Source of the DNA: Escherichia phage teqdroes
Length of the DNA stretch: 64,000 nt
Sequence record: NC_054932.1
Strand: one strand, 5' to 3'
The position numbers and the translations under genes were made by a program. The number at the start of each line of letters is the position of its first letter. The stretch's first letter is position 1. The notes below the pieces were generated by a model. The model was not told where the DNA came from, did not search any database, and saw only the letters and a list, made by a program, of their open reading frames with translations. Below are positions 1-64,000 of the stretch, piece by piece.

Positions 1-1
1 T

Positions 2-112
2 GTTCGCCAAAATGATGATTCTCGAGCACATATTGTCACATTTACCAAAGACGAAGCTATTGCGCTAAAGATTTATCTTGATTCTGTTATTCCAACTATG
101 ATTTCAAAGTGA
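2..112 (+). CDS. 3' end of an upstream hypothetical gene (partial)
   Basis: Open frame from window edge to TGA at 110-112; next gene starts 7 nt later. Confidence 0.4.
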   Translation, partial: VRQNDDSRAHIVTFTKDEAIALKIYLDSVIPTMISK

Positions 113-118
113 GGAAAT

Positions 119-640
119 ATGTTTATTTCAAGTGGAAGTGGTTTAATTCGTGTTGAATTTAAAAATGACATCTTTCTTATTCAAGGAGATGATATTATTA
201 AAATGAGTTATGACGAAATCAAGAAAATTTGTCATGCTCTTGAAAGTCATGGAAAAGTGAACGCTGTTATTGATATTGGCGATTTATGGGTGACACTTTA
301 TGAAGTATCCGAAGGATTTAACATTGAAGATGAAAATAACATTTTAGCTATTGATAAAAGAACTGATTTGTTTGATGTATTAAAAGTTTATGAACAGTCA
401 AATGGCGGAAGAAAAGCTGTATTGATTTATCAAAAACCGCATTCATGTGGAACTGCTTCAATCATTTCAAATATTGAAGGCGAAGTTGATACTTATATGT
501 GTGTTTTAAAAGCTGGTGGTGACCGTCATCCGGATTTTATTTCTATTCGTCAAAACAATGGAGAAATTTCATTGTCAAAATCAGAAGCTGAAGCTATGAT
601 TAAGTATTTAACAACCGTTACGCCTTCAATGAAAGGATGA
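119..640 (+). CDS. hypothetical protein, 173 aa
   Basis: ORF track; GAGG Shine-Dalgarno 6 nt upstream of ATG. Confidence 0.6.
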   Translation: MFISSGSGLIRVEFKNDIFLIQGDDIIKMSYDEIKKICHALESHGKVNAVIDIGDLWVTLYEVSEGFNIEDENNILAIDKRTDLFDVLKVYEQSNGGRKAVLIYQKPHSCGTASIISNIEGEVDTYMCVLKAGGDRHPDFISIRQNNGEISLSKSEAEAMIKYLTTVTPSMKG

Positions 641-1095
641 TTATAATTATGATTATTAATGAAAACTCTTGGCACGTTCGTATGCATGATTTCTTTTACT
701 GGCAGCGTCCGAATTCTTTGTGTAAATATTTCTGGAAAATGGCGTGGACGTTCTTAGTTATCGGTGTTATTTGCGCATCGGGGCTATTAGGTAGTTGGGT
801 GGTAGGACAAGCTATTTTAAGTCAATTTGGTGTTACAGGATTCTGGCTTCTACACGCAGGTGGAACCGTATTTGGTGTACTGATATTTGCTACGATTGTC
901 GTTATTGCAGTAGGTATAGCATATATTGTAGCTAAGATTTCAGGTTTATGGGAAAGAGTCAGGTATGATAGAGCGTGGAAGCGTCAACAAGACGAAGAAA
1001 ACGGTATTGAACATCCTAAGAGTGTAATCGTTGAATACCTTAAAGCTAGTAAATCTAAAATCTGCCCTATGATAGAATTTAAGGATGTTAAATGA
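637..1095 (+). CDS. hypothetical membrane protein, 152 aa
   Basis: ORF track; two long hydrophobic stretches; ATGA overlap with upstream gene. Confidence 0.55.
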   Translation: MIIIMIINENSWHVRMHDFFYWQRPNSLCKYFWKMAWTFLVIGVICASGLLGSWVVGQAILSQFGVTGFWLLHAGGTVFGVLIFATIVVIAVGIAYIVAKISGLWERVRYDRAWKRQQDEENGIEHPKSVIVEYLKASKSKICPMIEFKDVK

Positions 1096-2102
1096 AAACA
1101 GTAATGAAAAGCTATTTTGGTAGTCATCTTTATGGAACTTCTACTCCAGAATCGGATGTAGATTTTAAAGAAATTTTTGTTCCTCCTGCTCGTGATATTC
1201 TTATCGGAAACGTTAAAGAGCATATGAGTAAAAACACTAACAACACATCATCTAAAAACACTAAAGATGATATTGACCATGAACTATACAGTCTTAAATA
1301 TTTCTTTAAATTAGCAGCAGATGGTGAAACTGTAGCATTGGATATGCTTCACACTCCACCTGAACTAGTGGTTAAATCTGATTTGCCTGATGTGTGGAAG
1401 TTTATTCAAGACAACCGTTCTCGTTTTTATACGACTAACATGAAATCCTATTTAGGATATGTCCGCAAGCAAGCTTCTAAATACGGTGTCAAGGGTTCTC
1501 GTTTGGCTGCATTACGTGATGTATTGAAAGTAGTTAATCAAATCCCTGAGCAGTGGATTGATTACCAAGAAGATGGTTCTATTAAGCAGCGTCGCACTAA
1601 AGTTGAAGATATTAAGCATCGTCTTCCAGAAAACGAATTCTGTGAATGGGTGTTCCATAATCATGAGAAAACAGGCCCACAAACGTTCTACGCTGTGTTG
1701 GGTCGTAAATATCAGACAACGCTTTCTCTTATTGAGCTTAAGCAGTCACTGAACAAATTAGATGCTGAATATGGTGAACGTGCTCGTAAGGCCGAAGCCA
1801 ATGAAGGTATTGACTGGAAAGCTCTGAGTCATGCTTGTCGTGGTGGACTTCAACTATTGGAAATTTACAAAACTGGTGACTTGGTTTATCCACTCCAAGA
1901 TGCTCCATTTATTCTCGACGTGAAGTTGGGTAAACATCCATTTAAAACAGTTCAAGAGTTTTTGGAAGATGTGGTCGATCAAGTAGAAGCAGCATCTACT
2001 GAAGCTTCTAAGAACGGTATGCCTAAAACAGTAGACATGAGTTTCTGGGATGACTTCCTTGAGAAGGTCTATCTTGAAAACCACCGAAGTTATTATAAAT
2101 GA
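1092..2102 (+). CDS. Pol-beta superfamily nucleotidyltransferase-like protein, 336 aa
   Basis: Motif G-S-x10-D-V-D-F near N-terminus plus downstream ALDMLH acidic residue; position matches T4 nrdC.11 by ORF count. Confidence 0.65.
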   Translation: MKTVMKSYFGSHLYGTSTPESDVDFKEIFVPPARDILIGNVKEHMSKNTNNTSSKNTKDDIDHELYSLKYFFKLAADGETVALDMLHTPPELVVKSDLPDVWKFIQDNRSRFYTTNMKSYLGYVRKQASKYGVKGSRLAALRDVLKVVNQIPEQWIDYQEDGSIKQRRTKVEDIKHRLPENEFCEWVFHNHEKTGPQTFYAVLGRKYQTTLSLIELKQSLNKLDAEYGERARKAEANEGIDWKALSHACRGGLQLLEIYKTGDLVYPLQDAPFILDVKLGKHPFKTVQEFLEDVVDQVEAASTEASKNGMPKTVDMSFWDDFLEKVYLENHRSYYK

Positions 2103-2104
2103 TA

Positions 2105-2131
2105 GGGAGCCTTCGGGCTCCCTTTTTTTTA
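2105..2131 (+). terminator. intrinsic terminator, UUCG tetraloop hairpin plus T-run
   Basis: GGGAGCC-TTCG-GGCTCCC followed by TTTTTTTT. Confidence 0.6.
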
Positions 2132-2154
2132 TTTCAAAAATTTTTCATAAAACG

Positions 2155-2184
2155 GTTTACATGGTCTGTAGTTGTTGATACTAT
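2155..2184 (+). promoter_or_regulatory. T4-type early sigma70 promoter
   Basis: GTTTAC, 18-bp spacer, TACTAT; A/T-rich UP element upstream. Confidence 0.55.
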
Positions 2185-2222
2185 AGACCTATCAAAACAA
2201 ATGAGTAAATTGGAGATACAAA

Positions 2223-2423
2223 ATGACTACTTTGAATAAACGTTTCGGTAAAGCTAAATCTGGTTGTGCAGCTGAACGTCGTTATGTTTTCGCTCAGTTA
2301 GAAGATGTAGAGTATCAGATTAATCAAGTTCACATTACAGGTATCGAGCCTATGTGTGGCCTTGAAGCTCTTCGTGAAGTTCGTGACGGGTATCGTCGTG
2401 ACATCGAAGAAATGTCAAAATAA
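2223..2423 (+). CDS. hypothetical protein, 66 aa
   Basis: ORF track; lies between two promoter-like elements. Confidence 0.45.
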   Translation: MTTLNKRFGKAKSGCAAERRYVFAQLEDVEYQINQVHITGIEPMCGLEALREVRDGYRRDIEEMSK

Positions 2424-2453
2424 GTATACAAACTGATAGGACTATGTTATAGT
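2424..2453 (+). promoter_or_regulatory. promoter-like element overlapping an 11-bp inverted repeat
   Basis: GTATAC, 18-bp spacer, TATAGT; inverted repeat TGATAGGACTA/TAGTCCTATCA at 2434-2463. Confidence 0.4.
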
Positions 2454-2480
2454 AGTCCTATCAAATCAAAGGAGAATAAA

Positions 2481-3449
2481 ATGAAAACTGTAACTATCAA
2501 TAAGGGTATCTACTTCGGTAAAGAAATCTCTGGAACTTTTGAGCTCTTAGGCGAATGGTTCCCAGATAATGCTCCGGTAGATGCACAAGGAGATGGTAAA
2601 GTTTTTGTTGAAATTGACGGTAAACGTCGCGGTGTTTGGGTTTACAAATCAGACATTTCATATGATGGTGTAAAAGTTGAAGAAGTTAAAGAATCGTATG
2701 AAGATATGAAAACCCGCATTAATAAAAGATTTAATGTTATGGGAATGATGACGAATGGTATTATTAATGGAAACATTCGTTCATTAATTATCTCGGGAGC
2801 AGCAGGTATTGGTAAAACGTATTCTTTAGATAAAGCTTTAAATAAAGCAAATGATATTGGATACATTGAGTATAAAAGCATTAATGGTAAAATCTCTGGT
2901 ATCGGTCTTTATGAACAGCTTTGGAATAATCGTGAAGAGAATTCTGTCCTTTTGATTGATGATGTGGATGTTTTCTCTGATATGGACATTCTTAATCTTC
3001 TGAAAGCTGCTCTGGACACTGGAGAAACCCGTAAAGTCTGCTGGAGCACTGCATCTTCTTACTTAGAAGAAAAAGGCATTGAGCGCGAGTTTGAATTTAA
3101 AGGAACGATTGTTTTTATCACAAACGTTGACATTGACCGCGAATTAGACCGTGGTACTAAACTTGCTCCACATTTACAAGCATTAGTGTCCCGCTCAGTT
3201 TATTTGGATTTGGGTGTTCACACTAATGAAGAAATTATGGTCAGGGTTGAAGATGTTATTCTTTCAACTGACATGATGCAAAAGCGCGGTCTTTCTGATG
3301 AAGAAACTTATAAAGCATTATCATGGATGAAAGTCAATGTTAATCGTTTACGCAATGTTTCACTGCGTACTGCGCTTTATCTTGCTGACTTTATTATGAC
3401 CGACAAAAACGGTTGGGAAGAAATCGCTGAGGTTACTCTTCTGAAATAA
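2481..3449 (+). CDS. P-loop NTPase (Walker A and B), 322 aa
   Basis: SGAAGIGKT Walker A and LLIDDVD Walker B; position matches T4 nrdC.10. Confidence 0.65.
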   Translation: MKTVTINKGIYFGKEISGTFELLGEWFPDNAPVDAQGDGKVFVEIDGKRRGVWVYKSDISYDGVKVEEVKESYEDMKTRINKRFNVMGMMTNGIINGNIRSLIISGAAGIGKTYSLDKALNKANDIGYIEYKSINGKISGIGLYEQLWNNREENSVLLIDDVDVFSDMDILNLLKAALDTGETRKVCWSTASSYLEEKGIEREFEFKGTIVFITNVDIDRELDRGTKLAPHLQALVSRSVYLDLGVHTNEEIMVRVEDVILSTDMMQKRGLSDEETYKALSWMKVNVNRLRNVSLRTALYLADFIMTDKNGWEEIAEVTLLK

Positions 3450-3538
3450 TTCATAAGAGGATTTCTATGACAAAAAGGCAGTTCAGAAATAGATTATATG
3501 GACTGCCATCAAAAAGATGACTAGAATTAAACTGGTAA

Positions 3539-3853
3539 ATGGAGGTAATGATGTTATACTCAAAGGCTCGTGAAATTTACGAAACTAAAATTAAAGAAGC
3601 AGTATTTCAGTTCGCAACGACAATGCGTTGGACAAATGACTGGGAATACTCCAAGAATCATAAGAAGCCCTTGGTGACAAGAAAGGCTCATATGTTAGTG
3701 TTAATAGACCGTGAGCAGATTAAAGCCCGAGAAGCTCTCCAGAATCATAAAAAGGCTGCCTTTGAATGGTTTATGGATAACACTGCTCCTGAGACTAAGA
3801 AAGCAGTGAGCGCTTGGTTCAGTGGAAAAAATTGTGAAAGAAGTTTCTTTTAG
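3539..3853 (+). CDS. hypothetical protein, 104 aa
   Basis: ORF track. Confidence 0.5.
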   Translation: MEVMMLYSKAREIYETKIKEAVFQFATTMRWTNDWEYSKNHKKPLVTRKAHMLVLIDREQIKAREALQNHKKAAFEWFMDNTAPETKKAVSAWFSGKNCERSFF

Positions 3854-3855
3854 TT

Positions 3856-3885
3856 GTTTACAAGACTGTTCCTCTGTGGTATTAT
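3856..3885 (+). promoter_or_regulatory. T4-type early promoter
   Basis: GTTTAC, 18-bp spacer, TGG-TATTAT. Confidence 0.55.
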
Positions 3886-3910
3886 ACAACTAACTACGGA
3901 GGAACAGAAA

Positions 3911-4438
3911 ATGAATGCTAAAGATATTTTCAACTTGGTAAACTACAATGATGGTAAATTTAAATCTGAAGCTCAAAGCAAGTTCTTTAATGATGTCTCA
4001 ATCGGTGGTGAAATCACGGTTGATGGAGGACAAATTTACAAATCCCGTTGGAATTGGATCGTTATTATCGATGAGATTGGTATTGTAGAAATTTACAAGA
4101 ATACGAATAAAAATCGTACATTACACTGGTCTCGTGATACTAACGAACAGTACAAAAAGGATAAAGCATCTAAATTATCTCGTGTAACTCAAGAAGATAT
4201 TGAGTTCATCAAGAAAGATATTTTGATGTATGATAACTTAATTGCTGAAGAGCAAGCTGTTATTGATAAATTTGACGAGATTAAAGCTTCTCGTGAAATT
4301 CCTGATTTTATGAAAGAATCAGTAAATGAACGATACACTCTCATTTCAGAGCGTATTGAAACTTACAAAAAGCAAAGAGCTGAACGCCAGAACACTCTTC
4401 GGAAGTTTGAAGAACGGTTAAAGACGGTACTCGCATAA
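3911..4438 (+). CDS. hypothetical protein, 175 aa
   Basis: ATG after GGAGG Shine-Dalgarno; the ORF-track start at 3854 lies inside the promoter. Confidence 0.55.
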   Translation: MNAKDIFNLVNYNDGKFKSEAQSKFFNDVSIGGEITVDGGQIYKSRWNWIVIIDEIGIVEIYKNTNKNRTLHWSRDTNEQYKKDKASKLSRVTQEDIEFIKKDILMYDNLIAEEQAVIDKFDEIKASREIPDFMKESVNERYTLISERIETYKKQRAERQNTLRKFEERLKTVLA

Positions 4439-4440
4439 CC

Positions 4441-4464
4441 GCTTTATACCAAGGATGGTATAAT
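4441..4464 (+). promoter_or_regulatory. promoter, MotA-box-like GCTTTA plus extended -10 TGGTATAAT
   Basis: GCTTTA 10 bp upstream of TGGTATAAT. Confidence 0.4.
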
Positions 4465-4493
4465 GGTTCTAAGCCCTTTTAATTGAGATTATT

Positions 4494-4901
4494 ATGAAAC
4501 AGTTGATAATTAAAAGATTGAATTTATTGATATGTTGTTTATGCGTAGTAGTTGCATATAGTTATTACGCAATTAATGATTATATGCATTATAAAGATTA
4601 TGATGTTACTGTAGTTAATACCTTTACAGGAACTCAAGGAAAGGGGTCTAGTTTATCGTTTATTGCTGTATATGAACTCAAAGACGGTTATAGATTTAGC
4701 GAATATATTTCACCAGAGATGTATTCATCAATAGAAAAAGGCGATAATATTACTGTAAGTTTACGTCCTTTCGACGTAAAACAGACATTGTTTGATAATA
4801 TTGTTTGGTTCTTTGGAATGGTATTAGTTCAATCTGTGTGTGGTGCTTATATAGTCTGTTCCATCTTATTCTGTATATTTAGTAAAATTGAAATTGAGTG
4901 A
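4494..4901 (+). CDS. hypothetical membrane protein, 135 aa
   Basis: ORF track; hydrophobic N- and C-terminal segments. Confidence 0.5.
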   Translation: MKQLIIKRLNLLICCLCVVVAYSYYAINDYMHYKDYDVTVVNTFTGTQGKGSSLSFIAVYELKDGYRFSEYISPEMYSSIEKGDNITVSLRPFDVKQTLFDNIVWFFGMVLVQSVCGAYIVCSILFCIFSKIEIE

Positions 4902-4908
4902 GGAAAAT

Positions 4909-5796
4909 ATGTCAGTAGTAATTAATAATGTCAATGCAGTAATTAAATCTTTAGTTAATAAAAAATTGAATGAATGGACTATACTTCGTCGTGGAGAGCC
5001 AGATAAATTTTTTCATAGATTTAACCCAACTTTGGATTTGAATGTTATTGACAGAGATGTTCATGCTGAAATTTTAGATAAATTTAAAGTTGATATTGGG
5101 TTTGGATTAGATAAACATTTACAACGAACAAACGGGTCTGGAATGGGTTTATCTAATCGCATCATGAAAGCCCTTAATAAAATTGGAGCGTTGTCTCGTA
5201 TTAACGCGAGTGAAATCCTTCGCAATTATAATAAAGGATATGACCTTTATGGTCGACTAATGCCGAAATTATCATTCGATCAAATGATTGCGGATTTGTG
5301 GGAAAATCAACGACGATTATTAGCATTAGGCGCTCGATTAGCTAAAGGTCTAGATAAACAAATGATTTTTAAGACCAATAATACAGAAGACCTTAAATGC
5401 TTTAAATTTAGTATTCGCGGCGATGATTATTACGTCAGAGCTCGCTCTACAGATTATGTTAATATGGGGCATCATCTCTGTTTAGCTTTTGAAGTTTTAA
5501 AAGAAGCCGGAACATTAGAATATGTGTCTGGTGCTAAATGCCCGATTGGTTCAAGTTGTATTTTAATTTATCGCCCGGATGAATCCAGTTTAACTAAATT
5601 GCCTACAAAACCTGTACCAGTTCGCAGTAATGAAAAACATTCTGAGCAAATTGATTATTTTAATAAGCAAATTGAAGAGCTGAATATTTCTATTCAACAG
5701 TATGACGATGAAATTTTCAGACTATCTGGATTGAGTAGTAAAGCTAAATCTGAGCGTGAAAAATTAATTAAAATTGTTGATTTACTTAAATCTTAA
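4909..5796 (+). CDS. hypothetical protein with C-terminal coiled-coil tail (family member A)
   Basis: ATG at 4909 after GAGGAAA; C-terminal roughly 45 aa are heptad-like and E/K/L-rich. Confidence 0.55.
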   Translation: MSVVINNVNAVIKSLVNKKLNEWTILRRGEPDKFFHRFNPTLDLNVIDRDVHAEILDKFKVDIGFGLDKHLQRTNGSGMGLSNRIMKALNKIGALSRINASEILRNYNKGYDLYGRLMPKLSFDQMIADLWENQRRLLALGARLAKGLDKQMIFKTNNTEDLKCFKFSIRGDDYYVRARSTDYVNMGHHLCLAFEVLKEAGTLEYVSGAKCPIGSSCILIYRPDESSLTKLPTKPVPVRSNEKHSEQIDYFNKQIEELNISIQQYDDEIFRLSGLSSKAKSEREKLIKIVDLLKS

Positions 5797-5804
5797 GGAA
5801 CACC

Positions 5805-6824
5805 ATGAAAACTCGTTCTCAAATTGAAGATATGGTTCGTAATGCCAGCTATACCCGTAATGTTATGACATTTTTGTGCCAAAATAATTTAGACCCTGAT
5901 AAAGTTAATCGTGATATTCACTTTAAGTATATGAATAGCAGTGAATGGTTACGTCATTTTAGTAAAGCGGGATATATTACACAAATGACTGCTCGTGAGC
6001 AGCTCACCGATTTCTGTAAAACTATTGATTATAAAAATCCTCTATTTGTTCAAGGCGTTGGTCAGAGTAAGGTTGATTTATCAACAGGATTTTTTAATCC
6101 AAATCATTATCGTATTGAATGGAGATTTATTGCTCTATTTCGTAAACAATTAAAGCAAATTTTGTCTACTGCTAGTCGATTAAAAGGCTCTGATATTAAC
6201 TTAAAGAATCTGAAATTTGATGGTTATACTCTTCAGATGGAAGTAAGACCGTTAAAAGAAAATAATAGAACTGCACGAATTAGCTTTAAACCTAATACAA
6301 AAAATTCTCTTTCAATTTGTGAATGCCTTAAATCACAGTTGACAGAAGCATTTAAGTATATGGATGTTGTTGCCGCTGTTCAGTCTAAGATTTTACCTCG
6401 TTTTGAGCGAAATTGGGAACATACAACAACATATGAACTTGATATGATCGTTTCATTTAAATATGATTTTTTGAGAAAAGACGAAGTCACGCAAGAGAAA
6501 AAGCAGGAAGTGCAAGATAACTTAAATTTATCTAATTGCTCATCAAACGATCCTAAATTTTGGATGTATAGCTCAGGTAATAAAGATGCATGGAAATTTA
6601 ATAAAGCGAATTTTCTTCCTATTGAAAATCCGAGTCTTAAACCTGTTGAAAAATGGCACGCGGATGCGATTGAGAAGTCTCTTAAGGCAGTAGATGATGA
6701 ACTCGTTAAAGCGACCAATGAAGTGTTAGAAGCTGAAAAGATGCTAGAAAAAGCACAAGAAAAAGTCAAAAATCTCACGAAGCAACGTTCTAAACTGAAC
6801 AACGCACTAAATGCACTAAACTAG
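5805..6824 (+). CDS. hypothetical protein with C-terminal coiled-coil tail (family member B), 339 aa
   Basis: ORF track; C-terminus EKMLEKAQEKVKNLTKQRSKLNNALNALN. Confidence 0.6.
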   Translation: MKTRSQIEDMVRNASYTRNVMTFLCQNNLDPDKVNRDIHFKYMNSSEWLRHFSKAGYITQMTAREQLTDFCKTIDYKNPLFVQGVGQSKVDLSTGFFNPNHYRIEWRFIALFRKQLKQILSTASRLKGSDINLKNLKFDGYTLQMEVRPLKENNRTARISFKPNTKNSLSICECLKSQLTEAFKYMDVVAAVQSKILPRFERNWEHTTTYELDMIVSFKYDFLRKDEVTQEKKQEVQDNLNLSNCSSNDPKFWMYSSGNKDAWKFNKANFLPIENPSLKPVEKWHADAIEKSLKAVDDELVKATNEVLEAEKMLEKAQEKVKNLTKQRSKLNNALNALN

Positions 6825-6853
6825 TTTACTTCGCCACAAGGATGTGGTATAAT
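6824..6853 (+). promoter_or_regulatory. T4-type early promoter
   Basis: GTTTAC, 18-bp spacer, TGG-TATAAT. Confidence 0.55.
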
Positions 6854-6881
6854 GTTCTTACTTTCTACTGAGGAGATTAAT

Positions 6882-7883
6882 ATGACTCGCAACGAATATA
6901 TTAAATCGTTCAACAGCGTTATTGATGATAAAGCTATACCGATGTTTGGTCAAAATATCGTTCTTTCTATTATCAATCAATGGCTCAATAGTGTTGATGC
7001 AAGTATTGTTTCTTCCGGCAAATTTATTCATGAAGTTCGTGAAATTTCTAGCCGTGTAGATAAAGATGTTATCAAAAAAACTTTTAAAGAGTCTCGTCTT
7101 CTTTCATATTTGGTTAATCGGGATATTCTTGGTAATTTTGGGAAAGAAATTAAACGAACCAAAGATGTAGTAGGATATAATTGGTTCGGTGATGTTAATT
7201 CTTATCATCTTAATAATAAAGAAGACCCTGAGAATATTTTTACTCGTCGTTGGATTAGTAATTTCAGACTTTTCAAAGGACAAATTTTAAAATCAGCTTC
7301 TAAATTATGTTATGGCGATTATCGTCAAATTCATCCTTTGGCTTCTGATATGATTATCGTAAAAGAATATGAGCTTGATGAAAATAAAGTAGCTATTTTT
7401 GTGAATTATGGATTTTTTACACCAAACGCTAACCAAAAGAATATTAATAAATTTTTCTCAATTGCTAGCACTATAACTCGTCAGTTAGAGACTGCATTAC
7501 TTTGTATGGAAACAGTAGAAAATATTCATACATATCCTTTTAAGAATATATGCGGATGGGAAGGATATAAAATTGTAATTAGTCTTCGTGAAGTGAAATG
7601 TGCTTATTCACTTACTGATAAAGAAATTTATCAACAAAAATGTGAGGAAATTGTGAATACTTCTAAAGAAGAAACTACCCTTGAGGAACTAATGGATAAT
7701 CTTGATGATTCGCCTGAACCGGCAGAAATTCGTCCAGAAGTTATTGCATTAGAAAAAGCTTATAAAGAAGTTCTAGAAATTTCTAATAAAGCGCAGAAAG
7801 AATATGAGAAGGCTAAAAGGATTTGGGAAGAATCTGTTAATCGCCTTGATCGTTTGGAACAAGCTTTACAGTTAATTAAGTAA
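6882..7883 (+). CDS. hypothetical protein with C-terminal coiled-coil tail (family member C)
   Basis: ATG at 6882 after GAGGAG; C-terminus EKAKRIWEESVNRLDRLEQALQLIK. Confidence 0.55.
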   Translation: MTRNEYIKSFNSVIDDKAIPMFGQNIVLSIINQWLNSVDASIVSSGKFIHEVREISSRVDKDVIKKTFKESRLLSYLVNRDILGNFGKEIKRTKDVVGYNWFGDVNSYHLNNKEDPENIFTRRWISNFRLFKGQILKSASKLCYGDYRQIHPLASDMIIVKEYELDENKVAIFVNYGFFTPNANQKNINKFFSIASTITRQLETALLCMETVENIHTYPFKNICGWEGYKIVISLREVKCAYSLTDKEIYQQKCEEIVNTSKEETTLEELMDNLDDSPEPAEIRPEVIALEKAYKEVLEISNKAQKEYEKAKRIWEESVNRLDRLEQALQLIK

Positions 7884-7935
7884 TTTAAAGCCAAGGATGG
7901 CTCGGAGTATAAATCATTAACCAAGTGAGAAGAAC

Positions 7936-8865
7936 ATGAAAACTCGTAAACATTATATTGATTATTTTGACAGTCTTATTACTAAACACCGTAATTATCA
8001 GATCGGACACAGAGCAGTAATCAATAATATTCTTCGTGATTTCCTTCAATATGTTGGCCAGGAAAATCATATCTGTAAAGATACTCAAAACGCTTATTCT
8101 CATTCGTTGGGCAATTTGCTTCAATGGTTTAAACGTTCTCGTATGTTATCTTCTACTGTAGCTCGCGATAACATTAAAAACTTTATGAAGCCGAGCTTTA
8201 TTAAATCTGAGACATCTATAACTGATTTGGTTGAATTTACTATTGTTAATGATGTTAAAAAGACCCATTTGGCTGATTGGTTATCTACCATTCCTGAAAC
8301 TAAATTTGCTGATAAGTTCGCTTGTCAATTCAATGACCAAGTGAATATGCTTTTTAAGCATGCTCGTAAACTATTTACCGCGGGCGATGACCGTACAAAT
8401 ACAGTTCATGTTAAGGATTGGGTTATTGCTGATGAAGTAACACACAAGCCAGGTGGTTCATCAGTATTAATTAATATCCAGGTTCCTTATTATTACTCAC
8501 GTAATCTCGGCACCATGACAGCTAAAGAAATTAATAAGCACAACAAAACTATTCGTTCGTTGTCTTATAAACTCCGCATGATGTTAAAAATCATGGACGT
8601 AGTAGAAATGTATGACGAAACCGAAGATAATGGTTCAATGTTATACAGTTCACGCATTTTAATTAAACTGAAGAACCCTAATACATATAAGACAGTTGTA
8701 AAAGAGCCTAAAGTAGAAAAGATTGATAACTTGAGCGAAGAACGTGAATACCTCAAATCTCGACTAGTTGAAGTTGAAGCTCAGATTGCCGAACACACTA
8801 AATTGTTAAAAGCTCTTAATGCAAAAGCAAATGGTTTACGTAATGCTATTGAGGTATTGAAATGA
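7936..8865 (+). CDS. hypothetical protein with C-terminal coiled-coil tail (family member D), 309 aa
   Basis: ORF track; C-terminus [33 protein letters not shown]. Confidence 0.6.
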   Translation: MKTRKHYIDYFDSLITKHRNYQIGHRAVINNILRDFLQYVGQENHICKDTQNAYSHSLGNLLQWFKRSRMLSSTVARDNIKNFMKPSFIKSETSITDLVEFTIVNDVKKTHLADWLSTIPETKFADKFACQFNDQVNMLFKHARKLFTAGDDRTNTVHVKDWVIADEVTHKPGGSSVLINIQVPYYYSRNLGTMTAKEINKHNKTIRSLSYKLRMMLKIMDVVEMYDETEDNGSMLYSSRILIKLKNPNTYKTVVKEPKVEKIDNLSEEREYLKSRLVEVEAQIAEHTKLLKALNAKANGLRNAIEVLK

Positions 8866-9251
8866 AAAAGCGTCTATTAGAAGATATTGCAGCTTCAAGT
8901 AATTCCAGTCTAATTAAAATTATTATGGCTGGTGAAGAAGACGATCTGGAAATGCGCGGAAAGATTCATGGTTGTGATGATTTAGATTTTAAACCTCCAG
9001 CCTGGGATGCTATTATGGTTATGGTTGAACGTCGCGAAAGGGCTTCTAAAAACGTTCCTAATTGTCCTGAATGCGGTACTGAACAAGTTCAATTGATTAA
9101 CTGGCGTAAACCGGAACTTGAATATAAATGCCGTCATTGCAAACATAAATTTAGTAAGCATGCTCCGGAAATGGTTAAATTACCTGACTCTACTGAGTTC
9201 TTTAAAGAACTTGCGAGTGTTCAACCAATGCCTAATAATATTTTGGATTAA
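8862..9251 (+). CDS. zinc-ribbon protein, 129 aa
   Basis: CPECG ... CRHCKH four-cysteine motif. Confidence 0.55.
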
Positions 9252-9252
9252 A

Positions 9253-9495
9253 ATGACAAAGCGTAAAGAATATATGGAGACTGCTGAAAAGGCAGTCCGT
9301 GAATTAGCAATAGCGTATTATAATGAACACGGTAAATTTCCTGATAGATACAGCGTGCTTAAATCTGCTGTAACTCGTTCATACAAAAATATGCTATCAG
9401 AAGTAAGTGATATTATATACAAACATAAAGAACAAACGGGCCAAAGTCTTGATTACGACGAGACTTTTAAACAAGTACTAGGAATTAAGGAATAA
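9253..9495 (+). CDS. hypothetical protein, 80 aa
   Basis: First ATG after upstream stop; ORF-track longer form overlaps the previous gene. Confidence 0.5.
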
Positions 9496-9496
9496 T

Positions 9497-9760
9497 ATGT
9501 TTAAAGTATATGGTTATGATAGCAACATCCATAAATGTGTGTATTGCGATAATGCAAAACGTCTTTTGACTGTGAAGAAACAGCCGTTTGAATTTATCAA
9601 CATTATGCCGGAAAAAGGTGTTTTTGATGATGAGAAAATTGCTGAGCTTCTGACGAAACTAGGTCGTGATACTCAAATCGGCTTGACAATGCCTCAGGTA
9701 TTTGCTCCTGATGGAAGTCATATTGGTGGATTTGACCAACTGCGAGAATATTTTAAATGA
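9497..9760 (+). CDS. nrdC: thioredoxin/glutaredoxin NrdC
   Basis: 87 aa, CVYC active site; matches T4 NrdC as I recall it. Confidence 0.9.
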   Translation: MFKVYGYDSNIHKCVYCDNAKRLLTVKKQPFEFINIMPEKGVFDDEKIAELLTKLGRDTQIGLTMPQVFAPDGSHIGGFDQLREYFK

Positions 9761-9972
9761 TGCTCGAAGGAACTGACTATATTCATGATTACCGCGGAAG
9801 CGCGGTATATGTAGGTGATGAAGTTGCAGTTTATTATGGGTATGGAACTTTGATGACAGCCAAGGTTATTCAAATTAAAAATAATCGTGCTAAACTTGAA
9901 GTTTATTATTCTAATGGTGAAAAGTCTATTTCTAAGTGGAAATACGGCGATTGTATGGTCAAACTGGGGTAA
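9757..9972 (+). CDS. hypothetical protein, 71 aa
   Basis: ORF track; ATGA coupling to nrdC. Confidence 0.5.
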   Translation: MMLEGTDYIHDYRGSAVYVGDEVAVYYGYGTLMTAKVIQIKNNRAKLEVYYSNGEKSISKWKYGDCMVKLG

Positions 9973-9974
9973 AT

Positions 9975-10145
9975 ATGATTTACGATATTAATGTAGCAAG
10001 AGCTCCGTCAATGGTTACTATTCCTGCTGAAGAACTAGATCGTCTTCATAAAATTGAAGAACTTCTTTGGGAAATTGAATGTGACCTGCCATCAGGACTA
10101 GAATCCTGGATTGATGATGAAGAACTTAATAAATTGCGAAATTAA
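9975..10145 (+). CDS. hypothetical protein, 56 aa
   Basis: Internal ATG immediately after upstream stop. Confidence 0.4.
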   Translation: MIYDINVARAPSMVTIPAEELDRLHKIEELLWEIECDLPSGLESWIDDEELNKLRN

Positions 10146-10155
10146 TTGGTGAAAA

Positions 10156-10476
10156 ATGACTATTGAAAATAAATTAGATGTTGATGCAGTTCTGAGCGAA
10201 ATCATTGAAGACCATGATGCATTTTCGGAAAACTATGATTTCGATTTTTCCGATTATCTTAAACCTATCGAAATAGAAGACTGGGTGCAAGATGGTAAAT
10301 GCCAATATCGTCAGTGTGTTTACTTTAGTCCAAAACATAATGTACATGTAGCGGTAAATGAATCTCGGTCAGGTTCTTATCATTCTGACTGGTATTATGC
10401 AGTTCCGACTGTTGAACTAGTCGAGCCCCGTGAACGTGTAGTAACTCAGATAGTACGAGAATGGATTACGCTATAA
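10156..10476 (+). CDS. hypothetical acidic protein, 106 aa
   Basis: ORF track. Confidence 0.5.
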   Translation: MTIENKLDVDAVLSEIIEDHDAFSENYDFDFSDYLKPIEIEDWVQDGKCQYRQCVYFSPKHNVHVAVNESRSGSYHSDWYYAVPTVELVEPRERVVTQIVREWITL

Positions 10477-10599
10477 AACCTTGGTGGGCGGCTAGATGGG
10501 AAACTGTAGAGCCAGAGCCGGAAGAACCGGTTTACACTGATGAAGAAACAGTATATAATGAACCAACGATAAATGACTTAATTGATATGGAGATGGGAC

Positions 10600-11085
10600 A
10601 TGATTACAGTAGATAAGTGGTTTAGAATTAATCGTGCTGATACAGGGCTGTGTAATTACTGGCCGGAACTTAGTGCAGGTACTGTCTTTAAAGTTCGTGA
10701 ACTTGCAAAAGAATGTGAAGATGATATAGAGCCTGATACTGGAATTATTGAAATTGAACTTTCCGACGGAAAGATTATTAATATCTATGATAAGCCAATT
10801 ACGTATTGGTGCTTATGGAATACTGAATCCGTTGAAAATGGCGAAATTGAAGAAGTTGTAGAGCGAACTAATCAAGTTGTTCAGAAGCCTAAAGCCGATT
10901 TTCAAGGTGAACGTATTTCATACGCATTAGCTAAATTAGCTGCACAAGAAAATAACGATGGCTATGAAGGAAATTTGATGCAAGCTGCGGCAGAATATAT
11001 TGAATGGCTTGAAACCCAAATTTCTTTTTCTGACCAAAAGATTCGGCAATATAAGCGATTGAATCAAATGTTTTACAATACTTGA
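10600..11085 (+). CDS. hypothetical protein, 161 aa; possible Pin (Lon protease inhibitor) by position and size
   Basis: ATG after GGAG; lies between nrdC region and gene 49, where T4 pin (161 aa) sits. Confidence 0.45.
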   Translation: MITVDKWFRINRADTGLCNYWPELSAGTVFKVRELAKECEDDIEPDTGIIEIELSDGKIINIYDKPITYWCLWNTESVENGEIEEVVERTNQVVQKPKADFQGERISYALAKLAAQENNDGYEGNLMQAAAEYIEWLETQISFSDQKIRQYKRLNQMFYNT

Positions 11086-11126
11086 AAATAATAAATACCC
11101 TTATCTATTTAAGGTAAGGGTTTATT

Positions 11127-11600
11127 ATGTTATTGACTGGCAAATTATATAAAGAAGAAAAACAGAAATTTTATGATGCGCAAAACGGTAAATGCTTAAT
11201 TTGCCAACGAGAACTAAATCCTGATGTTCAAGCTAATCACCTCGATCATGACCATGAATTAAATGGACCAAAAGCAGGAAAGGTACGTGGATTGCTTTGT
11301 AATCTCTGCAATGCTGCAGAAGGTCAAATGAAGCACAAATTTAATCGTTCTGGCTTAAAGGGACAAGGTGTTGATTATCTTGAATGGTTAGAAAATTTAC
11401 TTACTTATTTAAAATCCGATTACACCCAAAATAATATTCACCCTAACTTTGTTGGAGATAAATCAAAGGAATTTTCTCGTTTAGGAAAAGAGGAAATGAT
11501 GGCCGAGATGCTTCAAAGAGGATTTGAATATAATGAATCTGACACCAAAACACAGTTAATAGCTTCATTTAAGAAGCAGCTTAGAAAGAGTTTAAAATGA
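11127..11600 (+). CDS. 49: endonuclease VII (Holliday junction resolvase)
   Basis: 157 aa; zinc-binding CLICQ and HLDHDH motifs; matches T4 gp49 as recalled. Confidence 0.9.
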   Translation: MLLTGKLYKEEKQKFYDAQNGKCLICQRELNPDVQANHLDHDHELNGPKAGKVRGLLCNLCNAAEGQMKHKFNRSGLKGQGVDYLEWLENLLTYLKSDYTQNNIHPNFVGDKSKEFSRLGKEEMMAEMLQRGFEYNESDTKTQLIASFKKQLRKSLK

Positions 11601-13414
11601 CAATTGAAAAAGAAATTGAAGGATTGATTCATAAAACTAATAAAGACCTTTTAAACGAGAATGCTAATAAAGATTCTCGTGTTTTTCCAACTCAACGGGA
11701 CCTTATGGCTGGTATTGTGTCTAAACACATTGCCAAAAATATGGTCCCGTCTTTTATTATGAAAGCGCATGAAAGCGGAATTATTCATTTCCACGATATT
11801 GATTATTCCCCTGCTCTTCCATTTACTAATTGTTGTTTAGTAGATTTAAAAGGAATGCTTGAGAATGGATTTAAGCTTGGTAATGCGCAGATTGAAACTC
11901 CTAAATCAATTGGAGTTGCTACTGCAATTATGGCACAAATTACTGCACAGGTTGCTTCCCATCAATACGGCGGAACGACTTTTGCTAATGTAGATAAAGT
12001 ACTTTCTCCTTATGTTAAACGCACCTATGCAAAACATATTGAGGATGCAGAAAAATGGCAAATCGCCGATGCACTGAATTATGCTCAATCTAAAACAGAA
12101 AAAGATGTATACGATGCATTCCAAGCTTATGAATATGAAGTAAATACTCTCTTTAGTTCAAACGGACAAACGCCTTTTGTAACAATTACATTTGGTACGG
12201 GAACTGACTGGACTGAACGAATGATTCAGAAAGCAATTCTGAAAAATCGTATTAAAGGTCTTGGTCGTGATGGGATAACTCCTATTTTCCCTAAGCTTGT
12301 TATGTTTGTTGAAGAAGGTGTTAATCTTTATAAAGACGATCCGAACTATGATATTAAACAGCTTGCTCTAGAGTGCGCAAGCAAAAGGATGTATCCTGAT
12401 ATTATTTCAGCTAAGAACAATAAAGCTATCACTGGTTCATCTGTTCCTGTTTCTCCGATGGGTTGCCGTAGTTTCTTGAGCGTATGGAAAGATTCGACTG
12501 GTAATGAAATTCTTGATGGACGTAATAATCTTGGTGTTGTAACACTGAATCTTCCTCGTATCGCATTAGATTCTTATATTGGAACACAGTTCAATGAACA
12601 GAAATTTATCGAATTGTTCAATGAGCGAATGGATTTGTGTTTTGAAGCTTTGATGTGTAGAATTAGTTCCTTAAAAGGAGTTAAAGCAACTGTTGCTCCT
12701 ATTCTTTACCAAGAAGGTGCATTCGGGGTTCGTCTTAAACCTGATGACGATATAATTGAGTTATTTAAAAATGGCAGAAGTTCAGTGTCTCTAGGATACA
12801 TTGGTATTCACGAATTGAATATTCTTGTAGGTCGTGATATTGGACGAGAAATTTTAACTAAAATGAATGCTCGTCTTAAACAGTGGACTGAAAGAACTGG
12901 GTTTGCTTTTAGTTTGTATTCTACTCCTGCTGAAAACCTTTGTTATCGCTTCTGTAAACTTGATACAGAAAAATATGGAAGTGTAAAAGATGTTACCGAT
13001 AAAGGCTGGTACACTAACAGTTTCCACGTTTCAGTAGAAGAAAATATTACTCCGTTTGAAAAGATTTCTCGTGAAGCGCCATATCATTTCATTGCGACAG
13101 GTGGTCACATTTCTTATGTTGAACTTCCTGATATGAAAAATAACTTAAAGGGTCTTGAGGCTGTATGGGATTATGCTGCACAACATTTAGATTATTTTGG
13201 TGTTAATATGCCAGTAGATAAATGTTTTACATGTGGAAGTACCCATGAAATGACTCCTACTGAAAACGGATTTGTTTGTTCTATTTGTGGAGAAACTGAT
13301 CCTAAAAAGATGAACACAATAAGAAGAACATGTGGTTATTTGGGAAATCCGAACGAACGCGGATTTAATCTCGGTAAAAATAAAGAAATCATGCATAGGG
13401 TTAAACACCAATGA
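11597..13414 (+). CDS. nrdD: anaerobic ribonucleoside-triphosphate reductase NrdD, uninterrupted
   Basis: 605 aa; C-terminal glycyl-radical region RRTCGYLG and zinc ribbon CFTCGS...CSICG; single continuous ORF. Confidence 0.92.
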   Translation: MTIEKEIEGLIHKTNKDLLNENANKDSRVFPTQRDLMAGIVSKHIAKNMVPSFIMKAHESGIIHFHDIDYSPALPFTNCCLVDLKGMLENGFKLGNAQIETPKSIGVATAIMAQITAQVASHQYGGTTFANVDKVLSPYVKRTYAKHIEDAEKWQIADALNYAQSKTEKDVYDAFQAYEYEVNTLFSSNGQTPFVTITFGTGTDWTERMIQKAILKNRIKGLGRDGITPIFPKLVMFVEEGVNLYKDDPNYDIKQLALECASKRMYPDIISAKNNKAITGSSVPVSPMGCRSFLSVWKDSTGNEILDGRNNLGVVTLNLPRIALDSYIGTQFNEQKFIELFNERMDLCFEALMCRISSLKGVKATVAPILYQEGAFGVRLKPDDDIIELFKNGRSSVSLGYIGIHELNILVGRDIGREILTKMNARLKQWTERTGFAFSLYSTPAENLCYRFCKLDTEKYGSVKDVTDKGWYTNSFHVSVEENITPFEKISREAPYHFIATGGHISYVELPDMKNNLKGLEAVWDYAAQHLDYFGVNMPVDKCFTCGSTHEMTPTENGFVCSICGETDPKKMNTIRRTCGYLGNPNERGFNLGKNKEIMHRVKHQ

Positions 13415-13881
13415 ATTACGATAGATTTTATCCCTGTGATTTTGTGAATGGTCCTGGATGCAGGGTCGTTCTTTTCGTTACAGGTTGTTTGCATAAATGC
13501 GAAGGGTGTTATAATAAATCAACATGGAATGCTAGAAATGGTGTTCCATTCACTGGTGAAACACTAGAACAATTAATTGAATGTTTGAATAATGATTATA
13601 TAGAAGGATTGACTATAACCGGAGGTGACCCTCTTTATCCTGATAACAGAGACGTGATTCACTCTGTGGTTCAAACAGTAAAAAATCTTTATCCCAATAA
13701 AAGCATTTGGTTGTGGACAGGATATAAGTTTGAAGATATTAAACAACTAGAAATGCTTAAATATGTTGATGTTATTATTGATGGGAAGTATGAGAAAAAT
13801 CTTCCGACTAAAAAGCTGTGGCGAGGATCAGATAATCAGCGACTTTGGTCAAATACCGATGGGGTGTGGAAACATGATTAA
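13411..13881 (+). CDS. nrdG: anaerobic RNR activating enzyme NrdG (radical SAM)
   Basis: 156 aa; cysteine motif CLHKCEGCYN. Confidence 0.9.
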   Translation: MNYDRFYPCDFVNGPGCRVVLFVTGCLHKCEGCYNKSTWNARNGVPFTGETLEQLIECLNNDYIEGLTITGGDPLYPDNRDVIHSVVQTVKNLYPNKSIWLWTGYKFEDIKQLEMLKYVDVIIDGKYEKNLPTKKLWRGSDNQRLWSNTDGVWKHD

Positions 13882-13996
13882 ATTGAATTATATTATGGAC
13901 ACTATAAATGATATGATTTTTCATTTTGGTCCAGAATTTTATTCGCAATATAGTTTAGTGCTTATCAATGCTTGGTTAATCAATTAAGGGTAAAAT

Positions 13997-14212
13997 ATGT
14001 ATAAATTTCGTAAAGGTTTAGCTGATTTTCTTACAACTGTAACATTCTTTCTGTTTATGGCAGTTGGAGCTATTTTCCTTATTCCTTTTATTGCTATATT
14101 TTTCGTGATTAGTTTAATTTCTCCAGAAAAGGGCTTATCTTCTAGTGAGTTCAATGAGCGTCTGGATAAAATTACTAACAAGCTGAATGCGGTTCTTGAT
14201 AAAAAGGATTAA
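13997..14212 (+). CDS. small membrane protein, 71 aa
   Basis: ORF track; central hydrophobic helix. Confidence 0.5.
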   Translation: MYKFRKGLADFLTTVTFFLFMAVGAIFLIPFIAIFFVISLISPEKGLSSSEFNERLDKITNKLNAVLDKKD

Positions 14213-14214
14213 TT

Positions 14215-14526
14215 ATGATTAGTTTTGAGCGGTATGTAGTAGAGAGTTGGAATGGTTTTGATATGTTCGGTAATGACTATTATTTCTATGAATGTAGTCT
14301 GAACCCAAGCTTCTGGGCTGGACGTGAACAAGACCTCGAAGAAATCAACGCTCGTGCCGATTTGTTAGGTGAACTGCCTACGGTTTATTTTACCTTTGAT
14401 GAATCCGGCTTCGTTATCCAGGTTTATTTTCCTGAAGAAAACTCTGGTGAGGATTCTGTTAATCCTCCTTATTGGACTTACCAAGGAATTATTTCTCGTG
14501 GAACAAAACTCGAACTTAAAGAATAA
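14215..14526 (+). CDS. hypothetical protein, 103 aa
   Basis: ORF track. Confidence 0.55.
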   Translation: MISFERYVVESWNGFDMFGNDYYFYECSLNPSFWAGREQDLEEINARADLLGELPTVYFTFDESGFVIQVYFPEENSGEDSVNPPYWTYQGIISRGTKLELKE

Positions 14527-14821
14527 GATTGAAGTCTATGGAATTCCAGATGAAGTAGGTCGTTGTCCTGGATGTCAATCAGTTACAAAACTTCTAAAGG
14601 AGCTCAATGTTCCTTTTACTTTTTATAAAGTTCTTACTAATAATGGTAAGATTGAGTATGATCGTCAACTGATTGTATCTCTTGCTAAACGCGCTGGATT
14701 CACATCTCTTAACATTCGTTATCCAGTCATTTTCATTAATGATTCCAGACAAAATAACATTAAACACTTCAAAGAAACTCTCATTTCACTTGGATATGAT
14801 AGAGATATCATAGAAGACTAA
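14498..14821 (+). CDS. nrdH: glutaredoxin-like protein, NrdH-type, with GTG start
   Basis: CPGC motif; no in-frame ATG anywhere in the domain; GTG at 14498 preceded by AAGGA at 10 nt spacing. Confidence 0.6.
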   Translation: MEQNSNLKNKIEVYGIPDEVGRCPGCQSVTKLLKELNVPFTFYKVLTNNGKIEYDRQLIVSLAKRAGFTSLNIRYPVIFINDSRQNNIKHFKETLISLGYDRDIIED

Positions 14822-14824
14822 GAT

Positions 14825-14846
14825 GGGCCCTCTGGGCCTTTCTTTC
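14825..14846 (+). terminator. weak hairpin terminator
   Basis: GGCCC-TCT-GGGCC followed by T-rich tract. Confidence 0.35.
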
Positions 14847-14919
14847 TTACATTCTGTATATTACCATTCTAAGCTATCGTTCCTTTCTTATCATTCCCTG
14901 AAATATTTTTCACAAAGTT

Positions 14920-14949
14920 GTTTACAACAAGTTCAAACCGTGGTATTAT
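14920..14949 (+). promoter_or_regulatory. T4-type early promoter
   Basis: GTTTAC, 18-bp spacer, TGG-TATTAT. Confidence 0.55.
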
Positions 14950-14979
14950 TAACATATGAATTACCTTTGAGGAATTGAT

Positions 14980-15162
14980 ATGGTTATGGTTGATAAAGAA
15001 ATTAAAAAGGGACAGTATTATCTCATTAATGGTAATGCTGTTCGTGTTACTCATGTAAATAGTTTTGAAGTTTGCTATATTATACTCAAGTTACATAAAC
15101 GCATGATTTGCGATCGTGCTGCATTTAGTTCAGTTGCTAAGGAAATTAAACTCCATGGGTAA
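14980..15162 (+). CDS. hypothetical protein, 60 aa
   Basis: ORF track. Confidence 0.45.
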   Translation: MVMVDKEIKKGQYYLINGNAVRVTHVNSFEVCYIILKLHKRMICDRAAFSSVAKEIKLHG

Positions 15163-15448
15163 AACGTATCGTCGTAAAGACTTAAAAGTGCGTGATTATG
15201 ACTATTTCGGAAAGCGTAAAGCTCCTGATGGGGTAAGTCATAAAGATATGGTTGAAAACATTTTTCGCTCAGATAAATGGCGTAGAATGAAAGGTATTGA
15301 TTCAGAAGTTAAAGATGAGCTAAATCGCCAATTACGTGGTGAAGTAAGAAAGTTGAAAAAATCAGTTTACATTGACGATGATTTTGATTATAATACTTCT
15401 CAACGAGTTGCTAAACGTAAATCAAACGAGTGTTATCGTTACAGCTGA
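15155..15448 (+). CDS. hypothetical basic protein, 97 aa
   Basis: ATG overlapping upstream stop. Confidence 0.5.
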   Translation: MGKTYRRKDLKVRDYDYFGKRKAPDGVSHKDMVENIFRSDKWRRMKGIDSEVKDELNRQLRGEVRKLKKSVYIDDDFDYNTSQRVAKRKSNECYRYS

Positions 15449-15455
15449 GGAAATT

Positions 15456-15587
15456 ATGAATATCAAACGAATGCTTTTTAAGCAGGGGTTATACACTTTA
15501 AATGTTACTCCAAAAGGTGATACAACTAAGTGGTCAGTAAATGACTGGATTAAATTTATTGATGAAAACGGTAACTGGAAAATTTAA
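15456..15587 (+). CDS. small hypothetical protein, 43 aa
   Basis: ATG after GAGG; ORF-track longer form overlaps the previous gene. Confidence 0.35.
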   Translation: MNIKRMLFKQGLYTLNVTPKGDTTKWSVNDWIKFIDENGNWKI

Positions 15588-15788
15588 ATGAATCCTGAAT
15601 CTAAATTATCACAACGAATTGCCGAATCTCGTCGTCAGTTCTTTGAAAATATGATAGCCCAAGGTATTGATGATGAAGTTTTTCTAAACTGGTTTTGGAA
15701 TCACAAATATTCAAGTTGCTCAGGAGCAATATTAATATCAGCCGCAATGATGTATGAAGGCTGGAAGGGTGCCAAAAAGTTTAGCTAA
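15588..15788 (+). CDS. hypothetical protein, 66 aa
   Basis: ORF track; followed by a terminator. Confidence 0.5.
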   Translation: MNPESKLSQRIAESRRQFFENMIAQGIDDEVFLNWFWNHKYSSCSGAILISAAMMYEGWKGAKKFS

Positions 15789-15805
15789 GGGCTTCGGCCC
15801 TTTTT
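15787..15805 (+). terminator. UUCG-tetraloop terminator
   Basis: AAGGGC-TTCG-GCCCTT plus T-run. Confidence 0.6.
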
Positions 15806-15840
15806 GGATAATAAAATTTTAACGTAATTGAGGATAATGT

Positions 15841-16167
15841 ATGACTATTCAAATTAAAAACGTCATTAATTCTTACGCATATGATAAAGTAGTTTCTTTG
15901 CTAGAAAAAGGCGATATTGTAACTCCTCAAATTTTGGATAAATGGGAAAAAGAGCTTCATCAGACGATGAAACAGAATGATCAGAAGATTGGACGCAATA
16001 CTGTCCGTGAATTGTTGGTTCAATATATCTTGTCAGAATTTGATGTTAAAGCTTTTGGTGTAGAATCTAAAGCTTATCAAAAGCATGAAATTTCCGATAA
16101 AACTATTCGTCGCATGAAAAATCAACGCAAGAAAAAATTTGCAGACCTGAAAATTACTAAGGTATAA
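15841..16167 (+). CDS. hypothetical protein, 108 aa
   Basis: ORF track. Confidence 0.5.
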   Translation: MTIQIKNVINSYAYDKVVSLLEKGDIVTPQILDKWEKELHQTMKQNDQKIGRNTVRELLVQYILSEFDVKAFGVESKAYQKHEISDKTIRRMKNQRKKKFADLKITKV

Positions 16168-16169
16168 TT

Positions 16170-16385
16170 ATGAACGAAGCTCTTATTAACGATTTGCGTC
16201 TTGCCGGATATGAAGTAAATACAAACGGCAATGGTTTAACTCAAATTGAAGGAAATGGATTCATCCTTGAGTATGAATTTAGCCAATGGTGGTTATATGC
16301 CAATTATGGCGAATTGATTGAATATGTTGACCAATTTGATTCACTAGATGCAGCTCTTGAAGCGGCTAAGTTGATGAATGTATGA
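16170..16385 (+). CDS. hypothetical protein, 71 aa
   Basis: ORF track. Confidence 0.5.
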   Translation: MNEALINDLRLAGYEVNTNGNGLTQIEGNGFILEYEFSQWWLYANYGELIEYVDQFDSLDAALEAAKLMNV

Positions 16386-16651
16386 AATTTATTAATATTT
16401 CTATTACTATTGAAAATTATGGCATTTTCTATGTTGACCAATACATGAAAATTTCATTTTTCCCAAATAAGACTGGTGTTGGATATTGGGAAAGCCATGT
16501 TTCTGAATTAAATGAAAGTGAATATGTTAGTACACATGAAAAGTTTTTAGACTTTTTATATCATGCTGATTTAACTAGTCATTATATAGATATTCATGAA
16601 TTTAAAAAGATGATGGAAAAAGTATTCCAAGCATACTGTTTACTTAGATAA
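16382..16651 (+). CDS. hypothetical protein, 89 aa
   Basis: ORF track. Confidence 0.5.
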   Translation: MKFINISITIENYGIFYVDQYMKISFFPNKTGVGYWESHVSELNESEYVSTHEKFLDFLYHADLTSHYIDIHEFKKMMEKVFQAYCLLR

Positions 16652-16729
16652 CTGATATCCTCTATGCTTTAAGATAGATCTTCAAATATTATGATATAAT
16701 AGATCTATGAATTGAGCTAAGAGGTGAAA

Positions 16730-17287
16730 ATGTCAGAAACTAAGCCTAAATATAATTACGTAAACAATAAAGAGCTTTTACAAGCTATTATTGATTGGAA
16801 AACAGAATTAGCAAATAATAAAGACCCAAATAAAGTAGTTCGTCAGAATGATACTATCGGATTAGCCATTATGCTTATTGCAGAAGGCTTATCTAAACGT
16901 TTCAACTTTTCAGGATACACCCAGTCTTGGAAACAAGAAATGATTGCAGATGGTATAGAAGCTTCTATTAAGGGGCTTCATAATTTTGATGAAACGAAAT
17001 ATAAAAACCCACATGCGTATATAACTCAAGCTTGTTTTAATGCATTCGTCCAGCGTATTAAAAAAGAACGTAAGGAAGTTGCAAAGAAATATAGTTACTT
17101 CGTTCACAATGTCTATGACAGTCGTGACGACGATATGGTTGCGTTAGTAGATGAAACTTTTATTCAAGACATCTACGATAAAATGACGCATTACGAAGAA
17201 TCAACCTATAGAACACCGGGGGCTGAAAAGAAAAGTGTTGTAGACGATTCTCCTAGTTTGGATTTTTTATATGAGGCTAACGATTAA
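16730..17287 (+). CDS. 55: late-transcription sigma factor gp55
   Basis: 185 aa starting [20 protein letters not shown], matching T4 gp55 as recalled. Confidence 0.92.
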
Positions 17288-17489
17288 CCTCTCCGGATTC
17301 TTGGAAGAAATACCTGAAGTTGAAGCTATTCCCTATTTACTTAAAATGTATCTCAGGGAAGTTTTAGCTCTTGACATTGATATTGATCCAGAAAATCCGT
17401 ATGATACCGCTTTTAAATCTAATGGTGTAGAATTAAATTACAGGTATCATTTAACAGATGATGATTTTTATTTTATATTAGAGAAATAA
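17271..17489 (+). CDS. hypothetical protein, 72 aa
   Basis: ORF track; 17-nt overlap with gene 55. Confidence 0.45.
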
Positions 17490-17490
17490 T

Positions 17491-17808
17491 ATGACTGATA
17501 AACCCGAAATTAATGATGAAGTGGAAAAGCTTATTTCTTCTATTGAAGAAAAGAACCGTCTTGAAGCAGAAAGAAAAGCAAATAAGTTATTGTCTAAAAA
17601 CAAACGCGAACTGAATCGTCTTTATAAGCACGCTCAGATTGCAGCTGAAAACAATAATTTTGCTCAATACGAATATGCTATCAAGAAAAGTCGGGATATT
17701 CTAAAACAGCCATATAACGATGAACTCATCAGTATTCTTTGGAAGACTACTAGATCGCAAATTGAGGATATGATTGATGCTTACACACGTAAAATTCAAG
17801 CGTCTTAA
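17491..17808 (+). CDS. hypothetical coiled-coil protein, 105 aa
   Basis: ORF track. Confidence 0.5.
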   Translation: MTDKPEINDEVEKLISSIEEKNRLEAERKANKLLSKNKRELNRLYKHAQIAAENNNFAQYEYAIKKSRDILKQPYNDELISILWKTTRSQIEDMIDAYTRKIQAS

Positions 17809-17980
17809 AATTAATGCAGGATTTACTGAATCTTTGAATGGTCATCTTTGTGTGAAAATTTCTGAAAAAGAATACCATGATAGTTCAATTAAAGAAGTTA
17901 ATCCTCCTATTGTAAGAGCAGACCCTAATATGAAAGTGTGGGTTGATTCTTATCAAGTCAAAAAATGGTGGCAGTTATGA
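17774..17980 (+). CDS. hypothetical protein, 68 aa
   Basis: ORF track. Confidence 0.45.
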   Translation: MMLTHVKFKRLKINAGFTESLNGHLCVKISEKEYHDSSIKEVNPPIVRADPNMKVWVDSYQVKKWWQL

Positions 17981-18154
17981 AAGATGAACACCCAGACTTC
18001 TGAAATAGATTATAATAAAATTCGTTCCTCTAAAGAGGAAATGATGAGACTCTTTAAAGCGTCTCATGATAAAGCTAAAGCAGAAGGAACTATAAAATAT
18101 AAGCGCATAAAATTTAAAAGTTCTAACGAGCCTCTGTATGGCGTATTATGTAGA

Positions 18155-18172
18155 TAGGAGCTTCGGCTCCTA
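18155..18172 (+). terminator. UUCG-tetraloop hairpin
   Basis: TAGGAGC-TTCG-GCTCCTA. Confidence 0.5.
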
Positions 18173-18174
18173 TA

Positions 18175-18199
18175 TTGCTTTATAAATTTTTGGTAAAAT
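18175..18199 (+). promoter_or_regulatory. MotA-dependent middle promoter for alpha-gt
   Basis: MotA box TTGCTTTA, 11 bp, TAAAAT. Confidence 0.5.
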
Positions 18200-18223
18200 A
18201 AACCAAAACAAAGAGGATATTAA

Positions 18224-19426
18224 ATGAAAGTATGTATTTTTATGGCTCGAGGTCTTGAAGGTTGTGGTGTAACTAAATTTTCTCTTGAGCAACGTGATTG
18301 GTTTATTAAGAATGGTCATGAAGTAACTTTGGTTTATGCTAAAGATAAATCATTTACTCGTAATTGCGCGCATGATTATAAATCATTTTCAATTCCGGTT
18401 TTATTGGCAAAAGAATATGATAAAACACTTAAGCTGGTAAATGATTGTGATATTCTAATTATCAATTCAGTTCCTGCTACTTCGGTTGAAGAAGACACTA
18501 TTAATAACTATAAAAAAATTATTGATAACATTAAACCTTCTGTTCGTGTTGTAGTTTATCAACATGACCATTCTTCTCTTTCTTTGCGCCGAAATTTGGG
18601 ATTAGAAGAAACTGTTCGTCGAGCTGATGTTATTTTTAGCCATTCTGATAATGGTGATTTTAATAAAGTTCTGATGAAAGAATGGTATCCTGAAACAGTT
18701 TCTCTGTTTGATGATATTGAAGAAGCACCGACAGTATATAACTTTCAGCCTCCTATGGATATTGCGAAGGTTCGGTCAACCTACTGGAAAGATGTTTCTG
18801 AAATTAACATGAATATCAACCGTTGGATTGGTCGTACGACTACATGGAAAGGTTTTTATCAGATGTTTGATTTTCATGAAAAACATCTTAAACCTGCAGG
18901 ACTAAGTACTATTATGGAAGGTCTGGAACGTTCTCCAGCATTCATTCCTATTAAAGAAAAAGGAATTCCATACGAGTATTATCGTCTTCATCAAGTAGAC
19001 CAAATTAAAATTGCTCCTAATTTACCAACGCAAATTCTCGATCGTTATGTAAATAGCGAAATGCTTGAACGTATGAGTAAATCCGGATTTGGTTATCAGT
19101 TGAGTAAGTTGGATAAAAAATATCTACAGCGCTCTTTAGAATATACTCATCTCGAGCTTGGTGCATGTGGAACAATTCCGGTATTTTGGAAATCTACTGG
19201 CGAAAATTTAAAATTCCGTGTTGATAATACTCCTTTGACCTCGCATGATAGCGGTATCATTTGGTTTGATGAAAATGATATGGAATCAACATTTGAACGT
19301 ATTAAAGAACTGTCATCTGACCGAACTCTTTATGACCGCGAACGCGAAAAAGCTTATGAATTTTTGTATCAGCATCAAGATTCAAGCTTCTGCTTTAAAG
19401 AACAGTTTGACATTATTACAAAATAA
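18224..19426 (+). CDS. agt: DNA alpha-glucosyltransferase
   Basis: 400 aa; N-terminus CIFMARGLEGCGVTKFS and length match T4 alpha-gt as recalled. Confidence 0.9.
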   Translation: MKVCIFMARGLEGCGVTKFSLEQRDWFIKNGHEVTLVYAKDKSFTRNCAHDYKSFSIPVLLAKEYDKTLKLVNDCDILIINSVPATSVEEDTINNYKKIIDNIKPSVRVVVYQHDHSSLSLRRNLGLEETVRRADVIFSHSDNGDFNKVLMKEWYPETVSLFDDIEEAPTVYNFQPPMDIAKVRSTYWKDVSEINMNINRWIGRTTTWKGFYQMFDFHEKHLKPAGLSTIMEGLERSPAFIPIKEKGIPYEYYRLHQVDQIKIAPNLPTQILDRYVNSEMLERMSKSGFGYQLSKLDKKYLQRSLEYTHLELGACGTIPVFWKSTGENLKFRVDNTPLTSHDSGIIWFDENDMESTFERIKELSSDRTLYDREREKAYEFLYQHQDSSFCFKEQFDIITK

Positions 19427-19443
19427 AGGGCTTCGGCCCTTTA
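19426..19443 (+). terminator. UUCG-tetraloop terminator
   Basis: AAGGGC-TTCG-GCCCTT. Confidence 0.6.
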
Positions 19444-19467
19444 GCTTTATACGGAGTTTGATATAAT
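19442..19467 (+). promoter_or_regulatory. middle-promoter-like element directly after the terminator
   Basis: AGCTTTA box, about 11 bp, TATAAT. Confidence 0.4.
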
Positions 19468-19606
19468 GATATTTCTTGAATATGTGATACTTTTTCTTGC
19501 ATTTTATCTATTCACTAAAGCATGTTGGATTGGGTTCTTTAGCACACCAGATGGGTTTATTTCAATAATTTTATTTTGCATTTCAATGACGGTTCTTGAT
19601 ATATGA
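19466..19606 (+). CDS. small hydrophobic peptide, 46 aa
   Basis: Not in ORF track; ATG to TGA read by hand; overlaps gene 47 start by 4 nt. Confidence 0.3.
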   Translation: MIFLEYVILFLAFYLFTKACWIGFFSTPDGFISIILFCISMTVLDI

Positions 19607-20622
19607 AAATTTTAAATTTAGGTGATTGGCATTTAGGCGTTAAAGCCGATGATGAGTGGGTTCAATCCATTCAGTTGGATGGAATTAAACAAGCAATAGA
19701 ATATTCTAAGAAAAATGGAATTACTACATGGATTCAATACGGCGATATTTTTGATGTGCGAAAAGCAATCACGCATAAAACTATGGAGTTCGCTCGTGAA
19801 ATAGTTCAAATGCTTGATGATGCTGGTATTACCCTACATACTGTTGTAGGAAACCATGATATGCACTTTAAAAATACTTTAACTCCAAATGCCTCTACTG
19901 AGCTTTTGGCTAAATATCCTAATGTTAAAGTATATGATAAGCCTACTACAGTAGATTTTGACGGATGTTTAATTGATTTAATTCCTTGGATGTGTGAAGA
20001 AAATACTGGTGAAATTCTTGAACACATCAAAACTTCATCTGCTTCTTTTTGCGTTGGTCACTGGGAACTGAACGGATTTTATTTTTATAAAGGAATGAAA
20101 TCTCATGGTCTTGAACCTGATTTCCTTAAGACTTATAAAGAAGTGTGGTCTGGTCACTTCCATACTATCTCTGAGGCTGCTAACGTCAGATATATTGGGA
20201 CACCATGGACACTAACTGCAGGTGACGAGAATGACCCTCGCGGGTTCTGGATGTTTGATACAGAAACAGAACGAATGGAATTTATTCCAAACAATACTAC
20301 CTGGCATCGTAGAATTCATTATCCATTTAAAGGAAAAATTGACTATAAAGATTTTACAAATCTATCAGTACGTGTTATAGTAACTGAAGTAGACAAAAAT
20401 CTGACGAAGTTTGAATCTGAACTAGAGAAAGTTGTGCATTCATTACGAGTTGTGTCAAAGATTGATAACTCTGTCGAGTCAGATGACAGTGAAGAAGTTG
20501 AAGTCCAATCGCTTCAGACATTAATGGAAGAGTATATTAATGCAATTCCAGACATCACTGATTCTGACCGTGAAGCACTTATTCAATATGCAAATCAGCT
20601 ATATGTAGAGGCAACACAATGA
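19603..20622 (+). CDS. 47: recombination nuclease subunit gp47 (Mre11-like)
   Basis: 339 aa; phosphoesterase motifs DWHLG, GDIFD, GNHD. Confidence 0.9.
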   Translation: MKILNLGDWHLGVKADDEWVQSIQLDGIKQAIEYSKKNGITTWIQYGDIFDVRKAITHKTMEFAREIVQMLDDAGITLHTVVGNHDMHFKNTLTPNASTELLAKYPNVKVYDKPTTVDFDGCLIDLIPWMCEENTGEILEHIKTSSASFCVGHWELNGFYFYKGMKSHGLEPDFLKTYKEVWSGHFHTISEAANVRYIGTPWTLTAGDENDPRGFWMFDTETERMEFIPNNTTWHRRIHYPFKGKIDYKDFTNLSVRVIVTEVDKNLTKFESELEKVVHSLRVVSKIDNSVESDDSEEVEVQSLQTLMEEYINAIPDITDSDREALIQYANQLYVEATQ

Positions 20623-20882
20623 CTTTTGATGAATTTAAAAATGTTATGATGAGTCAGCATTTTGAATGCGAAGTAAAAGATGATATTGGGCATAAAGAAA
20701 TTATTGAATATTGGTTTGAACCGTTAGAGGTTGAAGATAATTGTATTAAAAAGGTTACAGTCTGCACTGACTGGGCTGTATCTTTTAACTTCAACATTTT
20801 AGATAATGACACACCTAAATCATTACGAGATATGGCTGTATCTTGTATTAAGGATGCATACTGTGAAGTTTTCGACATTTGA
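20619..20882 (+). CDS. hypothetical protein, 87 aa
   Basis: ORF track; ATGA coupling. Confidence 0.5.
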   Translation: MTFDEFKNVMMSQHFECEVKDDIGHKEIIEYWFEPLEVEDNCIKKVTVCTDWAVSFNFNILDNDTPKSLRDMAVSCIKDAYCEVFDI

Positions 20883-21069
20883 CATTAATGATGAATTCAT
20901 AGCAAATATTGATTATACCGAAGAAGATTCTAGATATGTTGGAATAATTTATATCACATCAAAAGCAGCACAAGGCGTTGTTTGCATGGCTGAATTTGAT
21001 GAATACTTTTTAGATTATGATGATATGATAGAATGGTCTAAAAGATACATTAAAAGGAATCTTTTGTGA
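20863..21069 (+). CDS. hypothetical protein; start uncertain (GTG 20863 or upstream)
   Basis: ORF track frame 20806-21069; AAGGA precedes GTG at 20863. Confidence 0.4.
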   Translation: MKFSTFDINDEFIANIDYTEEDSRYVGIIYITSKAAQGVVCMAEFDEYFLDYDDMIEWSKRYIKRNLL

Positions 21070-22748
21070 AGAATTTTAAACTAAACCGAGTTAGGTATCA
21101 AAATATAATGTCAGTAGGTGGAAATCCTATTGACATTCAACTAGATAAGGTTCAAAAAACTCTTATTACTGGACGAAATGGCGGTGGTAAGTCTACTATG
21201 TTAGAAGCCATCACATTTGGGCTTTTTGGCAAACCATTTCGTGATGTAAAGAAAGGTCAATTAATAAACAGCACAAATAAGAAAGAACTTTTAGTTGAAC
21301 TGTGGATGGAATATGATGAGAAAAAGTACTATATCAAAAGAGGACAAAAACCAAACGTTTTCGAAATCACCGTTAACGGTACACGTCTTAATGAATCTGC
21401 CAGCAGTAAAGATTTCCAAGCAGAATTTGAACAGCTTATCGGAATGTCATATGCCAGTTTCAAGCAGATTGTTGTCCTTGGTACAGCAGGGTATACCCCT
21501 TTCATGGGTTTGTCGACCCCTGCGCGAAGAAAGCTTGTGGAAGACCTGCTTGAGGTAGGAACATTAGCTGAAATGGATAAGCTTAATAAAGCACTAATAC
21601 GTGAATTAAATTCACAAAACCAAGTGCTTGATGTTAAAAAAGATAGTATTATCCAACAAATTAAAATATATAATGATAACGTTGAACGCCAGAAAAAATT
21701 AACGGGTGACAACCTTACTCGTCTACAAAATATGTATGATGATTTGGCAAAAGAAGCTAGAACGCTAAAATCGGAAATAGAAGAAGCTAACGAAAGATTA
21801 GTTAATATTGTTTTGGATGAAGACCCTACTGATGCATTTAATAAAATCGGTCAAGAAGCAGTTTTAATTAAATCAAAAATTGACTCATATAATAAAGTCA
21901 TTAATATGTATCACGAAGGTGGATTATGTCCAACCTGTTTGTCACAATTGAGTTCCGGTGATAAAGTTGTTTCTAAAATTAAAGATAAAGTTTCTGAATG
22001 TACGCATTCGTTTGAACAGCTTTCAACGCATCGTGATAATTTAAAAGTTCTTGTTGATGAATACCGAGATAATATTAAAACCCAACAGTCGTTGGCAAAT
22101 GATATTCGCAATAAAAAGCAATCTCTAATCACGACGGTAGATAAAGCTAAAAAAGTTAAAGCGGCTATAGAAAAAGCATCTTCTGAGTTTATTGACCATG
22201 CTGATGAAATAGCACTGCTTCAAGAAGAACTTGATAAAATTGTTAAGACAAAAACTAATTTAGTAATGGAAAAATACCACCGAGGAATTTTGACTGATAT
22301 GCTCAAAGATTCTGGTATTAAAGGTGCTATTATTAAAAAGTACATTCCATTATTTAATAAGCAGATTAACCATTATCTTAAAATAATGGAAGCGGATTAT
22401 GTGTTTACATTAGATGAAGAATTTAATGAGACAATTAAATCCCGTGGTCGTGAAGATTTTAGTTATGCTTCATTCAGTCAAGGTGAAAAAGCACGAATTG
22501 ATATTGCTCTTTTATTTACTTGGCGTGATATTGCTGAAAAAGTTTCAGGTGTTAAAATAAACACACTAATTCTTGATGAAGTTTTTGATTCAGCGACCGA
22601 CGTTGAAGGTGTAAAAGCTATTTCAACTATTTTAGATAGTTTAAAAAATACTAATGTTTTTGTTATTTCACATAGAGACCATGACCCGCAAGCATACGGT
22701 CAGCATCTTCAAATGAAGAAAGTTGGTCGATTTACTGTAATGGTTTAA
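21066..22748 (+). CDS. 46: recombination nuclease subunit gp46 (Rad50/SbcC-like ATPase), GTG start
   Basis: 560 aa; Walker A GRNGGGKST, zinc hook CPTC, Walker B LILDEV. Confidence 0.9.
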   Translation: MKNFKLNRVRYQNIMSVGGNPIDIQLDKVQKTLITGRNGGGKSTMLEAITFGLFGKPFRDVKKGQLINSTNKKELLVELWMEYDEKKYYIKRGQKPNVFEITVNGTRLNESASSKDFQAEFEQLIGMSYASFKQIVVLGTAGYTPFMGLSTPARRKLVEDLLEVGTLAEMDKLNKALIRELNSQNQVLDVKKDSIIQQIKIYNDNVERQKKLTGDNLTRLQNMYDDLAKEARTLKSEIEEANERLVNIVLDEDPTDAFNKIGQEAVLIKSKIDSYNKVINMYHEGGLCPTCLSQLSSGDKVVSKIKDKVSECTHSFEQLSTHRDNLKVLVDEYRDNIKTQQSLANDIRNKKQSLITTVDKAKKVKAAIEKASSEFIDHADEIALLQEELDKIVKTKTNLVMEKYHRGILTDMLKDSGIKGAIIKKYIPLFNKQINHYLKIMEADYVFTLDEEFNETIKSRGREDFSYASFSQGEKARIDIALLFTWRDIAEKVSGVKINTLILDEVFDSATDVEGVKAISTILDSLKNTNVFVISHRDHDPQAYGQHLQMKKVGRFTVMV

Positions 22749-22761
22749 TTTATAAGAGATT

Positions 22762-22786
22762 ATGCTTTAATTTATTAGAGTATAAT
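22762..22786 (+). promoter_or_regulatory. MotA-dependent middle promoter
   Basis: ATGCTTTA box, 11 bp, TATAAT; flanked by 9-bp inverted repeat. Confidence 0.4.
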
Positions 22787-22803
22787 CTCTATGGAGGAAA
22801 AAC

Positions 22804-22992
22804 ATGGAATATTCAACTGGACAGCATCTATTAACTTTTCCTGAAATAAAACGATATATTCTGAGAAATAATTTTTCTAATGAAGAGCATATAGTTACTG
22901 AATCTATGCTTAGGAATGCATTTAAAGCAGAATATACAAAAATAATGTCCAATAGAAATGAAGCTTGGACTGTTACTGATTATTATGACTAA
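22804..22992 (+). CDS. hypothetical protein, 62 aa
   Basis: ORF track; GGAGG Shine-Dalgarno. Confidence 0.5.
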   Translation: MEYSTGQHLLTFPEIKRYILRNNFSNEEHIVTESMLRNAFKAEYTKIMSNRNEAWTVTDYYD

Positions 22993-23001
22993 AGGTGTAT
23001 T

Positions 23002-23391
23002 ATGACTAAAATTACTGTGAATTATACTGTTGATGTAAAAGATATTCAGCCAAAACACGTGCGTTCTGACTCAAATCCGCAAAACCAAAATAAAATTCGT
23101 CGAGCATGGGTTTTGTCTCTTTCTGATAACGCAATGGAAGTTATTCAGAACAAAATTAAATCTGCACCTGCTCGTCATGCGTATTATGAAGCTATCGATC
23201 GTGAAGTAAGTAATAAATGGATTGAACTAATGCGCAAACATACTACAGAATCCCTAAACGCCGGTGCTAAATTTATTATGACTTCATGTGGTGAACGCCT
23301 TGAAGATGATTATTGTGGTAATGCAGATGAACGTCTAATTGTTGCTGCTCAAATTGTTGCGGAAACAATTGCGGCTGATTTTAATCGTTAA
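23002..23391 (+). CDS. rpbA: RNA polymerase-binding protein RpbA
   Basis: 129 aa; position between 46 and 45 and length as in T4. Confidence 0.8.
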
Positions 23392-23417
23392 TTGCTTTAT
23401 TAAATTAGTTATAAAAT
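23392..23417 (+). promoter_or_regulatory. MotA-dependent middle promoter for gene 45
   Basis: MotA box TTGCTTTA, 12 bp, TAAAAT. Confidence 0.55.
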
Positions 23418-23446
23418 TAAATCTCATTTGAATTGAAGGAAATTAC

Positions 23447-24133
23447 ATGAAACTGTCTAAAGATACTACTGCTCTGCTTAAAAATTTCGCTACTATTAAC
23501 TCCGGTATTATGCTTAAATCCGGTCAATTTATTATGACTCGCGCAGTTAATGGTACAACTTATGCGGAAGCAAATATTTCTGACGTTATTGATTTTGATG
23601 TAGCAATTTACGATTTGAACGGTTTTCTCGGTATTCTGTCTTTAGTTAATGATGATGCAGAAATTTCCCAGTCAGAAGATGGAAATATTAAAATTGCTGA
23701 TGCCCGCTCAACAATTTTTTGGCCAGCAGCCGATCCGAGTACAGTAGTTGCTCCTAATAAACCAATTCCATTCCCGGTAGCATCTGTTGTTACTGAAATT
23801 AAAGCTGAAGACCTTCAACAGCTGTTGCGTGTATCTCGTGGTCTGCAAATTGATACAATTGCTATCACGGTAAAAGAAGGTAAAATCGTAATTAACGGTT
23901 TTAATAAAGTAGAAGATTCTGCTCTGACCCGTGTTAAATATTCTTTGACTCTTGGTGATTATGATGGTGAAAATACATTTAATTTCATTATCAATATGGC
24001 AAATATGAAAATGCAACCAGGAAATTATAAACTTCTGCTCTGGGCAAAAGGTAAACAAGGTGCTGCTAAATTTGAAGGTGAACATGCGAATTATGTGGTA
24101 GCTCTTGAAGCTGATTCTACCCACGATTTTTAA
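23447..24133 (+). CDS. 45: sliding clamp gp45
   Basis: 228 aa; N-terminus MKLSKDTTALLKNFATINSGIML matches T4 gp45. Confidence 0.92.
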   Translation: MKLSKDTTALLKNFATINSGIMLKSGQFIMTRAVNGTTYAEANISDVIDFDVAIYDLNGFLGILSLVNDDAEISQSEDGNIKIADARSTIFWPAADPSTVVAPNKPIPFPVASVVTEIKAEDLQQLLRVSRGLQIDTIAITVKEGKIVINGFNKVEDSALTRVKYSLTLGDYDGENTFNFIINMANMKMQPGNYKLLLWAKGKQGAAKFEGEHANYVVALEADSTHDF

Positions 24134-24135
24134 TA

Positions 24136-24153
24136 AAGGGCTTCGGCCCTTTA
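24136..24153 (+). terminator. UUCG-tetraloop terminator
   Basis: AAGGGC-TTCG-GCCCTT. Confidence 0.6.
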
Positions 24154-24184
24154 TAATTTACACTAAAACTTGAATGAGGAAATT

Positions 24185-25144
24185 ATGATTACAGTAAATG
24201 AAAAAGAACACATTCTTGAACAGAAATATCGTCCATCTACTATCGATGAATGTATTCTTCCCGCCTTTGATAAAGAAACCTTTAAATCTATTACAAGTAA
24301 AGGTAAGATTCCACATATTATTCTTCATTCTCCTTCTCCAGGAACAGGTAAAACAACTGTAGCAAAAGCATTGTGTCATGATGTAAATGCTGATATGATG
24401 TTTGTGAATGGGTCAGATTGTAAAATTGATTTCGTTCGTGGTCCTTTAACTAATTTTGCCAGCGCCGCTTCATTTGATGGTCGTCAAAAAGTAATCGTTA
24501 TTGATGAATTTGACCGCTCAGGATTAGCAGAGTCTCAGCGACATCTTCGTTCCTTTATGGAAGCTTATAGTTCAAACTGTAGTATTATTATTACTGCTAA
24601 CAATATTGATGGTATTATTAAACCGCTTCAGTCACGCTGCCGAGTTATTACGTTCGGTCAACCGACCGATGAAGATAAAATTGAAATGATGAAGCAGATG
24701 ATTCGTCGATTGACTGAAATCTGCAAGCATGAAGGAATTGCTATAGCTGATATGAAAGTTGTAGCAGCTTTGGTTAAAAAGAATTTTCCTGATTTTCGTA
24801 AAACTATTGGCGAGCTCGATAGTTATTCATCTAAAGGTGTTTTGGATGCTGGTATTTTATCACTGGTTACTAACGATCGTGGTGCTATTGATGATGTTCT
24901 TGAGTCTCTCAAAAATAAAGATGTTAAACAACTCAGAGCTTTAGCACCAAAATATGCAGCCGATTATTCGTGGTTCGTAGGTAAACTTGCCGAAGAAATC
25001 TATTCACGTGTAACTCCACAGAGTATTATTCGTATGTACGAAATTGTCGGCGAAAATAATCAGTATCATGGTATTGCAGCTAATACTGAATTGCATTTAG
25101 CTTATCTTTTCATTCAATTAGCATGTGAAATGCAGTGGAAGTGA
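24185..25144 (+). CDS. 44: clamp loader large subunit gp44
   Basis: 319 aa from ATG 24185; Walker A SPGTGKTT and SRC motif. Confidence 0.92.
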
Positions 25145-25145
25145 T

Positions 25146-25709
25146 ATGAGCTTATTTGAAGATGATATTCAATTAAACGAGCATCAAGTTGCTTGGTATT
25201 CTAAAGATTGGACAGCTGTCCAATCTGCTGCTGATACTTTTAAAGAAAAAGCTGAAAATGAATTTTTTGAAATAATTGGAGCTATTAATAATAAAACTAA
25301 ATGCTCTATTGCTCAAAAAGATTATTCAAAATTCATGGTTGAAAATGCATTATCACAATTTCCAGAGTGCATGCCAGCTGTATATGCTATGAATTTAATT
25401 GGATCAGGTTTAAGCGATGAAGCTCATTTTAATTATCTAATGGCTGCAGTTCCTCGTGGTAAAAGATATGGTAAATGGGCAAAACTAGTTGAAGATTCCA
25501 CCGAAGTATTGATTATTAAGTTACTTGCTAAGCGGTATCAAGTTAATACAAATGATGCAATTAACTATAAATCAATTCTTACTAAAAATGGAAAACTGCC
25601 TTTAGTATTAAAAGAACTTAAAGGATTAGTCACGGATGATTTTTTGAAAGAAGTGACTAAGAACGTAAAAGAACAGAAACAACTCAAAAAACTAGCATTG
25701 GAATGGTAA
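25146..25709 (+). CDS. 62: clamp loader small subunit gp62
   Basis: 187 aa from MSLFEDDIQ; start abuts gene 44 stop. Confidence 0.9.
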
Positions 25710-25710
25710 A

Positions 25711-26079
25711 ATGATTGAAATTACTCTTAAAAAACCTGAAGATTTTCTGAAAGTAAAAGAAACTTTGACTCGTATGGGAATTGCTAATAATAAAGATAAA
25801 GTTCTGTATCAGTCCTGTCATATTCTTCAGAAAAAAGGACTATACTATATCGTTCATTTTAAAGAAATGCTTCGTATGGATGGCCGTCAAGTTGAAATGA
25901 CAGAAGAAGATGAAGTTCGTCGTGATTCGATTGCATGGCTGTTAGAAGATTGGGGACTGATTGAAATCGTTCCTGGTCAAAGAACTTTTATGAAAGATTT
26001 AACTAATAACTTCCGAGTTATTTCTTTTAAACAAAAACATGAATGGAAACTCGTTCCTAAATATACGATTGGTAATTAA
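25711..26079 (+). CDS. regA: translational repressor RegA
   Basis: 122 aa; N-terminus MIEITLKKPEDFLKVKETLTRMGIANN. Confidence 0.9.
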   Translation: MIEITLKKPEDFLKVKETLTRMGIANNKDKVLYQSCHILQKKGLYYIVHFKEMLRMDGRQVEMTEEDEVRRDSIAWLLEDWGLIEIVPGQRTFMKDLTNNFRVISFKQKHEWKLVPKYTIGN

Positions 26080-26089
26080 GGTAAATTAT

Positions 26090-26326
26090 ATGACACAATC
26101 AGAGATTCAGTTTACCGAAGCTTTTCTAATATTCGAAAATCTAAAACAAACATATGGTCTGTCTTCTACCCAACTGGTTTTTGACCTCCCGGAAGATAAA
26201 CAAATAGAATTCCAAAAAGAATTCCAACGATTAGTTTACCCACGCCAACGCGCATTTCATGCGATTATCAAAACCACAAATAAAGATGGCAAGTCCGTTA
26301 TATCGCGTTGTACAGTAGAAATTTAA
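26090..26326 (+). CDS. hypothetical protein, 78 aa
   Basis: ATG after regA stop; ORF-track longer form overlaps regA. Confidence 0.5.
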   Translation: MTQSEIQFTEAFLIFENLKQTYGLSSTQLVFDLPEDKQIEFQKEFQRLVYPRQRAFHAIIKTTNKDGKSVISRCTVEI

Positions 26327-26330
26327 AGCA

Positions 26331-26351
26331 AAGGGGCTTCGGCCCCTTATT
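26331..26351 (+). terminator. UUCG-tetraloop terminator
   Basis: AAGGGGC-TTCG-GCCCCTT. Confidence 0.6.
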
Positions 26352-26370
26352 TGGAGTATAATATATCAAG

Positions 26371-26388
26371 AGCCTAATAACTCGGGCT
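26371..26388 (+). promoter_or_regulatory. gene 43 translational operator hairpin
   Basis: Stem AGCC/GGCU with 8-nt loop AAUAACUC about 20 nt upstream of the gene 43 ATG; this loop is the classic gp43 RNA-binding site. Confidence 0.6.
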
Positions 26389-26406
26389 ATAAACTAAGGA
26401 ATATCT

Positions 26407-29103
26407 ATGAAAGAATTTTATATCTCTATTGAAACAGTCGGAAATAACATTGTTGAACGTTATATTGATGAAAACGGAAAGGAACGTACGCGTGAAGTAG
26501 AATATCTTCCAACTATGTTTAGGCATTGTAAGGAAGAGTCAAAGTACAAAGACATCTATGGTAAAAACTGCGCTCCTCAAAAATTTCCATCAATGAAAGA
26601 TGCTCGAGATTGGATGAAACGAATGGAAGACATCGGTCTCGAAGCTCTCGGTATGAACGATTTTAAACTCGCTTATATCAGTGATACATACGGTTCAGAA
26701 ATTGTTTATGACCGAAAATTTGTTCGTGTAGCTAACTGTGACATTGAGGTTACTGGTGATAAATTTCCTGACCCAATGAAAGCTGAATATGAAATTGATG
26801 CTATCACTCATTATGATTCAATTGACGACCGCTTTTACGTCTTTGATTTGTTGAATTCAATGTATGGTTCAGTATCAAAATGGGATGCAAAATTAGCTGC
26901 TAAGCTTGACTGTGAAGGTGGTGATGAAGTTCCTCAAGAAATTCTTGACCGAGTAATTTATATGCCATTTGATAATGAGCGTGATATGCTCATGGAATAT
27001 ATTAATCTCTGGGAACAGAAACGACCTGCTATTTTTACTGGTTGGAATATTGAGGGGTTTGACGTTCCATATATCATGAATCGTGTTAAAATGGTTCTCG
27101 GTGAACGTAGTATGAAACGCTTCTCTCCAATCGGTCGGGTAAAATCTAAACTAATTCAAAATATGTACGGTAGCAAAGAAATTTATTCTATTGATGGCGT
27201 ATCTATTCTTGATTATTTAGATTTGTATAAGAAATTCGCGTTTACTAATTTGCCATCATTCTCTTTGGAATCAGTTGCTCAACATGAAACCAAAAAGGGT
27301 AAATTACCATACGACGGTCCTATTAATAAACTTCGTGAGACTAATCATCAACGATACATTAGTTATAACATCATTGACGTAGAATCAGTTCAAGCAATTG
27401 ATAAAATTCGCGGGTTTATCGATCTAGTTTTAAGTATGTCTTATTACGCTAAAATGCCTTTTTCTGGTGTAATGAGTCCTATTAAAACTTGGGATGCTAT
27501 TATTTTTAACTCATTGAAAGGTGAACACAAGGTTATTCCTCAACAAGGTTCGCACGTTAAACAAAGTTTTCCGGGTGCATTTGTATTTGAACCTAAACCA
27601 ATTGCTCGTCGATATATTATGAGTTTTGACTTGACGTCTCTGTATCCGAGCATTATTCGTCAGGTTAACATTAGTCCTGAGACTATTCGTGGTCAGTTTA
27701 AAGTTCATCCAATTCATGAATATATCGCAGGAACAGCTCCTAAACCGAGTGATGAATATTCTTGTTCTCCGAATGGATGGATGTATGATAAGCATCAAGA
27801 AGGTATCATTCCAAAGGAAATCGCTAAAGTATTTTTCCAGCGTAAAGATTGGAAAAAGAAAATGTTCGCTGAAGAAATGAATGCCGAAGCTATTAAAAAG
27901 ATTATTATGAAAGGCGCAGGGTCTTGTTCAACTAAACCTGAAGTTGAACGATATGTTAAGTTCAGTGATGATTTCTTAAATGAACTATCGAATTATACTG
28001 AATCTGTTCTCAATAGTTTGATTGAAGAATGTGAAAAAGCGGCTACACTTGCTAATACAAATCAGCTGAACCGTAAAATTCTTATTAACAGTCTTTATGG
28101 TGCTCTTGGTAATATTCATTTCCGTTACTATGATTTGCGAAATGCTACTGCTATCACAATTTTCGGCCAAGTTGGTATTCAGTGGATTGCTCGTAAAATT
28201 AATGAATATCTGAATAAAGTATGCGGAACTAATGGCGAAGATTTCATTGCAGCAGGTGATACTGATTCGGTATATGTTTGTGTAGATAAAGTTATTGAAA
28301 AAGTTGGTCTTGACCGATTCAAAGAGCAGAACGATTTAGTTGAATTCATGAATCAGTTCGGTAAGAAAAAGATGGAACCTATGATTGATGTTGCATATCG
28401 TGAGTTATGTGATTATATGAATAACCGCGAGCATCTGATGCATATGGACCGTGAAGCTATTTCTTGCCCTCCACTTGGTTCAAAGGGCGTTGGTGGATTT
28501 TGGAAAGCGAAAAAGCGTTATGCTCTGAACGTATATGATATGGAAGATAAGCGTTTTGCTGAACCGCATCTAAAAATCATGGGTATGGAAACTCAGCAGA
28601 GTTCAACGCCTAAAGCGGTTCAAGAAGCTCTCGAAGAAAGTATTCGTCGTATTCTTCAGGAAGGTGAAGAGTCTGTCCAAGAATATTACAAGAACTTCGA
28701 GAAAGAATATCGTCAACTTGACTATAAAGTTATTGCTGAAGTAAAAACTGCGAACGATATAGCGAAATATGATGATAAAGGTTGGCCAGGATTTAAATGC
28801 CCGTTCCATATTCGTGGTGTGCTAACTTATCGTCGAGCTGTTAGCGGTTTAGGTGTAGCTCCAATTTTGGATGGAAATAAAGTAATGGTTCTTCCATTAC
28901 GTGAAGGAAATCCATTTGGTGACAAATGCATTGCTTGGCCGTCGGGTACAGAACTTCCAAAAGAAATTCGTTCTGACGTACTGTCTTGGATTGACTACTC
29001 AACTTTGTTCCAAAAATCGTTTGTTAAACCGCTTGCAGGCATGTGTGAATCGGCTGGTATGGACTATGAAGAAAAAGCTTCGTTAGACTTCCTGTTTGGC
29101 TGA
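26407..29103 (+). CDS. 43: DNA polymerase gp43
   Basis: 898 aa; exonuclease motifs and family B polymerase motifs SLYPS, YGDTDS. Confidence 0.95.
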   Translation: MKEFYISIETVGNNIVERYIDENGKERTREVEYLPTMFRHCKEESKYKDIYGKNCAPQKFPSMKDARDWMKRMEDIGLEALGMNDFKLAYISDTYGSEIVYDRKFVRVANCDIEVTGDKFPDPMKAEYEIDAITHYDSIDDRFYVFDLLNSMYGSVSKWDAKLAAKLDCEGGDEVPQEILDRVIYMPFDNERDMLMEYINLWEQKRPAIFTGWNIEGFDVPYIMNRVKMVLGERSMKRFSPIGRVKSKLIQNMYGSKEIYSIDGVSILDYLDLYKKFAFTNLPSFSLESVAQHETKKGKLPYDGPINKLRETNHQRYISYNIIDVESVQAIDKIRGFIDLVLSMSYYAKMPFSGVMSPIKTWDAIIFNSLKGEHKVIPQQGSHVKQSFPGAFVFEPKPIARRYIMSFDLTSLYPSIIRQVNISPETIRGQFKVHPIHEYIAGTAPKPSDEYSCSPNGWMYDKHQEGIIPKEIAKVFFQRKDWKKKMFAEEMNAEAIKKIIMKGAGSCSTKPEVERYVKFSDDFLNELSNYTESVLNSLIEECEKAATLANTNQLNRKILINSLYGALGNIHFRYYDLRNATAITIFGQVGIQWIARKINEYLNKVCGTNGEDFIAAGDTDSVYVCVDKVIEKVGLDRFKEQNDLVEFMNQFGKKKMEPMIDVAYRELCDYMNNREHLMHMDREAISCPPLGSKGVGGFWKAKKRYALNVYDMEDKRFAEPHLKIMGMETQQSSTPKAVQEALEESIRRILQEGEESVQEYYKNFEKEYRQLDYKVIAEVKTANDIAKYDDKGWPGFKCPFHIRGVLTYRRAVSGLGVAPILDGNKVMVLPLREGNPFGDKCIAWPSGTELPKEIRSDVLSWIDYSTLFQKSFVKPLAGMCESAGMDYEEKASLDFLFG

Positions 29104-29116
29104 TAGAATAAATCTA

Positions 29117-29137
29117 GGGACCTCCGGGTCCCTTTTT
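29117..29137 (+). terminator. intrinsic terminator
   Basis: GGGACC-TCCG-GGTCCC plus TTTTT. Confidence 0.6.
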
Positions 29138-29218
29138 CATACAAGTAATATAAATCTATACTTATGAAAAACAGATGATTCTGGATCTTTAGAATTCCCT
29201 AAAAATTTTCACAAAACT

Positions 29219-29248
29219 GTTTACAAGACTGTTCTTCCATGGTACTAT
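29219..29248 (+). promoter_or_regulatory. T4-type early promoter
   Basis: GTTTAC, 18-bp spacer, TGG-TACTAT; A/T UP element. Confidence 0.6.
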
Positions 29249-29273
29249 ACAACTATCAACTACTGATACAGAT

Positions 29274-29522
29274 TTGGAGAATAAAATGAAAATTGTTATG
29301 GGATGCTTAGCAGTTTGTTTAGTTGCATTAGTAGCAGTTCCATTTGTTAGTGTTGAAAATGATACTCAACCTGTGATTAAATCTAGCACCGTTATTCACA
29401 CTAATGGTAAAATATCAGTTAAAATTGATGATAATCTTCATGTGAATACAAATGGATCTTTAGGTGTGCAAATGGGTAATACCTGCATAAGCACTACTGG
29501 AGTAATTACTACTTGCATTTGA
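29274..29522 (+). CDS. small secreted protein with signal peptide, 82 aa
   Basis: ORF track; N-terminal hydrophobic signal-like segment. Confidence 0.5.
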   Translation: MENKMKIVMGCLAVCLVALVAVPFVSVENDTQPVIKSSTVIHTNGKISVKIDDNLHVNTNGSLGVQMGNTCISTTGVITTCI

Positions 29523-29532
29523 GGAAATTATT

Positions 29533-29913
29533 ATGAAAATCGCTATTTTGGTTATTGCATTAGGTCTTACTGGTTGTGTAGCTCAAGGACCGGTAGTAAA
29601 TCAGTCTGATGCAGGAAAAATTGTAAACTGTTCAAGCAAATTTTATAATCCTAATGTCAAGTGTTATAAAGAAGCTCCAAAGCAAACAGTCGAACAAATG
29701 CAGGCGAATTTTGACGAAGCTATTCGTCCAGATGAATCTGCTCAAGCATATCGTAATTCTGATGTAATTACACGCGAAGAAAAAATTGAAAACTACTGCG
29801 CCGAGCTTTGGGCTAATTGGGCCAATAATTACCAATGGCGTACTGGTAAAAATGCTCCGATGGAGTATGTAGTGAATTCTTATAATTCATGCGTAAAAAA
29901 TTTGACTAAGTGA
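29533..29913 (+). CDS. putative lipoprotein, 126 aa
   Basis: Signal peptide with lipobox LTGC. Confidence 0.55.
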   Translation: MKIAILVIALGLTGCVAQGPVVNQSDAGKIVNCSSKFYNPNVKCYKEAPKQTVEQMQANFDEAIRPDESAQAYRNSDVITREEKIENYCAELWANWANNYQWRTGKNAPMEYVVNSYNSCVKNLTK

Positions 29914-29920
29914 GGAAAAT

Positions 29921-30172
29921 ATGGAAACTTTAGTAGCAGGTTCAATTTTTATGGTTTTAGTTTCAGGTGTGTTGGCTATTATTATATACATGCTTCCATG
30001 GTTTATTGCTTTGATGCGTGGGTCAAAATCGACAGTAGGAATCTTTTTCACATCTTTACTGTTTAACTGGTCAATTATTGGTTGGTTTATTACATTTATT
30101 TGGTCAATTGCGGGTGAAACTAAAAAGTCTGCACAACCAAATCAGGTAATTATCATCAGAGAGAAGGAATGA
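29921..30172 (+). CDS. imm: immunity (superinfection exclusion) membrane protein Imm
   Basis: 83 aa with two transmembrane helices, upstream of gene 42 as in T4. Confidence 0.7.
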   Translation: METLVAGSIFMVLVSGVLAIIIYMLPWFIALMRGSKSTVGIFFTSLLFNWSIIGWFITFIWSIAGETKKSAQPNQVIIIREKE

Positions 30173-30318
30173 AAAGCAAAATTATAACAGTGTTGCTTTT
30201 AATCTTGATGATTATAATAAGTATATACTATAGTGTAACGGTTCCTCTTATGATTCCAACTATTATTTTAGGTTGGGGTTTATTACTGTTACAAGTTAAA
30301 TATGAATGTATCAATTGA
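30169..30318 (+). CDS. small membrane peptide, 49 aa
   Basis: Not in ORF track; ATGA overlap with imm; fully hydrophobic. Confidence 0.4.
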   Translation: MKSKIITVLLLILMIIISIYYSVTVPLMIPTIILGWGLLLLQVKYECIN

Positions 30319-30325
30319 GGTTTAA

Positions 30326-31066
30326 ATGATTAGTGACTCTATGACAGTTGAAGAAATCCGTCTTCATTTGGGGCTTGCATTAAAAGAAAAAGATTTCGTA
30401 GTTGATAAAACTGGTGTTAAAACTATTGAAATTATTGGCGCATCATTTGTAGCAGATGAACCGTTTATTTTTGGTGCTCTTAATGATGAATACATTCAGC
30501 GCGAACTTGAATGGTATAAATCTAAGAGCTTGTTTGTTAAAGATATTCCAGGTGAAACACCAAAGATTTGGCAGCAGGTAGCATCTTCTAAAGGCGAAAT
30601 TAACTCGAATTATGGTTGGGCTATTTGGTCAGAAGATAACTATGCCCAGTATGATATGTGTTTAGCTGAACTTGGTCAAAATCCTGATTCTCGACGTGGT
30701 ATCATGATTTATACTCGTCCATCCATGCAATTTGACTACAATAAAGATGGTATGTCAGATTTCATGTGTACTAATACAGTACAGTACCTGATTCGTGATA
30801 AGAAAGTCAATGCAGTAGTAAGCATGCGCTCAAATGACGTGGTCTTCGGATTCCGTAATGATTATGCATGGCAAAAATACGTATTAGATAAATTAGTATC
30901 TGATTTGAATGCCGGCGATTCATCTCGTCAGTATAAAGCAGGTTCTATTATATGGAATGTCGGAAGTCTTCATGTATATTCTCGTCATTTTTACTTGGTT
31001 GATCATTGGTGGAATACTGGCGAAACTCATATTGTGAAAAAAGACTATAAAGGTGAGTGGAAATGA
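30326..31066 (+). CDS. 42: dCMP hydroxymethylase gp42
   Basis: 246 aa; thymidylate-synthase-like fold motifs; matches T4 gp42 length. Confidence 0.92.
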   Translation: MISDSMTVEEIRLHLGLALKEKDFVVDKTGVKTIEIIGASFVADEPFIFGALNDEYIQRELEWYKSKSLFVKDIPGETPKIWQQVASSKGEINSNYGWAIWSEDNYAQYDMCLAELGQNPDSRRGIMIYTRPSMQFDYNKDGMSDFMCTNTVQYLIRDKKVNAVVSMRSNDVVFGFRNDYAWQKYVLDKLVSDLNAGDSSRQYKAGSIIWNVGSLHVYSRHFYLVDHWWNTGETHIVKKDYKGEWK

Positions 31067-31905
31067 TTCAATTCGTAATTCCAAGTTATCAGCGTGTCAG
31101 GGCAGTTTCTGCCCTTGATATGTTTCCGACTGATTATGAACCGCATATTGTAGTGCGTGAACATGAAGAAAAAGCTTATCATGACGCTTATGGGTCTAGA
31201 GCTAAAATTATAACTATTCCTGATGATGTAAACGGAATTGCCGGTACTCGTAAAGCAATTACCGATATATATGCAGGTCAACGAATCTGGATGATTGACG
31301 ATGATACTACTATTCGTATGAGTTCAATGCGAAAAAGAGATGACCGTCGTTGTGTAGATAAAGTCAATCAATTAACCCGTGAACAGTTCTATGAATTGAT
31401 TCAATACGTTGAAGATGCCATGGATTGCGGGTATTATCATGGTCATGCTCGCCTACCAATTTTTAAAATTACTTCATCTTGGGGTAATTATCGTGAAAAT
31501 TCATATGGATTCACGAATACATGGTATGACCTTGGAAAACTTACGACAGAACAAATTGGGTATGGAAAAATTGATTTGTGCGAAGATATGTATGCATTTC
31601 TCAATTTAATTAATCAAGGTTATCCGCATTTGGCCTTGTTCAAATATCTGGTTGTATCTGGAAAAGCACAAGCTCCTGGCGGGTGCAGTTCAATTCGTAG
31701 TAATTCTAAACATAATAGAGCGCTTGAGCAAATCAATAGAGAGTTTCCAGAGCAAGCTCGTTGGAAAACTTCTAATATTGAAAAACGAAAATCGTTGGGT
31801 GAAGAAGACGAACCATTAAAGGTTCTTCGCATGTGCGTTTCACGTAAAGAAAAATCAGAAGCATTTCATAAGTTTAATGCTATTCATCCAATAGCAGTTG
31901 ATTAA
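31063..31905 (+). CDS. putative GT-A-fold glycosyltransferase occupying the beta-gt slot
   Basis: N-terminal FVIPSYQR and IWMIDDD (DxD) motifs; sits between 42 and uvsX; does not resemble T4 beta-gt as I recall it. Confidence 0.6.
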   Translation: MIQFVIPSYQRVRAVSALDMFPTDYEPHIVVREHEEKAYHDAYGSRAKIITIPDDVNGIAGTRKAITDIYAGQRIWMIDDDTTIRMSSMRKRDDRRCVDKVNQLTREQFYELIQYVEDAMDCGYYHGHARLPIFKITSSWGNYRENSYGFTNTWYDLGKLTTEQIGYGKIDLCEDMYAFLNLINQGYPHLALFKYLVVSGKAQAPGGCSSIRSNSKHNRALEQINREFPEQARWKTSNIEKRKSLGEEDEPLKVLRMCVSRKEKSEAFHKFNAIHPIAVD

Positions 31906-31929
31906 TGCCTAAATTTATTGTGTTATAAT
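31901..31929 (+). promoter_or_regulatory. promoter with extended -10 TGTTATAAT
   Basis: TGTTATAAT at 31921-31929; weak -35. Confidence 0.4.
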
Positions 31930-31960
31930 TACTCTATCTTTAACCAGTGAGGAAAATATA

Positions 31961-32017
31961 ATGATGCCTATGGAAAAAATGAATGTCTATTGCAGATTTA
32001 AAATCCCGTTTGATTAA
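31961..32017 (+). CDS. possible 18-aa upstream ORF overlapping the uvsX start
   Basis: ATGATGCCTATG after strong GAGGAAA; out of frame with uvsX. Confidence 0.25.
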   Translation: MMPMEKMNVYCRFKIPFD

Positions 32018-33164
32018 AGCTTCCACTTCTAAAATGACTGCTGAACTGACTACATCTAAATTCTTTAATGAAAAGGATGTAATTCGTACAAAAATTCCAA
32101 TGCTTAATATTGCTATTTCTGGTGCGATTGATGGCGGTATGCAGTCTGGTTTAACTATTTTCGCAGGGCCTTCTAAACACTTTAAATCAAATATGTCTTT
32201 GACTATGGTTGCGGCATATTTGAACAAATATCCTGACGCGGTTTGTCTATTCTATGATAGCGAATTTGGTATTACTCCAGCTTATTTGCGATCCATGGGA
32301 GTTGACCCGGAACGAGTAATTCATACGCCAATCCAGTCAGTTGAACAGCTGAAAATTGATATGGTGAATCAGCTTGAAGCTATTGAGCGCGGTGAAAAAG
32401 TTATTGTATTCATCGACTCAATCGGTAATATGGCTTCTAAGAAAGAAACTGAAGATGCCTTGAATGAAAAATCTGTGGCAGATATGACTCGTGCTAAATC
32501 GCTGAAGTCATTATTCCGTATTGTTACTCCTTACTTTAGCATTAAAAATATTCCATGCGTTGCGGTTAACCATACAATTGAAACAATTGAAATGTTTAGT
32601 AAAACCGTGATGACAGGTGGTACAGGCGTAATGTATTCGGCTGATACTGTATTCATTATCGGTAAACGCCAGATTAAAGATGGTTCTGATCTTCAGGGGT
32701 ATCAATTTGTTCTAAATGTAGAAAAATCTCGTACCGTTAAAGAAAAAAGTAAATTCTTTATTGATGTTAAATTTGACGGTGGCATCGATCCTTATTCTGG
32801 ATTGTTAGATATGGCTCTTGAATTAGGATTTGTAGTAAAACCTAAAAATGGTTGGTATGCTCGTGAATTTCTTGATGAAGAAACCGGCGAGATGATTCGC
32901 GAAGAAAAATCTTGGCGTGCAAAAGATACCAACTGCACTACATTCTGGGGTCCTTTATTTAAGCATCAACCATTCCGTGATGCTATTAAGCGTGCTTATC
33001 AGTTAGGTGCTATTGATAGTAATGAAATTGTTGAAGCGGAAGTTGATGAATTAATTAACTTAAAGGTTGAAAAATTTAAATCTCCAGAAAGTAAAAGTAA
33101 ATCAGCTGCTGATTTAGAAACTGACCTAGATCAGCTAAGTGATATGGAAGAATTTAATGAATAA
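31983..33164 (+). CDS. uvsX: RecA-like recombinase UvsX
   Basis: 393 aa; Walker A GPSKHFKS and strong overall match to T4 UvsX. Confidence 0.92.
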   Translation: MSIADLKSRLIKASTSKMTAELTTSKFFNEKDVIRTKIPMLNIAISGAIDGGMQSGLTIFAGPSKHFKSNMSLTMVAAYLNKYPDAVCLFYDSEFGITPAYLRSMGVDPERVIHTPIQSVEQLKIDMVNQLEAIERGEKVIVFIDSIGNMASKKETEDALNEKSVADMTRAKSLKSLFRIVTPYFSIKNIPCVAVNHTIETIEMFSKTVMTGGTGVMYSADTVFIIGKRQIKDGSDLQGYQFVLNVEKSRTVKEKSKFFIDVKFDGGIDPYSGLLDMALELGFVVKPKNGWYAREFLDEETGEMIREEKSWRAKDTNCTTFWGPLFKHQPFRDAIKRAYQLGAIDSNEIVEAEVDELINLKVEKFKSPESKSKSAADLETDLDQLSDMEEFNE

Positions 33165-33501
33165 AGATGATTTAGATTTAGATCTAGAAATTATCGATGA
33201 ATCCCCCTCTTCGGAGGGGGAAGAAGAAAGAAAAGAACGTCTTTTTAATGAATCTCTTAAGATAATTAAATCTGCCATGGAAAATGTTATCCAGGAGATT
33301 GTCATTAAACTAGAAGATGGTTCTACACACATTGTGTATGTGACAAAATTAGATTGGGTTGATGGAAAAGTCGTAATGGACTTTGCTGTTCTTGACCAAG
33401 AAAGAAAAGCTGAGTTAGCTCCTCATGTAGAAAAATGTATTACAATGCAATTACAAGATGCATTTAATAAAAGGTCAAAGAAAAAATTTAAATTCTTTTA
33501 A
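33157..33501 (+). CDS. 40: gp40-like protein (head vertex assembly), 114 aa
   Basis: ATG at 33157 after GGAAG; position between uvsX and 41 as in T4. Confidence 0.6.
   Translation: MNKDDLDLDLEIIDESPSSEGEEERKERLFNESLKIIKSAMENVIQEIVIKLEDGSTHIVYVTKLDWVDGKVVMDFAVLDQERKAELAPHVEKCITMQLQDAFNKRSKKKFKFF
33203..33220 (+). other. intragenic GC-rich UUCG-tetraloop hairpin inside gene 40
   Basis: CCCCCTC-TTCG-GAGGGGG perfect 7-bp stem; no T-run follows. Confidence 0.5.
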
Positions 33502-33510
33502 GGAGTAAGT

Positions 33511-34938
33511 GTGGTAGAAATTATTCTTTCTCATCTCATATTTGATCAAGCTTATTTTTCAAAAGTTTGGCCATATATGGATTCAGAATATTTTGAAAGT
33601 GGTCCAGCTAAAAATACATTCAAATTAATTAAATCTCATGTCAACGAGTATCATAGCGTTCCATCTATTAATGCGTTAAATGTTGCATTAGAAAATAGTT
33701 CATTTACTGAAACAGAATATTCTGGTGTAAAAACACTTATTTCAAAACTGGCTGATTCTCCGGAAGACCACAGCTGGTTAGTAAAAGAAACAGAAAAATA
33801 TGTTCAGCAAAGGGCGATGTTTAATGCTACGTCTAAAATAATCGAAATTCAAACTAATGCTGAGCTTCCTCCGGAAAAACGAAATAAGAAAATGCCGGAT
33901 GTTGGTGCTATTCCTGACATCATGCGACAAGCATTATCAATTTCATTTGATAGCTACGTTGGCCATGATTGGATGGATGACTACGAAGCACGTTGGCTAT
34001 CTTATATGAATAAAGCTCGTAAGGTTCCATTTAAACTCAGAATTCTGAACAAAATTACTAAAGGCGGAGCTGAGACTGGAACACTGAACGTTTTAATGGC
34101 TGGCGTTAACGTTGGTAAATCATTAGGATTGTGTTCATTAGCAGCAGATTATTTACAGCTCGGACATAATGTTCTTTACATTTCCATGGAAATGGCAGAA
34201 GAAGTCTGTGCTAAGCGTATTGACGCTAACATGCTTGATGTTTCTCTTGATGACATTGATGATGGGCATATTTCTTACGCTGAATATAAAGGAAAAATGG
34301 AAAAATGGCGTGAGAAATCTACCCTTGGTCGTTTAATCGTTAAACAGTATCCTACTGGTGGAGCAGATGCTAATACATTTCGATCACTTTTAAACGAATT
34401 GAAGCTCAAGAAGAATTTTGTTCCAACAATCATTATTGTCGACTATCTAGGTATTTGTAAATCTTGCCGCATTAGAGTTTATTCAGAAAATAGTTACACA
34501 ACTGTTAAAGCTATCGCAGAGGAATTGCGTGCTCTGGCTGTTGAAACCGAAACTGTTCTTTGGACTGCAGCACAGGTTGGTAAACAAGCTTGGGATTCTT
34601 CTGATGTTAACATGAGTGATATCGCAGAATCTGCTGGTCTTCCAGCGACAGCCGATTTTATGCTTGCGGTCATTGAAACCGAGGAGCTAGCAGCTGCTGA
34701 ACAACAACTCATTAAGCAAATCAAATCACGATATGGCGATAAGAACAAATGGAATAAGTTTTTGATGGGCGTTCAAAAAGGAAATCAGAAATGGGTAGAA
34801 ATTGAACAAGATTCTACTCCAACTGAAGTGAGTGAGGTAGCAGGTTCACAACAGATACAAGCTGAGCAGAATCGCTATCAAAGAAATGAATCCACTCGAG
34901 CTCAGTTAGATGCTTTGGCAAATGAATTAAAATTTTAG
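33511..34938 (+). CDS. 41: replicative DNA helicase gp41, GTG start
   Basis: 475 aa; Walker A GVNVGKS; N-terminus MVEIILSHLIFDQAYF. Confidence 0.92.
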   Translation: MVEIILSHLIFDQAYFSKVWPYMDSEYFESGPAKNTFKLIKSHVNEYHSVPSINALNVALENSSFTETEYSGVKTLISKLADSPEDHSWLVKETEKYVQQRAMFNATSKIIEIQTNAELPPEKRNKKMPDVGAIPDIMRQALSISFDSYVGHDWMDDYEARWLSYMNKARKVPFKLRILNKITKGGAETGTLNVLMAGVNVGKSLGLCSLAADYLQLGHNVLYISMEMAEEVCAKRIDANMLDVSLDDIDDGHISYAEYKGKMEKWREKSTLGRLIVKQYPTGGADANTFRSLLNELKLKKNFVPTIIIVDYLGICKSCRIRVYSENSYTTVKAIAEELRALAVETETVLWTAAQVGKQAWDSSDVNMSDIAESAGLPATADFMLAVIETEELAAAEQQLIKQIKSRYGDKNKWNKFLMGVQKGNQKWVEIEQDSTPTEVSEVAGSQQIQAEQNRYQRNESTRAQLDALANELKF

Positions 34939-34967
34939 TTTACAAGCTGACAAGACTATGGTATAGT
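34938..34967 (+). promoter_or_regulatory. T4-type early promoter
   Basis: GTTTAC, 18-bp spacer, TGG-TATAGT. Confidence 0.55.
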
Positions 34968-34996
34968 AGTCTTGTTGGTTAAATGAGGAGATTGTT

Positions 34997-35179
34997 ATGG
35001 AATTGGTAAAGGTAGTTTTTATGGGGTGGTTTAAGAATGAAAGCATGTTTACTAAAGAAATCACAATGATGAAAGATGACGTTCAATGGGCTACTACTCA
35101 ATATGCTGAAGTTAATAAAGCATTAGTTAAAGCTTTCATTGATGACAAGAAAGTGTGCGAAGTGGATTGCCGAGGATAA
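34997..35179 (+). CDS. dmd: Dmd, antitoxin against host RnlA/LsoA
   Basis: 60 aa; sequence MELVKVVFMGWFKNESMF and position next to 41 match T4 Dmd as recalled. Confidence 0.85.
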   Translation: MELVKVVFMGWFKNESMFTKEITMMKDDVQWATTQYAEVNKALVKAFIDDKKVCEVDCRG

Positions 35180-35180
35180 T

Positions 35181-35438
35181 ATGCATATTGTTTTATTTAA
35201 ACCTACTCCGTATAACGTCAGGAAAAATACTCAATTCAAAGCACTTATTGCAGATACGTGGGAATTGGTGTTAGATATTCCAACAGAAGAAAGTCCTCCA
35301 TTTGGTCGAGTGGAATTTATTAAGTTTGCTGTACGTCCTACGAAGAGGCAGATTCGTCAGTATAAAAGGTATTTTCGTAAAATCGTTAAGCTAGAGAAAC
35401 AGTTTGTAACATGTGATTACGCAGAAGTTTTAAAATAG
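35181..35438 (+). CDS. hypothetical protein at the T4 61.4 position, 85 aa
   Basis: ATG after GAGGA, directly after dmd stop. Confidence 0.5.
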   Translation: MHIVLFKPTPYNVRKNTQFKALIADTWELVLDIPTEESPPFGRVEFIKFAVRPTKRQIRQYKRYFRKIVKLEKQFVTCDYAEVLK

Positions 35439-35440
35439 CT

Positions 35441-35470
35441 GTTTACTTTTGTTGGAAATTGAGATACTAT
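35441..35470 (+). promoter_or_regulatory. T4-type early promoter
   Basis: GTTTAC, 18-bp spacer, TACTAT. Confidence 0.55.
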
Positions 35471-35498
35471 ATAAACATAAACTACTGAGGAGATTATC

Positions 35499-35792
35499 AT
35501 GAAAAAATTTATTTTTGCTACAATTTTTACTTTGGCTTCTTGTGCTGCTCAGCCTGCTATGGCAGGATATGATAAAGATTTGTGTGAATGGTCTATGACT
35601 GCAGATCAGACTGAAGTTGAAACTCAAATTGAAGCGGATATTATGAATATCGTTGAGCGCGATCGTCCTGAAATGAAAGCTGAAGTGCAAAAACAACTTA
35701 AGTCTGGTGGTGTAATGCAGTATAATTATGTTCTGTATTGCGATAAAAACTTTAATAACAAAAATATCGTAACCGAAATCACAGGCGAATAA
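35499..35792 (+). CDS. sp: Spackle, periplasmic superinfection exclusion protein
   Basis: 97 aa with signal peptide; position as T4 sp. Confidence 0.8.
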   Translation: MKKFIFATIFTLASCAAQPAMAGYDKDLCEWSMTADQTEVETQIEADIMNIVERDRPEMKAEVQKQLKSGGVMQYNYVLYCDKNFNNKNIVTEITGE

Positions 35793-35793
35793 T

Positions 35794-36426
35794 ATGATTT
35801 ATTATATGCACAAAAATCCACCGTTTAAATACGGTAAATTTCCTGATGCACAATGTTATAATATAACGCCTGATGAAAATAACCGTGGATATCTTATTGG
35901 CACAATTTTTGTAATTGTTAAAGATAACGAAATCGTTGCCTGGGCAGATTTTAAAGGTACAACATATGATGTTAATCCGGTGCCTTTCACATATTACAAT
36001 TTAATGGATTTGGCATACGATTATAATTGGTTTAATCATGACACTTTGGCTCATATTGAAGGTGTAGGATTTGATATTTCATATTCGGAATACACTTTAA
36101 GCCCTATGAGTCGAGCCCATAAAGAACCTGAATATTTTTCATTTAGGAAACGTGTAAACTTTAAACGCAGCACAGAGTATGTCGGTGGAATCTTTGTTAA
36201 AGATAATCGAATTATTCGTATTAATTATCCTTTGAGCGTTAGTCAAAAAGATATTGATGTTGATTTAGATTTCACTGAAAATAATATTAATAATATTGCT
36301 TCTGTGTATTTTGGTATCGATCACAAAATTGTAATATGTGGATATGAATTACCGTTTGAAGAACAGCCTAAAGTAAAAGTTTCTATTGACGATCAAATTT
36401 TTAATGCTTTTATGAATAAAGGTTAA
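35794..36426 (+). CDS. hypothetical protein at the T4 61.2 position, 210 aa
   Basis: ORF track; C-terminal tail SIDDQIFNAFMNKG. Confidence 0.55.
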   Translation: MIYYMHKNPPFKYGKFPDAQCYNITPDENNRGYLIGTIFVIVKDNEIVAWADFKGTTYDVNPVPFTYYNLMDLAYDYNWFNHDTLAHIEGVGFDISYSEYTLSPMSRAHKEPEYFSFRKRVNFKRSTEYVGGIFVKDNRIIRINYPLSVSQKDIDVDLDFTENNINNIASVYFGIDHKIVICGYELPFEEQPKVKVSIDDQIFNAFMNKG

Positions 36427-36430
36427 TATG
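36382..36430 (+). repeat. direct repeat copy 1 (49 bp)
   Basis: 46 of 49 nt identical to 36740-36788. Confidence 0.8.
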
Positions 36431-36784
36431 TATAGTTCTGAATTTTCATATTTAAAAATGGAAAAAATTTCATACGATTTTATAGATGAAAAGGTTTATT
36501 ACAGTTTCCATGAACCGCGTTTTAATAGTGAGGTTGGGTTTATTGTAGTAAAAGACAATTTCATTTTAAAGATATATTCGGCATTAAAGGATTTTCACTA
36601 CGAAAATATTAACCTAAAATTTGATAAAGAAAACGTTCGTAATTGTGCAGTAACAATTACAGGAAATAAAGGTACATGTGTTATGCTATCTGATGAAATT
36701 AATGATTTACTAAATGATGCAGAAAATATTACTGCGCCATCTATTGATGACCAAATTTTTAATGCTTTTATGAATAGAGGTTAA
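36428..36784 (+). CDS. hypothetical protein at the T4 61.1 position, 118 aa
   Basis: ORF track; C-terminal tail SIDDQIFNAFMNRG. Confidence 0.55.
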   Translation: MYSSEFSYLKMEKISYDFIDEKVYYSFHEPRFNSEVGFIVVKDNFILKIYSALKDFHYENINLKFDKENVRNCAVTITGNKGTCVMLSDEINDLLNDAENITAPSIDDQIFNAFMNRG

Positions 36785-36788
36785 TATG
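36740..36788 (+). repeat. direct repeat copy 2 (49 bp)
   Basis: 46 of 49 nt identical to 36382-36430. Confidence 0.8.
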
Positions 36789-36950
36789 AAAACATATAAA
36801 GAATTTATTAAAGAAGATATGGTCGCTGGAGATTCAGGTGGTAATCCTGAAAATATCTCTACTGGAACAACGTCAGGCGCTGTAGTAAATAAAGGTCCTG
36901 AGCAGATTCCTAAAAAGAAAAAAGAGGAATCTAAAGAAAAAGAAGAGTAA
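36786..36950 (+). CDS. small K/E-rich hypothetical protein, 54 aa
   Basis: Not in ORF track; ATG within the repeat copy; fills gap before gene 61. Confidence 0.35.
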   Translation: MKTYKEFIKEDMVAGDSGGNPENISTGTTSGAVVNKGPEQIPKKKKEESKEKEE

Positions 36951-36952
36951 AA

Positions 36953-37981
36953 ATGTCATCAATACCTTGGATTGATAATGAGTTTGCATACCGTGCATTA
37001 GCTCATTTACCTAAATTCACACAAGTAAATAATAGTTCAACTTTTAAATTGCGGTTTAGATGTCCAGTTTGTGGAGATTCAAAAACCGACCAGAATAAAG
37101 CTCGTGGATGGTATTATGGTGATAATAATGAAGGAAATATTCATTGTTATAACTGTAATTATCATGCACCAATCGGAATATATTTAAAGGAGTTTGAACC
37201 TGATTTATATCGTGAGTATATCTTTGAAATAAGAAAAGAAAAAGGTAAAAGTCGTCCAGTAGAAAAACCTAAAGAACTTCCTAAGCAACCTGAGAAGAAA
37301 ATAATTAAATCTCTTCCGTCATGTGTTAGATTAGATAAACTGGCGGAAGACCATCCAATTATAAAATATGTAAAAGCTCGTTGTATTCCAAAGGATAAAT
37401 GGAAATATCTTTGGTTTACAACCGAATGGCCTAAATTAGTTAATAGCATAGCACCGGGAACATATAAAAAGGAAATACCTGAGCCTCGTCTTGTTATTCC
37501 AATTTATAATGCTAATGGAAAAGCTGAGTCTTTTCAAGGACGTGCATTAAAGAAAGATGCTCCCCAAAAATATATCACCATCAAAGCTTATCCTGAAGCA
37601 ACAAAAATTTACGGTGTTGAACGAGTTAAAGATGGTGATGTATATGTTCTAGAAGGACCCATCGATTCACTTTTTATTGAAAATGGTATAGCTATTACAG
37701 GTGGTCAATTAGACCTAGAAGTTGTTCCATTTAAAGATAGACGAGTGTGGGTTTTAGATAATGAACCTCGTCACCCTGACACTATCAAACGAATGACTAA
37801 ATTAGTTGATGCAGGAGAAAGGGTTATGTTTTGGGATAAATCTCCCTGGAAATCAAAAGATGTCAATGATATGATTAGAAAGGAAGGTGCAACCCCTGAA
37901 CAAATTATGGAATATATGAAAAATAATATTACCCAGGGGTTGATGGCTAAAATGCGGCTATCTAAATATGCTAAGATTTAA
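36953..37981 (+). CDS. 61: DNA primase gp61
   Basis: 342 aa; zinc ribbon CPVCGDS...CYNC and TOPRIM region. Confidence 0.92.
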   Translation: MSSIPWIDNEFAYRALAHLPKFTQVNNSSTFKLRFRCPVCGDSKTDQNKARGWYYGDNNEGNIHCYNCNYHAPIGIYLKEFEPDLYREYIFEIRKEKGKSRPVEKPKELPKQPEKKIIKSLPSCVRLDKLAEDHPIIKYVKARCIPKDKWKYLWFTTEWPKLVNSIAPGTYKKEIPEPRLVIPIYNANGKAESFQGRALKKDAPQKYITIKAYPEATKIYGVERVKDGDVYVLEGPIDSLFIENGIAITGGQLDLEVVPFKDRRVWVLDNEPRHPDTIKRMTKLVDAGERVMFWDKSPWKSKDVNDMIRKEGATPEQIMEYMKNNITQGLMAKMRLSKYAKI

Positions 37982-38178
37982 ATCAACCCAACTAAAGCAA
38001 ATGCTAAATCTACAAATGTATCAAGAGTAACTACTGGAATATTAACACCATGAGCAATAGCAATTGGTGATAAAACAAAATTCCAGAGTAAAATTCCTAT
38101 CATAGCAGAAATAGTAAAAGCTATACGTTTTTTATTACCTTTTATGGCATTAACAAGTGCCATTAATTTTTGTACCAT
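37978..38178 (-). CDS. antisense small membrane protein, 66 aa
   Basis: ORF track; AAGGAGG 4 nt before ATG on minus strand; two hydrophobic helices. Confidence 0.4.
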   Translation of the reverse strand: MVQKLMALVNAIKGNKKRIAFTISAMIGILLWNFVLSPIAIAHGVNIPVVTLDTFVDLAFALVGLI

Positions 38179-38190
38179 GTGTCCTCCTTA

Positions 38191-38215
38191 TTGCTTTATA
38201 TATTTATTGTATAAT
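38191..38215 (+). promoter_or_regulatory. MotA-dependent middle promoter for gene 56
   Basis: MotA box TTGCTTTA, 11 bp, TATAAT. Confidence 0.5.
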
Positions 38216-38249
38216 TAATCTACTAACCCATGAATTGAAAGGAAAAATA

Positions 38250-38768
38250 ATGGCATACTTTAATGAATGTTCACAACTGATTGAAGGCGCTGATAAAGCT
38301 CAAAATGAATACTGGGATATTCTCGGTGATGAAAAAGACCCGCTGCAGGTTATGCTTGATATGCAGAAATCTTTGCAGGTTCGTTTAGCTAAAGATAAAC
38401 CTGAATATAACCGTCATCCTGATGATTTGGCTACTGCCGGTGAAGTTGTTGATTGGCTACGTAATCAGAAAGACTATATTGATGATGAATTCCGTGAACT
38501 TCTGACTTCTCTTGGTGGTATGAGCAATGGCGAAAAAGATGCATCTGCTGTATGGAAACCTTGGAAGTCGCAACATGGTGAACGCCGTGAAACTCTGATT
38601 ACTGATTTGTCTCCGCAAGACCAGCTGGAAATTAAATTTGAAATGATTGATATTCTTCATTTCGTTCTGAATATGTTCCAAGGTCTTGGTCTTACTGCTG
38701 AAGAAATCTTTAAACTTTATTATCTGAAAAATGCAGAAAATTTCGCACGTCAAGACAGAGGTTATTAA
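38250..38768 (+). CDS. 56: dCTP pyrophosphatase gp56 (MazG-like)
   Basis: 172 aa from internal ATG; the ORF-track start at 38157 lies inside the promoter. Confidence 0.85.
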   Translation: MAYFNECSQLIEGADKAQNEYWDILGDEKDPLQVMLDMQKSLQVRLAKDKPEYNRHPDDLATAGEVVDWLRNQKDYIDDEFRELLTSLGGMSNGEKDASAVWKPWKSQHGERRETLITDLSPQDQLEIKFEMIDILHFVLNMFQGLGLTAEEIFKLYYLKNAENFARQDRGY

Positions 38769-39175
38769 TGGCTCGTTTAAATAAACGCCAGCTTAAGAAA
38801 GCCCGCAAGAAACGTATTGACCAGCTATTTAAAGATTATGACAAGGGGCTCGTATGTGAGCTCTTAACTAATCAGCTTCGTATGGTTGATTGGGTTGTAA
38901 AAGAAGGTCCTGACGAAATTTTTGTCAGTGAAGAAGCCTTAAAAATTAATTATAGAGCATTCAAAATGAAATTTGATTTTTATGCATGGCAAAAAGCCGG
39001 GAGACCGGCTAGTAGAGCATTTGGTTCTGATGGATATAATATTAGAGCCCATTGGAAATTTAATGCTCCAGAAGATTATTCTCCGGTAATTATTAACGGT
39101 GATGTTGTTATATTAACTAAAATTGGGTATTTTAACGTTCCGCGAGAATTTATTATAAATAGTCATGTAATTTAA
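38768..39175 (+). CDS. hypothetical protein with basic N-terminus, 135 aa
   Basis: ORF track; N-terminus MARLNKRQLKKARKKR. Confidence 0.55.
   Translation: MARLNKRQLKKARKKRIDQLFKDYDKGLVCELLTNQLRMVDWVVKEGPDEIFVSEEALKINYRAFKMKFDFYAWQKAGRPASRAFGSDGYNIRAHWKFNAPEDYSPVIINGDVVILTKIGYFNVPREFIINSHVI
39154..39161 (+). promoter_or_regulatory. late promoter TATAAATA for soc
   Basis: Exact TATAAATA about 30 nt upstream of the soc ATG. Confidence 0.6.
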
Positions 39176-39191
39176 ATAAAAGGAGAATTAC

Positions 39192-39437
39192 ATGGCTAGT
39201 ACTCGCGGTTATGTTAATATCAAAACATTTGAGCAGAAATTAGATGGAAATAAGAAAATTGAAGGAAAGGAAATTTCCGTAGCTTTCCCTCTTTATTCTG
39301 ACGTTCACAAAATTTCTGGTGCTCATTATCAGACATTCCCTTCAGAAAAAGCAGCATATTCTACAGTATATGAAGAAAATCAATGTACTGAATGGATTGC
39401 TGCAAATGAAGATTTGTGGAAAGTAACTGGTGAATAA
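39192..39437 (+). CDS. soc: small outer capsid protein Soc
   Basis: 81 aa; MASTRGYVNIKTFEQKLDGNKKIEGKEISVAF matches T4 Soc. Confidence 0.88.
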   Translation: MASTRGYVNIKTFEQKLDGNKKIEGKEISVAFPLYSDVHKISGAHYQTFPSEKAAYSTVYEENQCTEWIAANEDLWKVTGE

Positions 39438-39443
39438 ATTCAA

Positions 39444-39467
39444 GGACTCCTTCGGGAGTCCTTTTTT
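39444..39467 (+). terminator. intrinsic terminator
   Basis: GGACTCC-TTCG-GGAGTCC plus TTTTTT. Confidence 0.65.
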
Positions 39468-39477
39468 CATTTAAATG

Positions 39478-39507
39478 GTTTACTTTCCAAAATGAGTATG
39501 GTATAAT
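39478..39507 (+). promoter_or_regulatory. T4-type early promoter
   Basis: GTTTAC, 18-bp spacer, TGG-TATAAT. Confidence 0.55.
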
Positions 39508-39533
39508 AAAATTATCTTATAGAGGAGAGCACT

Positions 39534-39740
39534 ATGTTAAATCGCTGGATTAAACCAAATGAAGATTTAGATATTATCATTTCACGACATGTAATGAAGA
39601 AATATGAACTACAGCCATGGTCTACAGAAGTTGTTGTGCATTCATTTATGATGTACGCAGATGGTTCTGTCGAATTTAATGCAGAGATTCGATATGATTA
39701 TGGCGAGAAGCAAGTCGAATTTAAGAGAGGCTTTTTGTAA
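39534..39740 (+). CDS. hypothetical protein, 68 aa
   Basis: ORF track. Confidence 0.5.
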   Translation: MLNRWIKPNEDLDIIISRHVMKKYELQPWSTEVVVHSFMMYADGSVEFNAEIRYDYGEKQVEFKRGFL

Positions 39741-40081
39741 TGTTTATCTTTAATTGGTTTAAAAGTTTCTTTACAGATTTTTTCTCTACGACTCCTGGAG
39801 AAGGTGTAGTTCCTATTTCAAATGACTACCTTCCTTTAACTGTAGTTGAGTATGTTTATATGGGAGATGGAACAGTAGAAGCAGTTACTATGACTTATGA
39901 AGAAGCCCAAGAATATTATAAAAATCCTTGGCGCTGGTCAACACCTACTGCATCATCTAACACACAGAATACACAGTCTAGTTCTGATTCATATGACACC
40001 AATGTTCCTGTTCATGTATGGACGGGCGATTCATGTGGAAGTTCTTGTGATTCTAGTTGTTCATCTACATCTTGCGATTGA
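39740..40081 (+). CDS. hypothetical protein with Cys/Ser-rich C-terminal tail, 113 aa
   Basis: C-terminus [19 protein letters not shown]. Confidence 0.5.
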
Positions 40082-40089
40082 GGAAAATT

Positions 40090-40575
40090 ATGGAAGCAAT
40101 TTTGTTTGAAATGTCTATCAATAGTATTAGTATGGCGTTTGTCAAGGATGTTCCAATTACCGTAGCAGTAATGATTGATAAAAGATATGACAATGACATG
40201 TATCTAGTAGAAGATTTTATTTCAATGCCAATTCCAGAAGATGTTGAAATAAAACTTAAAAAGATCGGAATTATTGAAAATGTACAAAATTCTCCATTTA
40301 TGGCAATTCAAGCATTTACTAAATCTAACTATATTGATGTTGCTGAAGCATATTATAATAATAAACCGCTGCCATTATATTCATATGATTCAATATATGA
40401 CTGGAAAATAGATAAGGGAAATAAATTTATAATTACGGAAGAAAATGCGCTATCATATTTTATTACCTCTTTATGGAATAATTTAAATCCAAAATTGCTA
40501 AAAATTCATGAATTTGACGATGCTCCTACTATTGTTTTAGGTAAAATAAATGAAAGTTCTGAAGAAAATGCTTGA
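40090..40575 (+). CDS. hypothetical protein, 161 aa
   Basis: ATG after GAGGAAA; ORF-track longer form overlaps the previous gene. Confidence 0.5.
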
Positions 40576-40753
40576 ATGGTTCAATAGACCAAACTCAATG
40601 TATATTGATGATGGTTGGGTTGAACAGGCAAATAAAGAAATGCAGAACGAATCGGAAGAATGGATGAAATCAATGATTAGTGCTGAGAAAGAAAAGAAAT
40701 TAGAACGCTCAGCACTTAAATTGATGAGAGACATCTATGGGGATAAATCATGA
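40568..40753 (+). CDS. hypothetical protein; start 40550 or 40568
   Basis: ORF track 40550-40753; second ATG overlaps upstream stop. Confidence 0.4.
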
Positions 40754-40914
40754 ACAAGAACATGACGTTAGAAGAGGCTAAAGCTAAAGCAAATGAAGCA
40801 CTGGATTTGCTTCTTAAAATCGGTAGTAAAATGATGGAAGAAAATGAGAAATATATCCAGGAAAACAAAATTCCCGATGATCCATTAGTAGGCAAAAGGA
40901 AATCACATGATTGA
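40750..40914 (+). CDS. small hypothetical protein, 54 aa
   Basis: Not in ORF track; ATGA overlap upstream and downstream. Confidence 0.35.
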
Positions 40915-41377
40915 AGTAGCAAAACATTATTCAATAGAATTTATGTCTAAAGAAGGTAAATCAGTAAATACACTTGATAAAAAATGCTCGTTAATTATTC
41001 CTTTAGCAGAAAATCCGGATTTTTTAATTAAAGATATAAAAGAAAGAAAATATCCAGAAAATGTTATTCTAATTATAAAGCATACTGAAGATATTTTGCA
41101 GAATACAGATTCACCATTTTCTTCTTCTGAAGCTTTAACTATTAAAGGCTATAAAAGAGCTCATGAATATGGTCTTTTTGACTTGTTTGAAGATGATAAA
41201 GTTAAATTAGTGAGTCAGCCTTCTAAAAGTAAAACATTCATTATTGAAGATATTAAAGACATAAATGCATTTGTTAAGATGGTCTGGGCTCATTTTGATG
41301 TTGGACTACGCTGGAGAATGTCCGAAGAAGAAAGAAAGATCATTGAAACTAATCGTCAATTTGGTTTTTATCGCTAG
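40907..41377 (+). CDS. hypothetical protein, 156 aa
   Basis: ORF track. Confidence 0.5.
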
Positions 41378-41385
41378 GAATTAGT

Positions 41386-41568
41386 ATGGATTTATTTGAG
41401 ATGTTAGAAGATAATCATTCTACGAATATCCAGAATGATTCTAGTGATTATAAGAAAGAATACCGTATAGTATTACAGAATTATGGAATTGAAGCCCCAG
41501 ATGCTCTTCTAGAAGAACTGGCTTCATACCATCTTGACCCTCCGCCTTGGGCTCCCTGGGCAAAATAA
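41386..41568 (+). CDS. hypothetical acidic protein, 60 aa
   Basis: ORF track. Confidence 0.45.
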   Translation: MDLFEMLEDNHSTNIQNDSSDYKKEYRIVLQNYGIEAPDALLEELASYHLDPPPWAPWAK

Positions 41569-41579
41569 TTTAAAAAGTT

Positions 41580-41609
41580 GTTTACTTTCCTTTCTAACGA
41601 TGATATGAT
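41580..41609 (+). promoter_or_regulatory. T4-type early promoter
   Basis: GTTTAC, 18-bp spacer, TATGAT. Confidence 0.5.
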
Positions 41610-41635
41610 AGCTTCTGAAGTATACGGAGGCTATC

Positions 41636-42259
41636 ATGATTATTAATCCAGCAGATGTTGAACAGTTATCTATAAAAGCTGAAAGTGTTGATTTTCAATA
41701 TGATATGTATAAAAAGGTCTGTGAAAAATTTACTGACTTTGAGCAGTCAATTCTTTGGCAATGTATGGAAGCTAAAAAGAATGAAGCTCTTCATCGGCAG
41801 TTGAATAAAATCGTTAAAAAGCATTTAACTAAATCGCCTTATCAGTTATATCGTGGTATATCAAAATCAACAAAAGAACTCATTAAAGATTTACAAGTTG
41901 GAGAAGTGTTTTCAACGAACAGGGTAGATTCATTTACTACTAGTTTGCATACAGCATGCTCTTTTTCTTATGCTGAATATTTCACTGAAATAATATTTCG
42001 CTTAAAAACTGATAAAGCTTTTAATTATTCTGACCATATCAGCGATATTATACTTTCTTCTCCAAATACTGAGTTCAAGTATACATATGAAGATACTGAT
42101 GGATTAGATTCAGAACGTACTGATAACTTAATGATGATTGTACATGAACAAGAATGGATGATTCCAATTGGAAAGTATAGAATAACTTCTATTTCAAAAG
42201 AAAAATTACACGATTCGTTTGGAACATTTAAAGTTTATGATATTGAGGTAGTTGAATGA
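41636..42259 (+). CDS. modB: ADP-ribosyltransferase ModB
   Basis: 207 aa; R (LYRGIS), S-T-S and EQE motifs; paralogue of the downstream gene. Confidence 0.75.
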   Translation: MIINPADVEQLSIKAESVDFQYDMYKKVCEKFTDFEQSILWQCMEAKKNEALHRQLNKIVKKHLTKSPYQLYRGISKSTKELIKDLQVGEVFSTNRVDSFTTSLHTACSFSYAEYFTEIIFRLKTDKAFNYSDHISDIILSSPNTEFKYTYEDTDGLDSERTDNLMMIVHEQEWMIPIGKYRITSISKEKLHDSFGTFKVYDIEVVE

Positions 42260-42858
42260 AATATTCAGCAATGCAATTAAATGATTTTAAAATCAAATCA
42301 ATGGATGCATCGGTGCGTGCTTCTATTCGTGAAGAATTACTTTCTGAAGGGTTTAATTTATCCGAAATTGAACTTTTAATTCATTGTATTACTAATAAGC
42401 CAGATGACCATACTTGGTTAAATGAAATAATCAAATCTCGTTTGGTTCCAAACGATAAACCTCTTTGGAGAGGTGTTCCAGCTGAGACTAAACAAGTATT
42501 AAATCAAGGAATTGATATTATTACATTTGATAAAGTAGTATCAGCTTCATATGATAAAAATATAGCTCTACATTTTGCTTCTGGTTTAGAATATAACACA
42601 CAAGTTATTTTTGAATTCAAAGCTCCCATGGTATTCAATTTCCAGGAGTATGCTATAAAAGCTCTACGATGTAAAGAATATAATCCAAGCTTTAAATTTC
42701 CGGATAGCCATCGCTATCGTAATATGGAATTAGTTTCAGATGAACAGGAAGTAATGATACCAGCTGGAAGTGTATTTAGAATTGCAGATAGATATGAGTA
42801 TAAAAAGTATTCAACATACACTATCTATACTCTTGATTTTGAAGGATTTAATCTATAA
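42256..42858 (+). CDS. modA: ADP-ribosyltransferase ModA
   Basis: 200 aa; R (LWRGVP), S-A-S and EQE motifs. Confidence 0.75.
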   Translation: MKYSAMQLNDFKIKSMDASVRASIREELLSEGFNLSEIELLIHCITNKPDDHTWLNEIIKSRLVPNDKPLWRGVPAETKQVLNQGIDIITFDKVVSASYDKNIALHFASGLEYNTQVIFEFKAPMVFNFQEYAIKALRCKEYNPSFKFPDSHRYRNMELVSDEQEVMIPAGSVFRIADRYEYKKYSTYTIYTLDFEGFNL

Positions 42859-42915
42859 TGGAAGGACTTAGATTCATTATACCACGAAAGTTTTAAAGCA
42901 TTTTTACATAAAGTT

Positions 42916-42945
42916 GTTTACAAGCTAAGGTAAAAATGTTATAGT
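42916..42945 (+). promoter_or_regulatory. T4-type early promoter
   Basis: GTTTAC, 18-bp spacer, TATAGT. Confidence 0.55.
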
Positions 42946-42981
42946 ATAAGTAGTTAACCGTCCGTAAGATGTGAGAAAAAT

Positions 42982-43737
42982 ATGAAACTGCATAATATGT
43001 CTAATAATCAAATTCGTAAAATTAAACGTCGTTTAGAGCATACTCAGGCATCTGCAAAAAGACGTTCTAAAGATTTTAACTTAGACTTCAATTACATTAA
43101 GAACATTTTAGATCAGAAAGTTTGTGCTTACTCGGGAGAACCTTTTGATAATCGTATTGAAGGAGAGAAATTATCATTAGAACGTTTTGATAATAACGTT
43201 GGATATATTAAAGGGAATGTTATTGCAGTAAAGAAAAAGTATAATACATTTCGTTCTGATTATACTTTAGAGGAGTTGATTGAAAAGCGTGATTTATTTG
43301 CTTTGCGAATTGGTCGTTCATCTGCGAAAAAAGTTCATAAACTAAATTTAGATGAAAAGAAATGGGCTAAAATCAAAAAGACTTATAATCAAATTAAAGC
43401 TATACAGAAAAAACGTGAAAACCGAATTGAACACGTTTCTCAGCTTTCTAAATCAAAACAGACCTCTGACATTAAGCTAAGAATTATAGCACTTAAAGCT
43501 CGTATTGATGGTTCTCGCATAGCTGAAGGCGCTGAAGTTGTTAAATTGAACGTTCTTCTTAAAGGCTCGGATTGGAAAATTGTGAAAAAGTTGTCAGAAG
43601 CAGAAATGCAATATGATATGTGTGATAAAATTATTCAAGGTGTAGAGCGGTATCAAAACTTGTCTTTTATTGATAAACTTAAACTGAAAAGAGGATATCC
43701 GCTAAATTGTTCAATTTTTAAACTTATCCGAGGATAA
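42982..43737 (+). CDS. srd: Srd-like protein, 251 aa
   Basis: Position upstream of dda as in T4; basic helical protein. Confidence 0.6.
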   Translation: MKLHNMSNNQIRKIKRRLEHTQASAKRRSKDFNLDFNYIKNILDQKVCAYSGEPFDNRIEGEKLSLERFDNNVGYIKGNVIAVKKKYNTFRSDYTLEELIEKRDLFALRIGRSSAKKVHKLNLDEKKWAKIKKTYNQIKAIQKKRENRIEHVSQLSKSKQTSDIKLRIIALKARIDGSRIAEGAEVVKLNVLLKGSDWKIVKKLSEAEMQYDMCDKIIQGVERYQNLSFIDKLKLKRGYPLNCSIFKLIRG

Positions 43738-43738
43738 T

Positions 43739-44050
43739 ATGGTTTATGTATACGCGATAGTTTACCGAGACAAAGACGGATTTACGGCGCCAGTTCCGCT
43801 TGATGAACATCGTCCTGCTGTATTTTTTGAATGGAAGATTGCTGATAAAGTATTTACCACTCTTAAAGAGCAGTATCAACTAGCTTTAGGTAAGGGAATT
43901 CCAAGATTAGTTGAGACTCCACGTAAATTTTGGTTTAATAAAATAGAAGTTAAACATGTTAAGCCTGACGTAGACACACAAAGATTATATCAGCGAATTT
44001 TAGATACTGGGCGTATTGTTAGTATACCAATTGCAGGGAATTTACGATGA
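43739..44050 (+). CDS. hypothetical protein, 103 aa
   Basis: ORF track. Confidence 0.5.
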   Translation: MVYVYAIVYRDKDGFTAPVPLDEHRPAVFFEWKIADKVFTTLKEQYQLALGKGIPRLVETPRKFWFNKIEVKHVKPDVDTQRLYQRILDTGRIVSIPIAGNLR

Positions 44051-45366
44051 CATTTGATGATTTGACCGAAGGCCAGAAAAATGCCTTTAACATCGTTATG
44101 AAGGCTATTAAAGAAAAGAAACATCATGTAACTATTAATGGACCTGCTGGTACCGGTAAGACTACTCTTACCAAATTCATCATTGAAGCCCTAATATCTA
44201 CGGGTGAAACTGGTATTATTTTAGCAGCTCCTACGCATGCGGCTAAAAAGATTCTTTCAAAACTATCAGGGAAAGAAGCGAGTACTATTCATAGTATTCT
44301 TAAAATTAACCCAGTAACATATGAAGAAAACGTTCTTTTTGAACAGAAGGAAGTACCAGATTTAGCTAAATGCAGGGTATTAATCTGCGACGAAGTGTCA
44401 ATGTATGATAGAAAGCTATTTAAAATTTTGCTTTCAACTATTCCACCTTGGTGTACTATAATTGGAATAGGTGATAATAAGCAAATTAGACCTGTTGACC
44501 CAGGAGAAAATACTGCTTATATCAGTCCATTCTTTACACACAAAGATTTTTATCAGTGTGAACTTACTGAAGTTAAACGCAGTAATGCTCCTATTATTGA
44601 TGTAGCTACTGATGTTCGTAACGGTAAGTGGATTTATGATAAAGTTGTTGACGGGCATGGAGTACGTGGATTTACTGGTGATACCGCTTTACGCGATTTT
44701 ATGGTAAATTATTTTTCAATCGTCAAATCTTTAGATGATTTGTTTGAAAATCGCGTAATGGCATTTACGAATAAATCTGTTGACAAGTTAAATAGCATTA
44801 TTCGTAAAAAGATTTTTGAAACTGATAAAGATTTTATTGTTGGTGAAATTATTGTAATGCAGGAACCATTAATTAAAACATATAAAATTGATGGAAAGCC
44901 TGTGTCAGAAATTATTTTTAATAACGGACAATTAGTTCGTATTATAGAAGCAGAGTATACATCAACGTTTGTTAAAGCTCGTGGTGTTCCTGGAGAATAC
45001 TTAATTCGTCATTGGGATTTAACAGTAGAAACTTACGGCGATGATGAATATTATCGTGAAAAGATTAAAATAATTTCATCTGATGAAGAATTGTATAAGT
45101 TTAACCTATTTTTAGGTAAAACGGCAGAAACTTATAAAAATTGGAACAAAGGCGGAAAAGCTCCATGGAGTGATTTTTGGGATGCTAAATCACAGTTTAG
45201 TAAAGTGAAAGCACTTCCTGCATCAACATTCCATAAAGCTCAGGGTATGTCTGTAGACCGTGCTTTCATTTATACGCCTTGTATTCATTATGCAGATGCT
45301 GAATTGGCCCAACAACTTCTTTATGTTGGTGTTACCCGTGGTCGTTATGATGTGTTTTATGTGTGA
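44047..45366 (+). CDS. dda: Dda DNA helicase (SF1B)
   Basis: 439 aa; Walker A GPAGTGKT; N-terminus MTFDDLTEGQKNAFNIV. Confidence 0.92.
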   Translation: MTFDDLTEGQKNAFNIVMKAIKEKKHHVTINGPAGTGKTTLTKFIIEALISTGETGIILAAPTHAAKKILSKLSGKEASTIHSILKINPVTYEENVLFEQKEVPDLAKCRVLICDEVSMYDRKLFKILLSTIPPWCTIIGIGDNKQIRPVDPGENTAYISPFFTHKDFYQCELTEVKRSNAPIIDVATDVRNGKWIYDKVVDGHGVRGFTGDTALRDFMVNYFSIVKSLDDLFENRVMAFTNKSVDKLNSIIRKKIFETDKDFIVGEIIVMQEPLIKTYKIDGKPVSEIIFNNGQLVRIIEAEYTSTFVKARGVPGEYLIRHWDLTVETYGDDEYYREKIKIISSDEELYKFNLFLGKTAETYKNWNKGGKAPWSDFWDAKSQFSKVKALPASTFHKAQGMSVDRAFIYTPCIHYADAELAQQLLYVGVTRGRYDVFYV

Positions 45367-45372
45367 GGCTAT

Positions 45373-45633
45373 ATGATTAACATCAATTCAAAATATTTAA
45401 ATCGTCTAATAGATGGTATAAGGAAGCATACTAATAAGCAAGATAATCTTAATGTTATGGTAACAGGAGCTGAGCTCCTTCATAAGCTTTATCTTATAAG
45501 TGATACTATATTAGCAATTAAACGAATTGAAAAACAATCATATCACAGTAATACAGATACGGTAATTACACTAGATGAAAGTGTCTGTAAATTACTAATT
45601 AAATTTGAGGAAGCTATTCGTGGAAATAACTAA
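45373..45633 (+). CDS. hypothetical protein, 86 aa (paralogue set 1 of 3)
   Basis: ORF track. Confidence 0.5.
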   Translation: MININSKYLNRLIDGIRKHTNKQDNLNVMVTGAELLHKLYLISDTILAIKRIEKQSYHSNTDTVITLDESVCKLLIKFEEAIRGNN

Positions 45634-45865
45634 AGATCAGTTTTATCTTCTTCAGGATAAAGTTAGCGAAATTTATGAAATTGCTCATGGTAAAAATCGT
45701 GAAACTGTAAAAATTGAATCTAGTAAGTTGATGCTTCAATTAGAAGAAATTGAACGAGATTTAATTGCGTTAGAATTCTTTTGTGGTGAAGTGAAAACTG
45801 TTACGATCAATGATTACGTTTTAGGCGAAATTAGCTATCTTTATGAGGCGATTATTAATGATTGA
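45605..45865 (+). CDS. hypothetical protein (paralogue set 2 of 3), TTG start, uncertain
   Basis: ORF track; first codon is TTG. Confidence 0.4.
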   Translation: MRKLFVEITKDQFYLLQDKVSEIYEIAHGKNRETVKIESSKLMLQLEEIERDLIALEFFCGEVKTVTINDYVLGEISYLYEAIIND

Positions 45866-46100
45866 GTTGAGTTGGTACCAATTTAAATCTCTTATGACAA
45901 ATGTTAAAGCTGTCATTGAAGAAAATCAGGGTCCTGAAAATATTACTATTCGCGAAAAAGCTTTAAAGATAGTATACAGTCTTGAAGAAATACAAAAAGA
46001 CATTGAATCTATGGCAAAATTTATTGATGAGCCTATCAATAAAGTTTATATTCAAGACTATACTGTAGGTCAAATTCGTGATTTAGCGAGGAAAATTTAA
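45858..46100 (+). CDS. hypothetical protein, 80 aa (paralogue set 3 of 3)
   Basis: ATG after GAGG; shares LEEI.KD and DYxxGxI motifs with the previous ORF. Confidence 0.45.
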   Translation: MIELSWYQFKSLMTNVKAVIEENQGPENITIREKALKIVYSLEEIQKDIESMAKFIDEPINKVYIQDYTVGQIRDLARKI

Positions 46101-46783
46101 TGTTTGATTTTATTATAGATTTTGAAACAATGGGAAGCGGTGAAAAAGCAGCTGTTATTGATTTGGCTGTAATTGCTTTTGACCCTAACCCAGAAGTAGT
46201 TGAAACATTTGATGAATTAGTTTCACGTGGCATTAAAATCAAATTTGATTTAAAAAGCCAAAAAGGACATCGTCTTTTTACTAAAAGCACTATCGAATGG
46301 TGGAAAAATCAGTCTCCTGAAGCTCGAAAAAATATTGCACCATCCGATGAAGATGTAAGCACTATCGATGGTATTGCAAAATTTAATGATTACATCAATG
46401 CACATAATATCGATCCTTGGAAATCTCAAGGTTGGTGCCGTGGAATGTCGTTTGATTTTCCAATTTTAGTCGATCTCATTCGCGATATTCAACGTCTTAA
46501 CGGCGTTTCCGAGAATGAGCTTGATACGTTTAAGTTAGAACCTTGTAAATTCTGGAATCAGCGTGATATTCGTACCAGAATTGAAGCACTTCTGCTTGTT
46601 CGTGATATGACCACATGTCCTCTTCCAAAGGGAACTTTAGATGGATTCGTTGCACATGATTCTATTCATGACTGTGCGAAAGACATCCTGATGATGAAGT
46701 ATGCTTTGCGCTATGCTATGGGTCTTGAAGATGCTCCGTCAGAGGAAGAGTGCGATCCTCTATCTCTTCCAACAAAACGATAA
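46100..46783 (+). CDS. dexA: exonuclease A DexA (DEDD 3'-5' exonuclease)
   Basis: 227 aa; N-terminus MFDFIIDFETMG; length as in T4. Confidence 0.88.
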   Translation: MFDFIIDFETMGSGEKAAVIDLAVIAFDPNPEVVETFDELVSRGIKIKFDLKSQKGHRLFTKSTIEWWKNQSPEARKNIAPSDEDVSTIDGIAKFNDYINAHNIDPWKSQGWCRGMSFDFPILVDLIRDIQRLNGVSENELDTFKLEPCKFWNQRDIRTRIEALLLVRDMTTCPLPKGTLDGFVAHDSIHDCAKDILMMKYALRYAMGLEDAPSEEECDPLSLPTKR

Positions 46784-46789
46784 AAAGTT

Positions 46790-46819
46790 GTTTACTTCCT
46801 CGGTTAGTTGTGGTATTAT
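46790..46819 (+). promoter_or_regulatory. T4-type early promoter
   Basis: GTTTAC, 18-bp spacer, TGG-TATTAT. Confidence 0.55.
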
Positions 46820-46846
46820 AACACCATAGCTACTGAGGATAATAAA

Positions 46847-47350
46847 ATGAAAATTTATCGTGTTGAATCATCATTTAGTATTCTTAATTATGAAGATGCT
46901 ATAACAATACGTCGAGATCTTTGTGTTCAAATAACGCCGTACAGGAGTATAATGGATTCATGGAGCGAAGAGTGGTTATTACACGTAGGTTATGACAGAC
47001 CTAATTTTATGCATCATAGTAATGATAATAAAAGAATTCCTCTTCCGCACGAAGACAAACTATTAGTTAAAAATGCTAATATAGCAATTAATACTAATTT
47101 TGAGAAAGAAGAATATGTAGGCGTAGATCACTATATTCCAGGATGGTTTATAGCTCTTTATCATTTTGCTTTTGCTAGTGAATATGATATGATGAGATGG
47201 TTCACACGAGAAGAGCGTGAAGAATTAGCTTCTAAAGGATTTTATCTCGCTGTATACGAAGTACCTGAAGATAAAGTTATCATTGGTGGGCATCAAGTAA
47301 TGTTCCGCAAGTCACATGCCGAATTAAAAGGCTTTATTACCTTAGATTAA
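46847..47350 (+). CDS. hypothetical protein, 167 aa
   Basis: ATG after GAGGA; the ORF-track start lies in the promoter. Confidence 0.5.
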   Translation: MKIYRVESSFSILNYEDAITIRRDLCVQITPYRSIMDSWSEEWLLHVGYDRPNFMHHSNDNKRIPLPHEDKLLVKNANIAINTNFEKEEYVGVDHYIPGWFIALYHFAFASEYDMMRWFTREEREELASKGFYLAVYEVPEDKVIIGGHQVMFRKSHAELKGFITLD

Positions 47351-47360
47351 AGAGAAAATT

Positions 47361-47798
47361 ATGATTAAAAATAATGCTGTTTATCAATTGAAAAAATTTG
47401 ATGAAATTAAGAATTTTTCGGTACTGTCTAATACAGCTCATAATAAGTTTTGTGAACTTCTTGGTTTAACTGGCGGATATCCTTTTACTGTTATTAGTGT
47501 TAATAGCGGAATTCTTATCGGTATGATGTATATTGAAATTAGAAACTATTATGGAATGGTATCACCGCTTATTATTTATGAAAAAGATTTTAGTCTATTG
47601 ACAGAAATTGAAAAACCTGAAGATCCAACTGATCTACTGTGTAAGGCAGTTTATATTCGTCGTCCATTCGCGAATCCTGTGGGTGGATGGGTGACTGATC
47701 AGTGGATTGAAGATGGTGTTGAACTTCTGAACGTAGTTCATGCTGGAGAGTACTCTGTAGTTCCTCGCAGCGCAGTGATTAATGTTCGTGTAAGCTAG
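47361..47798 (+). CDS. hypothetical protein, 145 aa (tandem paralogue 1)
   Basis: C-terminal motif TDQWIEDGVEL shared with 47872 ORF. Confidence 0.5.
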   Translation: MIKNNAVYQLKKFDEIKNFSVLSNTAHNKFCELLGLTGGYPFTVISVNSGILIGMMYIEIRNYYGMVSPLIIYEKDFSLLTEIEKPEDPTDLLCKAVYIRRPFANPVGGWVTDQWIEDGVELLNVVHAGEYSVVPRSAVINVRVS

Positions 47799-47827
47799 TT
47801 TACAAACTCTTGGGACCAGAGTATAAT
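47798..47827 (+). promoter_or_regulatory. T4-type early promoter
   Basis: GTTTAC, 18-bp spacer, TATAAT. Confidence 0.55.
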
Positions 47828-47871
47828 GGTCCCGTGGAGTATAAAATCTTTTTAACAAGTGAGAGATAACT

Positions 47872-48363
47872 ATGATTATTAATATTGGTGAATTAGCTCG
47901 TGTATCTGATAAATCCCGCTCTAAAGCGGCAGGAAAATTGGTCGAAGTTGTAAGCATTCAGCTTAAACACGGTGTTAAAGATGAAGATTCTGAAGTAAAA
48001 GTGCGTATCATTCCTAAAGATGGAAAGTCTAAACCTCAGTTTGGCTATGTTCGTGCGAAATTTCTTGAATCTGCGTTTTTGAAAGCTGTTCCTGCTAAAG
48101 GAATTGAAACGATTGATACTTCGCATGTAGGTGTAGACTTTAAGTGGAAACTCGGTCAGGCTATTAAGTTCGTTGCTCCTTATGAGTTTGAATTTACTGA
48201 AGGTGAGGAAGGTGTTGTTAACCGTACTCGCGCTATGTGTGCATACATTACTGATCAATGGGTAGAAGATGGCGTTAAGTTATACAACGCGGTATTTTTA
48301 GGAACATACAAAGTCATTCCTGAAAGTTGGATTAAACACTATAGCAAAGCTCGCTATGCATAA
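47872..48363 (+). CDS. hypothetical protein, 163 aa (tandem paralogue 2)
   Basis: C-terminal motif TDQWVEDGVKL. Confidence 0.5.
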   Translation: MIINIGELARVSDKSRSKAAGKLVEVVSIQLKHGVKDEDSEVKVRIIPKDGKSKPQFGYVRAKFLESAFLKAVPAKGIETIDTSHVGVDFKWKLGQAIKFVAPYEFEFTEGEEGVVNRTRAMCAYITDQWVEDGVKLYNAVFLGTYKVIPESWIKHYSKARYA

Positions 48364-48386
48364 AGTTTAAAATTTTTTCATAAAAC

Positions 48387-48417
48387 TATATACATCAGTA
48401 GTTGATTATGGTACTAT
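48387..48417 (+). promoter_or_regulatory. early-promoter-like element
   Basis: UP element AAAATTTTTTCATAAAAC, degenerate -35, TGG-TACTAT. Confidence 0.4.
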
Positions 48418-48460
48418 ATCAATATCAACTACTGATACAGAAAACAACTTGGAGAATAAA

Positions 48461-48730
48461 ATGGAAAATTTAATTATCATCGAGCAATCTTTCAATGATT
48501 ATGGTATGGCTTACGGTTATCGTGCGATAATGGAAGATTCTCGTGGATGTGTTATCGATATTGCTGAATGTAAAGATTTACTGCAGCTTTTGAAGATTGT
48601 TCGCAAAAATTGGGATTGTGAAAACATTAAAGCTCGTGTTGTAACGGAAGAAGAAACTGTTTTTCATGATGTAAAATTTGCCAAAGGTGCTGCTACTCTT
48701 CTGAAACGCATCGCTCCACTGTTCAATTAA
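48461..48730 (+). CDS. hypothetical protein, 89 aa
   Basis: ORF track frame; second ATG chosen downstream of promoter. Confidence 0.45.
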   Translation: MENLIIIEQSFNDYGMAYGYRAIMEDSRGCVIDIAECKDLLQLLKIVRKNWDCENIKARVVTEEETVFHDVKFAKGAATLLKRIAPLFN

Positions 48731-48743
48731 TGAGGAAATTGTA

Positions 48744-48959
48744 ATGAAACGTAAAATTGTTCAGAACTGCACTAATGACGAATTTGAAGATGTATTATTC
48801 GATCCAAATTTGGTAGTAGTTCAAAAGGAACACACCATCAAGTTTACTCACTTGACTTCGGTTTATGTGTATGAAAAGGTTGGTGATAAACAACCGATTT
48901 ACGGTGTATTCCGTGAAATCACTGAAGACGGTACAACTTACTGGAAGGAAATTTATTAA
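48744..48959 (+). CDS. hypothetical protein, 71 aa
   Basis: ORF track; GAGGAAA Shine-Dalgarno. Confidence 0.5.
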
Positions 48960-49384
48960 TGGCTATTAGATTTGAAGTTAATAAATGGTATCAATTTAAA
49001 AATAAACAAGCTCAAGAAGCTTTTATTAAAGACCATACTGAAAACGGAATTTATGCACGACGTTTAGGTATGGAACCTTTTAAAGTTATAGATATTGACT
49101 ATCTTGGTCGTCCAACTAAAATTATGTCATCTACTGGAAGATTGGCATTATCCTCCGGTAAAGATATTTTGGATGAAGATTTTATTTGGCTTTCTACTAG
49201 CGAAGCTGAATTCTTTGATGAAGTTGAAAATCCATACCAGGCAGCTGAAGAGCAAGAGCAGGAAGAGAAAGAGCAAGAACAAATAGAAGATTTCACAGAA
49301 TTCCCGGTCATGAAAGTTACTATTGAAAATAATGAACATGCATGGTCCTTGTATCAGATGTTGAAAGCACATTTTAAGGAATAA
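48959..49384 (+). CDS. hypothetical protein with acidic low-complexity stretch, 141 aa
   Basis: ORF track; [12 protein letters not shown] run. Confidence 0.5.
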
Positions 49385-49386
49385 TT

Positions 49387-49563
49387 ATGCCAATGTATGA
49401 TTATAAATGCCAATCCGAAGATTGCGGGCATGAATATGAAAAAATTAAAAAGATTTCTGAACGAGAAAATGATGTTTGCCCTAAATGTCATCGTTTGTCT
49501 ACTCGTCGGCCTTCTGCTCCTAAGCATGTGAATGGTGGTTTTTACGACTTACTTAAAGGGTAA
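49387..49563 (+). CDS. FmdB-like zinc-ribbon protein, 58 aa
   Basis: Not in ORF track; MPMYDYKCQSEDCGHEYE...CPKCH motif. Confidence 0.45.
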   Translation: MPMYDYKCQSEDCGHEYEKIKKISERENDVCPKCHRLSTRRPSAPKHVNGGFYDLLKG

Positions 49564-49565
49564 TT

Positions 49566-49937
49566 ATGTTTAAAATCGGTAAGAAATATTGCATTCGTGA
49601 AGGTGAAGAACAGAAATATCTACTTTCTGCTAGTAATAGGAATAGTTCTATTAATGTTGTAATATTGACTAGTGAATTTATCGTTGAAGATATGAAAGGT
49701 CATAATGTTATAATGATTAGTACAGCATCTGGAAATGATGGAAAAATTCTTCATAGTTGTCAGAGTAATGTTCTAATTTATGATGAAGAATTTGACTTCT
49801 TCGAAGAAGTCACAGAAGATTTTGATTTTGAATGCACTATTACTATGAAATCTGGCGACCCTCTTTCTTTTACAGTTAAAGATGAAAGAAGCCGTTTAAG
49901 AATTATTAGTCTCCTTCAAGCCATTAAATTTAAGTGA
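49566..49937 (+). CDS. hypothetical protein, 123 aa
   Basis: ORF track. Confidence 0.5.
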   Translation: MFKIGKKYCIREGEEQKYLLSASNRNSSINVVILTSEFIVEDMKGHNVIMISTASGNDGKILHSCQSNVLIYDEEFDFFEEVTEDFDFECTITMKSGDPLSFTVKDERSRLRIISLLQAIKFK

Positions 49938-50203
49938 AAATTATGAAATATGTTAATCGTTCTATCGCAGCATTAGTATTAGCAGTATCTTTAGTAGGAT
50001 GCACTGATGCTGATAATGCAACTAAAATTTTATCATCAAGTGGTTTTACGAATATTGAAATCACTGGATATAACTGGTTCGGTTGCTCTGAAAATGATTT
50101 CCAACATACTGGATTTCGTGCTGTTGGACCTACTGGGCAGAAAGTAGAAGGAACAGTATGTTCTGGGCTGTTCTTTAAGGATTCAACTATTCGTTTTAAA
50201 TAA
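49934..50203 (+). CDS. putative lipoprotein, 89 aa
   Basis: Signal peptide with lipobox LVGC. Confidence 0.55.
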   Translation: MKIMKYVNRSIAALVLAVSLVGCTDADNATKILSSSGFTNIEITGYNWFGCSENDFQHTGFRAVGPTGQKVEGTVCSGLFFKDSTIRFK

Positions 50204-50220
50204 AAGGCCTTCGGGCCTTT
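50203..50220 (+). terminator. UUCG-tetraloop terminator
   Basis: AAAGGCC-TTCG-GGCCTTT. Confidence 0.6.
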
Positions 50221-50245
50221 AGCTTTATGATTACCGGAGTATAAT
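50221..50245 (+). promoter_or_regulatory. middle-promoter-like element for gene 39
   Basis: AGCTTTA box, 11 bp, TATAAT. Confidence 0.4.
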
Positions 50246-50272
50246 ATTCCCGAAACCAAACGAGGATAAGTG

Positions 50273-52090
50273 ATGATTAAGAATGAAATTAAAATTCTGA
50301 GCGATATTGAACATATCAAAAAGCGTAGCGGCATGTATATTGGCTCTTCTGCTAATGAAATGCATGAGCGCTTTCTGTTTGGTAAATGGGAAAGTGTTCA
50401 GTATGTACCTGGTCTTGTTAAGCTTATTGATGAAATTATCGATAACTCAGTAGATGAAGGTATTCGTACTAAGTTTAAATTCGCAAATAAAATTAATGTT
50501 ACTATCAAAAACAATCAAGTAACAGTTGAAGATAACGGTCGTGGTATTCCACAAGCGATGGTTAAAACACCTACCGGTGAAGAAATTCCTGGTCCAGTTG
50601 CTGCTTGGACTATTCCAAAAGCGGGTGGTAACTTTGGTGATGATAAAGAACGTGTCACCGGTGGTATGAATGGTGTTGGTTCTAGTTTAACTAACATTTT
50701 TTCTGTGATGTTTGTCGGTGAAACTGGCGATGGTCAAAATAATATTGTAGTTCGTTGTTCAAATGGCATGGAAAATAAATCCTGGGAAACTATTCCTGGA
50801 AAATGGAAAGGAACTCGTGTTACTTTCATTCCAGATTTTATGTCATTTGAAACTAATGAGCTGTCCCAAGTTTATCTTGACATTACACTGGATCGTCTCC
50901 AGACACTTGCAGTAGTTTATCCTGATATTCAATTTACCTTTAATGGTAAAAAGGTTCAGGGTAATTTTAAGAAATATGCACGACAGTATGATGAACATGC
51001 TATTGTTCAAGAACAAGAAAATTGTTCTATTGCGGTTGGTCGTTCACCGGATGGATTTCGCCAATTAACTTATGTGAATAACATTCACACTAAGAATGGT
51101 GGCCATCACATTGACTGTGTTATGGATGATATTTGTGAAGACCTTATTCCACAAATCAAACGTAAGTTCAAAATTGATGTAACTAAAGCACGTGTCAAAG
51201 AATGTTTGACTATCGTTATGTTTGTCCGTGATATGAAAAACATGCGATTTGATTCTCAAACTAAAGAGCGTTTGACTTCTCCATTTGGTGAAATCCGTAG
51301 TCATATTCAACTTGACGCTAAAAAGATTTCACGCGCTATTCTAAATAATGAAGCAATTCTGATGCCAATTATTGAAGCTGCACTAGCTCGTAAATTGGCA
51401 GCAGAAAAAGCAGCTGAAACTAAAGCAGCTAAAAAGGCTTCTAAAGCTAAAGTTCATAAACATATCAAAGCGAATCTTTGCGGTAAAGATGCTGATACTA
51501 CTCTTTTCTTGACTGAGGGTGATTCTGCTATCGGATATCTTATTGATGTTCGTGATAAAGAACTTCATGGTGGTTATCCATTGCGTGGTAAAGTTCTCAA
51601 CAGTTGGGGTATGTCATATGCTGATATGCTTAAAAACAAAGAACTATTTGATATTTGCGCAATCACTGGATTAGTTCTTGGTGAAAAAGCTGAAAACTTG
51701 AATTATCATAATATTGCTATTATGACTGATGCTGACCATGATGGTCTAGGAAGCATTTATCCTTCTCTTCTTGGATTTTTTAGTAATTGGCCAGAACTGT
51801 TTGAGCAAGGACGAATTCGCTTTGTCAAAACTCCTGTAATCATCGCTCAGGTCGGTAAAAAACAAGAATGGTTTTATACAGTCGCTGAATATGAGAGTGC
51901 CAAAGATGCTCTACCTAAACATAGCATCCGTTATATTAAAGGACTTGGCTCTTTGGAAAAATCTGAATATCGTGAGATGATTCAAAATCCAGTATATGAT
52001 GTTGTTAAACTTCCTGAGAACTGGAAAGAGCTTTTTGAAATGCTCATGGGAGATAATGCTGACCTTCGCAAAGAATGGATGAGCCAGTAG
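50273..52090 (+). CDS. 39: DNA topoisomerase II large subunit, fused gene 39 plus gene 60 equivalent
   Basis: 605 aa; GyrB-like ATPase and TOPRIM; C-terminal part TDADHDGLGSIYPS... corresponds to T4 gp60 read continuously. Confidence 0.92.
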   Translation: MIKNEIKILSDIEHIKKRSGMYIGSSANEMHERFLFGKWESVQYVPGLVKLIDEIIDNSVDEGIRTKFKFANKINVTIKNNQVTVEDNGRGIPQAMVKTPTGEEIPGPVAAWTIPKAGGNFGDDKERVTGGMNGVGSSLTNIFSVMFVGETGDGQNNIVVRCSNGMENKSWETIPGKWKGTRVTFIPDFMSFETNELSQVYLDITLDRLQTLAVVYPDIQFTFNGKKVQGNFKKYARQYDEHAIVQEQENCSIAVGRSPDGFRQLTYVNNIHTKNGGHHIDCVMDDICEDLIPQIKRKFKIDVTKARVKECLTIVMFVRDMKNMRFDSQTKERLTSPFGEIRSHIQLDAKKISRAILNNEAILMPIIEAALARKLAAEKAAETKAAKKASKAKVHKHIKANLCGKDADTTLFLTEGDSAIGYLIDVRDKELHGGYPLRGKVLNSWGMSYADMLKNKELFDICAITGLVLGEKAENLNYHNIAIMTDADHDGLGSIYPSLLGFFSNWPELFEQGRIRFVKTPVIIAQVGKKQEWFYTVAEYESAKDALPKHSIRYIKGLGSLEKSEYREMIQNPVYDVVKLPENWKELFEMLMGDNADLRKEWMSQ

Positions 52091-52119
52091 TTTACTTTAC
52101 CACAAGGATGTGGTATAAT
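52090..52119 (+). promoter_or_regulatory. T4-type early promoter
   Basis: GTTTAC, 18-bp spacer, TGG-TATAAT. Confidence 0.55.
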
Positions 52120-52144
52120 TAATTGGGCAAATGAGGATATTGGA

Positions 52145-52348
52145 ATGAAATCATATAAAGTAAATTTAGAACTTTTTGATAAAGCAGTTCATCGAGAATA
52201 TAGAATCATTCAACGCTTTTTCGATATGGGAGAAGCCGAAGAATTTAAAAACCGCTTTAAAGATATTAGAGATAAAATTCAATCCGACACCGCAACTAAA
52301 GACGAACTACTAGAAGTTGCTGAAGTTATTAAACGCAATATGAATTAA
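52145..52348 (+). CDS. hypothetical protein, 67 aa
   Basis: ORF track; position of T4 rIIA.1. Confidence 0.5.
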
Positions 52349-52358
52349 TGAGGAAATT

Positions 52359-54536
52359 ATGATTATCACCACTGAAAAAGAAACTATTCTTGGCAATGGT
52401 TCTAAATCAAAAGCATTTAGCATCACAGCATCTCCTAAAGTATTTAAAATTCTGTCATCTGATTTGTATACAAACAAAATTCGCGCAGTAGTCCGTGAAT
52501 TGATTACCAACATGATTGATGCCCATGCTCTCAATGGAAATCCTGAAAAATTTATCATTCAAGTTCCTGGACGTTTAGATCCACGATTTGTTTGCCGAGA
52601 TTTTGGTCCGGGTATGAGTGATTTTGATATTCAGGGTGATGATAATTCTCCTGGTTTGTATAATTCATACTTCAGTTCATCTAAGGCTGAATCTAACGAT
52701 TTCATTGGCGGATTTGGTTTAGGTTCTAAATCTCCGTTTAGTTATACTGATACATTTAGTATTACTTCGTATCATAAAGGCGAAATTCGTGGTTATGTAG
52801 CTTACATGGATGGCGATGGTCCACAAATTAAACCTACATTCGTGAAAGAAATGGGTCCAGATGATAAAACTGGTATTGAAATCGTAGTTCCAGTTGAAGA
52901 AAAAGACTTTAGAAACTTTGCTTATGAAGTTTCTTATATCATGCGACCGTTCAAAGATTTGGCTATCATTAATGGTCTTGACCGCGAAATTGATTATTTT
53001 CCGGATTTTGATGACTATTACGGTGTAAATCCAGAAAGATACTGGCCTGATCGTGGTGGATTATATGCTATCTATGGTGGTATTGTTTATCCTATCGATG
53101 GTGTTATTAGAGACCGTAACTGGCTAAGCATTCGTAATGAAGTGAATTACATTAAATTTCCAATGGGTTCACTTGATATTGCTCCATCACGTGAAGCTCT
53201 TTCATTAGATGATCGCACTCGTAAAAATATTATTGAACGAGTTAAAGAGCTTAGTGAGAAAGCATTTAATGAAGATGTAAAACGATTTAAAGAATCTACA
53301 TCTCCTCGTCACACATATCGTGAATTGATGAAGATGGGGTATTCTGCTCGAGATTATATGATTAGTAATTCAGTCAAATTCACGACTAAAAATCTGTCAT
53401 ATAAGAAAATGCAGAGCATGTTTGAACCTGACAGTAAGTTATGTAATGCAGGAGTTGTGTATGAAGTAAATCTTGACCCTCGACTGAAGCGCATTAAGCA
53501 AAGTCATGAAACATCAGCCGTTGCGTCAAGTTATCGTCTGTTTGGTATTAATACAACAAAAATTAATATCGTTATTGATAATATTAAAAATCGTGTTAAT
53601 ATTGTCCGTGGATTAGCACATGCGCTAGATGATAGTGAATTTAATAACACTTTAAATATTCATCACAATGAGCGTCTTCTGTTTATTAATCCGGAAGTAG
53701 AATCGCAGATTGATTTACTACCTGATATTATGGCAATGTTTGAAAGTGATGAAGTTAACATTCATTATTTGTCAGAAATTGAAGCTTTAGTTAAAAGCTA
53801 TATTCCAAAGGTAGTTAAAAGTAAAGCTCCTCGTCCTAAAGCTGCTACAGCATTTAAATTTGAAATTAAAGATGGACGATGGGAAAAAGAGGAACTATTT
53901 ACACTTACGTCAGAAGCAGATGAAATTACTGGTTATGTAGCGTATATGCATCGTTCTGATATTTTCTCTATGGATGGTACTACATCTCTTTGTCATCCAT
54001 CTATGAATATTTTGATTCGTATGGCTAATCTTATTGGCATTAATGAATTTTATGTTATTCGTCCGCTTTTACAGAAAAAGGTAAAAGAACTCGGTCAGTG
54101 CCAATGTATTTTTGAAGCTTTGCGTGATTTATATGTAGATGCTTTTGATGATGTAGATTATGATAAGTACGTAGGTTATTCAAGTTCAGCTCAACGATAT
54201 ATTGATAAAATTATCAAGTATCCTGAACTAGATTTTATGATGAAGTACTTCAGTACAGATGAAGTTTCTGAAGAATATACACGACTCGCTAATATAGTTA
54301 GTTCATTGCGCGGCGTATATTTTAATGGTGGAAAAGATACCATCGGTCATGACATCTGGACAGTAACTAATCTTTTTGATGTATTATCAAATAATGCTTC
54401 AAAAAACAGTGATAAAATGGTTGCTGAGTTTACCAAGAAATTCCGTATTGTTTCCGACTTCATCGGATATCGCAACTCTTTAAGTGATGATGAAGTTTCC
54501 CAAATCGCCAAAACTATGAAGGCCCTTGCGGCCTAA
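52359..54536 (+). CDS. rIIA: rIIA, membrane-associated lysis inhibition/exclusion protein
   Basis: 725 aa; N-terminus [20 protein letters not shown] and length match T4 rIIA. Confidence 0.95.
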
Positions 54537-54547
54537 TAAGGAAAATT

Positions 54548-55486
54548 ATGTACAATATTAAATGCCTGACCAAAAACGAACAAGCTGAAATTGTTAAACT
54601 GTATTCAAGTGGTAATTACACTCAGCAGGAATTAGCTTATTGGAAGGATGTATCGGTTGACACAATCCGTCGTGTTTTGAAAAATGCTGAAGAAGCTAAA
54701 CGCCCTAAAGTTACTATTAGTGGTGATATTACAGTTAAAGTTAATAGCGATGCAGTTATTGCTCCAGTTGCTAAATCTGACATTATTTGGAATGCATCTA
54801 AAAAATTCATTTCAATTACTGTTGACGGTGTAACTTATAACGCAACTCCTAATACTCATTCAAACTTCCAGGAAATTCTTAATCTGCTTGTAGCGGATAA
54901 GCTGGAAGAAGCGGCACAAAAAATTAATGTTCGTCGTGCTGTTGAAAAATATATTTCCGGCGATGTTCGAATTGAAGGTGGAAGCTTGTTCTATCAAAAT
55001 ATTGAATTGCGGTCTGGTTTGGTTGATCGTATTCTTGACTCGATGGAAAAAGGCGAAAACTTTGAATTTTATTTTCCGTTCTTGGAAAATCTGCTGGAAA
55101 ACCCAAGCCAAAAAGCGGTATCTCGACTCTTTGATTTCTTGGTAGCAAACGATATTGAAATTACAGAAGATGGTTACTTCTATGCTTGGAAAGTAGTTCG
55201 CAGTAATTACTTTGACTGTCACTCAAATACCTTTGATAACAGTCCTGGTAAAGTAGTTAAAATGCCACGTACTCGTGTGAACGACGATGATACACAAACT
55301 TGTTCTCGTGGTCTGCATGTGTGTTCTAAATCTTATATTCGTCACTTTGGCAGTTCAACCAGTCGAGTCGTAAAAGTTAAAGTACATCCTCGCGATGTAG
55401 TATCAATTCCGATTGATTACAACGACGCTAAAATGCGTACCTGCCAATACGAAGTAGTTGAAGACGTTACTGAACAATTTAAATAA
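54548..55486 (+). CDS. rIIB: rIIB
   Basis: 312 aa; N-terminus MYNIKCLTKNEQAEIVKLYSSG; follows rIIA. Confidence 0.92.
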   Translation: MYNIKCLTKNEQAEIVKLYSSGNYTQQELAYWKDVSVDTIRRVLKNAEEAKRPKVTISGDITVKVNSDAVIAPVAKSDIIWNASKKFISITVDGVTYNATPNTHSNFQEILNLLVADKLEEAAQKINVRRAVEKYISGDVRIEGGSLFYQNIELRSGLVDRILDSMEKGENFEFYFPFLENLLENPSQKAVSRLFDFLVANDIEITEDGYFYAWKVVRSNYFDCHSNTFDNSPGKVVKMPRTRVNDDDTQTCSRGLHVCSKSYIRHFGSSTSRVVKVKVHPRDVVSIPIDYNDAKMRTCQYEVVEDVTEQFK

Positions 55487-55500
55487 GGGCTTCGGCCCTT
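55485..55500 (+). terminator. UUCG-tetraloop hairpin
   Basis: AAGGGC-TTCG-GCCCTT. Confidence 0.55.
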
Positions 55501-55514
55501 AACTAAGGAAAATT

Positions 55515-55709
55515 ATGTTAGGTTATCAAGCACGAGTAAAAGAAGAATACGATCAATTAATGCTCAAAATTAATGCACTGAGTAAATTTTTAGAAAGCGC
55601 AAAGTTTCTAACAGTTAGTGCAGTTGAGCAAGAACTGCTACTTTCACAGTTCATCTCAATGAAATCTTATGCTGAATGTCTAGAGAAAAGAATTGCACAA
55701 TTCAAGTAA
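55515..55709 (+). CDS. hypothetical helical protein, 64 aa
   Basis: ORF track; bracketed by two terminator hairpins. Confidence 0.5.
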   Translation: MLGYQARVKEEYDQLMLKINALSKFLESAKFLTVSAVEQELLLSQFISMKSYAECLEKRIAQFK

Positions 55710-55714
55710 AACAA

Positions 55715-55738
55715 AAGGGCTTCGGCCCTTTTGTTTTA
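55715..55738 (+). terminator. UUCG-tetraloop terminator
   Basis: AAAGGGC-TTCG-GCCCTTT plus T-rich tract. Confidence 0.6.
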
Positions 55739-55748
55739 AGGAAAAATT

Positions 55749-56078
55749 ATGATTTATTGTATGAATATCGGTGATTCCGACATAAAAGAGATTAAACTGC
55801 ACGGAAATCATCACGCTAATATTGTGTACTGTAATAAATTTGAGTTTGGTCACGAAAAACTTGGGTTTCTTTACTGTAATGATGTTATAGTCATGGATAA
55901 AAAGGAGCTCGATGAACTTGACCGCGAGTCTTTAGATGAAAATGACCGAATTTATTATGGCACTCTTAAAGTATATAACGCCTATCTCAGTGGTAAAAAG
56001 GAAAGTCTAAATGCAGAAAACGAATCCGGGTTTACAGAGACTATTTCAGATTCCGACATTTACCCTATCGAACAGTGA
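55749..56078 (+). CDS. hypothetical protein, 109 aa
   Basis: ORF track; 68-nt overlap with next gene. Confidence 0.45.
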   Translation: MIYCMNIGDSDIKEIKLHGNHHANIVYCNKFEFGHEKLGFLYCNDVIVMDKKELDELDRESLDENDRIYYGTLKVYNAYLSGKKESLNAENESGFTETISDSDIYPIEQ

Positions 56079-56568
56079 CTTGACTAGTGAAATGAAGGTC
56101 AAAATTGCTGATACAGCAAGATACTCTTTAAAACAAAACCCGAACCAGGATAAAGCAGAAGTTATTGAAAGATGTCGTATCGCTGTGTACGCAGAATTTT
56201 TTGTAGCAGATTGGTTAAGCGGGTATGTTAATAAAGGCCAAGAGGATGTTAATGACCCGTATACATACGCATGGGATGTATTGGCGCATCCAAGATACTG
56301 CGGGCTTCGTGTAGAAGTTAAGACACACCAAACTGACTCACGTTGGATTTCTGTAACAACAGGATGCAGCGGAGAGTATCCATACGGTTCTGGAATAAAT
56401 CTAGGGCCCATTCTAAATCATCAAGTCGCTGACTGTATAATTATATTCAACACTAAAGAAATTCATCCAGGTGTCATCCAGTACACTCCGAAGTTCATCG
56501 GTGACAGAGAAGACCTTCGTAAGGTTGTAAGAAAAAGCAACTACAACGGATGGTATCTTTCCATTTAA
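56011..56568 (+). CDS. denB: endonuclease IV DenB
   Basis: 185 aa, same length as T4 DenB; downstream of rIIB; AAAAAGGAAAG before ATG. Confidence 0.7.
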   Translation: MQKTNPGLQRLFQIPTFTLSNSDLTSEMKVKIADTARYSLKQNPNQDKAEVIERCRIAVYAEFFVADWLSGYVNKGQEDVNDPYTYAWDVLAHPRYCGLRVEVKTHQTDSRWISVTTGCSGEYPYGSGINLGPILNHQVADCIIIFNTKEIHPGVIQYTPKFIGDREDLRKVVRKSNYNGWYLSI

Positions 56569-56586
56569 AAAAAATTTCACAAAATG

Positions 56587-56616
56587 GTTTACATACCACA
56601 AGGACCGTGGTACTAT
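56587..56616 (+). promoter_or_regulatory. T4-type early promoter
   Basis: GTTTAC, 18-bp spacer, TGG-TACTAT; UP element. Confidence 0.6.
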
Positions 56617-56643
56617 ACAACTATCAGCTACGGAGGAGTAAAA

Positions 56644-56907
56644 ATGAAATTTAAATTTTATTACGCTAAACATAAAATTACCGGTGAATTTATTGCATTT
56701 ACGACTTCAACTACAGGTGAAGGAGATATTTTTACTGCAGTATTTTTATCAAAATGGGAATCAGATCAACCTTACTTATCATCACGTGAAGATCTCCAAC
56801 GATTAGTTAATGGAGAATATAATGATTCATGGTCATATTTAGTCCATGATTGTGTTAAAAAGGCAATAAAACAAAAACACCTGGAAATCATTGAGATTGA
56901 ACTATGA
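56644..56907 (+). CDS. hypothetical protein, 87 aa
   Basis: ATG after GGAGGAG; the ORF-track start lies in the promoter. Confidence 0.5.
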   Translation: MKFKFYYAKHKITGEFIAFTTSTTGEGDIFTAVFLSKWESDQPYLSSREDLQRLVNGEYNDSWSYLVHDCVKKAIKQKHLEIIEIEL

Positions 56908-56990
56908 GTTCATTATGGTGGTGTTTTGTTTGGTTAATTAGTATTCCATTAATTTGTTTAACATTTACTTTTGTGATGAGGTTATTATGA
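56904..56990 (+). CDS. hydrophobic micropeptide, 28 aa
   Basis: Not in ORF track; ATGA overlap; MSSLWWCFVWLISIPLICL. Confidence 0.3.
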   Translation: MSSLWWCFVWLISIPLICLTFTFVMRLL

Positions 56991-57085
56991 AAATTTTGAA
57001 TTCTGTACTTATTGCTTGTGCGTGGTGGGTTGCACAGGTTTCAGCGGTAGTAGTTGGTATTCACATTTATTACGAATATTTTTAA
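56987..57085 (+). CDS. hydrophobic micropeptide, 32 aa
   Basis: Not in ORF track; ATGA overlap. Confidence 0.3.
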   Translation: MKILNSVLIACAWWVAQVSAVVVGIHIYYEYF

Positions 57086-57092
57086 AAAAGTT

Positions 57093-57122
57093 GTTTACAA
57101 GACTGTTCTTCCGTGGTACTAT
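57093..57122 (+). promoter_or_regulatory. T4-type early promoter
   Basis: GTTTAC, 18-bp spacer, TGG-TACTAT. Confidence 0.6.
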
Positions 57123-57150
57123 TACCCTATCAACTACGGAGGAACAGAAA

Positions 57151-57264
57151 ATGAAAAAGATTGTTAAAGCTATATGGAATGTAGTTATAATACTAATAGT
57201 TTTGAGTATATTCCCAATCGTTTTAATGATTGATGTATTAAACGTTTACTTTGGATTTATGTGA
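57151..57264 (+). CDS. hydrophobic micropeptide, 37 aa
   Basis: Not in ORF track; GGAGGAACAGAAA before ATG. Confidence 0.35.
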   Translation: MKKIVKAIWNVVIILIVLSIFPIVLMIDVLNVYFGFM

Positions 57265-57271
57265 GGAAAAT

Positions 57272-57469
57272 ATGAAGCGTAAACGCAGTGCTTTTACATT
57301 TATTGAATGGTTTTTCGATAATATTTTTCCGGCTTTATTCATTTTCATGCTGATTTTTGCCTTGGGTTCAGTTGTAGTTGGAATCTATTTGATGACAGTA
57401 GTCGGAATTGATATTCATCAAAATGGTTTAAAATCTGTGGTTGAAACAATTTGGAATGGTGTAAAATAA
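57272..57469 (+). CDS. small membrane protein, 65 aa
   Basis: ATG after GAGGAAAA; ORF-track start is TTG at 57251. Confidence 0.4.
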   Translation: MKRKRSAFTFIEWFFDNIFPALFIFMLIFALGSVVVGIYLMTVVGIDIHQNGLKSVVETIWNGVK

Positions 57470-57576
57470 TGAATTTACTAAACATTTGGTTTTATATTCT
57501 TATGTTTTACATTGGTGCAAATTTTCCATATTGGATGGGATGGTCAACAACTGCATTCGGATTTTATACTCCTTGA
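57469..57576 (+). CDS. hydrophobic micropeptide, 35 aa
   Basis: Not in ORF track; TAATG overlap. Confidence 0.3.
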   Translation: MNLLNIWFYILMFYIGANFPYWMGWSTTAFGFYTP

Positions 57577-57584
57577 GGTGAATT

Positions 57585-57800
57585 ATGAAAATTTTTAAAG
57601 ATGTAAAAGTTGGTGAAATTTTTTGTTTAGATAATGGTGATCAGTTAATTCGCATTTCACCTCTTAAGAGCACTAGCGAAAAAATGACAGTTAATGCTAC
57701 TTTAGCAAACAATAGTAATGAACGTTTCTGTATTGAAAATGATACTGAAACTTATACCGTAGAAGAGTTTTGGGAATTGAGCGTCGACTGCGACGATTAA
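57585..57800 (+). CDS. hypothetical protein, 71 aa
   Basis: ORF track. Confidence 0.5.
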   Translation: MKIFKDVKVGEIFCLDNGDQLIRISPLKSTSEKMTVNATLANNSNERFCIENDTETYTVEEFWELSVDCDD

Positions 57801-57806
57801 TTTAAT

Positions 57807-57828
57807 GGCCGCGTGTATTCATGCGGCC
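57807..57828 (+). terminator. weak hairpin (6-bp stem, 10-nt loop)
   Basis: GGCCGC ... GCGGCC; only TT follows. Confidence 0.3.
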
Positions 57829-57860
57829 TTGGAGTAGAAAATAATTTAGAGGAAATTAAT

Positions 57861-58319
57861 ATGAAATACATGACTGTTACTGATCTGAACAATGCAGGCG
57901 CAACTGTTATTGGTACAATCAAGGGCGGTGAATGGTTTTTGGGAACTCCGCACAAAGACATTTTGTCTAAACCTGGATTTTACTTTTTAGTAAGTAAATT
58001 AGATGGTCGTCCATTTAGTAATCCATGTGTGTCTGCACGATTTTATGTAGGTAATCAGCGTTCTAAGCAAGGATTCAGTGCAGTTCTAAGTCATATTCGT
58101 CAACGCCGGTCTCAGCTTGCACGTACTATTGCAAATAACAATGTTCCATACACAGTATTTTATCTGCCTGCTTCTAAGATGAAACCTCTGACGACGGGAT
58201 TTGGAAAAGGTCAGTTAGCTTTAGCGTTTACTCGTAATCATCATTCTGAGTATCAAACACTTGAAGAAATGAACCGTATGTTGGCTGATAATTTTAAATT
58301 CGTTTTGCAGGCATATTAA
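57861..58319 (+). CDS. hypothetical protein, 152 aa; candidate Ndd (nucleoid disruption) by position and size
   Basis: ATG after GGAGGAAA; immediately upstream of stp as ndd is in T4. Confidence 0.5.
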
Positions 58320-58399
58320 TGAGTAATTTCCACAACGAACACGTGATGCAGTTCTATCGTAATAATCTTAAAACTAAAGGCGTCTTCGGACGCCAGTGA
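58319..58399 (+). CDS. stp: Stp peptide, 26 aa
   Basis: [26 protein letters not shown], matching T4 Stp as I recall it. Confidence 0.6.
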
Positions 58400-58406
58400 G
58401 GAAAAT

Positions 58407-58562
58407 ATGAATATCGCAAAATTATTAGGAGTTATTTCATTTATTTGTTGGATAGTAGCATGTGTTTTAACTATCTGTATCGATGCCAGCAGTGTGTTTT
58501 CGCAAGCTTTAGCTCAGGGTATGTGTGCATATTTAACATTTGTGTTGTTATCTAATGATTAA
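58407..58562 (+). CDS. small membrane protein, 51 aa; candidate Ac
   Basis: Not in ORF track; GAGGAAAAT before ATG; position between stp and 52. Confidence 0.45.
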   Translation: MNIAKLLGVISFICWIVACVLTICIDASSVFSQALAQGMCAYLTFVLLSND

Positions 58563-58695
58563 GAAAATCTTGGGCTATTCATTAGCCCTTGCTATTTTAT
58601 TGATAGCGTTATATTACGGAATAATGTTCGGATTAATTCAAGTCGTGCTTTTCATTTCTGATGTTATTATGGCACTACATTCACTAGTATGGTAA
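58555..58695 (+). CDS. small membrane peptide, 46 aa
   Basis: Not in ORF track; hydrophobic. Confidence 0.3.
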   Translation: MIKKILGYSLALAILLIALYYGIMFGLIQVVLFISDVIMALHSLVW

Positions 58696-58699
58696 ATTT

Positions 58700-60028
58700 A
58701 TGCAACTGAATAATCGCGATTTAAAAAGTATCATTGATAATGAAGCATTGGCTTATGCTATGTACACGGTTGAAAATCGTGCTATCCCAAATATGATTGA
58801 TGGATTTAAGCCAGTTCAACGATTTGTTATTGCTCGAGCTCTTGATTTGGCACGAGGAAATAAAGATAAGTTTCATAAGCTCGCTTCTATCGCAGGTGGT
58901 GTAGCGGACCTTGGATATCACCATGGCGAAAACTCTGCGCAAGATGCGGGAGCTTTGATGGCTAACACTTGGAATAATAACTTTCCTCTGTTAGATGGTC
59001 AAGGAAACTTTGGTTCTCGTACCGTTCAAAAGGCAGCGGCGAGTCGTTATATTTTTGCTCGTATAAGTAAAAATTTCTATAACGTGTATAAAGATACTGA
59101 ATATGCTCCGGTACATCAAGATAAAGAACACATTCCGCCTGCTTTCTATTTGCCTATTATTCCTACTGTTCTTCTTAATGGCGTTTCCGGTATTGCAACT
59201 GGTTATGCAACTTACATTCTTCCTCATAGTGTTTCTTCTGTCAAGAAAGCTGTACTGCAAGCTATTCAAGGAAAGAAAGTAACTAAACCGAAGGTAGAAT
59301 TCCCAGAATTTCGTGGTGAAGTCGTTGAGATTGACGGTCAATATGAAATTCGTGGAACGTACAAGTTTACTTCACGAACTCAAATGAATATCACTGAGAT
59401 TCCGTATAAGTATGATCGTGAAACTTATGTGAGTAAAATCTTAGACCCACTTGAAGATAAAGGCTTCATTACATGGGATGATGCTTGTGGTGAGCATGGC
59501 TTTGGCTTCAAAGTTAAATTCCGTAAAGAATATTCTTTGAGCGATAACGAAGAAGAACGCCATGCAAAAATTATGAAAGACTTTGGGTTGATTGAGCGTC
59601 GTTCTCAGAATATTACGGTTATTAATGAGAAAGGAAAACTGCAAGTTTACGATAACGTAGTTGATTTAATCAAAGACTTCGTCGAAGTTCGTAAAACTTA
59701 TGTCCAAAAACGAATTGATAACAAAATTAAAGAAACTGAGTCAGCTTTTCGTTTAGCCTTTGCCAAGGCGCATTTCATTAAGAAAGTAATTTCAGGTGAA
59801 ATTGTTGTACAGGGTAAAACTCGTAAAGAACTGACCGAAGAACTTTCTAAAATTGAGATGTATTCTTCTTATGTTGATAAACTAGTTGGTATGAATATTT
59901 TTCATATGACTTCTGATGAAGCAAAGAAACTTGCTGAAGAAGCTAAAGCTAAAAAAGAAGAAAACGAATATTGGAAAACTACTGATGTAGTTACAGAATA
60001 CACCAAAGATTTAGAGGAAATCAAATGA
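58700..60028 (+). CDS. 52: DNA topoisomerase II medium subunit gp52 (GyrA-like)
   Basis: 442 aa; N-terminus MQLNNRDLKSIIDNEALAYAMYTVENRAIP. Confidence 0.92.
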   Translation: MQLNNRDLKSIIDNEALAYAMYTVENRAIPNMIDGFKPVQRFVIARALDLARGNKDKFHKLASIAGGVADLGYHHGENSAQDAGALMANTWNNNFPLLDGQGNFGSRTVQKAAASRYIFARISKNFYNVYKDTEYAPVHQDKEHIPPAFYLPIIPTVLLNGVSGIATGYATYILPHSVSSVKKAVLQAIQGKKVTKPKVEFPEFRGEVVEIDGQYEIRGTYKFTSRTQMNITEIPYKYDRETYVSKILDPLEDKGFITWDDACGEHGFGFKVKFRKEYSLSDNEEERHAKIMKDFGLIERRSQNITVINEKGKLQVYDNVVDLIKDFVEVRKTYVQKRIDNKIKETESAFRLAFAKAHFIKKVISGEIVVQGKTRKELTEELSKIEMYSSYVDKLVGMNIFHMTSDEAKKLAEEAKAKKEENEYWKTTDVVTEYTKDLEEIK

Positions 60029-60174
60029 GTCCATTCATAGGTATTACAAGCGCTGCATTAGTATCCGGTAGCATTTTACTGGCGGGTTTAGGTGTTGTTC
60101 CAGCCGTAGCAGGAGGTCTTCTTGCGTTCGGCATTCAACGTGTTATCATGACAGTTATCACAGTCATGCAGTAA
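60025..60174 (+). CDS. small glycine-rich membrane peptide, 49 aa
   Basis: Not in ORF track; ATGA overlap with gene 52. Confidence 0.35.
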   Translation: MSPFIGITSAALVSGSILLAGLGVVPAVAGGLLAFGIQRVIMTVITVMQ

Positions 60175-60179
60175 TTTTA

Positions 60180-60207
60180 GGGAGAGCCGAGGCTCTCCCT
60201 TTTTTTA
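60180..60207 (+). terminator. intrinsic terminator
   Basis: GGAGAGCC ... GGCTCTCC plus TTTTTTT. Confidence 0.65.
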
Positions 60208-60231
60208 TTTCAAAAATTTTTTCACAAAACG

Positions 60232-60261
60232 GTTTACAACCAAAGCATACTGTGGTACTAT
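60232..60261 (+). promoter_or_regulatory. T4-type early promoter for motA
   Basis: UP element, GTTTAC, 18-bp spacer, TGG-TACTAT. Confidence 0.6.
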
Positions 60262-60302
60262 ACAACTATCAACTACTGATACAGAATTACGGAGATTAGA
60301 AA

Positions 60303-60938
60303 ATGTCTAAAGTAACTTACATCATCAAAGCTTCTAACGATGTTCTGAATGAAAAAACCGCTGCGATTTTAATTACCATTGCTAAGAAAGATTTCATTAC
60401 AGCTGCAGAAGTTCGTGAGGTGCATCCAGATTTAGGTAACGCAGTAGTTAATAGTAATATTGGGGTATTAATTAAAAAAGGCCTGGTAGAGAAATCAGGT
60501 GATGGATTAATCATCACGGGTGAAGCACAAGATATTATTTCAAATGCAGCAACTTTATATGCACAGGAAAATGCTCCAGAACTTCTGAAAAAACGAGCAA
60601 CTCGTAAAGCTCGTGAGATTACTTCTGATATGGAAGAAGATAAAGACCTCATGTTAAAACTGCTAGATGAAAATGGATTTGTTCTTAAAAAGGTTGAAAC
60701 TTATCGTAGTAATTATCTTGCCATTTTAGAAAAACGTACACATGGAATTCGCAATTTTGAAATTAACAACAATGGAAATATGCGAATTTTTGGATACAAA
60801 ATGATGGAACATCATATTCAGAAATTTACTGATATCGGAATGTCATGTAAAATCGCTAAAAACGGTAATGTGTATCTTGACATTAAACGCTCAGCAGAAA
60901 ACATTGAAGCAGTAATCACTGTAGCATCTGAACTGTGA
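60303..60938 (+). CDS. motA: middle-transcription activator MotA
   Basis: 211 aa; N-terminus MSKVTYIIKASNDVLNEKTAAILITIAKKDFITAAEV. Confidence 0.9.
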   Translation: MSKVTYIIKASNDVLNEKTAAILITIAKKDFITAAEVREVHPDLGNAVVNSNIGVLIKKGLVEKSGDGLIITGEAQDIISNAATLYAQENAPELLKKRATRKAREITSDMEEDKDLMLKLLDENGFVLKKVETYRSNYLAILEKRTHGIRNFEINNNGNMRIFGYKMMEHHIQKFTDIGMSCKIAKNGNVYLDIKRSAENIEAVITVASEL

Positions 60939-60948
60939 GGAATAAATA

Positions 60949-61278
60949 ATGAACAAGTTAGAAATTGTTAATGAACTTCGTCGTTGTGCAGAACCTACAC
61001 AAGAGGGTTGGGACATCTGGTATCATGGAGCTTATCTTGGAACTATCGTAAAGATTAAGACTGGTAAATACATGATTATTCGTGAAAGTAAAGATGCTCC
61101 AGTAGGTATTCGTAATAATTTTATGGCAGCGATAAGTTCATTTACGGATGCAGCTTACGAAATTTACCTTGCTGATTATAAAGAATTCCAGGAATCTCAA
61201 CCGGTTATTCGTTCAATTGGTGTTAACAGAGCTCAGCAGAAAACTTTGTGGCAACGTATTAAAGGATGGTTTAAATGA
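60949..61278 (+). CDS. hypothetical protein, 109 aa
   Basis: ORF track. Confidence 0.5.
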
Positions 61279-61736
61279 ACCCATTTATCAATCGTTTAAA
61301 AATGCTGAATGTTCCTTTATCTCGTGAAACTCCAGAAAGTCTTGTTGAAAAATTTAAAACGCATGGTTATAAATGCACAGAAGAAGATATTCTGAAAGAA
61401 GTTCCTGAAATCTGTTGGCAGACTGCGTACTGGGATGAAAACCAAAAGTATCAACGACGAATTGTCTGTGCAGCCAACCGTTTTAAATTAAAAGATGGAC
61501 GAACTCTTATTATTCCAGGTGCTCGTCATTATTCTAAAGATATGGCCGAAGTTTTAGATGTAGTTAAACCTCAATTAGTTACTCAACAAGTTTGTGATGA
61601 TGACCAAGGGTTTATTGACCAATACAGTAATTATTGGACACGTGAAGAAGCAATGATTATTGCAACTTACGCTGGACAAGTACGTATTGAACGTGGTGGT
61701 AGTGAAAAAGAACTTTACTCTGAGGACCTTTACTAA
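61275..61736 (+). CDS. hypothetical protein, 153 aa
   Basis: ORF track. Confidence 0.5.
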
Positions 61737-62032
61737 TGAATATTAAAAAGTTTCAAATCGATGGAATTATGAATCAAATCCAGGCACTGGAATATGCCAA
61801 TAAAATGATGTCAACTAATTGGGGAATTTATGCGAATGAGCCGGCATTTAAATTTTGTGATATGGAATTTGCCAAAAAGCTTGTAGGAAAAGATTATGTA
61901 TGTCCATTTAGTTCTCCAGTAAATGGAATGCTAAAACCTGCTTTACGCGATCTTTATATTGCGATGAACGAAGAAATGATAAAAGAATTAAAACGTCAAC
62001 TGAAGGTGATTCAATTTGGCCAGGGAAATTAA
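61736..62032 (+). CDS. hypothetical protein, 98 aa
   Basis: ORF track. Confidence 0.5.
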   Translation: MNIKKFQIDGIMNQIQALEYANKMMSTNWGIYANEPAFKFCDMEFAKKLVGKDYVCPFSSPVNGMLKPALRDLYIAMNEEMIKELKRQLKVIQFGQGN

Positions 62033-62234
62033 TTCAAAATCTGATTATTTTAATTCTCTCAATGATAAAGATAAAAATCTAATACGGCATTTTATTGTTG
62101 AGATGGGATATACCGATACACGCGATTTAAGAGAACATATATTTGAATGCGGTGTAGCTAAAAAGTTTTCATTCACATGCAAATGTTTGAGAGAGGTAAT
62201 TCAGCACTATGAACAATTTAGTCGCAAAACATAA
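62016..62234 (+). CDS. hypothetical protein, start uncertain (TTG)
   Basis: ORF track; first codon TTG preceded by AAGGTGA. Confidence 0.35.
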   Translation: MAREINSKSDYFNSLNDKDKNLIRHFIVEMGYTDTRDLREHIFECGVAKKFSFTCKCLREVIQHYEQFSRKT

Positions 62235-62317
62235 TTTCAATAAAGCTTCTGTTCATAAGGATAAGAAGAAAGCGTTTAAAGAATCTAATCGCAAACAGAA
62301 ACATAAGGGGAAGGTCT

Positions 62318-62596
62318 ATGATTATTGATTCTCAGTCTGTGGTTCAATACACAATCAAAATTGATATTCTAGAAAAGCTATATAAGTTTCTACCAAATTT
62401 ATACCACTCAATTGTTAATGAATTAGTTGAAGAACTACATCTTGAGAATAATGATTTCTTGATTGGAACTTATAAAGACCTCTCAAAAGCAGGGTATTTT
62501 TACGTAATTCCAGCTCCAGGAAAAAGTATTGATGATGTATTAAAAACTATAATGATTTATGTCCATGATTATGAAATTGAAGATTATTTCGAATGA
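62318..62596 (+). CDS. arn: Arn, inhibitor of McrBC restriction
   Basis: 92 aa; position next to asiA as in T4. Confidence 0.75.
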   Translation: MIIDSQSVVQYTIKIDILEKLYKFLPNLYHSIVNELVEELHLENNDFLIGTYKDLSKAGYFYVIPAPGKSIDDVLKTIMIYVHDYEIEDYFE

Positions 62597-62745
62597 GTCA
62601 TAATCTTGAAAAGGTAATCGAGCATAATGTAGCTCAGGAACGTAAGTCGTTCAAGGAATTCGTAGAAAAAATTTTTGAAGAAAATAACACAGACCAGTTT
62701 ACAAATCAAGCGTCTGATGATATTATAACAAAGTCAACTAATTGA
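62593..62745 (+). CDS. small hypothetical protein, 50 aa
   Basis: Not in ORF track; ATGA overlap with arn. Confidence 0.35.
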   Translation: MSHNLEKVIEHNVAQERKSFKEFVEKIFEENNTDQFTNQASDDIITKSTN

Positions 62746-62757
62746 GTGGTATAGTTA

Positions 62758-63030
62758 ATGAATAAAAACATTGATACAGTTCGTGAAATTATTACTGTTG
62801 CGTCTATTTTGATTAAATTTTCCAGAGAAGATATTGTTGAAAATCGTGCTAATTTTATTGCATTTCTGAATGAGATTGGAGTAACGCATGAAGGTAGAAA
62901 ATTAAATCAGAATTCATTCCGTAAAATTGTTTCTGAATTAACTCAAGAAGATAAGAAAACCCTCATCGACGAATTCAACGAGGGTTTTGAGGGTGTATAT
63001 CGATATCTAGAGATGTATACGAACAAATAA
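62758..63030 (+). CDS. asiA: anti-sigma70 factor AsiA
   Basis: 90 aa; MNKNIDTVREIITVASILIKFSREDIVENRANFIAFLNEIG matches T4 AsiA. Confidence 0.9.
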   Translation: MNKNIDTVREIITVASILIKFSREDIVENRANFIAFLNEIGVTHEGRKLNQNSFRKIVSELTQEDKKTLIDEFNEGFEGVYRYLEMYTNK

Positions 63031-63687
63031 TTATTTAGCCCTTCCTAATATTCTGGCCGCCTGAGCACATATTGATTCAAGGCGGTCATTACTTATATGA
63101 TCATTTCTATACCAGTACATGGTTATCGTTCCAGCATAGATATTATCCAAATTAAAATATGGACAACTGTACATGTAGTTTATTTCGGGAGTAGGCTTTT
63201 TAGTTGGTAAAAAAGCAAATTTTGAGTCAGAATAATAATGACGTCCATTTAAATGAACTGTATATTCATCCATAGTTTTATCAACAGGATATCCTCCAAG
63301 TGATTTTTCAGTTATTGTTGAAGGTAATCTTCCTTCGTATGCTATAATATCAACAAAATAGTTTAAGTTTTTAGGGCGGAAAGAATACACCGCACTAAAG
63401 TCTGCCTCAGATGATATATGAACTATCTGGAGTTGTTCCAGGGCGACAGATTCAAAGCGTGCATTTCTTTCCTTTTCAATAATTTCACTGTATGTTTCAT
63501 ACTTTGATTGCTTATAGTACTCAAAGAAACTATCTCCCCTATACCAAACAATCGCCATCATAAATAAAAGAATTACGACAGCTACCCGGGAAGCAAGAAC
63601 CTTCCCAGTAGCGTTATCTTTGAACAAGCGATCTAGAACACCAAACAGAATATCAGAGGGCGAAAATGATATTCTAGGTGCTGCCAT
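63031..63687 (-). CDS. t: holin T
   Basis: 218 aa; MAAPRISFSPSDILFGVLDRLFKDNATGKVLASRVAVVILLF matches T4 holin. Confidence 0.92.
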   Translation of the reverse strand: MAAPRISFSPSDILFGVLDRLFKDNATGKVLASRVAVVILLFMMAIVWYRGDSFFEYYKQSKYETYSEIIEKERNARFESVALEQLQIVHISSEADFSAVYSFRPKNLNYFVDIIAYEGRLPSTITEKSLGGYPVDKTMDEYTVHLNGRHYYSDSKFAFLPTKKPTPEINYMYSCPYFNLDNIYAGTITMYWYRNDHISNDRLESICAQAARILGRAK

Positions 63688-63704
63688 AGACCCTCCTTTT
63701 AAGA

Positions 63705-63712
63705 TATTTATA
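63705..63712 (-). promoter_or_regulatory. late promoter TATAAATA for gene t
   Basis: Exact TATAAATA on the minus strand about 17 nt upstream of the t ATG, overlapping the stop of the upstream gene. Confidence 0.6.
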
Positions 63713-64000
63713 CGTAATGCTTGAATAAACGCTTATACCAAGGTTTCCGTTCTTTTTCAGGCCATGAAGGGAATTCACCACCTAAATGCTCATGCTTTTC
63801 TAAAAGAGCAAAGAACCGCTTAAGGTTTTTATAATAAAATTTTTCCTTTTTATTGGCGACAGAAGCTTCAATCATATTATTTAAAACTTGGAACTCTTTA
63901 TATAATTCTTCAATTTTTCTATTACGAATTAAAACTCGCTTATATGTTTCGTCTTCTTTCCAACCGTCATCAGTCCATATATCAAATTCGCCAGGCTCAT
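63708..64000 (-). CDS. 3' portion of a late gene upstream of t (gene 38 position), partial
   Basis: Open minus-strand frame from window edge to TAA at 63708-63710. Confidence 0.5.
   Translation of the reverse strand, partial: EPGEFDIWTDDGWKEDETYKRVLIRNRKIEELYKEFQVLNNMIEASVANKKEKFYYKNLKRFFALLEKHEHLGGEFPSWPEKERKPWYKRLFKHYV

Follow-up and report, generated by a model that had tools for sequence, protein, structure and literature searches.

A conserved small membrane-protein gene, probably expressed late, between genes 61 and 56 of T-even phages

The window analyzed here is a whole stretch of 64,000 nucleotides from Escherichia phage teqdroes (NC_054932.1). It belongs to a Tequatrovirus of the RB32/RB51/wV7 type, and the 801 bases around the locus described below are 97-98% identical to those of many such phages. 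The plus strand dominates, as the original prediction had stated: 75 of the ATG-initiated open reading frames (ORFs) of at least 90 aa are on the plus strand and 8 on the minus strand, and the only recognizable gene among those 8 is the holin gene t. The predicted 66-aa minus-strand ORF is present in the gap between gene 61 (end at 37981) and gene 56 (start at 38250), which measures 268 bp. The features of the locus are the following:

36953..37981, plus strand: gene 61, DNA primase, convergent with the ORF
37978..38178, minus strand: small membrane-protein ORF (PHROG 2024; equivalent of RB32ORF030w / RB69ORF029w), from the ORF list, the PHROG 2024 match, the RB51 orthologue and dN/dS
38144..38163, plus (early) strand: terminator-like hairpin with a T run, inside ORF codons 6-12, from a consensus scan and the annotation of a terminator in phage SA20RB
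38183..38189, minus strand: Shine-Dalgarno sequence AAGGAGG, then ACAC, then the ATG at 38178-38176 (4-nt spacing)
38190..38215, plus strand: MotA-dependent middle promoter of gene 56, with the MotA box ATTGCTTTA at 38190-38198 and the -10 element TATAAT at 38210-38215
38201..38208, minus strand: AATAAATA, a box resembling a late promoter (TATAAATA with A at -13), located 22 nt upstream of the ATG
38250..38768, plus strand: gene 56, dCTPase/dUTPase, divergent from the ORF

The 66-aa product of the ORF is MVQKLMALVNAIKGNKKRIAFTISAMIGILLWNFVLSPIAIAHGVNIPVVTLDTFVDLAFALVGLI. At its 3' end, the ORF runs 4 nt into gene 61, so that the two stops overlap. At its 5' end, the near-perfect ribosome-binding site noted from the start is found where it was expected, and the GGAG(G) core before the ATG is kept in every lineage examined. 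The 5' end also adjoins the middle promoter of gene 56, in which 11 nt separate the MotA box from TATAAT. This divergent arrangement had been predicted too, and the SA20RB record annotates a middle promoter at the equivalent site. The spacer of this promoter, read on the plus strand, is the complement of the ORF's late box on the minus strand. The hairpin at 38144-38163 on the plus strand may, from its sequence, terminate gene 61 transcripts; its folding relative to shuffles (z = -1.68) does not support the terminator reading, nor does that of a late-strand hairpin downstream of the ORF (z = -0.06). An Rfam search gave no match. An inverted repeat (38148-38170 / 38243-38265) that might mask the gene 56 start in read-through RNA was considered and dropped (z = -1.05); its RB69 equivalent has no comparably stable structure (z = +1.59).

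Judged by its substitution pattern, the ORF is a real protein-coding gene under purifying selection. An ORF of at least 60 aa appears in 55 of 5000 shuffled gap sequences (1.1%). Within Tequatrovirus, other copies differ from the window at 2-5 first, 0 second and 6-9 third codon positions, and dN/dS is 0.09-0.17. When the window is compared with Mosigvirus (RB69) and Gaprivervirus (TH40, RZ), the nucleotide difference reaches about 42%, with the frame open and 48-55% of the amino acids identical; the between-genus dN/dS values are 0.13-0.34, at saturated dS. Among the six frames, that of the ORF has the lowest pN/pS ratio or one at most 0.02 above the lowest. A tblastn search with the ORF retrieved 691 phage records, 685 of them with a match near full length. 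Matches of at least 80% identity come from about 501 records, and 500 records carry a gp61 that is at least 95% identical, which means that essentially every Tequatrovirus carries the ORF. The interrupted copy that was read, in ECCR664, has a single-base frameshift and lies in an incomplete 134-kb record. The ORF is intact in T4, where dam sits between it and gene 56, in T2, where dam plus another ORF do so, and in phage RZ, where a homing endonuclease separates it from gene 61. Conserved position, a strong ribosome-binding site and purifying selection are found across six Tevenvirinae genera. Conservation in related phages was one of the checks named by the original prediction, and with the frame open across these six genera and selection visible at the codon level, the view of a genuine small membrane-protein gene is supported.

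This gene is not new, as it is already catalogued (RB32ORF030w / RB69ORF029w, PHROG 2024). In the RB51, RB14 and RB32 records it appears as RB32ORF030w, “similar to RB69ORF029w”, and the RB51 copy and the window protein share 97% identity. RB69ORF029w is listed with one transmembrane segment (residues 21-41) and no signal peptide (Nolan et al., 2006; PMC1524935 supplement). The PHROG 2024 profile matches residues 2-66 of the window protein (E=3.5e-31) as well as all nine of the nine sequences tested, which come from six genera, and its label reads “unknown function”. The map position, convergent with gene 61 and upstream of gene 56, is the same in the window, RB51, T4, T2 and RB69, and also in Gaprivervirus, JS98, S16 and KEN39. 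The distant homologues were found by reading the 61-56 gap in other genera:

JS98 (Dhakavirus): minus-strand ORF of 66 aa, unannotated in the record
S16 (Gelderlandvirus): minus-strand ORF of 69 aa, annotated as gp16.1
KEN39 (Jiaodavirus): minus-strand ORF of 63 aa, annotated as hypothetical
VR25 (Gaprivervirus): minus-strand ORFs of 65 aa and 66 aa, two tandem copies

All of these belong to PHROG 2024, with 20-27% identity to the window protein. The family consists of proteins of 63-69 aa with the core motif W-N-x4-P-x5-G-x3-P, and residues W32, N33, P38, G44 and P48 are invariant in the cross-genus alignment. Between genes 61 and 56, no copy is present in Karamvirus EnA02 or Krischvirus KFS-EC. 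A profile search gave 118 clusters, in which the organism-named hits are all T4-like phage records or enterobacterial assemblies, and the phage hosts are Escherichia, Shigella, Klebsiella, Salmonella, Citrobacter and Yersinia. The labels of these hits are “hypothetical”, apart from a few evident mislabels. Single-sequence and exhaustive HMM searches alone suggested a tiny family, the latter giving only 6 hits among 1.8 billion representatives. An IMG/VR scan gave 7 loci only. There was no match in Pfam, and the NCBIfam and PDB-sequence searches returned insignificant hits (best E = 0.025 and 0.032). Foldseek on viral models found the family itself and, weakly (E = 0.058 and 0.28), two phage proteins of 63 residues that are uncharacterised. 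Full-text literature searches found no discussion of the ORF, no relevant T4 Ribo-seq or proteogenomic reannotation, and no transcript, ribosome-occupancy or protein data for it in any phage. What the present analysis adds to the catalogue entries is the probable late class, the spread across Tevenvirinae, and the finding that the T4 and JS98 records omit it.

The original prediction treated the ORF as an oddly oriented gene of an early region, and here it is not supported: the minus-strand “antisense” orientation is the usual orientation of late genes in T4. Early and middle genes of T4-type phages run in one direction, and late transcripts may have either polarity (PMC2988020). In T4, late promoters carry TATAAATA at -13 to -6; a list of 50 includes 32 perfect copies, and the most frequent variant, with A at -13, accounts for 9 (PMC2988020). 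In relatives, the base at -13 is A or T (Nolan et al., 2006). The box upstream of the ORF has this A, and from its position the transcript is predicted to start near 38195, so that the leader would have about 17 nt. The sequence right after the box is TATAAAGCAAT, with A or T at 9 of its 11 positions, and an AT-rich stretch at this place is a criterion for T4 late promoters (PMC2988020). Six of the seven lineages examined have an NATAAATA box 12-22 nt upstream of the ATG, amid unrelated flanks. Its -13 base is G in T4 (where the box reads GATAAATA) and T2, A in RB69 and JS98, and C in Gaprivervirus and KEN39 (Jiaodavirus), while S16 is the sole deviant, with ATTAAATA in its place. The G or C at -13 in some lineages and the S16 sequence count against the late reading, and a published HMM scan of RB69 late promoters does not list the site before RB69ORF029w. 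Further upstream, the sequences of the window, T4, T2 and RB69 are unrelated, so that the late box and the Shine-Dalgarno sequence are the only shared elements. Elsewhere such motifs are strongly avoided: TATAAATA is seen twice in the window against 10.3 expected, and VATAAATA five times against 29.4 +/- 6.0 expected. Of the seven box sites in the window, four stand 17-30 nt upstream of a start that has a strong Shine-Dalgarno sequence, namely those of soc, the holin gene t, gene 49 and the ORF. Gene 49 (endonuclease VII) has the same AATAAATA in the window and in T4. Given the box before the ORF, its recurrence despite unrelated flanks and the avoidance of the motif elsewhere, the ORF can be read as a late gene, and its promoter-like sequence indicates that it is probably expressed late.

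The protein can be divided as follows:

Residues 1-18: N-terminus, with five K/R and no acidic residue; AlphaFold helix 2-12
Residues ~19-42: transmembrane helix, Kyte-Doolittle 19-residue mean 2.0; AlphaFold helix 16-42; invariant W32-N33 and P38
Residues 43-48: loop, HG...P
Residues 49-66: C-terminal segment with D53 and D57 and no basic residue; AlphaFold helix 52-65

The AlphaFold model is of moderate confidence (mean pLDDT 72.5) and was built on six sequences. An N-in membrane protein agrees with the hydropathy and with the distribution of charges, and by the positive-inside rule the N-terminus would be in the cytoplasm. Of the two hydrophobic helices originally predicted, one is firm, at about residues 19-42, and the other is doubtful. 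This second segment (47-66) contains D53 and D57 and runs to the C-terminus, its modeled helix has 14 residues and is too short to cross a bilayer, and its Kyte-Doolittle value is 1.86 in the T4 type and drops to 1.04-1.08 in S16 and KEN39. Judged by composition and the model, the most likely product is an N-in membrane protein in which a short acidic-hydrophobic tail follows one firm transmembrane helix, and the favoured topology is N-in/C-out with the tail at the membrane interface. The C-terminal segment could also be a second span, making a hairpin with the C-terminus inside. The invariant residues cluster in the outer half of the transmembrane helix and in the loop. A buried Asn in a transmembrane helix is a classic driver of helix-helix association, and the invariant Asn of this family suggests such an association.

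Several other readings of the locus have to be weighed against a late membrane-protein gene. Conservation for non-coding reasons, through the gene 61 terminator, the gene 56 promoter or a late antisense RNA against gene 61, with the ORF incidental, would suit the finding that a terminator-like hairpin lies in the ORF and the middle promoter next to it. A late transcript would moreover necessarily run antisense into gene 61, because the stop codons of the two genes overlap. However, the substitutions are codon-periodic, with zero second-position changes within the genus; the frame survives a divergence of about 42%; protein motifs are kept in six genera; and the candidate structures fold like shuffles (z = -1.68, -0.06 and -1.05), with Rfam giving no match. 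We consider this reading extremely improbable, even if an antisense role could exist alongside coding. Early or constitutive expression from a host-type promoter, the product being an immunity, exclusion or toxin-like factor, is somewhat less remote and still very unlikely. The ORF does lie within an early-gene region, weak sigma-70-like matches are found on the minus strand inside gene 56, and early gene 61 transcripts would be antisense to the ORF in a way that may recall the control of type I toxins. But the promoter-like matches number 7, against 4.8 +/- 2.5 in shuffles, and they are not conserved, the late box and the Shine-Dalgarno sequence being all that is common upstream.

The remaining two readings concern the fate of the protein itself. 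It is just as improbable as early expression that the product is a secreted precursor, whose N-terminal 42 residues would be a Sec signal peptide cut at AIA|HG to free an acidic-hydrophobic periplasmic peptide of about 24 residues. The basic n-region, the helix-breaking Pro at -5 and the conserved P-x-A-x-A motif would suit such a precursor, as would the small residues at -3/-1 in five of six sequences (A-I-A, A-V-A, A-L-T, A-A-S, A-L-A, A-S-A are the tripeptides concerned). Against this, the hydrophobic core of about 24 residues far exceeds the h-region of cleaved signal peptides (about 7-15), RB69 has L at -3, and W32 and N33 within the core never vary between genera, a constancy not usually seen in a sequence that only serves targeting. 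SignalP, as published for RB69ORF029w, was also negative (PMC1524935 supplement). The holin reading, which the original prediction had put forward, is a little less improbable but unlikely all the same: a holin, pinholin or antiholin-type lysis regulator. The product would then be a small membrane protein that is made late and opens holes in the inner membrane or controls their opening. The product is small, probably late and embedded in the membrane, it has at least one transmembrane domain (about residues 19-42), D53 and D57 of the second hydrophobic segment are one helical turn apart, and the polar Asn of the transmembrane helix could drive oligomerisation. One UniRef/BFVD entry, a member of the family itself and the sole “Holin” hit in the fold search, even labels a close homologue “Holin”, but this label comes with no evidence, and there are other mislabels within the same family. 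Moreover, holins carry a charged hydrophilic C-terminal tail, whereas here the C-terminus is hydrophobic, the last 24 residues having two Asp, no K/R and the ending LAFALVGLI; across the family, four of six sequences have no K/R in this region, and S16 and KEN39 have a single K. The second segment is also weakly hydrophobic in the S16 and KEN39 homologues. The protein shows no similarity to a described holin family, with no holin family match in Pfam, NCBIfam or PHROGs, and the T4 holin gene t is already present in the window (63031-63687), behind a perfect TATAAATA. As for antiholins, the architecture of RI is an N-terminal SAR or signal anchor followed by a periplasmic globular domain of about 70 aa, through which it binds the holin. 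An RI-type antiholin was rejected, since the roughly 24 residues after the transmembrane helix form one short helix, too few for an RI-like periplasmic globular domain.

We thus return to the late membrane-protein gene. As a whole, it is likely that the ORF is a genuine T-even protein-coding gene that is transcribed late and whose product is a small inner-membrane protein. In the model that can be proposed, RNA polymerase with the late sigma factor gp55 (plus gp33 and the gp45 clamp) would start at AATAAATA, about 17 nt before the start codon, and would make a short-leader mRNA in the clockwise “late” direction before running antisense into gene 61. The 66-aa product would then insert into the inner membrane with its basic N-terminus (5 K/R, amphipathic helix 2-12) in the cytoplasm, followed by one transmembrane helix (~16-42) and a short periplasmic loop (HG..P), while the acidic-hydrophobic C-terminal helix would dip into the outer leaflet or rest on it. 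Since a buried Asn drives helix-helix association, our guess is that the product might bind itself or a partner membrane protein in a late envelope-linked step. Lysis timing, lysis inhibition or the exclusion of superinfecting phages are candidate steps, all of them speculative. This late, envelope-linked accessory role through contacts between transmembrane helices is the best guess available, and one of low probability. A wider version is improbable too: that T-even phages, T4 included, share a universally conserved late inner-membrane protein of 63-69 aa, missed by classical genetics and by T4 annotation, whose invariant Trp-Asn transmembrane motif partners the envelope machinery. If true, the product could, for example, modulate holin T and lysis inhibition as a third player, or serve late in infection to exclude superinfecting phages.

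No virulent phage has been studied better than T4, but the NC_000866 annotation lacks this ORF, which is intact in T4 at 17,738-17,938 and 94-95% identical. Because of this absence, it would be missed by any study that counts reads or matches peptides on that annotation alone. In the stranded T4 RNA-seq dataset GSE111808, for instance, which covers 5 min at 37 °C, reads were counted on NCBI gene definitions only (PMC6024815). Shotgun proteomics would probably miss the product as well, because trypsin yields one convenient peptide only, LMALVNAIK, and otherwise a 48-residue hydrophobic fragment. The presence of the gene in essentially all Tequatrovirus records and the purifying selection in Tevenvirinae make it likely that it matters for fitness. 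As a sequence feature, it is an ordinary, catalogued hypothetical gene, and the earlier interpretation was partly right about it.

Class II holins and pinholins such as S68 of phage 21 have about 70 aa and two transmembrane segments. The ORF product is like the S68-type pinholins in its length, in its probable late expression and in having two hydrophobic segments. It differs from them in lacking any sequence or HMM similarity and in carrying its charge at the N-terminus rather than at the C-terminus; its second segment is short, acidic and in some genera weakly hydrophobic, and the phage has its own holin T. T4 Imm (superinfection immunity) and RI (lysis inhibition) are small envelope proteins anchored in the inner membrane, and Imm is early. 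They resemble the ORF product as small inner-membrane-anchored phage proteins restricted to T-even relatives. However, there is no detectable homology, Imm belongs to the early class, and the ORF product has only about 24 residues past its transmembrane helix. With respect to expression, the closest likeness is to the T4 late genes that lie among early genes (soc, 49, e and t), in which a TATAAATA-type box likewise precedes, by 17-30 nt, a start with a strong Shine-Dalgarno sequence. In T4, soc, 49 and t are transcribed late. The late transcription of soc, 49, e and t is known from T4 work, whereas that of the ORF is inferred here, and gene e has an upstream hairpin that sequesters its ribosome-binding site, of which no equivalent was seen when the sequence upstream of the ORF was read. 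Finally, the RB69ORF029w / RB32ORF030w records give no function or expression class, and the ORF is the same gene, with the same family, size and position and no difference of substance.

The PHROG 2024 ORF between genes 61 and 56, although conserved, is absent from the annotation of the T4 and JS98 reference records, and in T4 it falls inside the 309-bp "gap" separating dam from gene 61. The copies read in these phages and in other relatives are as follows (coordinates of the retrieved loci):

T4 (NC_000866 17,738-17,938), L003 3239-3439, + strand of the locus: PHROG 2024 ORF, without annotation
JS98 (EF469154), L020 2226-2426, - strand: PHROG 2024 ORF, without annotation
VR25 (Gaprivervirus), L021 2229-2429 and 2438-2635, - strand: two tandem PHROG 2024 paralogues
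ECCR664, L017 1495-1692: copy interrupted by a one-base frameshift
Karamvirus EnA02, L019 2223-2507, + strand: 94-aa ORF replacing the small membrane-protein gene at the equivalent position

The two VR25 paralogues differ in type, one belonging with the T4 copy and the other with that of JS98. TH40 and TH57 each carry a deletion of their own that ruins the second copy (L005 and L013 1693-1850), and in RZ a homing endonuclease occupies its spot. Judging from these sequences, the second Gaprivervirus copy therefore looks dispensable while the first is present. The only interrupted copy among those read is that of ECCR664, whose record is incomplete (134 kb), and its frameshift is probably a sequencing error. 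For the small membrane protein, Foldseek returned a weak match in Enterobacter phage CIP9, to a protein of 63 residues (E = 0.058, 30% identity).

The surrounding gene content also varies. T4 and T2, unlike the window, carry dam between genes 61 and 56, and comparison with these two loci (L003 and L016) found no dam methyltransferase gene at 37982-38249. Between gene 56 and soc the window lacks segF and holds a 135-aa ORF. The coordinates of two candidate RNA structures at or near the small ORF, and of the 135-aa ORF, are:

38144-38163, + strand: terminator-like hairpin and T run on the early strand, within codons 6-12 of the 66-aa ORF
38148-38170 and 38243-38265: 23-nt inverted repeat, 78% complementary
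38768-39175, + strand: 135-aa ORF between gene 56 and soc, with PHROG matches

The 135-aa ORF is matched end to end by two PHROGs, 5782 first and 5773 second, and the same interval in SA20RB holds two separate small ORFs, so it may be a fusion of such a pair. The equivalent of the 38144-38163 hairpin is annotated as a terminator in the SA20RB record; in the window its folding does not stand out significantly from that of shuffled sequence (z = -1.68). In read-through RNA the inverted repeat could pair the 5' region of the ORF with the gene 56 ribosome site; its fold gives z = -1.05 against shuffles, and the equivalent stretch of RB69 has no comparably stable structure (z = +1.59).

Across the whole window there is a strong depletion of the late-promoter-type motif NATAAATA, with 7 sites observed against about 40 expected:

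11090, 38201, 39154, 47573, 60941, 63559 and 63705: NATAAATA sites

Four of the seven mark late starts, namely those of soc, t, gene 49 and the 66-aa ORF, whose late class we infer. The depleted motif thus offers a simple detector of late promoters in the genomes of such phages. At gene 49 (endonuclease VII) the upstream arrangement is shared with T4:

11090-11130, + strand: AATAAATA, then a CCCTTA...TAAGGG hairpin, 5' of gene 49
T4 gene 49 locus (L018) 4856-4900, - strand: identical upstream sequence

The hairpin ends beside the start codon, and the window and T4 are identical in the sequence of motif and hairpin. In the arrangement described for gene e, late transcripts begin within a hairpin that masks the ribosome-binding site; the combination of AATAAATA and hairpin before gene 49 looks like an arrangement of this type.
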